Source: Eledone cirrhosa (lineage: Eukaryota). From it: a stretch of 64,000 bases of DNA. The stretch's first letter is position 1; each line of letters begins with the position of its first letter. Below are positions 1 through 64,000 of the stretch, piece by piece. The notes under the pieces are model-generated. The model worked only from the letters and a program-made list of their open reading frames with translations, did no database searches and was not told where the DNA came from. The stretch covers positions 93,868,001-93,932,000 of the forward strand of contig OZ024742.1 in NCBI GenBank assembly GCA_964016885.1. The letters run 5' to 3'. Both the position numbers and the translations under genes were made by a program.

Positions 1-355
1 TTATTTCATAAATTTCTACCAAGAATGAGAGAGAGAGAGGGGGGAGATAGAAACAAGATACATTCATTGAAATTTAGACAACAACAACATATGTATGTAT
101 ATCTGTGTTTGTGTGTGTATGTGTTTATGTCGGGAGGGATTTTATTGCATGTGAGGATCTGTATGCCTTGAGTTATATGTTTACATGCCATATGTTTCTG
201 TATCTATACATGTGTATATGCAGTTATTACATGCTGAATTTCTGAAATGTTTTAACATATGTTTACTGTTTTCATTAATTGACTTAAACTATGACATATC
301 CCACTCTTGGCAGCATAGAGAAATAGAGAACAAACATAAAATTACGATGATGATG

Positions 356-407
<52 letters not shown>

Positions 408-515
408 CATACACACACACACATATATATATATATATACATACATACACACACACACATATATATATATGCTAGAATCACTTTGACTCATTTATATATA
501 TATATATATATATAT

Positions 516-1022
516 AAAATTGAAAAAGTGAAGAATAACAAGGTCAACAGTACAAACAAGGAAATTTATTTACAATCTAACAATTGTTTCCATGATAGAG
601 ATGTCTAGAAATTGCTAATCGCTGAAGGCAGTGGCACTCAATTTAAAATACATGCAACCTCCATCTTACCGTTATGCATATATTTTGTATTTTCTATTAG
701 TCTCTGACGAAATGATAGAGGTTGCATGTTTTTAAATTGAGTGCCATTGCCTTCAGTGTTTAGGATTTTCTAGACATCTCTATCATGGAAACAATTATTA
801 GACTGCAAATAAATTTCCTTGTTTGTACTGTTGACCATGTTTTTCTTCACTTTTTCTATTTTATCACTCCAAGACATATTTACATGGGAATACAAGTGAA
901 GTCATTAACTCACCATCCACATAAACCTCTTGTTGAGTCACACAACACCGTACACTTAAACTATCCATGATAAGTAGTTTTCACAACCTCTTATTGGATT
1001 ACCTTTAACGATATATTGTTTT

Positions 1023-1025
<3 letters not shown>
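516..1025 (+). mobile_element. Fold-back non-coding element (probable PLE terminus) between (TA)n tracts
   Basis: ~516-665 is the diverged reverse complement of ~712-864; the right arm continues as an unpaired ~160-bp extension to the next (TA)n; contains a hammerhead motif. Confidence 0.7.
699..804 (+). ncRNA. Type I hammerhead ribozyme with long stem II insert
   Basis: agtct-CTGACGA(704-710)-atgatagag...ctctatcat-GAAA(788-791)-caatta-TT-agact; stems I and II pair; the opposite arm retains the palindromic caattg. Confidence 0.7.
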
Positions 1026-1060
<35 letters not shown>

Positions 1061-2341
1061 TACAAATATATATACATACAAATATATATACATATATAAT
1101 TCAAAATGTAAATTATACCTTTTTAATAAACATGCAGGTTGGTGTCCCAATCTAGGTTGTTATAGACATAAATTTCATGCTGCTGTGGCAAGAAATATAA
1201 AGGTGAAACCAGTTACCCACTGAATAAAGGGCTAGAGCAGCAGCAGGTGTTTTAAAGTCATTTTCCCCTGCAGGTCAATTCATGTCCATTAATGAGGGAT
1301 TTTTTAATACCATATTTTTCAGCTGGGTACCTTCTTAACCCTACCATTTTAGTTTACTCTTATATTTGAGGATACAATGTACTTATTCTCAACTAAATAC
1401 CTATGGTATAAATATTACTCTAGAAGAACATCATAACCTTGTGATTCATGAGAATACAGAGAAATCAGACATGGTTAAACATTGGTGGAAGTCGCAAAAG
1501 GACGCCACCAAGCCTTGTAGATGAAAGTCAAAATATATAGGGTGTAATTTAAAGAAAATTTGATGGCTGTTTCTTGCAAAATAAGTGAACACTGAGGACT
1601 TAAGCAATAATTAAGTAAAGATAAATAAAATAAAACAAACTAAATGTAAACATAAATCAAAAACAAAAGAGAATAAGTTGGTGATAACAATACATTTGGA
1701 ATGGAACCACAATGCTTTTGAATATGTAATGAACAGAGAACAGTGGAGATTGGTCATATTATGATTGCATTTATTTGTATGCCATATCTAAGGTAAAATA
1801 ATGTTTCCCCATGAAATACTGAAGCATTGAATAAATATTGAGTGAGAGAGAGTGAGTGAGAGATAAAGTGAGGAAGAGAAAAGGAGGAAGAAAGAGAGAG
1901 TGAGTGAGTTGGAGAAAGAGAAAGAGAGAGAGAGAGATCTATGTTTTTCACCGACCTTACAGTTTCATTCACTCATACAAATCATTTTATTACAATTTAT
2001 AGAATCACCTCTGTAACTCAAAACACTTTTGCAAACATTTGGCAAGACCTCTTGAAAATCAACTATTGTCATCATGTATGAATTTTTTCCTTTTCTTTAT
2101 GTTTTTATACATTTGTTTTTGCTATGATATTATTACTATTATTTATATTGCTGTTGTTGCTGTTGTTACTGTCGATGGTATCATCATTTATCATATTATA
2201 CATTTCGATGTAATCATTTCAAACATGTATTTTGTCTGCAATGCTTTCTGATGATATTTATTTCAACAGCTGTCAAAGTGAACCACCACCGATAAAGACA
2301 GACAGATAATCAATGCCTGCCAGAACAAGGTAGTAGAATGA

Positions 2342-3020
<679 letters not shown>

Positions 3021-3682
3021 TAAACATGGAATAAATATTTATTTTATGAAAGGAAGAGGAGGGTGAAGAGAAGTTAAGATGGATAAAGAAACAATGATAG
3101 TGGTTGAAAGAGAAGTAAAGAAAAGAGTAGACAGAGTGTTAGAAAGCAAGAGAGATATATAGGGAGCGTGAAAGATATAGAGAATGTGAAAGACATATAG
3201 AGTGAGAAAGAGATATAGAATGTGAGAGAGAGATTAGTAGTTAAATACAGATTAGGTGAGGTTTTTCATCATAGTAAAACAAAATTTAAATAAAAAATAA
3301 AATCACTTAAAAAACGATAAAATAACAAAAACAAGAACTAAACAATATTTAAAAAGTAGAAATAATAGTAAGAACAACAATAAGGAACTAAAAATTTCAT
3401 AATAATAATAATAATATAAACATCATTCATCTAAAGACCTCTTCCACCCTTCTGCCCTAACACCATTCCCACCTCTCCTATTCTATGGAGATTGGAAACT
3501 AATATGACTCGGAGAAAATTATACATTTGGGTGTTTTTAAATGTCTAAAAGCAACAATTTTTATGTGTGTATATGGGCGTGTGTGTGTGTGTATCTGTGT
3601 ATGTACATATGTATGATTGTTTGAGTGTTTGCATATATATATGTGCATATGTGCATATGTGTGTATGATATATATGTATATA

Positions 3683-3965
3683 TCATCATCATCATCACCG
3701 TTTTACGTCCGTTCTTCCATGCTAGTATGGGTTGGGCGGGTTGTCCTGTTGTGGGCAGTGTCTGGTCGGCTGACCATGCCTTGCTCATACAGGAACTGAT
3801 TTTGGCTTGATTTCTACAGCTGGATGCCCTTCCTAACACCAATCTCATTTACAGTGAGTGCTGGGTGCTTTTTCCGTGGCACCTACACGTCCACTTTACA
3901 GTGTGGGCTGGGTGCTTTTTTGCCGTGGCACCTCCATGACCACCTTGCAGTGGGAGGGTGTGGGG
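3683..3965 (-). mobile_element. SINE / RTE-LINE 3' tail copy
   Basis: Reverse complement of ggtgttaggaagggcatccagctgtagaaa...cccat-ctagcatggaa...gacgtaaaa-(TGA)n, matching the RTE 3' UTR at 39870-40028. Confidence 0.8.
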
Positions 3966-4061
3966 GCATATTGTCTATATGCTTCAGCTTGTACCCATGG
4001 GAGGTCGGGTACTCTGTATTACTGTGTGACGCCAGATGTCACGGTCGTGTGTCATCGCCTT

Positions 4062-4180
<119 letters not shown>

Positions 4181-4206
4181 AATAAATATATGTTTGGATG
4201 TTTATT

Positions 4207-4255
<49 letters not shown>

Positions 4256-4418
4256 GTGTGTATATCTGTGTGTGTAAATGTATGTGTATGCATAGGTATG
4301 TATATACTTGCATACATGTGTGCATGTATGCAAGGGTATGTGAGTTCTTTAACTCTTCATTCCTTCTATTCTTATTCTTTGCAGATTATATCTTGCTGTT
4401 TATTACATAAAACTATTT

Positions 4419-4419
<1 letters not shown>

Positions 4420-4472
<53 letters not shown>

Positions 4473-4490
4473 TTGGTAGTAGTAGTAGTT
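4420..4490. repeat. (AGT)n microsatellite followed by a GTT-rich low-complexity tract
   Basis: Direct reading. Confidence 0.9.
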
Positions 4491-7400
4491 TTTATTTTCA
4501 TTGTTTCATTGTTCTTGTTGCTATTGCTACTACTGCTGTACTACAGTTGCTGTTGCTGATTTTCATGTTAATGTTGTTTTTGTTGTTCTTAATGTCATTG
4601 TAATTGTTGCTGTTGTGACTTTTGCTGTTGTTGTTGTTGACTTTTATTGTTCTTAATTTTGTTGCAGCTGTTGTTCTTGATTTTGTTGCTGTTGTTGGTG
4701 TTGATAATGTTGTTGTTTTTAATGTTGTCCTTCCTTTTCAATTTGGCAGCTATTTTGTCTGAATTCAAAAAATATACGGATCAGATCGGAAAATTAATTC
4801 TGCAGGCAACGACAAAAGCTTCCTTCTTGACTGCCACCACAATGATGTTGTCAGTGTTGATGTTGTCAATGACAATGGCAGACAGAAGAGGAAACACTTG
4901 TTAACATTTGAATCAGAACATCATTTTTTTTTTTACACATTTATTTCTTTTTAATTTGTTTCTTTTCATTTTTGTTTCATTTTGTTTTGTTTGTGCTTAT
5001 ATTTATAATTGCTGTTTTGTTTTGTTTTCTGTCAATTATTATTATTGTTGTTGTTGTTATTGTTGTTTTTATTACTGTTGTTGTTATGACAACAAATGTC
5101 ATAGAGTAAGTGTTAACCTGCGTGACATGGCAATCAGAGCAATACAAATGTATCCGCAAATGTATACAAGCAAAATTAATTTACTGATGATTAGTTCTGA
5201 TTGGATAAGACCTATGACACATTAGTAGTTGGGTAAAGGACTACTAATGGCTGAGGTTTGATCCTGTGATCTGGTGATCCAGAAACACCATTCCTTTGCC
5301 TGGTTGAACTATGCTATCCATAATCCATCACACTTTGACATGCTCTGATTTGTCATATCCAGTAAACTTTGTAAACTGGTTGGTCATAGGAATAGCATCC
5401 ACCCATAGAAAGCCTGCTAAACAAAGAGTCAAGAGGATTCTTTAGCTGCATTAAAGATATGATAACCTCTCTAGTGTTGGTGACATAATAAAATTCATTT
5501 GATATAGCGCTGGAGATGTAGCATTCTCCCCCACCCCAGCCCATCTGAGAGGTCAGTAACTCTGCTTGAGTATTGACTTTTTCTATGAAGATTCATCCAG
5601 CCCCTGTTAGCAGAGAAGAAGGATGTTAAATAACAATGATGAGGATGAGTATTCTTTACTCTCTAGCTTATAACTTTTGTCATTGTTGTTCAAGCCCAGG
5701 TAAGCTTTAAGTGAGTAAAAGTATGCCTAAAACATTCCAGCCATGACCATCTCATCTTTTATTCTAACAATGTATCAATGAGTTCATTATCCAATCTGTT
5801 CTTTGTTCATCGAAATTGTAGATTGTACAATGGTCAGCTGCAAGGTTCATAGGCTGAACAATATAATCTCATGGAATGACCAAATAAGGTTTATTTTTCA
5901 ACATAGTTCCTGGAAAGAAAAAATGCAGATACAAGAAGAGTTGAAATTAATACATGCACGATTTCACAGCTCTAGCATCACTCTTTCATAATCAGTCTAT
6001 GAACTTTTGAGTCCACCCTTATATTTTGATGGACAAATGTTTGCTATCTTTAGAAGGCTGTGCTTCATAAATAGTGAGTTCCATGACTGAGGATGCAATT
6101 TTCACACCTATTCCTCTACATATAAGTTGTTTTTTGCTTTATTGAGGTGCACTGCATACTCCATCACCATCCAACATGTAATGGTTCATCATATAAAATG
6201 TAGTATGGCAATGAGGGGCATACTGTATTTTCAATGTTTTTTTATTTTTTAATGCCAGTAAGCTGACGATGATCATCAGTGATAGGCAAGGCTGATTCAC
6301 TTAAAACATAGCAATTACTGTTCTTTTGTAATTATTATTGGGGTTTTGTGTACCAACACAACCTTTGAGACTAATATGGTTATTGTTACTGCTCTGTTTA
6401 CTGAGTGATTATGGATTTTTATGCTTAATAAATTATTGGTGCATTAACATTGTTTTATTTCAATGTTACCTGTACTACAGGATATATCTATAGATTTTAA
6501 ACCAACACAATAAGTATGTATACAGATCCATAACTACTGAAGTAGTTTTAAGGGAGCCATCATGACAAAGTATTTTATTGCAGTCCATCCACTCTCTAGG
6601 GCAGCACATAGCCGATTTTTTCCAGAGAAGGAGAAAGAGAATGAAAGAGGAGAAATGAAAAGATATATAAAGGAAGATACATCTCCAGTACTGGGCTAAT
6701 ACATCTTTTTATCTGACATTCTAATAACTCTCTTAATTCACTGCATACTGTATGTATAGATAGATGTAAATAACATTTTCTGTATATACAATAGCTTTGT
6801 AAATAGGAAAAGAGAGATAGTGTTAACAGGATAGTGTTAAAGGTGTGTCTGGATAACATTGGAAATGTAAGTACTGTGTATATTGACTGACACCTGCTGC
6901 AGCAATAGATTGTACCTTTTGTATCTTCTGAAAACAATACATCATAGAAAATAGAGAAGACAATATGGTCTCAGCTGGAATGCTATTCAAAAGATAGAAG
7001 GTCAGTACAGATTATCACTGAAGAAGAAATTTATTTGAAAATTATCAACTTCAAGTATATTCATTTAAAGTTCTTTGAGGATTTTTTTTATCATTGTTTA
7101 GTGGGTTTGTTGCAAAGGAAGTGGGCAGGATAGCATTATCCTCCTCTAAGATTTAGAAAACTCAGTTTGTAAAAAGCATCCTAAAAAGCATCCTGAAATA
7201 TGTTTGACATTGCTAACGTTTCCTCTCATCAGAACAAGAACAAAGAATAAAAGTTATTTAAAAAAAGAAAAAAAAAACAGAGAAAAATACTATCCAAGGT
7301 AACTACTGAAAAACTTATTTGGGGGAATAATAGAAAGATGAAAAAAATAGTACAGAATGAAAGCAAAAGCATCAACAATGATGATAATAACACAATACAA

Positions 7401-7989
7401 ATGGGATGAAGAGAAGAGGGAGTGGGGTGGTGGGTAAAGAAAGGAATTTCGAAAACAATTTTTCTGCTGATTTGTTTAAAACATAAATTTGAATAAATGG
7501 TTAAAAAAACAGAAGAATTATATCACTCTTATACTGAAACTGTGCCTTAGAATTATTGTGAATTAGATTGGTCACCCAGAATGTCCTGAAACTCCACCTC
7601 CTTCTTCTCTGGAACCATAACCTAGTAATATGCCTGTCACTTAATCAAGAGAAAGGGTATTGACCCTATTCAGAGCTACCAAGTCTGGTGAGCGGGAAAG
7701 AAGGAAGAAAGTGTCCTTAAACTGGGTAGCTAGTCTGAATACATGAAACAGAATGGTTTCCACTAAAGATATGTAAGAGCCTGCTCGTAAGTTAAAACTG
7801 AATGATGGATTATGTTTACTACCCAAGTAGATTACAATGGAAATTGAACTTAGAAAATAAAGTCAGAACAAATATAGCAAGCTATCCCCTCCAATGCTCT
7901 TACGATTCTGCTAGTCCTCTGCAATAGATTGATGTGGACATGTATCTCCAGATGGAAATATAGAGGAAGAATCAATCCCAGTAAACAAA

Positions 7990-8470
7990 CCACTTAAAAA
8001 AGTGTACTAGGTATATTTTATCATGACACCAGGACTAGGGAGGTTGTGATATTTTCAATATGACTGAAAAGTCTTTGTTTAGCATAGTTCCTACAGCTGA
8101 ATTCCCTTCCTACCACTTTACAGAATGTATTGGGTGTACTTTTTCATGACACCAGTTCTAGGAAGAGTGTCAGGATATTATCATTACTAAAATGTTCTCT
8201 CAACCCTTTATTTGGTATACTTCCTACAGATTGATGTCCTTCCTAACACTCAGTGTACTGGGTGCATTTTATTGTGACACTAGTTCTAGGGAGAGTGTCA
8301 TGTTTTTATCATTACTAAAAAGTTCTTTCAATCTTTTGTTTGTTACAGTTCTTGCAGCTGGATGTCCTTCCTAACACCCATCACTTTACAGAGTGTACTG
8401 GGTGCTTTTTATCATAGCATCAGTACGAGGGAGTTTGTTATGTTTTTGACACAACTGAAGTGTCTTCTCA
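7990..8470 (-). repeat. 3-4 tandem diverged ~130-bp copies of an RTE-tail segment
   Basis: Recurring cagctggatgtccttcctaacac / gtgtactgggtgc-ttttatcatgacaccag motifs. Confidence 0.65.
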
Positions 8471-10222
8471 ACCACATCAACTACTTATTAAGTTTTGGAC
8501 ATCATTATGAACAATTTTATGGTCCCCAGATTTAGAAATATTTGATTACAGTGAATGCACTGGAAATAGTAAAAGCCTCTTAATCAAAACTATTCTGTCT
8601 AGACAGGCTTTTAAACATCAAAAGTTCAAGAAAGGAATAATTATTGGCTTTTAGTTACCAATGTGGTTTATTCTCCATTGTAGCTTATATTTCTACCATT
8701 ATACATTCTATATGGAACTTCTTCATTCTTCATTTACCATTTACCATTTATTGGTTGTTCCTTTGTCAACAAGCACAAATATCAGCTCTTTCATCATTCT
8801 CTGACCTCATTCTGTTTGATTATAAATTACCCATGATATATTTGTTATTTATTATTTATCATACAAACCAGTTCAAATATATGCATGTAATACTTTATAT
8901 AGAGATGAAAATATCATACTTTTGGCATATACTCCTAATGGATATTGGAGGATATTTTGAGAGTGTGGGTGGGGGCTAGAGAATGAAAGAGAGTGTATGA
9001 TAGAATGGGTGAAAGATATATATATATATATAGAGAGAGAATGAAAATGAAGGGATGCATAATGTGATGAACAGTTTAAAACTTGTTATCTATCTATCTA
9101 TTTGTATTTATCTGTCTATCTGTCTGCACACCTATCTGTTGTTTGCTTTCTTGCATGTGTGTGTGTGCCTGCCTGTCTGCCTACGTATCTATCTAAGCAG
9201 ATGTTCTATGAGTTTAATTGAGAAGTAAATGAAATGTTGAAACAGTTGTAAAAGATTATGAAATAAAATGTAATATTCACCATCCATTGTGATCATTGAT
9301 ATCTAATTATAAGATGAGCTGCCACACAATTTCCGTTTACCAAAGTATTGGTCAACTAATATTATTGTAGAATGCACTTGCAAATGGGCCATGCAGTAGA
9401 GCTGAACTGAAAACCACATGGTTTTGAAAGAAATTCCTTATACTCGTTAAATTATATTCCAAGCATCAGCGAAATTCCTCCAAATTTTTCCAATTAATTG
9501 GAACACAAAGGCCGTATATTTCATTACTAATATGGTAACAAAAGTGTTAATATCCTTAAGCTAGAAGGGAGGAGGAATATTTAATGTTTCTTCTAGTTGA
9601 TTGAAATAAAACACTTTAAATTGACTGACAATATCTTTTCAAACTGTTGCCTCATTTCCGTCTCCTTTAAAAAATGTTTTCCTATGTAATGAGAAAGTGG
9701 GGTGGAGGTTCAACCGAGGTTTAGAAATATGAACATATCAACACGTTTAATTTTGACATGATATTAAAATAAATGAAGTTTGTTTATGAAATAATATTTC
9801 CCTCTTCATGTCTAAACTGAATAAATATCCAATTTCCAATGTTTTTAAAAAGAAGTGTTTAAAAATTGCTTTCAGTTTTTAGGCCTTCAAGCAAGGTTTG
9901 AACCCAAATTAAAACATAGTATGTGAAAAATATGGAAAATGTAATTCAAAAATATTAAATAACAAAATAAAAAGGAAAATAATTGAAAGAAAAATATATT
10001 TTCTGTAAAAATACATCCTGAAAGCATAATAGAAATTTAATTATTGAAGATCATAATCTATAACAAAAACAGATTTATTTAATCGAATATATATATATAT
10101 ATGCATGCATATATGTATATATATATGAATATATGTATATACATACACACATATATATATATGAATATATGTATATACATACATATATGTATATATATAT
10201 GTGTGTGTGTATATATATATAT

Positions 10223-10290
10223 CAAGTGGGAAAATTCACGTCCAAACCCATGCTAGCGTGGAAGATGGACGTTAAACGATGATGATGATG
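10223..10290 (+). mobile_element. Extreme 3' end of RTE/SINE
   Basis: caagtggg...aaacccatgctagcgtggaagatggacgttaaac(GAT)n inside (TA)n. Confidence 0.75.
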
Positions 10291-10307
10291 TGTGTGTGTG
10301 TGTATAG

Positions 10308-10363
<56 letters not shown>

Positions 10364-11299
10364 GCACACACACACAAACTCATACATATATATATATATA
10401 TATATATACATATATTTGTATAAATGCATATATTTATTAACTATAGTAAATATATTTAATTAATATAAAATGTAATTTAAAAAACGAAATTGATCAATAT
10501 AATTTATATATTTCTTCAATAATTTTACAACAAATCATTCGATAAAAACAATTTCAATATATTCATCAAAGACAAACAAAAATTATAAAATAATTTTGAA
10601 AAAAGATCTCATGAAGACATAGATAACAATAATAACACTAATCTATTATATTAAAGCTGTTGTACAATTCATGTAAAATGTCTGTCACATTTGAAAGAGG
10701 ATGGTAGGAATGTGTGTGAGAAAGAGCAAGATAGAGAAAGAGAAAGCAAATGAGTGTAGCAACAGTAGTAGTGACTTTTGAAGCAACACTGAAATTTTAT
10801 TTAACCTCATGGTGTAACAAGGCTTTATAAAAAGGGAATAGTAAGAGGGTGTGTGGTTGTGTGTATGTGTGTGCGTGAGAGAGAGAAAATCATTTTTTGA
10901 AAGTTAGCCACATTGTGGAAAGGGAATAGTATGTGTGTGTGTGTGTGTATATTTTTTTAATCCCTAGCTGTATGGTATAGTGCAACTGTGTGTATGTGTG
11001 TGTAAGAAAGAGAAAACTAAAAAAGGAATTTCTTTAATAAAAAATATTGTTTATCATCAAAATGTAAATGAGTAAAATATTCCATTTTGGTAGTTTCAGT
11101 TAGTTTTTAATTTATTGGGACAGTTAGTAACAATAATAAAAATGATAAAACTAACAATGTCAAAAATAACAACAATGACATGACTAGTAAATATAACAAT
11201 GCTAACAACTATAATAATAATCATAACAATCACAATAGTGGCAACCACAATGAAAACACGGCACAAAATAAATATGTGTTCCTTCAACAGGAAATGACT

Positions 11300-11505
11300 G
11301 GAGGTTAGCTGCTTGTAATATCAATATAACATTGCAGTATTTCTACTTGATCTTTACATCCTAAGTTCAAATCCTATTGAGGCCAATTTTCCTTTCATTC
11401 TTCCATGGTTGATAAAATAAAGTACCAGTAAAGTACTGGGGTTGATACAATTAATTTTGGCTTTTGCCTAAATTTACTGGCCTAATGCTTGAATTAGGAA
11501 TCAAT
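11300..11505 (+). mobile_element. Degraded tRNA-type SINE
   Basis: B-box-like agttcaaatcc and gttgataaaataaagtaccag, shared with 27755-27930. Confidence 0.55.
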
Positions 11506-11509
11506 ATTT

Positions 11510-14500
11510 AGATTTGACCAGTGAGTGGAATTTAACCGTTAGTAATCTAAATAGATTTGACCAATGATGGAGATTAGATGCAGGTAATATATATAGATTT
11601 GACCAGTGAGTGGAAGTTAACTGTTGGTAATATATAGATTTGACCAGTGAGTGGAAGTTAACTGTTGGTAATATATAGATTTGACCAGTGAGTGGAAGTT
11701 AACTGCTCGTGATATATATATAGATTTGACTAATTAGTGGCAGTTAACTGTTGGTAATATATATAGATTTGACCAGTGAGTGGAAGTTAACAGTTGGTAA
11801 TATATAGATTTGACCAATTAGTTGAAGTTAACTGTTGGTAATATATAGATTTGACTAATTAGTGGAAGTTAACTGTTGGTAATATATAGATTTGACTAAT
11901 TAGTGGAAGTTAACTGTTGGTAATATATATAGATTTGACTAATTAGTGGAAGTTAACTGTTGGTAATATATAGATTTGACCAGTGAGTGGAAGTTAACTG
12001 TTGGTAATATATAGATTTGACCAGTGAGTGGAAGTTAACTGTTGGTAATATATATAGATTTGACCAATTAGTGGAAGTTAACTGTTGGTAATATATAGAT
12101 TTGACCAGTGAGTGGAAGTTAACTGTTGGTAATATATAGATTTGACCAGTGAGTGGAAGTTAACTGTTGGTAATATATATAGGTTTGACCAGTAAGTGGA
12201 AGTTAACTGTTGGTAATATATAGATTTGACCAGTGAGTGGAAGTTAACTGGTGGTAATATATATAGATTGGACCAGTGAGTGGAAGTTAACTGTTGGTAA
12301 TATATATAGGTTTGACCAGTAAGTGGAAGTTAACTCTTGGTAATATATAGATTTGACCAGTGAGTGGAAGTTAACTGTTGGTAATATATAGATTTGATCA
12401 ATTAGTGGAAGTTAACTGTTGGTAATATATAGATTTGACCAGTGAGTGGAAGTTAACTGTTGGTAATATATAGATTTGACCAATTAGTGGAAGTTAACTG
12501 TTGGTAATATATAGATTTGACCAGTGAGTGGAAGTTAACTGTTGGTAATATATAGATTTGACCAGTGAGTGGAAGTTAACTGTTGGTAATATATAGATTT
12601 GACCAGTGAGTGGAAGTTAACTGTTGGTAATATATAGATTTGACCAGTGAGTGGAAGTTAACTGTTGGTAATATATAGATTTGACCAATTAGTGGAAGTT
12701 GACTGTTGGTAATATATAGATTTGACCAGTGAGTGGAAGTTAACTGTTGGTAATATATAGATTTGACCAATTAGTGGAAGTTAACTGTTGGTAATATATA
12801 GATTTGACCAGTGAGTGGAAGTTAACTGTTGGTAATATATTGATTTGACCAGTGAGTGGAAGTTAACTGTTGGTAATATATAGATTTGACCAGTGAGTGG
12901 AAGTTAACTGTTGGTAATATATAGATTTGACCAGTGAGTGGAAGTTAACTGTTGGTAATATATAGATTTGACCAGTGAGTGGAAGTTAACTGTTGGTAAT
13001 ATATAGATTTGACGAGTGAGTGGAAGTTAACTGTTGGTAATATATAGATTTGACCAGTGAGTGGAAGTTAACTGTTGGTAATATATAGATTTGACCAATT
13101 AGTGGAAGTTAACTGTTGGTAATATATAGATTTGACCAGTGAGTAGAAGTTAACTGTTGTTATATATAGATTTGACCAATTAGTGGAAGTTAACTGTTGG
13201 TAATATATAGATTTGACCAGTGAGTGGAAGTTAACTGTTGGTAATATATAGATTTGACCAGTGAGTGGAAGTTAACTGTTGGTAATATATAGATTTGACC
13301 AGTGAGTGGAAGTTAACTGTTGGTAATATATAGATTTGACCAATTAGTGGAAGTTAACTGTTGGTAATATATAGATTTGACCAGTGAGTGGAAGTTAACT
13401 GTTGGTAATATATAGATTTGACCAATTAGTGGAAGTTAACTGTTGGTAATATATAGATTTGACCAGTGAGTGGAAGTTAACTGTTGGTAATATATAGATT
13501 TGACCAGTGAGTGGAAGTTAACTGTTGGTAATATATAGATTTGTCCAATTAGTGGAAGTTAACTGTTGGTAATATATAGACTTGACCAGTGAGTGGAAGT
13601 TAACTGTTGGTAATATATAGATTTGACCAGTGAGTGGAAGTTAACTGTTGGTAATATATAGATTTGTCCAATTAGTGGAAGTTAACTGTTGGTAATATAT
13701 AGACTTGACCAGTGAGTGGAAGTTAACTGTTGGTAATATATAGATTTGACCAGTGAGTGGAAGTTAACTGTTGGTAATATATAGATTTGACCAGTGAGTA
13801 GAAGTTAACTGTTGGTAATATATAGATTTGACCAGTGAGTGGAAGTTAACTGTTGGTAATATATAGATTTGACCAGTGAGTGGAAGTTAACTGTTGGTAA
13901 TATATAGATTTGACCAGTGAGTGGAAGTTAACTGTTGGTAATATATAGGTTTGACCAATTAGTGGAAGTTATCTGTTGGTAATATATAGATTTGACCAGT
14001 GCATGGAAGTTAACTGTTGGTAATATATAGATTTGACCAGTGAGTGGAAGTTAACTGTTGGTAATATATAGGTTTGACCAGTGATTGGAAGTTAACTGTT
14101 GGTAATATATATAGATTTGACCAGTGAGTGGAAGTTAACTGTTGGTAATATATAGATTTGACCAATTAGTGGAAGTTAACTGTTGGTAATATATAGATTT
14201 GACCAGTGAGTGGAAGTTAACTGTTGGTAATATATAGGTTTGACCAGTGAGTGGAAGTTAACTGTTGGTAATATATAGATTTGACCAGTGAGTGGAAGTT
14301 AACTGTTGGTAATATATATAGGTTTGACCAGTAAGTGGAAGTTAACTGTTGGTAATATATAGATTTGACCAGTGAGTGGAAGTTAACTGGTGGTAATATA
14401 TATAGATTTGACCAGTGAGTGGAAGTTAACTGTTGGTAATATATATAGGTTTGACCAGTAAGTGGAAGTTAACTCTTGGTAATATATAGATTTGACCAGT

Positions 14501-16830
14501 GAGTGGAAGTTAACTGTTGGTAATATATAGATTTGATCAATTAGTGGAAGTTAACTGTTGGTAATATATAGATTTGACCAGTGAGTGGAAGTTAACTGTT
14601 GGTAATATATAGATTTGACCAATTAGTGGAAGTTAACTGTTGGTAATATATAGATTTGACCAGTGAGTGGAAGTTAACTGTTGGTAATATATAGATTTGA
14701 CCAGTGAGTGGAAGTTAACTGTTGGTAATATATAGATTTGACCAGTGAGTGGAAGTTAACTGTTGGTAATATATAGATTTGACCAGTGAGTGGAAGTTAA
14801 CTGTTGGTAATATATAGATTTGACCAATTAGTGGAAGTTGACTGTTGGTAATATATAGATTTGACCAGTGAGTGGAAGTTAACTGTTGGTAATATATAGA
14901 TTTGACCAGTGAGTGGAAGTTAACTGTTGGTAATATATTGATTTGACCAGTGAGTGGAAGTTAACTGTTGGTAATATATAGATTTGACCAGTGAGTGGAA
15001 GTTAACTGTTGGTAATATATAGATTTGACCAGTGAGTGGAAGTTAACTGTTGGTAATATATAGATTTGACCAGTGAGTGGAAGTTAACTGTTGGTAATAT
15101 ATAGATTTGACCAGTGAGTGGAAGTTAACTGTTGGTAATATATAGATTTGACCAGTGAGTGGAAGTTAACTGTTGGTAATATATAGATTTGACCAATTAG
15201 TGGAAGTTAACTGTTGGTAATATATAGATTTGACCAGTGAGTAGAAGTTAACTGTTGTTATATATAGATTTGACCAATTAGTGGAAGTTAACTGTTGGTA
15301 ATATATAGATTTGACCAGTGAGTGGAAGTTAACTGTTGGTAATATATAGATTTGACCAGTGAGTGGAAGTTAACTGTTGGTAATATATAGATTTGACCAG
15401 TGAGTGGAAGTTAACTGTTGGTAATATATAGATTTGACCAATTAGTGGAAGTTAACTGTTGGTAATATATAGATTTGACCAGTGAGTGGAAGTTAACTGT
15501 TGGTAATATATAGATTTGACCAATTAGTGGAAGTTAACTGTTGGTAATATATAGATTTGACCAGTGAGTGGAAGTTAACTGTTGGTAATATATAGATTTG
15601 ACCAGTGAGTGGAAGTTAACTGTTGGTAATATATAGATTTGTCCAATTAGTGGAAGTTAACTGTTGGTAATATATAGACTTGACCAGTGAGTGGAAGTTA
15701 ACTGTTGGTAATATATAGATTTGACCAGTGAGTGGAAGTTAACTGTTGGTAATATATAGATTTGTCCAATTAGTGGAAGTTAACTGTTGGTAATATATAG
15801 ACTTGACCAGTGAGTGGAAGTTAACTGTTGGTAATATATAGATTTGACCAGTGAGTGGAAGTTAACTGTTGGTAATATATAGATTTGACCAGTGAGTAGA
15901 AGTTAACTGTTGGTAATATATAGATTTGACCAGTGAGTGGAAGTTAACTGTTGGTAATATATAGATTTGACCAGTGAGTGGAAGTTAACTGTTGGTAATA
16001 TATAGATTTGACCAGTGAGTGGAAGTTAACTGTTGGTAATATATAGGTTTGACCAATTAGTGGAAGTTATCTGTTGGTAATATATAGATTTGACCAGTGT
16101 ATGGAAGTTAACTGTTGGTAATATATAGATTTGACCAGTGAGTGGAAGTTAACTGTTGGTAATATATAGGTTTGACCAGTGATTGGAAGTTAACTGTTGG
16201 TAATATATATAGATTTGACCAGTGAGTGGAAGTTAACTGTTGGTAATATATAGATTTGACCAGTGAGTGGAAGTTAACTGTTGGTAATATATAGGTTTGA
16301 CCAGTGAGTGGAAGTTAACTGTTGGTAATATATATAGATTTGACCAGTGAGTGGAAGTTAACTGTTGGTAATATATATATTTGACCAGTGAGTGGAAGTT
16401 AACTGTTGGTAATATATATAGGTTTGACCAATTAGTGGAAGTTAACTATTGGTAATATTGACCAGTGAGTGGAAGTTAACTGTTGGTAATATATAGATTT
16501 GACCAGTGAGTGGAAGTTAACTGTTGGTAATATATAGATTTGACCAATTAGTGGAAGTTAACTATTGGTAATATTGACCAGTGATTGGAAGTTAACTGTT
16601 GGTAATATATAGACTTGACCAATTAGTGGAATTTAACTGTTGGTAATATATATAGGTTTGACCAGTGTGCTGATTAGCTACAGGCAACATATATAAATTT
16701 GACCAATTTGTGGTATTCAACTGTTGGTAATAAATAGATTTGACAAGTGGGTGGAGATAAGCTTTGGTAATTTATCAATTTGACCAATGACTTGAGGTAA
16801 TCTACAGGTAACATTGAGATTTGACCAATG
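11510..16830. repeat. 41-bp satellite array, roughly 125 units
   Basis: Unit GATTTGACCAGTGAGTGGAAGTTAACTGTTGGTAATATATA (period 12601 to 12642), variant with ATTAG replacing GTGAG; degenerate edges. Confidence 0.97.
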
Positions 16831-17259
16831 ACTGTTTTACTGATAAATGAAATAATATAACCTACATGTAACAATGTCTACCCCAGCAATCTTACAATGT
16901 ATATACACTTATATACATACATACACATATGGTGGCTGCCAACTCGTTTTCGAGTACGGCCACTACTTTATATCCATGTAGGAGAACCCCTACCGATGCG
17001 CTGAACGAATGTGACTTTTTAGTCCAGCCAGCGACTTGAAAACTCTGGTACAAAGACTACACTTGTGACCATTATTGACACATAGTGCAGGGCCCATGGT
17101 ACCATGTGATGACAAGTCCAGAGAGATCTCCAGATATAAAGCAATGCCTGTGCTGTGAAGCTTTTATAGTGAGCAAAGGCACTGCACAAAGCCAGTCCCA
17201 CTCTCTTAACCAAGATGATATTTACCAAAAAGAAGAACAAGTCAACATCATTGGATACC

Positions 17260-18150
17260 ATCAGGGTTGCAGGTGTTATATCAGAGTTTTCCTTCTCCTA
17301 GAATTCTGCCTTGACAAAGGCTAAGGGGTCATCTCTCCCGGTGATTTTGGATGGCTATTGAGTCTTAAGAGCTCCCTTGCCCTTTGACAGGTTTTGTTTT
17401 TAGTCCTGCAGGATGTCCAAAGTCACCCTCCTCACCAAGAAACCTTGGTGGGGTTGCCAGTTTAGTCGCCAACGACCCGACCATGAGACAGGTTGTACTG
17501 GGATACATGTTACCAGTAGCACCAACTGGTGACCTGACATAACATGTTACCAGTAGCACCAACTGGTGACCTGACATACACATATACATGTATACATACA
17601 TGCATACATATGTACATACATCTTACATACATCATGATTTTGAGTAATGCCATTGATTTATAAATAAGCATGAGCATCACAGACATGGCATTTTAGTCTT
17701 CCTAGGGACTTACCTATGACTAGTAATAACATGCATTATAAGTCACATATCAAGCGATACCTGTGCTTGAATGTTTTTTTAAGTGAGGAAAGGCTTTGCA
17801 CGGAGCCAATCCCACTCTCTGAACATCAAATGTATTTACCCCAAAAGAAGAACTCGCCTACATCATTGGAGCTAAATGAAGTCACAGGTTTTATATCAGA
17901 GTGACCTTTTCTTAAAGAGTTGTCTTAATGAAGACTAGGAGTCTCGCGCTTCACAAAAAAAAAAATATATATATGTTGGATGACAATTTCTCCGCCCCAT
18001 GTTGGATTTTATTTTTCATCCTGCAGGGTGTGTAAAATCACCCTCCTCATCAAACAAAATTGGTGGAGTTGCCGGTTTAGTCGCCAATGAGCTGACCATG
18101 AACAGGTTGTACTGGGTTACACATTAGCTGTAGCGCTGAACAGCGACCTG
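17260..18150. repeat. Two diverged copies (about 17260-17575 and 17880-18150) of an interspersed repeat
   Basis: Shared ttatatcagagt, tcctgcagg, tcaccctcctca, ggtttagtcgccaa, caggttgtactggg; resembles an RTE-type 5' UTR/SINE (unverified). Confidence 0.6.
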
Positions 18151-18375
18151 ATATATATACAATGTCTATCTCTACAATCATCTTATATCTTCATCATTAT
18201 TCTCAACAACATTTTATATCTGTTTTTCCATGCACACTTGTTTATATACATAATATACATTTTGCAAACTCCATGTTGATAACCATGCTATATATATATA
18301 TATGTTTGTATATGCATATGTATACATAGTATGATTGCAGAAATAGGTGTTGTTACATGTATGTATATATATATA

Positions 18376-18540
18376 TGTAAATGTGGTTGGTGGTAGGAAG
18401 GGCATCCAGCTGTAGAAAACACGCCAGAAGTCCTATGCGAGCAAGACAATCACTCTTGCCTCAAGTGGGAAAACTCCCGTCCAAACCCATGCAGGCGTGG
18501 ACCACGGACGTTAAACGTTGATGATGATGATGATGATGAC
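18376..18540 (+). mobile_element. RTE 3' tail / SINE copy
   Basis: Near-identical to 32592-32754, ends in (GAT)n. Confidence 0.85.
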
Positions 18541-18565
18541 TTGTATGCATACATATAAACATACA

Positions 18566-18627
<62 letters not shown>

Positions 18628-18879
18628 TATATTCATGCCTGCATACATATATACATATATTTAACAACAGATATTTCTGCATTCATGCTATATATATACA
18701 TATGTGTATACAAACTCACATGGTTTACTTCTTTCTCTCTCTTTCTTTCCCTCTCACAAACAAATATGCTACATATATATATATATGTCTACAAAAACAT
18801 ACACACACATCACATATATACACACTTGTACACATATGCTCAAGGGCTTACTGTCTTTACTCTACCCCTATCCCAACAC

Positions 18880-21310
18880 ATCATAGTTACACATATACAC
18901 ACATGACTTACTGCCTTTACTCTCCCCACCCCACCTCATACACACATATGCTTTTAACTCACCCACATATACACACATGACTCACTACCTTTACTCTCCC
19001 CACCCAACCCCATACACACATATGCTTTTAACTCACCCACATATACACACATGACTTACTGCCTTTACTCTCTTCAGCCCCACCCCATACACACATATGC
19101 TTTTAACTCACCCACATATACACACATGGCTTACTGCCTTTACTTTCTCCAGCCCCACCCATCCACACATGCTTTTAACTCAACCACATATACACACATG
19201 ACTTACTGCCTTTACTCTCTTCAGCCCCACCCCATACACACATATGCTTTTAACTCACCCACATATACACACGACTTACTGCCTTTACTCTCCCCACCCC
19301 ACCTCATACACACATATGCTTTTAACTCAACCACATATACACACATGACTTACTGCCTTTACTCTCTCCAGCCCCACCCATACACACATATGCTTTAACT
19401 CACCCACATATACACACATGGCTTACTGTCTTTACTCTCTCCAGCCCCACCCATCCACACATATGCTTTTAACTCACCCACATATACACACATGGCTTAC
19501 TGCCTTTACTCTCTCCAGCCCCACCCCATACACACATATGCTTTTAACTCACCCACATATACACACATGGCTTACTGCCTTTACTCTCTCCAGCCCCACC
19601 CCATACACACATATGCTTTTAACTCACCCACATATACACACATGGCTTACTGCCTTTACTCTCTCCAGCCCCACCCATCCACACATATGCTTTTAACTCA
19701 CCCACATATACACACATGGCTTACTGCCTTTACTCTCTCCAGCCCCACCCCATACACACATATGCTTTTAACTCACCCACATATACACACATGGCTTACT
19801 GCCTTTACTCTCTCCAGCCCCACCCATCCACACATATGCTTTTAACTCACCCACATATACACACATGGCTTACTGCCTTTACTCTCTCCAGCCCCACCCC
19901 ATACACACATATGCTTTTAACTCACCCACATATACACACATGGCTTACTGTCTTTACTCTCTCCAGCCCCACCCCATACACACATATGCTTTTAACTCAC
20001 CCACATATACACACATGGCTTACTGCCTTTACTCTCTCCAGCCCCACCCCATACACACATATGCTTTTAACTCACCCACATATACACACATGGCTTACTG
20101 TCTTTACTCTCTCCAGCCCCACCCCATACACACATATGCTTTTAACTCACCCACATATACACACATGGCTTACTGCCTTTACTCTCTCCAGCCCCACCCC
20201 ATACACACATATGCTTTTAACTCACCCACATATACACACATGACTTACTGCCGTTACTCTCTCCAGCCCCACCCCATACACACATATGCTTTTAACTCAC
20301 CCACATATACACACATGACTTACTGCCTTTATTCTCTCCAGCCCCACCCCTTACACACATATGCTTTAACTCACCCACATATACACACATGACTTACTGC
20401 CTTTACTCTCTCCAGCCCCACCCCATACACACATATGCTTTTAACTCACCCACATATACACACATGGCTTACTGCCTTTACTCTGTCCAGCCCCACCCCA
20501 TACACACATATGCTTTTAACTCACCCACATATACACACATGACTTACTGCCTTTACTCTCTCCAGCCCTGCCCCATACACACATATGCTTTTAACTCACC
20601 CACATATACACACATGGCTTACTGCCTTTACTCTGTCCAGCCCAACCCCATACACACATATGCTTTTAACTCACCCACATATACACACATGACTTACTGC
20701 CTTTACTCTCCCCACCCCACCCCATACACACATATGCTTTTAACTCACCCACATATACACACATGACTTACTGCCTTTTCTCTCTCCAGCCCCACCCCAT
20801 ACACACATATGCTTTTAACTCACCCACATATACACACATGGCTTACTGCCTTTACTCTCTCCAGCCCCACCCCATACACACATATGCTTTTAACTCACCC
20901 ACATATACACACATGACTTACTGCCGTTACTCTCTCCAGCCCCACCCCATACACACATATGCTTTTAACTCACCCATATATACACACATGACTTACTGCC
21001 TTTATTCTCTCCAGCCCCACCCCTTACACACATATGCTTTAACTCACCCACATATACACACATGACTTACTGCCTTTACTCTCTCCAGCCCCACCCCATA
21101 CACACATATGCTTTTAACTCACCCACATATACACACATGGCTTACTGCCTTTACTCTGTCCAGCCCAACCCCATACACACATATGCTTTTAACTCACCCA
21201 CATATACACACATGACTTACTGCCTTTACTCTCTCCAGCCCCACCCCATACACACATACACACACATACACACACATACACATATGCTTTTAACTCACCC
21301 ACATATACAT
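18880..21310. repeat. 75-bp minisatellite, about 32 units
   Basis: Unit CATATACACACATGGCTTACTGCCTTTACTCTCTCCAGCCCCACCCCATACACACATATGCTTTTAACTCACCCA; 25-aa periodic ORFs in the track. Confidence 0.97.
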
Positions 21311-21497
21311 ATGGTTCATCACCTTTCCTCTCAAGCCACACATAGGCTTACACATTTATATATGTTCCACCTCCTCATGCAACCTGTTTCTTGCATACTC
21401 ACTATATCTGACAGTGTGAAATATTTAATTAAGCTAAATGAATGAAATGTCAACATCACCCAACATTGTAAATAAGCTGTGAATAGATTGCATATTG

Positions 21498-21760
21498 ATG
21501 TATGTGTTTATGTATGTATCTACAAATGTATGTATGTATGTATGTATGTATGTATGTATGTATGTATGTATGTATGTATGCATGTATGTATGTATGAATG
21601 TGTGTATGTATGCATGTATGTATGTATGTACAAATGTAATTATGAATGTGTGTACATAGGTATGTATGTATGCATGTATGTATGAATGTGTGTATGTACG
21701 TATGTATGTATGCATGTTTGCATGTATGTATGAATGTGTGTATGTATGTATGTACTCTGT
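21498..21760. repeat. (TATG)n microsatellite
   Basis: Direct reading. Confidence 0.9.
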
Positions 21761-22409
21761 ATGTTAATATGTTTAAAGGTTGTTTACACTACAAATAAAC
21801 ATTGAGTAATTTTGTTAATATATATACATATGTGTACGTGTGAATGTGTATGTGTGTGTGTGTGTGCAATATAAAATGTTAAGATATATAATTTTAAACT
21901 TAAATAATACATTTATACACATCAAATATAATGGGAAAAGGAAAAGAACTGCTTACGGGTATTGTACAATACATTACATTTATTCTGGGATCATGTCAAA
22001 ATGGACATATGCAAGGTGGAACTGGGCTGTGTTTGACAGCAATGGTGTTGATCCATCCCGTGGTATTTAAATGTATGGTCCCATTTACAGTGAAAGTCAT
22101 GAGTTCAGTTTTCTTCTTCCTTTTATGTTCCTTTTAATAAAGTGTTTTATTTGATATTTGATACTCAATTATTTTTGTTATGCAATGTCAATGGCCTTTC
22201 ATAACATTGTGAGATTTTGTATAATGAATAAACAGAATGAACAGATAAAATAATAAAGATGAGAATAACAATTCGTTTCTTCCCTGTAGGCAGTTGTGTC
22301 ATTTTTATCATCATATATATGAGTGAACTGGCAAATCTCCAGAGTAACAAGACTCATCACTTAGTCATGATAAAGCTATATATATATAATGTCTATAGTC
22401 TCTCTCAAT

Positions 22410-22668
22410 CCTGGAGGCTCACTTGGTTGGTTCTTATCCTGGTTTCCATGGCATGAAATGACTGAGAGTGCAAAACTTTCCCTGGACAGGATGCCAATCC
22501 ACTGCAGGGTTAAACCTCTGGCTTTTTTGTTTGAACTCATTTTCAGCCAAGTATGCAGTGGAAAAATGAAATAAAGTGTTTTGCCCAAGAACACAACACA
22601 CAACCCAGCTCAGGATTGAACCCAACATTATGATTGTAATCCAATACCCTTACCCCTAGGCCACATGG
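22410..22668 (-). mobile_element. tRNA-headed SINE (degraded)
   Basis: Minus strand: tgtggcctaggggtaagg (A-box-like), gggttcaatcc (B-box), gtgttcttgggcaaaacacttta, tggattggcatcctgtccaggg. Confidence 0.65.
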
Positions 22669-22781
22669 GTATTGTTCAATACATTACATTTATTCTGGGA
22701 TGGACATACACAAAGAGGAATTGGATTGTATTTAATAGCAATGGTGTTGTTCCATTCCCTAGTAGTTATATATATATATAT

Positions 22782-22980
22782 GAAAAGAGTCAGGACCCTG
22801 ATGGCTGAGCTCCGACCATTTCGACAGTTAGATCCAAACAGTTCAAATCTAGCTGTCAAAATGGCCGGAGCTCAGCCATTGGGGTCCTGACTCTTTTCCT
22901 ATTACCCACTCTACTACCCTAAGTATTGAGTATTCTGGTGCATTATGGTCCACCTGGTATCTTACCACACTCTCTTTGTT
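22782..22980 (+). mobile_element. ~200-bp hairpin-plus-tail element, copy A
   Basis: Inverted arms 22782-22898 then conserved tail attacccactctactaccctaag...ccacac; flanked by (TA)n. Confidence 0.8.
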
Positions 22981-22990
22981 ATATATATAT

Positions 22991-23541
22991 AGTATCTAGA
23001 ATAAGGACGGGTTGGCAGAAGTTTAGGGAGCTGCTTCCTCTGTTGACAAAGAAGGGTTTCTCCCTGCGTACGAAAGGACAGTTATATGATACCTGTGAGA
23101 TGCGCGATGCTGCATGGTAGTGAGACATGGGCAGCAACTGCAGAGGATATGCAACAGCTAGACAGTAATGAAGTAAGCATGCTCCGTTGGATGTGCAATG
23201 TCAATGTGTGTGAATGACCAAGAATAGACGTGTTGAGAGAGGAACTGGATATAAGAGGAATAGGTTGTGGTGTGCAGGAGAGAAGACTGAGATGGTATGG
23301 ACATGTGATGCGCATTGAGGATGACCTCTGGGTAAAGAAGTGCCAAGAAATCCCAGTAGAAAGAAGATGCAGTAGAGGAAGACAACGACAAACATGGGCG
23401 GAGGTGGTGAGAGCAGACCTCAGATCGCTGAAACTCACGGAGGAGATGACGAAGGACTGTGACAAGTGGAGAGATACTGTGCTGAATAGGACCCATCCCA
23501 CCCTTGCAAGCAGGGAAAAGTGGACGTATGATGATGATGAT
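22991..23541 (+). mobile_element. 5'-truncated RTE LINE fragment (second subfamily)
   Basis: SRIRTGWQKFRELLPLL and ERRLRWYGHVMR motifs, frameshifted; (GAT)n tail. Confidence 0.9.
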
Positions 23542-23949
23542 ATATATAGGGAGTTCCCATCTTGCTTACATATGGTAGAATGTGGACAGTATGTAAGTGT
23601 GATGCATAATCCAAGACTATGTAGGATGTGAGAAATGAATAATTGCATCAGATTAGACTCATTATAATATAAATGGGAATTTACCGTATTTCAACCACGT
23701 GTATGCTACTTAAAACAGATAGCAACAAAAATATCTAAGTCCTGTTACTCTGAAAATTTACCTGTGAGGTGACAGGGTCATATATATATATATATGAAAG
23801 TTAGTAATGCTCTGACATAACATGACATGTGACTTGGGTTCTGTATTGAATAATATACGTAATATTCTTGTAAATAACCATTTTTACAGCTTTGCTAGAA
23901 AAGTTAGAATTGGTGAAATTCACCACTGATCTTAGGAAACCAGAGAAGA

Positions 23950-23994
23950 CCACCCTAACGGCTGTTTCTGGTTCATTTACAATCTTCAGAGTGG
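23950..23994 (-). ncRNA. Degenerate minimal hammerhead
   Basis: Minus strand ccact-CTGAAGA-ttgtaaatgaacca-GAAA-cagccg-TT-agggtgg; lies between two diverged ~135-bp direct repeats (23800-23935, 24081-24210). Confidence 0.5.
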
Positions 23995-24889
23995 ATACCT
24001 CGGCTTGAATGCTAAAACATCAACTTATAAAGCTCATTTGCATACAAAGCAAAAGCTGACAGGCTCCAATTAATGAGAGGTAGTAATTCTATGACATAGC
24101 ATGTGACTGGGGTTGTATATTGAATAATATGTGAAATGTTCATGTGAATAAACATTTTTACAGCCTTGCTATGAATTTTAGAAGTGATGAATTTCACCAC
24201 TGGTCTTTAACAACCAAGGAAGAGCTTTTACTCTGTATGTAAATGAACTTGGGTCAATTATCATCATGCCAGGACTGATAAGAATGTACTAGTCTATAGC
24301 AGTGTATTAATGAAATCAATTATTAGAGTATCCAATAGGATGGCCTTGTAGTATTTTTCTGTTTCTTTGCATTCTGAGTTCAAATACTACTATGGCCTAC
24401 ATAAATGGTAAACTTAATGAAATACATAGTTTAACAACACAATGGTGCTCCTAAGACACCATCAGGAGGTATGCGTCCATTCATTCATACAATATATACC
24501 AGCAATATACTGGGAATGAGCCATATTTTTATGACTTCTAGCTCTTGGGTATAACGATTCCTGGGCCATTAACAAAGGAAATATAAAGAGAATATTATCT
24601 GAAGTTCTGATCTGCAAAACATTTAAAACATGTTGCCTTGGGAATAAAACCTGTGGTATGTGTATGTGTGTAGTATGTGTTTGTACGAATTTGTTTCTGT
24701 GTGAATAAGGTTTGCTTATAGAATTGTGTCTATGTGTAGGTATGAATATGCTTAACATTTTATATGCATTTCGACTGTTTAAAAGTTTTGAAGACATATA
24801 TTTTTTGTTAGACATATATTTTTTGTTACATATGTATATATGCATCAATGTAATATATATATGTGCATATTATATGTGTTTTATTGTTT

Positions 24890-24941
<52 letters not shown>

Positions 24942-25226
24942 TATATATATATATATACACACACACACATATATATATATGTGTATATATATATATACGT
25001 ATATTTATAGATATGTATATATATATATATTTAGATATACATATATATACATACATATATATATATATGTATATATATATGAATATATATATATATATAC
25101 ACACACACATACATTTATCATCATCATCATCATCATTTTACATCCGCTTTTCCCTGTATATATATATATATATACAAATCAATAAAACATACATATAATA
25201 TATGTATATACATACATACATTTATA

Positions 25227-25266
<40 letters not shown>

Positions 25267-25268
25267 CA

Positions 25269-25328
<60 letters not shown>

Positions 25329-25464
25329 CATATATATATATATGTGTATATGTAGATATATAGATATATACATACATATATATATGTGTATATATATAGA
25401 GAGAGAGAGAGCGAGAGAGATAGAGGGACAGATATGTATAGATATATATGTGTATATATATATG

Positions 25465-25527
<63 letters not shown>

Positions 25528-25866
25528 GTTTCTACTTTTGGCACAAGGCCACCAATTATCCCAGTGTATGCATACCAGTATGGTAAATTGGGCATTAAAT
25601 GATGATAATGATGATGACGTTTCCTCTGATATATGTTTATACAACAATAAAAAAACATATAAGTTGTATGCATATATTTCATTATTTTGTTGTTGTCCAC
25701 ACATACACACATGCAGATGTATATATATTAGTGCGTATGCCTTCAGAACCCATCATTTAGTTAATGCATATATACATATATATAAGTACATATGTACATA
25801 TGTACATGTAGGTATGTATATTTTATTCATTTGTCATTATAGTGAGTGTACTTTTATATATATATG

Positions 25867-25902
<36 letters not shown>

Positions 25903-25961
25903 CACATATATATATACATATATATACATATATACATATATATACATATATATATATATAC

Positions 25962-26001
<40 letters not shown>

Positions 26002-26187
26002 ATACATACATATATACATATATATACATATATAAATATACATATGTATATATATATATATATATACATATATATATACATATATTTCTACATATATATA
26101 CATATATACATATATCTACATATATACATATATATACATATATACATATATACATATATACATACATATATACACCCACACCAACAC

Positions 26188-26220
<33 letters not shown>

Positions 26221-26275
26221 TATATATACACACACATATATATATATACACACATATACATATATATACATACAT

Positions 26276-26318
<43 letters not shown>

Positions 26319-26810
26319 CATATATATATATGTATACACACACACACACACATATATGTGTACACATATATATATAAACATATTATCTATGTATTACTTT
26401 TAGTTGATCAAGAAATAATAATCAAAAAATATAATAAGTTCCATGTCTTTTTTTTTAGTTCACTTTTAGTCAATACACAAGTAGACTAAATAATAATTTT
26501 TTTTTAAACACACTTCTCTTATATACATTGGTGAACTCCATAACTTTTTTACTGATATGTTTTTAGCTTGCTGCTGTTATTGCTTCTGATAATGCTCTTA
26601 TTGGTCTTTTGTTTTATTACAAATTCTTTTATGGTCTCCTATAACATGAAAAATATATTTTCCTTTCCCTCTGACCAAATATATTCTTCAGCACTGGGTC
26701 ACTTATTTGAGTTATTGGTAGATTTACGATTTTATTGTGCTTCGAATGCATATATACATCTCTGTCTGCACCTCCCGGTCTCTTTTTTCTCTCTCTGTGT
26801 AAATATATAT

Positions 26811-26843
<33 letters not shown>

Positions 26844-26923
26844 CACACACAACATATATATATATATATTTATTTATATATATATATGCGTATCTATATC
26901 TCTCTCTCTCTCTATATATATAT

Positions 26924-26957
<34 letters not shown>

Positions 26958-27139
26958 GCGTATGCATATATATATATATACACTCACACATATGTATGTG
27001 TATGTATATATGTATGTGTTTATACTCTTTCAAAATCTATAACTTGTGAAGGAGAAAGTTTCCAGTATGCAAGATAAAAACATCACAAAGTTGTCTACAA
27101 CCATAAATTCACAAACACACACACCCACGCACACACGCG

Positions 27140-27184
<45 letters not shown>

Positions 27185-27200
27185 ATACACACATATATAT
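24890..27200. repeat. Compound TA/CA microsatellite cluster
   Basis: Direct reading; source of the IYIY pseudo-ORFs. Confidence 0.9.
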
Positions 27201-27754
27201 ACATGTGCATGTGTGTGCTTATTCTTTCATTCATGAGTGAACGTTTTTTTTTCTCTTCAATCTTACTTCTATTTCTTTGTACATATGTTCTATTTAAAAT
27301 TTAAATATCTCTAACTATAAATTGATGTACACATTTCAGGAACAGGAGAGCAAAGATTAAATAAAACTAAAGCTAACATTATATATCTTCATTGTTAAAA
27401 TGAATTACAGCAATATATCACTTTTGCATAAATATTCCTATCCGACACATGCCAGAACAGAGTGTTAAATCTACAGTTTCGAGCTATGATGCAATCTCAC
27501 ATGAGGTTTCTCAGACGTTTCCTATGATAAGAGTCTCAGTCCTAACGGGAAAACAATGTAAAATAAAGTATCTTGCTCAAGAAAACAATACAATACTCTG
27601 TTCTGGAAACAAGCACATTTTATGATCATGATTCTAATATCATAATAATTAGGTCACATGCCTTTAGTATGGAAAACTGATGCATGATGATGACGATGAT
27701 GATGATGATGATGTTGAATCAAGGATCTATTATTTCAATATTATTACTTTGAAT

Positions 27755-27930
27755 AGCGGTGGATTGGCAGTATCGGTAGTGGGTCGGATGCCATGCTTTG
27801 ATGCATAGAGTTACGGCTCTTGCCATTCTGAGTTCAAATCCCGCCGAGGTTAATTTACGGGGTTGATAAAACAAAGTACCAATAATGCACTGGGTAATTG
27901 CTGGCCTTGAGCCAAAAACTAGAAACAATT
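27755..27930 (+). mobile_element. tRNA-derived SINE
   Basis: A-box-like tggcagtatcgg, B-box gagttcaaatccc, 3' ctggccttg-gccaaaa-tagaaacaatt; same family as 31461-31650 and 42939-43127. Confidence 0.8.
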
Positions 27931-29114
27931 ATTACTTTGAGTTCTGAGGTCGAAAAAAAAAAAGCAAAAAAAAGCACCCACACAGTCATCCTTCTATCAG
28001 ATTTCTCAGAACTAAATCTATAGCTAAGATATTTTATATATTTTCATTATTAAACTACCTTTATTAAACTACTTCTGAAGTTTTAGAAAACTATTTCATG
28101 TTGTTCAGAGTTTCTGAAAAATAAATCAACAAGCCACCCACCTGGCCATCTTCTTATCACATTCCCCAGGTCTGATACCAAACTGCCTGAGATCACCTTC
28201 TATATATGGTACAGAACTGCCTATTGTAAAAATGGTTATAATATTTTGTGATATCATATATTCATATATTTTTCATATATATTTTTTCCTCATAGATTCA
28301 TTTTGCTCAAGTCACTTATTTTTTAAAATAAATTTGGGTATTTTACTTATTGTGGTTTATAGTATACAGAATAGGAACTAGATATCTTGTGTTCTTTGTC
28401 TTTAGTTGTTTCACTCTTTTTTCTTAAATAGTTTAGTATTTCATTTAATTTTAATTATGTTTGATATTTGAGTATGTATATTATGTTTATTTGAAAATGT
28501 ATGACATCATATCATCTTGGGGGAATTGCTTGAGGGTTTAACGTCAAGGGTATACAAGAGAGGGTGGAGAAAGGCCTATTACATAATGGTGTTATACTCA
28601 CTGTAGGTAATAATGGATATTTAATGTCTATTCTTATACAGCAACTGTGTAATTTGACGGTTGCAGCTTGAAAACGTCTGTCTCCCCATTATTCATATTT
28701 AGAGCTGGTTAGGGGTTGGGATATGTGGATGATATCTAAGGTAGGTATTTTGGGGGGATGTGTTGGCTCAAATGTGGATATTTAGTTCATGATTGGCTCA
28801 GTTTTTATGAATGTAATTTTTACGAGTTTAGAATCTGAAGCTCTTATACACTAGATGCATTGTTTATTGTTGGCTTTGTTTTCCAAGAGCATTGTTTACA
28901 TATAAGTCATTTGATAATTACTTGCATTTGTTCTATATATGTATATAGTGTAAGTGTATGTATATTTAGGGTAGTTATCGAAGGTGAATAGAGCGGTTGG
29001 AGCAAAAATGGTCTTATTTACATATATATATATAAATGAAGTAATTCCGTCGGAATATATATATATATGTTTTGACAATGAAAACAAAAGGCAAAGATTG
29101 GTGCTTAATTAGTT

Positions 29115-29244
29115 CATTGTTTTACGATCGTTTCAGAAGGTTGATTGATCATGATAAATCAATATATTGACTCACTGTTAGTTGTTACGCAACCATATTA
29201 GTCTCAATATTTCAGATCCATCTCCCCATCTTCCAGAAACAATG
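29115..29244 (-). ncRNA. Hammerhead-like motif with 1-nt core insertion
   Basis: Minus strand cattgttt-CTGGAAGA...GAAA-cgatcg-TA-aaacaatg; perfect 8-bp stem I, palindromic stem III, ~50 bp from (TA)n. Confidence 0.6.
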
Positions 29245-30863
29245 GACTATAATCTTTATTTATAAGATAAAATGAAGAGCTAGTAATTAAAGATGAAGAA
29301 ATACAAGTAGAAAAAACAAGTAGAAAAAATAATTAGAAGAAAAAATAAGTAGAAGAAATTAAATAAACATTTATACTATAGAATCTGTCCTGACATTCTA
29401 ACCATATGCCCATATAATGAGAGCTTTAATCTCTCAATGCAAAGTTGTAGCTGCTCTACATGGAGTGATTCCTGACCTCTGAGCTATGTATCCTATCAAG
29501 TAACATTATTTGAAAGACCCTTCAGAGGAACCTCATTTTGGTCACTTGTATTCATAATCATATTTATGACTGTTGGTAAGAGTTGACTTGAATACCTAAT
29601 TGAAGATAGTGAGTTTCGATTTTACACCAACCTGCCTTCTTCTAATAGCTGAATGCTAAAGCCAGTGCATTATGACACCAGCTCCAGCTATTCTTGAATT
29701 TAATTCAGTCTCTGGCCTTCCAACATTTGTAAAAATTGTCTCAAGATAATTGCATTTCTCTACCTGCTTCAGTATAACTCCATTGACATGTAAAGTTCAC
29801 CGTGCAGGCTTTCTATAGGCTTAGTGATGTCTATGACAAAGAAAGAAAGTTAACTATGATGTTTCAAACTGAAGCATATCAACAATAAAGCCTCTTCTTC
29901 ATCATTTCATTGTTTGTCTCAAGAAATTTTAAGAGGTAAATTAGAAAATATAAATTGATACATTGAAGTAAAACAAACGTAAATGTGAAAAAACAAATCT
30001 GAAATTGTGTGGGTGTATGGTGACTGTGGTGTTAACTTCAGATCAGGATTATGTGGGTGGGGTGGCTGTAGTGTTAAACTTAGATCAGAACTGTGTGTGT
30101 GTATGATGGCTGTAGTGGTAACCTCAGATCAGGCCTGACCCAGTAGACATCCAATCAAAAGCAGTCTAGCTAAGATCGTCTAATCAATCCCTTTGTGACA
30201 CTAAATTTAGAATCACACCATCGAATGCAGAATTTCTGTATTGTAAGATGGAAGGTTATTACTTGAAATCAATTATGAACAGATAAAGCAAATTATGTCA
30301 TTATGAACAGATAAAGCAAAAAAGAAAAGGCACCTTCTGCTACAGTTGTTAAATTTAAGAACCCATTGTAAAAGGTGTAGGGCAATTCAGAAGCTTAGTA
30401 GTGTTTAGAAGATTAAAATGTTAAAGTCACGACTGCAAGATTTGAAACTACAGAATGTAAAAAATAATGGTTCTGATTTAGGAACAGGGACAAAAATTTG
30501 GAGGAGGGAAAAGACAATTAAATCAACCCCAGTGCATTATGATAACTATATTCTATTGATCCAGTAAGGATGAAGGACAATGGTGAACTCAGCAATATAT
30601 AAAAAAAATAATGCTACCATCTTCACAACTTTACTTTCTATTTTCAGAAACTTTTAGGAGAAAATAAGTAAATGATGTGATGTGATAGTCTTGTAATTCC
30701 CAATGGAGTTGTAGGGGCACCGTCGTAGCATATTCCTTTTCTTGGGACTTTTAAACTTGGTAGAGCCTGTCCCTCTCCAGATATGAACAGAGTAGATTTC
30801 TCCCAGAAAAGGATTGAGAGTGAGAGAGAGAAAGTGACAAAGAGATATTGAAGAAGAATCAAC

Positions 30864-31008
30864 CACAGTATTGGACTGGTACTTTTTTATCGACCTCGAA
30901 AGGATGAAAAGTAAAGTTGAACTAGATGGAATTTGAACTCAGAGAGAAGAGAACCAGAATGAATATTGCAAAGCATTCTATCTGACATACTAACGATTCT
31001 GCCAATTT
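30864..31008 (-). mobile_element. tRNA-derived SINE (diverged)
   Basis: ctggtactttttt-atcgacc-cgaaaggatgaaa...atttgaactcag. Confidence 0.65.
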
Positions 31009-31175
31009 GTATATATATTTAGGAGACAAAACAAGTCGAATAGAACAGACATAACTTTGGCTGTTTCCCCACTCACTCGATGAACAACTAAATTCAAATT
31101 ATTAAAATTCAAACTCAGCTAGTCAGAGTGTATACTTTCATTAATCAGTGAGGAAGACTACTTTGTGAGGGTGTG

Positions 31176-31214
<39 letters not shown>

Positions 31215-31460
31215 ATTATGCAAAATAAAGCAGTTGTCAAAAGCAAAAATGAAAGACATTGTGGTAAAATATAATTACCAACCATATTTTAGAGTGAGTG
31301 ATATCTTATTCTGACAAATGACAGAACATATTCTTACTATTTATCAGTACAGAATAGTATTCATGATACCTATAAAACATGCAGTATATTCATCATCATC
31401 ATCATCATCACCGTTTTACGTCCATTCTTCCACGCTATCATGGGTTGTATTGGTTAATAA

Positions 31461-31650
31461 TTGTTTCTACTTTAGGCACAAGGCCAGCAAATTACCCAGT
31501 GCATTACTGGTACTTTATTTTATCAACTCCGTAAGGATGAAAGGCAAAGTCAACCTCGGCGGGATTTGAACTCAGATCGTAAAGGGACGTAACTATGCTG
31601 GAAAGCATGGCGTCCGACCCTCTACCAATACTGCTAATCCACTGCCAGTA
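31461..31650 (-). mobile_element. tRNA-derived SINE
   Basis: Closely matches 42939-43127. Confidence 0.85.
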
Positions 31651-31769
31651 TTGGCTAATAATATGTAGATAGTAATATACCAATTATGTTACATAATAAG
31701 TCTTAGCATTGGTATTACAGAAACTGCAATTTTGAAAGCCAATCACATATGCACAGGTATGTTTATAAC

Positions 31770-31815
<46 letters not shown>

Positions 31816-31818
<3 letters not shown>

Positions 31819-32751
31819 GTGGGGGAGGGTGCTCTGAAAGTACAGTAGCTAGAGTCAGAACTGGATGGAAAAAGTTCAGAAAGCTTATACCACTATTAGC
31901 CGCTAAAGGGTTCTCCCTAAAAATGAAAGGCAGGCTGTATGATGCCTGCATACGAACAGCAATGTTGCATGGCAGTGAGACCTGGGCATTGTGCGCAGAG
32001 GATATACGCAGACTGGAGAGGAACAAAGCTTGCATGCTCCGCTGGATGTGTAATAGTAATATATGTGAACGGCAAAGCATAAACGAACTAAGGGAAAAAT
32101 TAGAAATAAGAGGGATCAGATGTTGTTTACTCGAGAGAAGACTACGTTGGTATGGCCACGTGATGTGCATGAAAGATGACAGCTGTATAAAAAAGAGCAG
32201 GGCAATAAAAATAGACGGTAGCCACAGAGTAGGCAGACCCAGAAAAACCTGGGACAACTTGATAAATTCCGACCTCACACACTTACACCTCTCCAAGACA
32301 ATGTCACTGGACCAAAATCTTTGGCGCTACACAGTAATAGAGAAGACCCGCCTTACCTAAGTACAAAGTGAAACCTACTACAGTTAGTAGGCACCTCTAA
32401 CAAAATACACTCCCGGCCCACTACCCCCACCCCATCCACACCACCCCTTTCAATGTAAAGTTATGTTGGTACCACAACATCCAGCCCGAAACAAATGAGG
32501 TCGTGTAGGTGTCACAACAAAAAAAACACACAGTCCACGCTGTAATGTGGCCGTGTAGGTAACACGGTAAAAACCTCCCAGTTCCACACTGTAAATGTGG
32601 TTGGTGTTAGGAAGGGCATCCAGCTGTAGAAAACCCGCCAGATAGTCCTATGCGAGCAAGACAACCACTCTTGCCTCAAGTGGGAAAACTCCCATCCAAA
32701 CCCATGCAAGCATGGAATATGGACGTTAAACGTTGATGATGATGATGATGA

Positions 32752-32754
<3 letters not shown>
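31816..32754 (+). mobile_element. 5'-truncated RTE LINE (C-terminus and 3' UTR)
   Basis: Protein and UTR nearly identical to 39085-40028; begins after and ends before (TA)n. Confidence 0.95.
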
Positions 32755-32789
<35 letters not shown>

Positions 32790-33074
32790 AGCAGGAACGA
32801 AGTATCAATATAACATCAATATATTTATATATATCTATTAACATATGATGTAAGAGATCTCTGGCATTATGAAGTAATATAGAAGACCTAACTTCCCCTG
32901 TGCATGGGTGGAAGCCTATATCTAGTATGTACCTTCACCTCCCACGTCCTAACACCCCTATTCATGCCTTAATACCTTACACCTCAACCACATCTCATGA
33001 TCTACCTTTCCCGTCCACGTCCCCAGCCCAAACTATAAATTGATCATTTTGGTGCTACAACAACAGTGCCCACC

Positions 33075-33329
33075 CCTCACTGTAAAGTGATCATTTGGGT
33101 GTCATGAATAAATCTCCCAGCTGACACTGTAAAGTGTTTGTGTAGGTGTCATGACAAAAAGCACCTAGTAGACACTGTAAATGTGGTTGTTGTTTGGAAG
33201 GGCATTCAGCCATAGAAACCAAGCCTGAATCAGTTCTGTTTGAGCAAGGCATAATCACCTGATTTGACTTGTATCTCACAATAGGACAAGTCTAACCCAG
33301 GTTAGCATGGAAAAATGGACGTTAAACTG

Positions 33330-33385
<56 letters not shown>

Positions 33386-33417
33386 GTGATTATGATGGTG
33401 GTGATGATGATGATGAT
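33075..33417 (+). mobile_element. SINE/RTE tail with expanded (GAT)n
   Basis: ggaagggcattcagc...gcatggaaaaatggacgttaaa followed by a long (GAT)n. Confidence 0.75.
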
Positions 33418-34899
33418 ATATGGTTAGAGAAAATAAATATAAAAACACAAAGTCTTGAAAATATATCAAAGAGTGAGAAAAAAAAAAGAAAAGATATATC
33501 CTAAATGTCATTAGGATTCGTAAACTATATTATCCAAATTTCATCATCTATTGAACACAACACAGCAGGAGATATCCAACAATAATTCAGCTATCATCTT
33601 AATGCTAGCTAACACTTTTAAAATGCTGACAATCCTAACACTACATGCTTATTCTCCACATTTCAGTTAGGAACTTACAAGTTAACAACACTAACAATCA
33701 TCAGCATATCTAAGCTGAAAAAGGTTTAGCTATTGATATCACTAAACAAAGAACTTCTTATTAACTGAATATTGGTCAATTTTCAGCAGATACTTCTTAT
33801 CATTTGATAAGAATGTCAGAGAAAATATCAGAAGATTTTTGGTTTTGTTTTATGGGAGTGATAATAGTTATTGCAAATATTTTCCCTGTTAAAGTGGCTG
33901 TCTAGCTTTCTCTGCCAATAGACACACAAGAACATTGGAAATCATCTTACAGATGATTTTCACCAAATATCTTACCTTCAGACATTTGTTTTCTTCAATT
34001 CTAAACTATATTTATGTTTGTGTGTGCATGTATATGCAAATGTGTGAGTTTTCGTTTTCATTATATATATTATGTGTGTGTGTTTATAGTAGAACAGGTG
34101 TGAAATAATGCTCTAATGGTGTGTCTGCATCATAGAATTGCACACATAGGAATGAGATATCATGATATGTATGCATATATATCAGCATATATTTATATGT
34201 ATATGTGTTTGTGAGTTAACATTTGGATACGAGAATACATACTGACACATGAGATACATGTACATGCACACACAGAAATTACTGTGGATTGGTAGAAAAC
34301 AACCAAAGAAACCAAGAGGATATAAAGAAGCAACAAAAATGAGATAAAATAGAGAGGAAAATGATAGAGGAAGTCCTAGTCAAATGAAAATAATAAAGTA
34401 TTGAAAAGCAACGGCTTATTGTACTAGATTTGCAGTCGATGCAATAAATGGCGAGTGATGCTTCTTTTGAAAGCCATCATTGCAGCATATTACATCAAAG
34501 AGAGCATTATGACAACAAGTGTGTATATGCATGTATGTATGCATTCACGTATGGATATATGTATGCATGTATTTATGCATATATTCATGTATGTAAATCT
34601 GCATGTATCCATATGTGTATCTGTTTGGTTTTGAAATATAATACAATATTGAACTACCATTGGACTACTGGCATTATGTTTTGAGTTCATTTCCTACCAG
34701 AACTAATGGTGCCTTTTATCTTCCTGTGGGTAAGCAATGCAAATGCTCTTCTATTATCATCATCCAGTCAAGGAAACCATGACAAATATGAAACTTTTGA
34801 ACAAGATATGGTTCTCTGACTCATCTAATCTCAGACAACAACTCATCAAAACTATGTCAGCATAGAAAACAGACACATATATTTGTATAAATATATATA

Positions 34900-35291
34900 G
34901 GAAAATATTCAAGACCCCGACGGCAGAGCTCAAGCCATTTTGATGGCTATTTCTGGACCGTCCAGAAATAGCCGCCGAAACGGCTTGAGCTATGCCGTTG
35001 GGGTCTTGAACATTGTCATATTACCCACTCTACTACCCTAAGTATTGAGCACTTTGGTGCATAATGGTTCATCTGGTTCCTTACCACACTTCCTTCATTA
35101 TGTATATATAGGAAAAGAGTCAGAACTCCAACGAGAGAGCTCAAGCCATTTCGGGACGAAATAGCTGTCGAAACGACTTGAGTTCTGCCATCGGGGTTCT
35201 GACTCTTTTCTATTACCCACTCTACTACACAAAGTATCGAGTACTCTGGTTTGTTATGGTCCACCTGGTTCCTTACCACACTTCCTTTGTT
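34900..35291 (+). mobile_element. Two tandem hairpin-plus-tail elements (copies B 34900-35100, C 35111-35291)
   Basis: Each has self-complementary arms and the same tail as copy A; separated by a short TA run. Confidence 0.8.
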
Positions 35292-35407
35292 ATATATATA
35301 TACATATTATATATATATATATATTCTCAGTAATTCTCTGAATCACATATACAATATATATATGGAAGCATGGAAAATTGGATGTAAAAACGATGATAAT
35401 GGTGATG

Positions 35408-40028
<4,621 letters not shown>

Positions 40029-40259
40029 AAAAGTGAACTTAAAATAAAATCATCTGGATTTCATTGTTCCATAAAAGCTCAATGAAAATTAAATGTGAAG
40101 AATAGCATATTCCAGAGCATGCTATACTATAATGTTATGAAAACAACAATAACTATAGTTTCTAATACATATGACAAGGCTGAAAATAATCAGAACATAA
40201 AGTTATTACTTACATTACAAGTCATTACTACTTACATTACATAAAGTTATTACTTACAT

Positions 40260-40522
40260 TATTTCCTTGAGCAAGGCACTTTATTTCACATTGCTCCAGT
40301 TTACTCAGCTGTAGAAATGAGATGATGGGGACTGGGGTCACTATCATTCCACTGCAAAGTGGTCGTGGAGGTGCCATGGAAAAAAAGCACCCAGTACTCA
40401 CGGTAAATGAGGTTGGTGTTAGGAAGGGCATCCAGCTGTAGAAATCAAGCCAGAATCAGTTCCCGTCTCACCCTTGCAAGCAGGGAAAAGTGGACGTAAA
40501 ATGAAATGATGATGATGATGAA
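40260..40522 (+). mobile_element. SINE fragment with RTE-type tail
   Basis: ccttgagcaaggcactttatttcac body joined to ggtgttaggaagggcatccagctgtagaaa...(GAT)n. Confidence 0.7.
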
Positions 40523-40569
40523 TGATGATTACAAATGTCTAACATAACTGGGACTACATCAAGTGTAGG

Positions 40570-41050
40570 TCTACCTTTGGGAAAATTGAATCTGGCTTGG
40601 ACTAACACCACCTCACAGCCAAACAGTGGCACATAGCTCAATATGGTGTGCTCCTCATTAACCAAAATCCATCCCGATGAGATGTGCACTCATATCTGAG
40701 TGGCAGAACGCCTCAGCCTCAATGTGTGTGAGCCATATAAATGCTGTTGTGGGGCTGTCGATGATGAGTTCAGCCTGGACCCATTATCATGCTGCCAGAG
40801 TGCAGGCTGGTTCCCCTGACATGTCACTCCCAATGAGATAATTGGAAAGTACCTTGATGCAGCTAGCTTCCCATCACAACTGGAGTTAGTAAGACTCGAC
40901 TGTGGTGATGGCAAGCGGCCCAATGGAATTACCCTCTTCTCTTTAAAGAGATGCAAATCCCTCATCCAGGATATGCCATACTGTGACACATTCTCCACCT
41001 CCAGCTTAGTCACCTTGACCACAAACCCCAGTACTGTTGCTCGCAATGGT
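40570..41050 (+). pseudogene. Degraded C-terminus of a CRE-like non-LTR retrotransposon (Zn knuckle plus restriction-like endonuclease)
   Basis: Manual translation across disruptions: ERLSLNVCEPYKCCCGAVDDEFSLDPLSCCQSAG ... DCGDGKRPNGITLF, resembling the conserved CxC..H...C and KRPDG motifs. Confidence 0.65.
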
Positions 41051-41289
41051 GCCTACATTTTGTGCTTATAAAAAAATACGTTGTAGATTACCAGGGGTTT
41101 AACTTAATTGGGTGCCTGAGAGTAAAATGTTCAACCCACGAAAGCCAAGACGATAGGGTTAAGTAAAAAGGCATTCGACAAACCGAACATGTATCTGTTG
41201 TGCTATGGTACAATGAAAGCAATAGTTACAGAGCAGTAATCATGTGGGACTGCAGTGGTGGAGAGTATGAAGGAATTTAGTTGGATACT

Positions 41290-41809
41290 TTTAAGGTTAC
41301 AGCCCGTAACGCAACAAAAGTGCTAAACAATGCGGTCCCCGGGCAAAAATTGGAAATCTTTTTCAGTCATGAAAATCTGTGAAACATAAGTAATGCATAT
41401 GCAAAGTTAAAAAAAAATTGGTTTGGTACTTCTCGAGTTATAGGACCTAACGTAACCAAAATGCATTAAAAAATTGGGTTTTTTGCCTAATGCGGTTCCT
41501 GGGACAAAAAATGAGAAAATCTTTTTTGCTCAAAATACTTTAAACGACATAAGTAATGCAAATTTTGAAGAAATCGCCTGGATTATTGTTCCGTTATGCC
41601 TCAAAAAAGACTTTAAAGCCTAAAATATGCAGTTTTTTGCCTAATGCGATCCCTAGGGCATTGAAAATTTGAAATATCTTTTGCTCAAAACACTCACACG
41701 ACCATAAGTATTACATGTGTAAAGTTTGAAAAAATAGGTTGGATGGTTCTCGAGTTTTAGTGAGTCAGACAGACAGATAGACAGACATTCTCTGTTTTAG
41801 ATATATAGA
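41290..41809 (-). mobile_element. Non-autonomous Helitron-like copy 1 (distal end not found)
   Basis: Minus 5' TC at 41809-41808 followed by (CTGT)n; three ~155-bp internal repeats starting near 41329, 41489, 41643. Confidence 0.6.
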
Positions 41810-41955
41810 CTAGCAGAACGGCCCGGCGTTACTCGGAATTTGCTCTAGGGTTCTTATATATTTGATATATATTTATCCTTATCGAGCCTCGTGAAATAAA
41901 TACGTTTGTTTATATTTTGTTATTGCGTACGCAAAAATATCTGTACACGAATATA

Positions 41956-42014
<59 letters not shown>

Positions 42015-42046
42015 AGATCAAAAGATGGTTAAAGGAGTTCCATGTA

Positions 42047-42113
42047 TTTTATTATGCGCATTTCAAAAACAAACATCATCATGCAATAATATTTGTGTTT
42101 TCATCAGATAAAA
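42047..42113 (-). ncRNA. Type I hammerhead ribozyme, sense to the PLE ORF
   Basis: ttttat-CTGATGA-stem II-GAAA-tgcgca-TA-ataaaa on the minus strand. Confidence 0.8.
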
Positions 42114-42938
42114 CAGGAGAACATGATATGAAGGCTAAAAAACACTTGTGGATAGTGCAGTTTTAAATCAACATATGAAAAGTGGTTTTAGATTGATGTG
42201 TGATATTGGGAAAAATATTTTATTTAGAGAGGGGGGTGGGGGGGTGGAAAGGATGAAAAAGGGGAGGAGATGAGAGGGAGAGATGGGTGATAGAGAGAAA
42301 GAGATAGTTTTTATAACTGAGAGAAGATATATTGTTTTACATAGAGAGGTTGAAAACCGTTGGAAGATAATGTATAAATTAAAAGAATTTGAACATTAAC
42401 GAAAGGAAGATATGTACGAGGAAAAAATATTTTATTTAGGGAGGGGGGGTGGAAAGGATGAAAAAAGGGGGAGGAGATGAGAGTGAAGGTGGAGAGGGAG
42501 AGATGGGTGATAGAGAGAAAGAGATAGTTTTTATAACTGAGAAAAGATATATTGTTTTACATAGAGAGGTTGAGAACCGTTGGAAGATAATGTATAAATT
42601 AAAAGAATTTGAAAATTAACGAAGGGAATTTATGTATGAAGATAGAGAGAAAAAATAATAATTGTGGATGAATACTCTAACGTCAAAAGTGTATGTTGAT
42701 AAGTATTGTGGCAATTTCAAAATTAACGAAGAGAAAAAAAATTATTAAGGTTTGTGTGTAGAAGGATTTGAGAAAAATAATGTGAAGTTAAAGTTTGTAT
42801 ATTGAAGGAATTGATAATATGTGCGAATAAAGAGTTAATATGTATTAAGAATGAGTTCGTTGATGGGGAGAAAAAAATAATAAATTAAGGATGAAATTGA
42901 GATTAAAAAGTTTTATGATAGAGAGAAAAAATAATAAT

Positions 42939-43127
42939 TGTTTCTACTTTTGGCACAAGGCCAGCAATTATCCAGTACATTACTGGTACTTTATTTTATC
43001 GACCCCGTAAGGATGAAAGGCAAAGTTAACCTCGGCGGGATTTGAACTCAGACTGTAAAGGGACGTAACTATGCTAGAAAGCATGGCGTCCAACCCTCTA
43101 CCGATACTGCCAATTCACCGCCCTTAT
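42939..43127 (-). mobile_element. tRNA-derived SINE inserted in the PLE 3' UTR with 18-bp TSD
   Basis: GAGAGAAAAAATAATAAT at 42921-42938 and 43128-43145. Confidence 0.85.
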
Positions 43128-43355
43128 GAGAGAAAAAATAATAATAATTGCGGATGAATATTCTAACGTCAAAAAAACAAATGTATATGTTATGAAGGAT
43201 TTTACAAGGTGAAGATAGAAAGAGGGTAATGAGTAAACAAGTATTATAGAGTGTATAATGCCCTTTGAAGTAAGGTAGGAAGATGGGTATATTTTAAAGA
43301 GGTGTATGTATATGTGCCTTTGAGAAAAGATTCTAAATTGATAAAGAATTGAATA

Positions 43356-45412
43356 TTAACTGTATACTTTGTGAAAAGTCCTATGGAATTTATGCAGGCA
43401 GATAGAAAACAAATCTGTACGTCTATTTATTATAGAATCTAGATTAGAGATAATGGTAAATTTTTCATTTAGGCAGAGATTACAGATTTTAGATAGAGAG
43501 CTGTTCAAGTATGAGGATGCAGAAGAAACCTTCTTCCAAAAGATGGTATATTTAATGTTTTTGTCTTTCAAGGACCATATGAGTTCTGAGAGAGCCGTGT
43601 TGGTTCTTTTAAGTTTGTATTTGAAAGATGAATGGTGATTATAGAGACGAGCTTTAAAAGAGGTGGAAGTGGAGCCAAAATAGGTGAAGGAATTGGTGCT
43701 AGTTATAACTTTACATTCATAAATTAAGTTTTTATCGAGACAATGGTTGTTGAGAGGACATTTATTTTTAATGCGGCAGTTGCAATTAGAGAGATTATTA
43801 ATGAGTGACCTAGTGTTATCTATAGAAGGAATTGGATTGGAGAAGTTGTTTGCGATAGGAATAATAGGAATAATAGTTTCTTGATTTAGAGTTGGATTAT
43901 GAACATTTAGCGAAGTTGTGTTTGACGTTGTATTTGGGTTTACAGAAGTTAGCCTAGGGTTTACAATGACGTCGGGAGTACTATTACTGTTATTATGAAA
44001 TTCAATGTTGGAAGGAAGAGATTTAGTATTTAGTATTTTATTGTTGTGTTTAGAGATGATGTTGGAAATATTGGAGGATGTAGAATAAGAAAATTTGATG
44101 GTGTGTTTGTTAAATATTTTACTATAGATATGTGAGGGAGGGAAGCATTTATTTAAGGCACTAAAAAATAATTTAGGAATATTGTTATTAATAGAGATGG
44201 AGAAAGGAGCATTATACCAGATTATGTTTTTGTATCTAGGTCTTTTATTAAAATTATTGGAATGATCATGATTAATTATTCTATTGTAAGTTTTTCTAGA
44301 ATTTGTTTCTTTACTATATTTGATTTTATCTGGATAGCCGGCTTTAGAAAGTGCGTTATTATAGTAATTGGCGTTAGCATCAAAGATGTTTTTATTAGAA
44401 GATATGTTAGATATTCTTTTTCCAATATTACTAACTATAGCATTCTTGATATTGGTAGGATGGTTAGATTTAAAGTTAACATAATTTAGGTTTTCATTGT
44501 TTTTATGGTAAGGGTAATATAGGCCAGTGTCAAGATTAAGAGATACATCCAAGAAATTAGCTAGTTTGATACTATTATCAAATTCAATTTTTAGGTTATG
44601 TTGGTTAAAGAGATTACGTATATTGTTCTTAATAATATTAAGGTTAACTATATTGCAATTTAGGATAGTAAAGAGTCCATCGTCACGATAAATTCCACCG
44701 CGAAGTTGAGGAATTTTCCGACTCAAAGAGTTCAAAATGAAGATACCAATTAAATCAGTGAATTGGGATGAATCGGATGCTCCCATTGTGATGTCGAAGT
44801 TGTTAGAGGTATCGGCTCTGGTCCAATATTCGTTGTTGAACTCTAGGATGGTTTTACGTGCGGTGAGGATGATGTGAAGTTCATCTGTGGTGATGTCAGA
44901 ATATTTAAGTGCGAAAGATAGAGCATTATTGAGAAGTGAAGGCGAAATGGAGGAATAGTAGCTGGCAATATCAAATTGAATAGATTTTAGTTTGTTTTTA
45001 TTATCCAATTTGTTGAACCAGTCAATCACCTCAGAAGTACCAAACCATAAATTTAGGTTCAAAGAAGAGCAATTAGAACTAACCTGTGGGATAATTCTAT
45101 CCAAGATGGCTTTACTAACAACCCCCAGATCAGATTTAGAGGGGGCGATTAATCTAACAGGTAGTTCAGTGCGAAAATTGTTTTTGTGATCCTTGATATT
45201 TATCCTCGGAGTTCTTGGGAGGAATGGTTCGGTCTTTTTTTCAATGCCAAGTTTTGACATAATCTCAGAGGCTTCAAGGTTTATGTATTCTAAATTTTCA
45301 TGGTTGGTTTTACGATACTTTTTCCTAAGTTCCTTTAGGATAAGGTTGTTATAATTATCCTTGGAAATACCATATAAGTTATTGGTTTTGTCAGAGTGGA
45401 CTAAAACATTTT
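43356..45412 (-). CDS. PLE reverse transcriptase - GIY-YIG endonuclease, 5'-truncated but uninterrupted (tentatively Nematis-like)
   Basis: SDKT, QFDIASYYSSI, ITMGA, YRDD, NFLDV; CNCRxKxxCPLxxxC linker; LIYEC...YFGST...FKARLYNH GIY-YIG-like domain. Confidence 0.9.
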
Positions 45413-46021
45413 TTAATTTTGAAATTGCCACAATACTTATCAACATACACTTTTGACGTTAGAATATTCATCCACAATTATTATTTTTTCTCTCTATCTT
45501 CATACATAAATTCCCTTCGTTAATTTTCAAATTCTTTTAATTTATACATTATCTTCCAACGGTTCTCAACCTCTCTATGTAAAACAATATATCTTTTCTC
45601 AGTTATAAAAACTATCTCTTTCTCTCTATCACCCATCTCTCCCTCTCCACCTTCACTCTCATCTCCTCCCCCTCTGTTCACACCTTTCCAACCCCCCTCC
45701 CTAAATAAAATATTTTTTCCTCGTACATATCTTCCCTTCGTTAATTTTCAAATTCTTTTAATTTATACATTATCTTCCAACGGTTTTCAACCTCTCTATG
45801 TAAAACAATATATCTTCTCTCAGTTATAAAAACTATCTCTTTCTCTCTATCACCCATCTCTCCCTCTCATCTCCTCCCCTTTTTCATCCTTTCCACCCCC
45901 CCCCTCTCTAAATAAAATATTTTTCTCAATATCACACATCAATCTAAAACCACTTTTCATATGTTGATTTAAAACTGCACTATCCACAAGTGTTTTTTAG
46001 CCTTCATATCATGTTCTCCTG

Positions 46022-46088
46022 TTTTATCTGATGAAAACACAAATATTATTGCATGATGATGTTTGTTTTTGAAATGCGCATAATAAAA
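46022..46088 (+). ncRNA. Type I hammerhead ribozyme (inverted copy)
   Basis: ttttat(46022)-CTGATGA(46028-46034)...GAAA(46071-46074)-tgcgca-TA-ataaaa. Confidence 0.8.
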
Positions 46089-46238
46089 TACATGGAACTC
46101 CTTTAACCATCTTTTGATCTTATATTATGTATACTCCAGTCCTACAAACTGTAGAGTGCTTCTTATCCGATATCTGCATTGCTTTATTGTACTACAATAA
46201 AACTCACCTCCTACATTATATATATATATATATATATA

Positions 46239-46551
46239 ATAAAGAAAACGAAAAATCAGTGATGCATCTGGACTTAGCTTATTTCGTTTTACAAATGTTT
46301 CGCCGGCATGTAGCTCGAGTCATGGTCCTTGTATGGATCTGGCTGATTCTACTTCTGCGGGTTCTTTCAGACAGGGACCATGACTCGAGCTACATGCCGA
46401 CGAAACATTTGTAACACGAAATAAACTAAGTCCAGATGCATCACTGATTTTTCGTTTTCTTTATAATATCTACACACTACTCTGATGAATATCAAGTGCT
46501 AATTTTGGCATACCGCCTATGGAAGAACCATACCTACCACTATACACAACT
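46239..46551 (+). mobile_element. Fold-back element with 94-bp arms and unpaired extension
   Basis: 46239-46332 pairs with 46371-46464; extension to 46551; (TA)n on both sides; arms contain cGAAAcatttgTA, like a hammerhead 3' half. Confidence 0.75.
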
Positions 46552-47389
46552 ATATATATATATATATATATATATTAAAGTAACAGATTAAAGTTTAAGC
46601 AAAGAATCTCGGCTTTCACCCTTAACGGGATCTTCTGAAACTAAAAATATCAATCTGTGAACGTAGAAGTACATATTTCGAAAAACGTTACACACTATAT
46701 ATAAATATACACACACTATATATACATATATATACACACACACAGCGTCATAATGTCGTAATGCTGACATCCAGACATACTGACAGATATTATAAGGGCG
46801 CAACGTTATATCTATGTATCTACCTAAAAAGAAAGACTAAGAATTATAGAGAGAGATCACTAAATCGACTAATGCCGTCCGTAGGGCATTGACAGTTTGA
46901 AATATTATTTGACCAAAATACTCACAGGACCATAAGCATTACATGTGTAAAGTTTGAAAACAATCGGTTGGGTGGTTCTCGAGTTTTAGTGAGCTGACAG
47001 ACAGACAGACATTCTCTGTTTTAGATATATAGATAAAAAAAAAGAGTTTTATTAATTAAAGAGAATGTCGCATCCATTTAAAGAATCTGTTGAGATATGT
47101 ATACAGCTAATATGTACCATAAGGAAAAATTATACTAATTACCTTAGTTAAAATAAATCAGATAATTAGGAAATAAAAGACTAGGTTTTCATGAATTGGT
47201 ATATCTTTTTAGAACTACAAAATATAAGCTATCCATTGGGAGTTCAGTTGAAACCTGATTAGTATGTGTTGTTAATTAAGGAAGTAATGTCATGTTGGAA
47301 TAGATGAGACACGAAAGAGTATCATAGAAAAGCTAGAGACAACTCACCAACTCCCTCAAGTAGAGGAACCCTACCAACTAGGTTGTCAT

Positions 47390-47612
47390 CATTATCATCA
47401 TCATCCTCATTTAAAGTCCATTTTCCATGCTAGCATGTGTTAGACGGGTCTTCCCATTTGAGGCAAGTTAAGTCAGGTGACCATGTCTTACTCATATAGG
47501 ACTGTTTCTGGCTAGGTTTCGATGGCTGGATGACCTTCCCAACGCCAACCACATTTACAGTGTGGGCTGGGTGTTTTTTTATCATGACACCTACACAATC
47601 ACTTTATAGTGG
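47390..47612 (-). mobile_element. SINE/RTE tail copy
   Basis: (CAT)n then ttccatgctagcatg...ggctggatg-ccttcc-aacgccaaccacatttacagtg. Confidence 0.75.
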
Positions 47613-47726
47613 GGAATGGGTGACTGAATACGCACGTGTGTTTTTCCCCCTCTTTTTTTCTTACCCCCCCCGTTCCTTGCTCTTCTCCCTTTTTATCTTT
47701 TTATTTGTCTTCTATTTCTAACTCTA

Positions 47727-47761
47727 TCTTCTGATGAACGGCTAGTGTCCAAAAGTTAAGA
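47727..47761 (+). ncRNA. Degenerate minimal hammerhead upstream of a PLE relic
   Basis: tctt-CTGATGA-acggctagtgtcc-AAAAg-TT-aaga; GAAA core mutated. Confidence 0.4.
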
Positions 47762-47864
47762 CTATTTTCCTGTTATTTCAAGAATAAAACTAATATATAT
47801 CTTCAATGTACTGTGTTATTTGCTTTGTTATTTCTGTTTAACTTTCACACACACAGAACCACAT

Positions 47865-48812
47865 CCTAGGATTAAAAATTACGATAGCCACAAATCTCAC
47901 TAATGTAACTTCCTAGATGTTAATATATATCTACAGGCAATCACGTATAGTCCATTCCACAAACCCAGTGAGAAACTTTGGTACATCCATAAGGACTCTA
48001 GCCAACCCCTATAGTTTTTAAAAACCTCATTAACAATATTAATAAGAGGGTTTCCAACGTCTCCTCCAGCAAAGCCATCTTTGATAGGGCGGCACCCTAC
48101 TATAATTTAGCGCTGAAGAACAGCGGCTTCTCTGAAAGTATCACGTACCTACATCTAATAAGAAAAAATGTAGACATATAGATGTCATATGGTTCGCACC
48201 ACCTTTCTCACTTAATGTGAAAACAAATGTAGGCAAACATGTTTTAGACCTCATAGATCTTCATTTCCCTGTTGACCATAAAAACCGAAAGATATTTAAT
48301 TGCCATATAGTAAATATAGGATACTCTTGCACCAACAATGTAAAAACCTATACCACCGGCAAACAATAGCCCTCCACCATGTAGAAGACCTGAAACATGT
48401 TCACTAGACCAACAGTGCAGCACTCCAGCAGTGACATACCAAGCAATGGTTACCTCCACCAAGCAGAACCAACAAACTGAAGTCTGGACCTCTGTTGGTA
48501 TATCCGAGAGCTGGTTTAAAAACCGATTCCTGGATCATGAAACAACATTCAGATATCCCGATAAAAAACATACCACCTAGCTTGCAAACCTTGTATGGGG
48601 CCTTAAGAACATTGGCACACACTTTTCCATCAAATGGCATATTTTGGAAAGTAAACGGGTTGAAATTTTGTCGGCTTTGTAATTCCGAAAAATGGTGGAT
48701 ACTCTCACAATTAGCTTCGGATAAGCAATACCTCAACACACGGCTCGATTGCTTTAGCAGTTGTCCCCACGCGAAGAAAGATATCTTGGATAAATGGCTT
48801 AGGCCTGACTAA
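47865..48812 (+). pseudogene. Degraded PLE RT thumb and GIY-YIG, related to the 43356-45412 protein
   Basis: Manual translation FLDV, YSPFHKP, NNINKRVSNVSSSKAIFDRAAPYYNLALKNSGF, CRLCNSEK align by eye with the intact ORF; many frameshifts. Confidence 0.8.
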
Positions 48813-49205
48813 CATGTCCAGAACTATCTCTTGATTTACTGACAATACTGTAATTCAGTGAAACTGGATCTTTGGAGTTAACTAGAAGAAATTATTGTGC
48901 TTCTATTTTCATTCAAAATTGACTGTGGTCATCTTACCCTATTTTTTTTTAAATAACCCATTTTTCTATACTTTTTTTCTAAATTACCTGCCCCTACGTG
49001 AACTCTTTTGTTATAAAGGAAAGCACAATCAACCCTAGTCGGACATCTTTGTTTTTATTTTTCTCATGAAAGCTGAATGAACTGGGGCCCAGAACCCAAC
49101 GAAACTTGATACCTGTTTATGTCACTGTTGTAATTATTTATACTAAATTCGCCCTATGGACTGAGTGCTCTTACTCTTGGATATTTCCACTGAACTTTTA
49201 CTTCA

Positions 49206-49246
<41 letters not shown>

Positions 49247-49249
<3 letters not shown>

Positions 49250-50137
49250 GGTGTGGACGATATTTGTTCGCAATTTTCAACTGCTAATTTTATGCAAATT
49301 TTTTTTACTTCCATTGTCACTCTTGTCTTCATAAAAACAGTGACTATATTTCCATTATTTATTTTCAGAATAATTTATTATGAATAAATTTGAACCTCCA
49401 AATTTGTGGAAGAGACACGGAGTTCTTCTTGGAATCCGCGCCGGGAGGACAAATAAGGCTCAGAAGATCAGCTCCCAGAACAACAGATGGCTCGCTGTCT
49501 CATCCAAAGACGTGCCCAGAGTCATGCAGACAAAGTTTCCAGAAATAACATTGGTCTTAGGTGTCGTCAGCAGTCAAGGTGACTTCATGCCACCTCACGT
49601 CTTCCCTGAGGGCCTCAAGCTGAACACCGATGGCTACATCCGCGTTCTGAGCGAGGTAGTAAAGTCCTGGATCGACCTGGTAGCTGCAGGTAGGCCGTAC
49701 GCGTGGCAGCAAGACTCAGCGCCCTGCCATACCAGCCGAAAGACCCAAGCCTGGCAGTCAAGAACTTCGTCGGCCACACTTCACCTGACATCTGGCCCCT
49801 CAGCTCACCTGACTGCAACCCTCTCGACTTCTTTGTGTGGGGCGCAGTAGAACGAGACACCACCAGATCTAGCTGCAATACGAAAGACGATCTGAAGGCC
49901 AGGATCACAAGTGCCTTTAGGGGCATAAGTCGGGGGACAGTGACGAAGGCCTGTAGCCGGTTCCGAGGCCGCCATGAGGCCGTCATCAAAGCCAATGGCG
50001 GGTTTATCGAGTGAGATCGAAAGAACAAGTCATGAAGACAAACTAACACAAAGTGATAAATATATCTTCAAAAATAAAACTACTGCGTTACTTTTTCCTA
50101 GACAGTAATCTTGCAAACAAATATCGTCCGCACCCTG
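49247..50137 (+). mobile_element. Internally deleted Tc1/mariner transposon, DD37D (maT) type
   Basis: TIRs CAGGGTG(T/C)GGACGATATTTGTT with TA on both sides; WQQDSAPCH and SSPDCNPLDF motifs give 37 aa between the aspartates after repairing one 1-nt deletion. Confidence 0.88.
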
Positions 50138-50368
50138 TATACACACACATACACCCCCCCCCCACACACACGCACACACACATATATATATATATAGAGA
50201 GAGAGATAGATAAATATACACGGGTGTGTATGATTGTGTATAGAAGATTATATTAATAAGAGGAATTCCAACTTTGTCTGATTTACTCGTTTTATTTACA
50301 ATCCTTTAACATTTATAATGGTATTATAATGAAATAGTATGATAGAATATTAAATGTTAAGTGTTAAT

Positions 50369-50407
50369 TGAACAAGTACTTTCATGCTTTCGCAATCTTC
50401 AGGTTCA
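50369..50407 (-). ncRNA. Minimal type I hammerhead ribozyme, apparently intact
   Basis: tgaac-CTGAAGA-ttgcgaaagcat-GAAA-gtac-TT-gttca; predicted cleavage between 50374 and 50373. Confidence 0.85.
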
Positions 50408-50713
50408 TAATGTGTGGTGACAGTCAAGTTTGCAATTTTCAACTGTAATGAAATGGGTACATTTTCTACCTTATATACAGAAAAGTGGCTCCAGAATGCT
50501 AAATCTTGCAAACTGTATTTCGACCAATCGGTGTGTAGTTTCACTGAATTACTAAAGCTGATTGGTTTAGGCGTCACGGTTGGTTGAGCATGTCTAACGA
50601 CCACTAATTGATCCTATCCAAAGCATCAATTGTTTTGCTATTTTTAGAAATGATGAAAATAGCATTTTCTCGTAATCATCACCATCAACATCACTTTTAT
50701 TATTATTATTATT

Positions 50714-50749
<36 letters not shown>

Positions 50750-50811
50750 AGTGGTCGTAGTCGACATGGTCGTAGTCATAGTCATAGTAGAAGTAATACC
50801 CCTAAGCATTA

Positions 50812-53139
50812 TTATTGTTCATTTAGCTTGGCTTTGAATTTATCAATAACATTCTTTTCTTTGATTTTTCTCTTGATTTCACTTGGGCTGTATAATTTGT
50901 AGAATGGGAATATTATAAATATTCCCTGACCACATGTTGCTAGATGGTTACTTAGGGGTATCTGACGGACATTTGGGTCTCTGATTTGCTGATGGTGTAC
51001 CCGTGCACGTTCCGATAGTGCATTTCCAGTTTGACCGACATATAGTTCTTCACAATTCGGGCATTTAATGCAGTAAATTAGATTTCTGCTTTTGCAGTTC
51101 ATATTTGCATTTGGGAATATTTTTCCAGTTTTTGTTTTCATATATTGACCGGCGTGTATGGATTGACATGTGCCGCATCGACTATCATTGCATTTAGATA
51201 CAGTGAATGATTGGTGTTTGTTGTTAAGGTCAAACTTTGCTTTTGTTAGTAATTGCTTCAAATTTTTTGGCTGTCTTTTACTAAGAGTCAAAGATCGATC
51301 TGTGATTAAGCCTTTTAATTCATTACTTTGACCAATGATCGGTAGGTTTGCTTTGGCAGTGTTGAAGATATTCTGGTGACATGGGTTGTGTGTCATTATA
51401 AATGGTATGACCAGTTCTTGGTTTCTTCTTCCTTGGGTTATCCTAAGTTGTTGTATAGGTATTTTTATAGCCCGCTGTATGCCATTTTCTATAAGTAGAG
51501 ATGGGTATTTTTGTTTTAGCAAAAATTCTCTTAGTTCTGTTAGGCGTTTGTACCTGGTATTCGTATCTTCTACAATGGTACAAATTCTTCTGGCTAGGCA
51601 GTATGGGATGTTGCGTTTTGTATGAGGTGGATGGCAGGACTTAAAATTCAGATATTGATGGGTGTCTGTGTGTTTATAATATATATCTGTGGTAATGGTG
51701 GTGTCGTTTTTGATTATCATTATATCTAGGAATGGTAATTTGGTCCTACTCATCTCTTTTGTGAATTGAAGAGATGGGTGTAGGTTATTCAGGAGGATAT
51801 TGAACTCATCCAGAGTATCTAGAGATTCTGTCCAGATGATGAAACAGTCGTCAAGGTATCTCTTCCAAGATTTTTCAATGTACTTTCTAATGTCAGTACT
51901 ATATGTTTCCTCTATTTCTTGGTAGAGTTGTTGTTCTAAGTATCCCATTACAGAGTTCGCGTAAACGGGAGCAAACTTCGTTCCCATCGCTGTGCCTCTA
52001 ATTTGGATGTAATTCTTTCCATTGAAGAAGAAAGTGTTGTTTTCCAGAATAAGTTTAACTGCGTCTAATATAAATGGCGCTGTGAATCTGATGGGAATCA
52101 CTTCTCTATGTTTCTCCACCCAGTATTTAACCGCCTTTATTCCTAAATCATGTGTAATGTTGGTGTAAAGGCTTACCACATCAAAACTAAGTAGAAGTGA
52201 ATTCGTTTCCGTGGTTTTGGGAAGATGGGACAGGAAGTCGATATCATCCCGGATGAAACTGGGTATGTGAATACATAGTGGTTTCAAAATAATGTCAACA
52301 AAATTGCTTAGACGGTGGGTGGGGCATGTTGGACCAGCTATAATAGGTCTAAGTTTTAAGTCTTTTGGGTGTAGTAATTTAATTTACTCACTGTTTTGTT
52401 CTCTTACTGCCAGTTGTATTTCTTTTAACTTATGAACTTTCGGTAGGCCATACAGGTTGCTGGGTTTTGGCTTAAAATTGGTGATGTAGTCTCTTTCCTT
52501 ATCAGTAAGTGAGTTGTGGTATTTTTAAGCCAGGTTGTTGATCTTCTTCATGATGTTGTGGTCTATATTTGACGGTATTTCATGATAGAATGTTGTGTCT
52601 TTCAGTTGTTCCTCAACCAAATCCTTGTAGTATTCAGTATCCATTATAACAACTGCACCCCCATTATCTGCTTGTTTAATTATTATTGTTTTATCATTTT
52701 GTATACGTTTAAGTGCAGACATTTCTGATTTGTTAATGTTTGGCCTAACATTAGTATTACGTCTAAGAGGAAATTTAGACAGGATGTCAATGTATTGGTC
52801 GAGATAGATATTTCTTCCTTTTGGCGGAGTGAAATTTGATTTATTCTTTACTAGTGATTCATCACTCTCATTACTTTTATCAGCGAAGAATTCTACAAGA
52901 CGTAATTTTCGACAGAATTCTTGGGTATCCTCCGTCAGTTCTTGGTGGTTGAGGGCTGGAGTCGGTGTGAATTTCGGTCCTTTTGACAGAATTTGCATTT
53001 CATCATTGTCAAGATCTCTTTTGGATAAATTAAATATTTTAGGATCTACGTGTACAGTTGTTTTGGGTATGTCTCCTCCTGGAGTTTTTCTTTTTCCGGT
53101 TTTTGTTGTCCTGACGTTAAAAAATGGATTTTTCTCTGT
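50812..53139 (-). pseudogene. PLE ORF2: RT - GIY-YIG, single frame with two premature TAA stops (52525, 52384)
   Basis: IFNLS..LSKGPKFTP, IKQADNGG, YGLPKVHK, LRPII, FDVVSLYTNI, GTAMG, YLDD, CxxxRCxxC, NLIYCIKC...YVGQT. Confidence 0.92.
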
Positions 53140-54314
53140 TCAGGATTTATATTCCTGTTGGTGTTCGCTTGATGAACTTTTGGTCGTGATATTATATTTG
53201 GTTTCATTATGTATTTTGTCCTATTTTTGGTATTATGTATATTATTTTTCCATTTCTTGTTAGCATTATTTTTAACAATCTAGGGAAATGCCCTAGGTTT
53301 GCTTTCAGATTTAGATCGTTTTTTCGCCCAGTTTCTTGTGGGTAATCTCTGTTGAGATCTTGAGAGTGATCTGGTTATACTACGTTTTATTTCCACATTC
53401 CTTGTTGGTAGTCTCTGTTGAGATCTTGAGAATGATCTCCTGGTTTTACTACTTCTCATGGTCTGGTCAAAGGAATATCTATCGTGTTTGTGCTTTTTGT
53501 TCATGTTGTGTGCGATAGGGTGTTTTTGTAGAAAAAGCGAAGAGTTATTACCGTAGTTCTTCTTTGATTCAAGGTAAGGTGAGTGTTTGTGTTGGCACGT
53601 GTTCTGGCGTATGTTGTGTTGGTGAGATTGTCCACTTTTAATGCTTTTTCTCAGGGTTCCAGAGTCTTTACCGTAATTTGCAGCATATTCGTCGAGAAAT
53701 AATTGTTTCTGCTGCCATACCTTTCTTGATTTGTTTTCTTCTTTTGAGATATCTCTGATCCATCGTTCTCGTAGTTTTTCAGCTATAATACCAGTCGTTA
53801 GCTTTGAAATTTCAACTTCAATTTGGTCATCGATAGCTTCATATTTGGCTTTGTAGCGGGATTGTTTACATTGAGAAATGGAGATGTCGGTCCTGAATTT
53901 TGTCAATGTAAGTTCCCATCGGAGTTTTGTTTCTTCTTCTGGTTCTCCTGCAATTTCTGTAATTAGGTATGTACTAGGGAGTATGGGTGCCGTTAGAGAG
54001 AGGCATTTCAAATGTGTTTCGACATATTTTTCGCATTTGTATGCTTTCCAGAAGTTTTGTTTTCTTATGTTAAGAAATTTTTTCCATGTCTTCCACATTT
54101 CTTTTTATATTCGATGTGTTTTGTTTTCCAAATTTCTTTCGTTTAGTTCTGACATCCAAGGGGGTTGTGGTAGGCTTTCTCTTGTATCTTTGATAACTGT
54201 TGGTATAATTTCAGCTAAATTCTTAATTTCAGAGTTTATATGTTCAGTTATAAGTTTTCCGTCTGTAGATTGCTTTTCTATTTCCTTTAAGATAGAGGAT
54301 TGTGTGTCAATCAT
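53046..54314 (-). pseudogene. PLE upstream ORF1 (helical N-part, basic S/R-rich C-part), 5'-truncated, two premature stops
   Basis: Track ORFs 54105-54314 and 53280-54098 share a frame that stays open to TAG at 53046; duplicated RS(F/L)SRSQQRLPTRN. Confidence 0.7.
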
Positions 54315-54441
54315 CGTGATTATTGTTCAATTAACACTTAACATTTAATATTCTATCATACTATTTCATTATAATACCATTATAAATTTTAAAGGATTGT
54401 AAATAAAACGAGTAAATCAGACAAAGTTGGAATTCCTCTTA

Positions 54442-54473
<32 letters not shown>

Positions 54474-54477
<4 letters not shown>

Positions 54478-54633
54478 GTTGGTGTTAGGAAGGGCATCCA
54501 GCTGTAGAAATCAAGCCCAAATCAGTTCCCATATGAGCAAGACAAGGTCACCTGACCTGGCACTGCCCACAACAGGACAACCCGTCCAACCCATGCTAGC
54601 GTAGAAGAATGAACGTAAAACGGTAATGATGAT
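54474..54633 (+). mobile_element. RTE tail / SINE copy
   Basis: Same family as 3683-3850. Confidence 0.8.
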
Positions 54634-54691
54634 ATACATATATATATACACACACATATTTATTTATATATATGTATATATATATATATAT

Positions 54692-54925
54692 ATTGTTATA
54701 TTTGGGGAGGGTCATATTGTTATAATATTGCCAGAAATAATAATAAATTTTCGCTTCCGTATATTTTATATTCCTATAGTTAATTTACCTCGCATTCAAT
54801 GTTTATCATTGATTGACCAGCAGTTAAAAATATAGATATAAATATATATATTGTCTATCAAAGTTCTTTCATCACACACCTGTGACATCATCAGTGGTAC
54901 TATTATGTTTCCTACCCTTGTATTG
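54692..54925 (-). mobile_element. Short hammerhead-bearing repeat (motif at 54856-54899)
   Basis: Homologous in reverse orientation to 62505-62765; tacca-CTGATGA-tgtcacaggtgtgtgat-GAAA-gaac-TT-tgata. Confidence 0.65.
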
Positions 54926-55032
54926 TAATGACTATGTCATTTTTATTTTTATATATTTATTTATTTATTCTTGTCTCTGTTTGTGCATGCATTTGTGTGT
55001 GTATTTTCTGTTTGGTGTGTATATAATTCAGG

Positions 55033-55383
55033 TATATTGCAATAATCTGGTTTACCAACACAAAATATGACAGATTTTACACATTTCTAACACATGTGTA
55101 ACAAATATACTAAAACATAAAAAACAAACAAATACTATATATAAATATATGAGCGTGTATTTTTCTAATTATATCATAGGTATCTATCAATGCAGATACT
55201 ACTTCCATTAAATGCAAGTAGTATTTGCATTGATAGATATAATTAGAAATATTTACATATATATATTCATTTATTTATTTATGTTTTAGTATACAAACTC
55301 AATGTACTCCATACACATGTGTGTTAGGAATGCATAAAATCTGTCATATTTTGTGTTGGTAAAGCAGATTATTTCAATATATC
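55033..55383. repeat. Diverged ~350-bp palindrome (MITE-like fold-back)
   Basis: aataatctggtttaccaacacaaaatatgacagatttta pairs with taaaatctgtcatattttgtgttggtaaagcagattatt; centre near 55210. Confidence 0.75.
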
Positions 55384-55463
55384 CAAAGTTGTCATGTTCC
55401 TCTTCCTCATCATAAGATTAACATGTGTTGGCTGAAGGTGGAGGGGTTTTATGCTTACATGAA

Positions 55464-55500
<37 letters not shown>

Positions 55501-55506
<6 letters not shown>

Positions 55507-57389
55507 ACGGGGTCATACCAAATGACTGGCGTAGCAGCATCATCATTAACTGCTGCAAGGGTAAAGAAGATGCACTAGATAGAGGAAACTATAGAGGCAT
55601 TAAATTACTTGACCAGGTCATGAAGGTCACAGAAAAAGTTATAGCGCAACTAATCAGGGAGCAAATTGATCTAGACGAAATGCAGTTTGGGTTTGTGTCA
55701 GGTAAAAGTACCACAGACGCCCTTTTCCTTCTACGACAACTACAGGAGAGGTACCTGGCTAAAAGTAAACCCCTATACTTAGCTTTTGTTGACTTGGAGA
55801 AAGCATTTGACAGAGTTCCCCGTGCCATTATCTGGGGAGCCCTTAGAAAACTAGGGTTTGAAGAATGGCTTGTGAGAGCTATACAAGCCATGTATAAAGA
55901 AAGAGTCAGAATTAACAACGAATATAGTGAAGAATTTAACGTAAAAGTTGGTGTTCATCAGGGCTCTGTCCTTAGCCCCCTCCTATTTATTATTGCCCTT
56001 CAGGCTATAACAGAGGAGTTCAAGACCGGCTGCCCATGGGAACTTCTCTATGCATATGATCTAACGCTCATAGCTGAATTGATGGCTGAACTAGAGAAGA
56101 AATTCCAAACATGGAAGCATGGCCTAAAATAAAAAAGGCCTTAAAGTTAACTTGTCTAAGACTAAAGTTCTAGTATGTAGAAAGGAAAATAAGGCACTGT
56201 TCTCCCCTGGGAAATGGCCATGCTCAGTGTGTAGGAAAGGAGTAGGCAGACATTCCATTTTATGTCCCAAATGCAAAGTATGGGTACATAAAAGATGTAG
56301 TGGGTCACAGGTAAGCTATCTAAGAACGTAGATTTTATTTGTGGCCAATGCTCAGGTGCAATAAGTAGCAAGCACCCATAGGACACTAGCTCCTTCTATT
56401 GCCCAGATGACTCTATAGAAATAGTGGACACCTTCCATTACCTGGGTGACAAAATCAGCAGTGGTGGAGGGTGCTCAGAAAGTACAGTAGCCAGAGTCAA
56501 AACGGGATGGAAAAAGTTCAGAGAGCTTATACCACTATTGGCCGCTAAAGGTTTCTCTCTAAAAATGAAAGGCAGACTGTATGATTCCTGCATACGAACA
56601 GCTATGTTACATGGCAGTGAGACATGGGCATTGTGTGCAGAGGATCTGCGCAGACTGGAGAGGGACAAAGCACACATTCTCCGCTGGATGTGTAATACAT
56701 GAACAGCAAAGCATAAATGAACTAAGTGAGAAATTAGGTATAAGAGGGATCAAATGCTGTTTACTCGAGAGAAGACTACATTGGTATGGTCACGTGATGC
56801 GCATGAAAGATGACAGCTGTATAAAAAAGTGCAGGCGATCAAAATTGACGGAAGTTACGGAGTAGGTAGATCCAGAAAAACCTGGGGCGCTTTGATAAAT
56901 TCCGACCTTAAACACTTACACCTTTCTAAGACAATGTCACTGGACGGAGATCTTTGGCGCTACACAGTAATACAGAAAACCCGCCTTGCCTAAGTACAAA
57001 GCGAAACCTACAGTCAGTAGGCACCTTTTAATCAAATATACACCCCCCTTCCACTACTCCCAACTACCCCCCCCCCCATCAACACCACCCCTTTCTCTGT
57101 AAAGTTATGTTGGTACCACAACATCCAGTCCTAAATAAATGAGGTCGTGTAGGTGTCACAACAAAAAAAACACTCAGTCCACGCTGTAATGTGGCCGTGT
57201 AGGTAACACGGTAAAAACCTCCCAGTCCACTCTGTAAACGTGGTTGGTGTTAGGAAGGGCATCCAGCCGTAGAAAACCCGCCAGACAGTCCTATACGAGC
57301 GAGACGACCAATCTTGCCTCAAGTGGGACAACTCCTGTCTAAACCCATACTAGTGTTGAAGATAGATGTTAAATGATGATGATGATGAT
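55501..57389 (+). mobile_element. 5'-truncated, frameshifted RTE LINE
   Basis: RT and 3' UTR highly similar to 38120-40028; YADD mutated to YAYD; (GAT)n tail. Confidence 0.95.
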
Positions 57390-57476
57390 ATATAGTAATA
57401 ATAATAAATTTGAAGACTAAAATCCAAAGGGTGAAAGCAACGATTCTTTGCTTAAACTTTAATCTGTTATTTAAAA

Positions 57477-57575
<99 letters not shown>

Positions 57576-57629
57576 ATATATATATACCTGTCTCTTTGTA
57601 TGCATGTATATATATATATAGTGATGTAT

Positions 57630-57785
57630 ATATATCATCATCACTTATCATTCATTTTTTACGAACACACACACAAACACCCTCACACACATATGTATAT
57701 AGATATATATACATACATATGTGTGTGAGTGTGTTTGTGTGTGTGTTCGTAAAAATGTGAATGATAAGTGATGATGATATATATA
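57630..57785. repeat. Near-perfect palindrome inside a microsatellite tract
   Basis: atcatcatcacttatcattca...acgaacacacacacaaacac mirrored by gtgtttgtgtgtgtgttcgt...tgaatgataagtgatgatgat; centre near 57704. Confidence 0.8.
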
Positions 57786-57829
57786 TATATATATACATGC
57801 ATGTATATATATATATATATGCATGTATA

Positions 57830-57862
<33 letters not shown>

Positions 57863-57906
57863 GTGTGTGTGTGTATATGTATATATATATATTGTATATG
57901 TATGTG

Positions 57907-57964
<58 letters not shown>

Positions 57965-58984
57965 TGTGTCTGTGTGTGTGTTTGCTCTTATGCACTTTAA
58001 TACATTCTTACTTACAACCAATACCCAAATCCCTAGATAAAACATGAACAAATTTATGCATACTTGTACACACAAACATAAACCCTGCCACACTGATACA
58101 TGTACTCACACTTATATCATACAAAGGACATGTAGTAGTTGTGTGTGTAGTGGTCATTTGGTGAGTGAAGTGAAGTAATTATAGAAAAGCACTCAAAGTC
58201 ATGTGTAAGATAGATTTAGGAGGAGAGCTTTCTATGGAAATCTGGCAGTGACATAATACTTGGACAACAATGCTAGCATGTTTCAAAGGAATCGTAACAA
58301 AGGCTGTCAAAGACATTTCATTAATGCTCTGAAGGGACTCTTTTGATGATCGTAGTATATTTAAGATGGTGAAACGTATTTCTTCTTTATTGCTTTAGAA
58401 TAGCAACATTTGGATCAATAATATGAATTGGTTCAAGGATTGGAGTGGTTTATAGAGGTCGGGGGGCTGGAGTTGAGGTCAAGCCACGATGGTGTGGACA
58501 TGTTGCTTTATACTAGATGGCTACAATAATTAAGGTACATTAACGTAGCATTGATAGTATACATTGTGGCAGGAATTGTATGTACACTAGAAAAAGGTCA
58601 TTTTAATGTAATGGAAGATGGTAACTACAATAGATGATGTTATTTAGATGCAGGTCATTTAGCCTTGATGTATCTAACCTATGATCAAACACGTTCCAGT
58701 CATGACCATTCCATTTTCTTCTCATACACAAGGTATATAGGAGAACATTATTCAATGAGTCCTTACTTTCTATTAACCTTTGCAATACCAAACTGCTTGA
58801 AACTGCCCCTGATTCTATGTTATAAAACTGTTTATTTTAAAGTGTTTATATTCATCTAAAAAGCTACCATCATAATTTCATGCAGAGCCTTTGTTAAGTT
58901 ATGTAACAAACACTAGTTTAATGAGAACGTGTAAAAGTACAATTAAGTCTTACTGCACAGCACATAAAAGCTGTATAGCATGTA

Positions 58985-59125
58985 AGTGTGTCTACCAAAT
59001 TTCATTCACAAGCATTGGTCAAGAAGGGGCTATAGTAAAAGACACTTGACCAAGATAACAAGCAATGGGGTTGAATCCAGAACCTCATGGTTTGGAAGCA
59101 AACACCTTAACTACACAGCCATGTT
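58985..59125 (-). mobile_element. Degraded tRNA-headed SINE (related copy at about 9310-9440)
   Basis: Minus atggctgtgtagttaagg...ggttctggattcaacccc...cttggtcaagtgtctt. Confidence 0.55.
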
Positions 59126-60429
59126 CTATTTTGATCTTTTTCAATTATTTGGTTGGCTCAAAATTATTTTTTCAAAATCAGAGGGATGAAATATTGTAAT
59201 ATCACATAGCTTAGTGTTGAATTCATTGAACTTGTGATGTTAAAGTCATGTATTTGATTTCTGGACCTGGCAGTGCTTTTTATTTTTGCTTTCCATGACA
59301 GGACTGGGTCCATTGTCATTAAAACACCCAAGAAATATTCTAGCTAAAATTGCATAGGTATAATCTCTAAATTTCATTTCATTTCTCAGGAGTATGAAAG
59401 GCAAAATAAAGAGACTCTATCAAGATTTGAACTCAAAACTGATCGTTTTTACAAATTATCTTTTGTGAATGAGCAAATGTATAAAAACTTATAAACTTGT
59501 ATTACATAACTCATTTTCTTACTAACAATTTACACTCATTGTTGGAGTGCAGATTCAAACAACAACAACAATATCCCCAATAACAACATCAGTAATGACA
59601 ACAACATCTACAGCAATACAAACCACAAAAGTAATGACTACAAAATCAATGTCAACATCAACAACAACATCAAAAGAGACAACAATATCATATTTGTAAG
59701 AAATGATAATGCACTTATAAATATACTTCTACACTTATACACCAAATGCTCCAGATTATATCACAATAGCACATGTTTTGTCTAATCTATTTGTAGTAGT
59801 AACTGATTCTGATAAGTGTTACTTTGTGTTTACATTGTGTATAGTCATGCTTTCTGGCAAGTCCACAAAGAAATATCTTTGACATTTTGTATCAACAAGA
59901 TCAACACTCATTGTCTTTTGTGATGTTATCTCTTGTAAATACTTCACGTGAAGATATCACTGTTTGGCAAAATGACCTAAGATGTCATTAGATAAATATA
60001 ACTTAACATGTCACTTCACAAAGACATACAATCATATAGCCATACATGTAAATACTTCATGTGAATATTTTAATGGATGAGGAATGAGACAAAATTACTG
60101 TACAGAATGCAGACATGAATGGTAAAGTAAGCAAAACAAAACAAAACTTTCATAAAATTTCATGGTGAAGATAATATAAGTGAATAAATATATGTTCGAT
60201 ATTTAAATCGAATAATGTGTGATAAAGTATGAGTTGGTCAATTAGAATCATCGAGACAAAAAACAAAAACAAGACACAGATGTGGAGAGGAGAGTAAATA
60301 CTTTACAATAAAAATGTTTGTTGAGCCAGTCTGAATAGTATGTTGTGTCACCCAATCAAAAGTGCAATAGAATAGGGTAATATGGCCGAAAAGGAGGTAA
60401 TAGTTGTAAACAACTCAATGATATGAGAA

Positions 60430-62110
60430 ATTAACCACAGTACTGTCAGAAGGAGTTGAAACTGTATACGTCCATTTCAGCAGTTGGTGACAATGGAGTA
60501 TGACTTGTTACAATATTTTTAGCATCTTGTCATTTATTTGTATATCTCTGTGTATGTCACTGCCTTTGGACATATATGATGTCAATTGTTCTACATATAT
60601 AAAGGGGTCTAGGCTTCTGGAGTTCAGCAATGCTCTTGACATAACTGCGTAGCAACAAAAACTCAAGAAACCATTTAGCCTCCTGATCATTTACCAATCA
60701 GGTAGACACATAAACCAAACAGACTTTATTCTCGCCATTAAGCAAGTCAGGTATATGGCTGTAAATGCCAAGTCTTCTTCTGGAGAGGAATGTGCCTTCC
60801 AAATTAGATTAGTTGTCAATTACCTTAGTGTAAAGACTAGGTGGACCAAGAAAAAAAAGCCAGTCTGGAAAAGAAAGGCATGGGCACTGCAAAAACACTC
60901 TGTAGGTAAACAAATTCAGAGAAATCTCACTTGATGCATATGACAGTAAGAAAGAATAGTTAGGGACATATAACATAGAGAAAAACTGGGATTTTCAAGG
61001 GGAACAACTTCCTGGAAGCTACAAGCCATGCCCTCAACTGCAGCAAGGTCCCAGCAAGATGGGAGGTAATGTGATAAGGTTGAATGATGAGGTAGAAAGA
61101 GACATTAAAACAAAAAGACATGCCTGGAATAACTGTAGGAATGGAGGAGAGAGAAAGCATTAACAATTATATCTAGCAAGTGGAGAAAGAGAAAACAAGA
61201 TGAATCCGTAGGAGAAGTAGAGGCAAAATTTCAAGCAAGCAAGTATAATCTAGAGCTGAAAAAGGCCTAAAATTAATCTAAGCAAAGACAAAAGTCTTAA
61301 TAATTAGGAAAGAGGACAGAAGGGTGATACCATCAAGCAATGTTTCTGAGAGAGGTGCATAGTAGTTCCATAAGCTGCACACAATGTAATTTATGGATGC
61401 ACAAGGGATGTAGTAGGAGTGCTGTCAGGGTAACAGAAAAGATTGATTTTGTATGCAACAGATGCGCAGTAGTAAGAAATTAAGAGTACATGTGAAATAG
61501 ATTCCTTCAGATGCCAAGCAGGCTCCTCAAAAATAGTTGACAGCTTTTGTTACCTAAGTGATCAAATTAGCAGTGGGGATGGATATGCAAAATGTGTGAT
61601 AGCTAGGATAAAGACAGGTTGAAAGCAGTTTAGTAAGCCGTTACTGCTGCTGGCAACAAAGGGCTTTTGCCTCAAAGTGAAGGGTGGACAGTATGAGGCC
61701 TCTTTGAAAACTTCAATGGTAAATGGCAGTGAAACATGTGCTTTGATTACGGCAGACTGTGGCAACTAAAAAGAAATTAATCAAATATTCTCCAAAGGAT
61801 GTATAATGTTAGTGTGCATGAAAAACATGGCATAAGCAAACTGTAGGAAAACGTTGTCATAAAACGAATTGGATGTAGTGTGTAAAAGAGAGGACTGCAT
61901 TCGTATTTTGATGTATAGGGAAATATAGCAGCTGCATAAAAATGCAGAAAAACACCAGTGGCCTGCCATGGAAAAGACTGACCTAGGAAGATATGGGATG
62001 AAGTTATGAAAATTAACCTTAAAAATTAAACCTTCCAACAGAAGTGACAAAGGACCATGAGAGCTGGCGCTATGTTGTGCTGGTGAAGACCCAACCAATA
62101 GCATACAATG
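60430..62110 (+). mobile_element. Old degraded RTE LINE with RT core deleted
   Basis: Residual GSRLLEF, IIYQSG, VDSFCYLSDQISSG, ARIKTG, KGFCLKVKG motifs. Confidence 0.75.
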
Positions 62111-62417
62111 GGACTTATCTCCATGTTCTCCCTACACTAACACTCCCTAGCAGCTATTTTTTCCATCAGAATATACCCCACCCGACCCATGTCCCCTTCA
62201 GCATTCACGCATTAGCTGCTGCCCCCTCAAAACATCTCAGACACCCTAGTAGCTACACTCTTCCTACCCATATCTCCTTCAATAGTACTCCATAGCAACT
62301 ATCCTTATCATCAAAGGTTTGGGAGGACTCTTCAGTCATGTCAAGGGCTTAATAGCCTCCCGAGATTTGGTGATCTACATGATAAATGCACTCAGTACAC
62401 ACTGCAAAATTGTTGGG

Positions 62418-62490
<73 letters not shown>

Positions 62491-62504
62491 CACATACATA
62501 TCTA

Positions 62505-62765
62505 CATACAAGGGGAGGAAAAATAATAGTACCACTGATGATGTCGTAGATGTGTGACGAAAGAACTTTGATAGACTATATATATATTTATATCTGTATT
62601 TTTAACCATTGGTCAATCAATGATAAATATTGATTGCCAAATAAATTAATTATGGAGATATAAAAGATACGGAAGCGAAAACCAACCCAAACCAAACAGT
62701 GAGTGTGTTCTGTTATTATTTCTGGCAATACTATAACAATAGTACCCTCCCCAAGTATAACAATA
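62505..62765 (+). mobile_element. Short hammerhead-bearing repeat (motif at 62530-62573)
   Basis: tacca-CTGATGA(62535-62541)-tgtcgtagatgtgtgac-GAAA-gaac-TT-tgata; between TA tracts. Confidence 0.65.
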
Positions 62766-62780
62766 TATATATATATATAT

Positions 62781-63069
62781 CGAAGGAATTGTGGTAAGGA
62801 ACCAGATGCACCATAACGCACCAAAGTACTCAATACTTAGGGTAGTAGAGTGGGTAATAGGAACAAGTATGACCCCGACGGCAGAGCTCAAGCCGTTTCG
62901 ACGTCTTGTCGAAGCGGCTTGAGCTCTGCCGTCGGGGTCATACTTGTTCCTATATATATATATATATAGGAATATCTTCAAGACCACGACGGCAGAGCTC
63001 AGGCCGTTTCGACGTATTGAGTACTCTGGTGCGTTATGGTCCACCTGGTTCCTTACCCCACTTCCTTCG

Positions 63070-63071
<2 letters not shown>
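62781..63071. mobile_element. Hairpin-plus-tail elements: copy D (minus, 62781-62950) and partial copy E (plus, 62969-63071)
   Basis: Same tail as copies A-C; D hairpin 62860-62950 nearly perfect; E lacks the right arm. Confidence 0.8.
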
Positions 63072-63144
<73 letters not shown>

Positions 63145-63148
<4 letters not shown>

Positions 63149-64000
63149 TTTCTAGTTTTCTGTTTATCTGCAAAATTTCTAATAAAACTATCAAAATTAA
63201 TTTCTCTGGGCAAGTTGGATTTGGACATAGTAGATCTTAAAAAGTATTTGATACATTTCAATTTGCTAAAAGATATTTCTGTTAATGCTACTGAAGCTAA
63301 AATCATCATGAATATTCTGAAAGCAATGCAAACATTTGGAAATATCTCACAAAATTTGTAGTCAGTTAATAAATTTAGCAATTCTAAAGGTGTCAGTTTT
63401 GATTTTTGTACTGACAGCAAATGTTACATGAACCAAAATATTATATCTTACAAATGCAATATTCTGGTTTATATTTCTTGAAAGAAGTAAATTATGTTGT
63501 CCACTAACATTATTTGCTTAATCTGTCCCAAGTCCAGTGCAATTATTTGTATAAATGTTGCTTGTTGTAAAAGATATTTCAGCTGCCTTACTGCAATGTT
63601 CAACAGTCTTTGAAACAATGGAACTTATTTTTAAAAAGGATGTTCCTTCATTTTAAGACTTATAAAAAAGCTCCATCATACTCATGTCCATTACCTTTAG
63701 GACACATGGGGTAGTTAATTTGTTAATACACAATGAATATTTTGATACTTCTAAATCACCAACTAACTCCTTGTGCAAGCCAGAGCATTAACATTCTTGA
63801 TTAGACTCATAAATTTGTTTGGCATAAATCCTCTTAGTGTAGCTTGTTATTTGGTGAGTTACCAATATTGTGTACTGCATACCAAATATTGCTGTGTTGC
63901 TATATTTAATTTGAAATCGTTCTCTTCTATAGTTTCAGTTCTAGCCCCCATAAATATATTTGAAATTAGATTTGAGTTTTCACAATTATCACCATTTTAT
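63145..64000 (-). pseudogene. hAT transposase relic (C-terminal dimerisation domain)
   Basis: FPNVCIAFRIF...SVALTEISFSKLKCIKYFLRSTMS matches the hAT ERSFSKLKxIKxxLRSTM motif; extent to the window end is assumed. Confidence 0.8.

Follow-up and report, generated by a model that had tools for sequence, protein, structure and literature searches.

Organization of the Element

The window, a 64,000-nt stretch of Eledone cirrhosa contig OZ024742.1, contains a dead copy of a Penelope-like element (PLE), a retrotransposon inserted here as two arms in inverted orientation (Table 1). Signed positions are given along the sense (minus) strand of the element, position 0 being window position 50373, the first base 3' of the predicted hammerhead cut. 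In the main arm the ORF lacks approximately its first 80 nt, and this arm shares a median identity of 97% with other copies (89 long alignments). In its ORF remnant the RT domain precedes the GIY-YIG domain, with Pfam E values of 1.9e-6 for RVT_1 (28.1 bits, below the 29.6 cut-off) and 6.1e-6 for GIY-YIG, and the linker between them reads CNDSRCGTC. This linker fits the CX2-5CxxC pattern, which together with a microsatellite target (here TA flanks) is a trait of the Neptune clade, although the pattern also occurs in Nematis (PMC8557442). The left flank (50140-50214) is microsatellite sequence like the right one. A PDB search returned no relevant match.

The element had previously been taken to end at 50253, but it runs on to 50215 through a 34-nt tail that only the left arm carries. 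Across the family, 3' ends are fixed at +124 or +158, the tail being present in 31 and absent from 29 of 60 arms, and a pseudo-LTR tandem, spacer and ATG were found at three loci (L269, L273 and L278). The two window arms form a 127-nt inverted repeat (50249-50375 and 54323-54449) of 99% identity, the sole mismatch of which lies at 50310/54388. The idea that the G/T difference at +63 reveals two templates for these arms was rejected because it recurs, with three other insertions discordant for it.

Table 1. Coordinates of the features of the two-armed insertion in the window.
Feature	Position	Strand	Description and basis
Main arm	50215..54322	-	Penelope-like element, 5'-truncated; ribozyme intact in 3' pseudo-LTR
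Tail, 34 nt (+125..+158)	50215..50248	-	Main arm only
Segment 0..+124, 3' of predicted cut	50249..50373	-	Mirrored by inverted arm
Type I hammerhead, predicted	50369..50407	-	Sequence and MFE fold
Stem I	50407-50403 with 50373-50369	-	UGAAC pairs with GUUCA
Core CUGAAGA	50402-50396	-
Stem II	50394-50385	-
GAAA	50383-50380	-
GUAC	50379-50376	-	Palindromic
UU, then predicted cut	50375-50374; cut 50374/50373	-
Putative promoter	50446..50477	-	TATATAAG from 50477 (-104); likely transcription start at 50446 (-73), 31 nt downstream; putative function
ORF remnant	50812..52383	-	RT, CX4CX2C linker, C-terminal GIY-YIG endonuclease; Pfam and motifs
N-terminal ORF part, broken	52384..54322	-	In-frame stops and frame change
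Arm/body junction	54321..54327	.	4-nt microhomology at 54324-54327; altered bases 54323 and 54321
Inverted arm, tail-less (-2/0..+124)	54323..54449	+	Ribozyme core absent
Right flank, (TA)n	54450..54474	.	Sequence

The Predicted Hammerhead

The core expected of a PLE hammerhead (CUGANGA, GAAA and UH, with helix I closing the cut) is present in sequence and fold, and the MFE structure places stems I and II in the expected register. As in the metazoan PLE pseudo-LTR hammerheads described by Cervera and De la Pena (2014, PMC4209133), the motif is of type I with a 5-bp helix I and a palindromic loop 3. It differs from those described there in a helix II of 3 bp and in a U-U pair at 10.1-11.1, shared with a second hammerhead family considered below, in place of the highly conserved G10.1-C11.1. 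The GUAC palindrome of loop 3 would permit dimers, although the dimer folds without helix III pairing. Activity as dimers has been predicted for PLE hammerheads and cleavage followed by ligation to circles proposed, in an account that itself notes that evidence in vivo is lacking (PMC4209133). Rfam returned no hammerhead match in the window stretch (E<=5) and none (E<=1) in L246 and L248, two loci that carry the hybrid joins described below, the only matches being to low-complexity miRNAs. Among 78 arms, the ribozyme stretch varies by 2.3% versus 5.5% at +20..+60, with 1.98% variation at 11 core positions.

The Arm Junction in the Window

The preliminary description held that the inverted copy lacks the ribozyme core and starts near the predicted cut, and both points are confirmed, homology beginning at -2 (54323). 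Its further statement that homology starts within 2 nt of the cut stands as regards closeness to 50374/50373 but not as regards the exact point: since 54324-54327 match arm and body alike, the boundary can be placed only within -2..+3. Of the neighboring bases, 54323 agrees with the uncut ribozyme alone and 54321 with neither; the body of other full-length copies carries TCAACAC TTATCACG upstream of 54322. Among 11 other distinct junctions of the same class, in which a short terminal arm lies head-to-head with a long body, none is at the cut and only two fall in -23..+25. This, together with the microhomology, means that the window junction alone proves little, and on its own it is ordinary Penelope architecture. 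Our judgement inclines slightly toward the window arm being itself a footprint of cleavage.

Arm Boundaries Across the Family

Most unbiased arms (60 of 100) begin at -80..-61 and retain the whole ribozyme. Because this main boundary lies upstream of the entire motif, uncut RNA would be the usual template, and the position of the candidate promoter suggests that -73 is likely the transcription start. A test for a cap-derived G at -73 was negative, the preceding base being C in 7, G in 3 and A in 2 of 12 cases.

A further 4 of 100 unbiased arms begin at the predicted cut. Tabulation of inner arm boundaries across family copies, proposed earlier as a check for a peak at the cut, revealed a minor peak in -2..+1. 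For this, 100 of 372 arms breaking in -23..+25 were examined, representing 74 insertions, and 15 arms were dropped because of internal indels. Eleven of 32 non-fold-back insertions fall in -2..+1, against 2.6 expected (p 2.7e-5; any-window scan p 0.001); when shared joints are merged, 8 of 28 remain (p 0.0014), with an any-window scan p of only 0.045. The site is blurred among the non-fold-back joints, six reading -2/-1 and three reading 0, and T-rich flanks can explain the excess of -2/-1 over 0. In the copies without T at -1 (86 of 7441), true junctions lie exactly at 0 in 26 of the 48 rows examined, as classed by eye. The minor peak at the cut is real. The rule-based class of arms "joined to a distant inverted part" has none of its nine members in -2..+1.

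Fold-back palindromes, in contrast to the joints above, have their mode at +2 (10 of 31), followed by +4 (5), around the quasi-palindrome GTT-CAATT-AAC (0..+10), in a histogram biased by one filter that drops some fold-back joints in a position-dependent manner. Descent of the palindromes from one clonal MITE was considered and rejected; private variants sit in both arms, and the palindromes are therefore independent events. Another junction search gave 463 matches, dominated by internal indels.

Precise Joins at the Predicted Cut

Several insertions bear joints at position 0 itself. Both arms end there in L262, in L390 without filler and in L391 with a 4-nt filler, and these insertions therefore do not derive from fold-back. 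Five ORF pieces are joined straight to 0 with a homology of 0-1 nt, and in L176 such an ORF-to-0 joint recurs in tandem at 845 nt.

An additional layer of precision is found where the partner is another ribozyme-bearing sequence. In L246, a 1003-nt insert lies between -1 and 0, and thus between both halves of the cut. This insert is one exact cut-to-cut unit of a tandem family, the native junction of which coincides with that family's own predicted hammerhead cut, whereas the ordinary insertions of this second family end at unit position 195. Its 1.0-kb unit is joined cut-to-cut to 0 at three loci (L246, L248 and L383), precisely and without filler or loss, with a 2-nt overlap consisting of the UU that both partners share before the cut. 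The three units differ from each other (91.5-96.6% identity) and group with different native subfamilies. Because the L383 unit is closer to native L332 (96.7%) than to the L246 unit (91.5%), the cut-to-cut join arose at least twice.

In each of L246, L248 and L392, one foreign-to-0 joint is common to both arms, so that the joint or the acceptor end must have been fixed in the template. This fits a chimeric RNA formed before reverse transcription, and equally two jumps to one acceptor end. Inspection by eye of the foreign sequence in L392 revealed no hammerhead 3' end. A third ribozyme joined to 0, suspected at L371, L372, L386 and one site on C23, was rejected, the three examined belonging to an unrelated repeat whose 13-nt match is due to chance; the C23 match carries the motif common to the other three.

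A Probable Minor Route Through Cleaved RNA

We consider it very probable that the family mostly copies RNA starting at -73, with a few percent of arms beginning at the cut, where self-cleaved RNA likely acts as a minor template, probably re-joined first to other RNAs in some cases. In the proposed mechanism, a nicked TA repeat would prime reverse transcription from both of its ends, one per RT start site; a tail defined by a pair of internal RT start sites has been described (PMC11167929). Reverse transcription would then run to the 5' end of the RNA, usually the -73 start and sometimes the 5'-OH end left by the ribozyme at 0. The latter end might at times be joined to the 3' end of another RNA, either by an RtcB-type ligase, as the simplest case, or through an end-to-end jump of the RT. 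As the long arm of the window passes through an uncut ribozyme, the short arm needs another source, which could be a tandem transcript whose 5' pseudo-LTR had been cut, or a second RNA. The preliminary claim that this arm was copied to the end of a self-cleaved RNA thus gains from the family-level enrichment at the predicted cut and the exact ribozyme-to-ribozyme joins, and is weakened by the main boundary near -73 and the microhomology of the window copy.

The quasi-palindrome offers a different origin for boundaries near 0, in which cDNA ends fold back or anneal while the ribozyme stays uncut. Inverted copies joined nearby in 31 of the 74 insertions examined, recurrent hairpin joints and the AACA microhomology at the window junction speak for it, and the quasi-palindrome probably shapes the +2/+4 palindromes. 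However, it leaves unexplained the joints of TA repeats and other flanks exactly at 0, the five almost homology-free ORF joints, the insertions with both arms at 0 and the cut-to-cut insert, and as the source of the boundary it is improbable.

Equally improbable is that 5' ends at 0 arise without catalysis, through RT stalling at stem I, a minor transcription start or a host nuclease. Stem I does cover 0..+4, and since the U-U pair is non-canonical and motifs of this kind are only weakly active in vitro (PMC4209133), the sequence may or may not be catalytic. Moreover, deletions beginning right after -1 often show microhomology. As judged by eye among 100 of 108 listed, approximately 16 rows break there versus approximately 28 spread over -17..-2, which with microhomology in about half lends the cut weak support. 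Yet stalling would be expected at +5, on the 3' flank of the stem, and yields no 3' end at -1, the sequence contains no TATA-like motif about 30 nt upstream of 0, and to account for L246, two predicted scissile bonds, belonging to families unrelated to each other, would have to supply four exact ends. It is very improbable that the chimeric loci reflect misassembly or the DNA-level insertion of a retrozyme into a copy of Penelope, with chance accounting for the rest of the peak. There are only three such loci, and no piece in four public contig sets aligned to L246 spans its joins, which for a repeat says little, but insertions proper to the second family end at unit position 195, the three units are divergent and of different subfamilies, and the joint is present in both arms of L246 and L248.

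Returning to cleaved RNA as a minor template, hybrids of two unrelated ribozyme families joined cut-to-cut would be hard to obtain without catalysis at both sites, and they likely record predicted weak ribozymes cutting in living cells. Whether weak animal PLE hammerheads cut in vivo, and for what purpose, is an open question (PMC4209133, PMC8557442), to which DNA alone here gives a graded answer: cleavage likely occurs, as a side route. The hybrids point to exact RNAs and bonds, and suggest ways in which Penelope elements may give rise to retrozymes and exchange parts with them. The chances are even that, in the germ line, the hammerhead products of mobile RNAs unrelated to one another become ligated at their cut ends, the hybrids then being written into DNA by the Penelope machinery. 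If so, ribozyme cuts would be recombination points between retroelement families, and would also circularize truncated Penelope RNA (the 845-nt repeat in L176), so that a new retrozyme could arise directly from an autonomous element.

Comparison with Known Systems

The element resembles the endonuclease-bearing PLEs of Neptune/Nematis type described by Craig et al. (2021, PMC8557442) in its RT, cysteine linker, C-terminal GIY-YIG domain and hammerhead pseudo-LTR, as well as in its inverted 5'-truncated arm, one-sided 34-nt tail (30-40 bp in that description) and microsatellite target. Hammerhead function is called unclear there; new with respect to that description is the mapping of arm boundaries against the cut and the likely transcription start. 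Anolis Poseidon studied in vitro (Frangieh et al., 2024, PMC11167929) likewise has a tail bounded by two internal RT start sites with the hammerhead upstream of them, and uncut RNA dominates as template; no RNA ends at the hammerhead cut appear in the results described for that system. With respect to the hammerheads of PMC4209133, the family in the window supplies indirect genomic evidence of in vivo cleavage. Literature searches turned up no published account of boundary peaks at such cuts.

A self-cleavage site that shapes genomic 5' junctions is known from the HDV-like ribozyme of R2 (Eickbush et al., 2013, PMC3774820). In R2, as described there, the cut is the normal 5' end of the template, whereas here it would be a minor side route, the main end being the likely transcription start. 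The putative ligation recalls the U6/LINE-1 chimeras formed by RtcB (Moldovan et al., 2019, PMC6789731), in which a 2',3'-cyclic phosphate is joined to the 5'-OH of a retroelement RNA that is then copied into DNA. Unlike the chimeras of that report, both partners here are predicted ribozyme products from two unrelated families, the ligase is putative, and L246 has an entire unit sitting between the halves into which the element is cut.

The captured unit is tandem and non-coding with a predicted type I hammerhead, like animal non-LTR retrozymes (Cervera and De la Pena, 2020, PMC7229834; Li et al., bioRxiv 10.64898/2026.07.22.740005). Joins between families do not figure in the retrozyme accounts of these two papers. 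The retrozymes they describe measure 170-400 nt, whereas the captured unit is 1.0 kb long and has a branched stem II region of approximately 90 nt.

The inverted arm of the window element

The Penelope-like element of the window is numbered here along the minus (sense) strand, with position 0 (window 50373) being the first base past the predicted hammerhead cut. An inverted arm with a one-sided tail is the established layout of endonuclease-bearing Penelope-like elements, as set out in the available part of PMC8557442, and this architecture is thus already known; the linker CNDSRCGTC, as read from its sequence, points to Neptune or Nematis. The preliminary description placed one end of the element at 50253, which has to be corrected as the left arm runs on for 34 nt, to 50215. 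Other family copies have their 3' ends at +124 or +158, which fits the two internal reverse transcription starts demonstrated for the Anolis element (available part of PMC11167929).

Features of the window element and of related loci
Feature	Position	Description
Inverted repeat of the element	50249-50375 vs 54323-54449	127 nt, one mismatch
Second hammerhead family	L326-L337; L246:4643-5645	tandem non-coding, unit of ~1.0 kb, predicted hammerhead
Chimera L246	G000:C2:377418000-377424100	nearly full element with foreign insert
Palindrome L085	G000:C1 about 21872000-21880700	~8.6 kb
Double-arm locus L392	G000:C27:16992800-16999700	both arms begin at 0
Inverted repeat within TA repeats	46231-46472	105 nt (93%), 32-nt spacer
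Match to element 3' end	48036-48058	23 nt (91%), same orientation
Transposase remnant	49253-50140	CAGGGTG-type ends, adjoins left flank
Non-LTR reverse transcriptase fragments	55422-56865	plus strand

It had been proposed that arm homology begins within 2 nt of the cut and that the arm was copied from a self-cleaved RNA. Homology does start at -2, and the ribozyme core is absent from the arm. In other full-length copies, the body 5' of 54322 reads TCAACAC TTATCACG; therefore 54324-54327 match arm and body alike, 54323 matches the uncut ribozyme alone and 54321 matches neither. Because of the four shared bases, the exact boundary can lie anywhere in -2..+3. Head-to-head junctions of a short terminal arm and a long body were also drawn from L002-L030, L061-L146 and L267-L295 (12 rows, one locus twice). 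Among the 11 other distinct junctions of this class (range -107 to +83) none is at the cut, which does not favour the proposal but is a weak test because only two fall within -23..+25. The balance tips slightly towards the window's own arm being the product of a cleaved template.

The predicted hammerhead

Along the sense strand, a 5-bp stem I and CUGAAGA are followed by stem II (3 bp, GAAA loop), then by GAAA, palindromic GUAC and, directly before the cut, UU; the minimum free energy fold contains stems I and II in the same register. Positions 10.1-11.1 are U-U, a site where G-C is termed highly conserved in the available part of PMC4209133, and an Rfam search of the ribozyme stretch gave no hammerhead match. 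Over 78 arms, variation is 2.3% in -35..+4 vs 5.5% in +20..+60. This is a plausible predicted hammerhead of non-canonical form.

5' boundaries across the family

A genome pattern search found 7163 exact copies of a 23-mer near the element 3' end, the first 100 of which by position served as the sample of arm starts. Sixty begin at -80..-61 (mode -73), 18 at -86 or farther upstream, eight at -5..+6 (four of them at -2..+1) and 14 elsewhere. The expected family-wide peak at the cut is thus present as a minor one, the main boundary lying near -73, 31 nt downstream of TATATAAG, where we infer transcription to start. Tandem copies run pseudo-LTR, tail, spacer and ATG, in this order. Since the main boundary lies upstream of the whole ribozyme, which is retained complete, the usual template is uncut RNA, as it also is for the Anolis element in vitro (available part of PMC11167929).

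A pattern for arms breaking in -23..+25 had 372 matches, and the 100 listed, after exclusion of 15 arms as internal indels, represent 74 insertions. Among these listed matches, 31 insertions have a nearby inverted joint; they are independent events, as judged by private variants common to both arms, but are not clean evidence because they peak at +2, around a quasi-palindrome at 0..+10. In the same listed matches, 11 of the 32 non-fold-back insertions fall in -2..+1, vs 2.6 expected (p 2.7e-5; p 0.001 for any 4-nt window), and eight of 28 do so once three joints and two chimeras that are shared, as well as one duplicate, have been merged (p 0.0014; p 0.045 for any window). The 16-mer at 0..+15 has 7441 copies, 86 of them without T at -1; by eye, 26 of 48 rows from these 86 are genuine junctions exactly at 0, the remainder being substitutions and one deletion. 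This extrapolates to ~47 arms (0.6%) with a junction exactly at 0, excluding joints that carry T by chance. A joint of +47 to 0 (48-nt duplication, 1-nt homology) is identical at L191, L198 and L249, and deletions from -1 to +37/+39 recur in the family.

Joints at the predicted cut

The +2/+4 palindromes probably owe their shape to fold-back at the quasi-palindrome; the other joints are not accounted for in this way. L390 consists of +158..0 followed, filler-free, by 0..+124, L391 has 4 nt between two ends at 0, and both ends of L262 are also at 0; fold-back cannot produce these three joints. In five loci (L157, L165, L169, L176, L255) pieces of the ORF abut 0 in direct orientation, with 0-1 nt of homology. 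L176 has its joint a second time, 845 nt further on, a pattern expected of a circle or of an end-to-end jump made repeatedly. L085, with two long copies head-to-head at the predicted cut, and L161, a long copy that begins at 0, suggest that cut templates can also be long. At L392, the two arms are joined to one common foreign sequence, which contains an 83-nt tandem repeat with ~3 copies in one arm and ~11 in the other.

Chimeras with a second hammerhead family

In L246, 1003 foreign bases lie between -1 and 0 with zero loss. At its 3' end the insert carries CUGAUGA followed by a long stem II region, GAAA, CAAUUG and UU, and its 5' end UGGAA pairs with UUCCA ahead of the core; these motifs make it a predicted hammerhead that is split where its own cut is predicted. 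The native junction of its two ends was seen by pattern search (20 matches), and tandem units of this second family occur at L327, L332, L334 and L335, where insertions stop at unit position 195. In the family's predicted hammerhead, the stem II region is branched and ~90 nt long, and positions 10.1-11.1 are U-U. At L328 and L330, the first 21 and 10 bases, respectively, directly past its predicted cut are missing.

L383 comprises (TA)n, one complete second-family unit and 0..+158. Its unit is 91.5% identical to that of L246 and 96.7% to native L332, and the L248 unit is 98.1% identical to native L334 and 96.6% to that of L246; by these identities, the cut-to-cut joint arose at least twice. 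It is present in both arms of L246 and of L248. A pattern search for GAAA-N5-8-UH joined to 0 gave 25 matches. Four of them represent this joint and come from three loci. Another four were considered as a third ribozyme and proved to be an unrelated repeat in the three inspected; the rest are, by eye, variants with small indels. Public contigs did not confirm the chimeric joins.

Proposed route and alternatives

Cleavage probably provides a minor template route. Reverse transcription would be primed from each end of a nick in a TA repeat and proceed to the 5' terminus of the RNA, in most cases -73 and in some the cut, and the cut end could be joined to the 3' end of another RNA. Hammerhead cleavage products bear cyclic-phosphate and 5'-OH ends. 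Before retrotransposition takes place, RtcB ligates cyclic-phosphate ends to retroelement RNA that bears a 5'-OH (available part of PMC6789731). RNA ligation, the simplest reading of those joints that occur in both arms, has about an even chance of making them; reverse transcriptase jumping to a fixed 3' end may instead do so. The presence of four exact ends, all at two predicted scissile bonds, is hard to square with reverse transcriptase stalling, a minor transcription start or a host nuclease. Insertion at the DNA level is at odds with the fixed end of the second family at unit position 195.

Shaping of 5' junctions by a ribozyme cut is already known for R2 (PMC3774820), in vivo evidence for Penelope hammerheads is stated to be absent (PMC4209133), and a review again presents cleavage followed by ligation as a proposed model (PMC6765202), each in the part available. 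The available part of PMC11167929 has no reads at the cut. Genomic cut-site peaks and hammerhead-family hybrids were not found reported in a literature search that covered the main text of mainly open-access papers; Fig. S2 of PMC11167929, on genomic coverage, may bear on this.

Neighboring sequences

The match at 48036-48058 may mark where a related family ends; visual inspection of the 440 nt upstream of it showed no hammerhead. The inverted repeat within TA repeats may belong to another family, as a stub formed by fold-back. We take the transposase remnant to be mariner/Tc1-like and the non-LTR fragments to be RTE-like. A SINE-like piece of ~180 nt is inserted in element copies L005, L008, L014, L018 and L023, often with short duplications.
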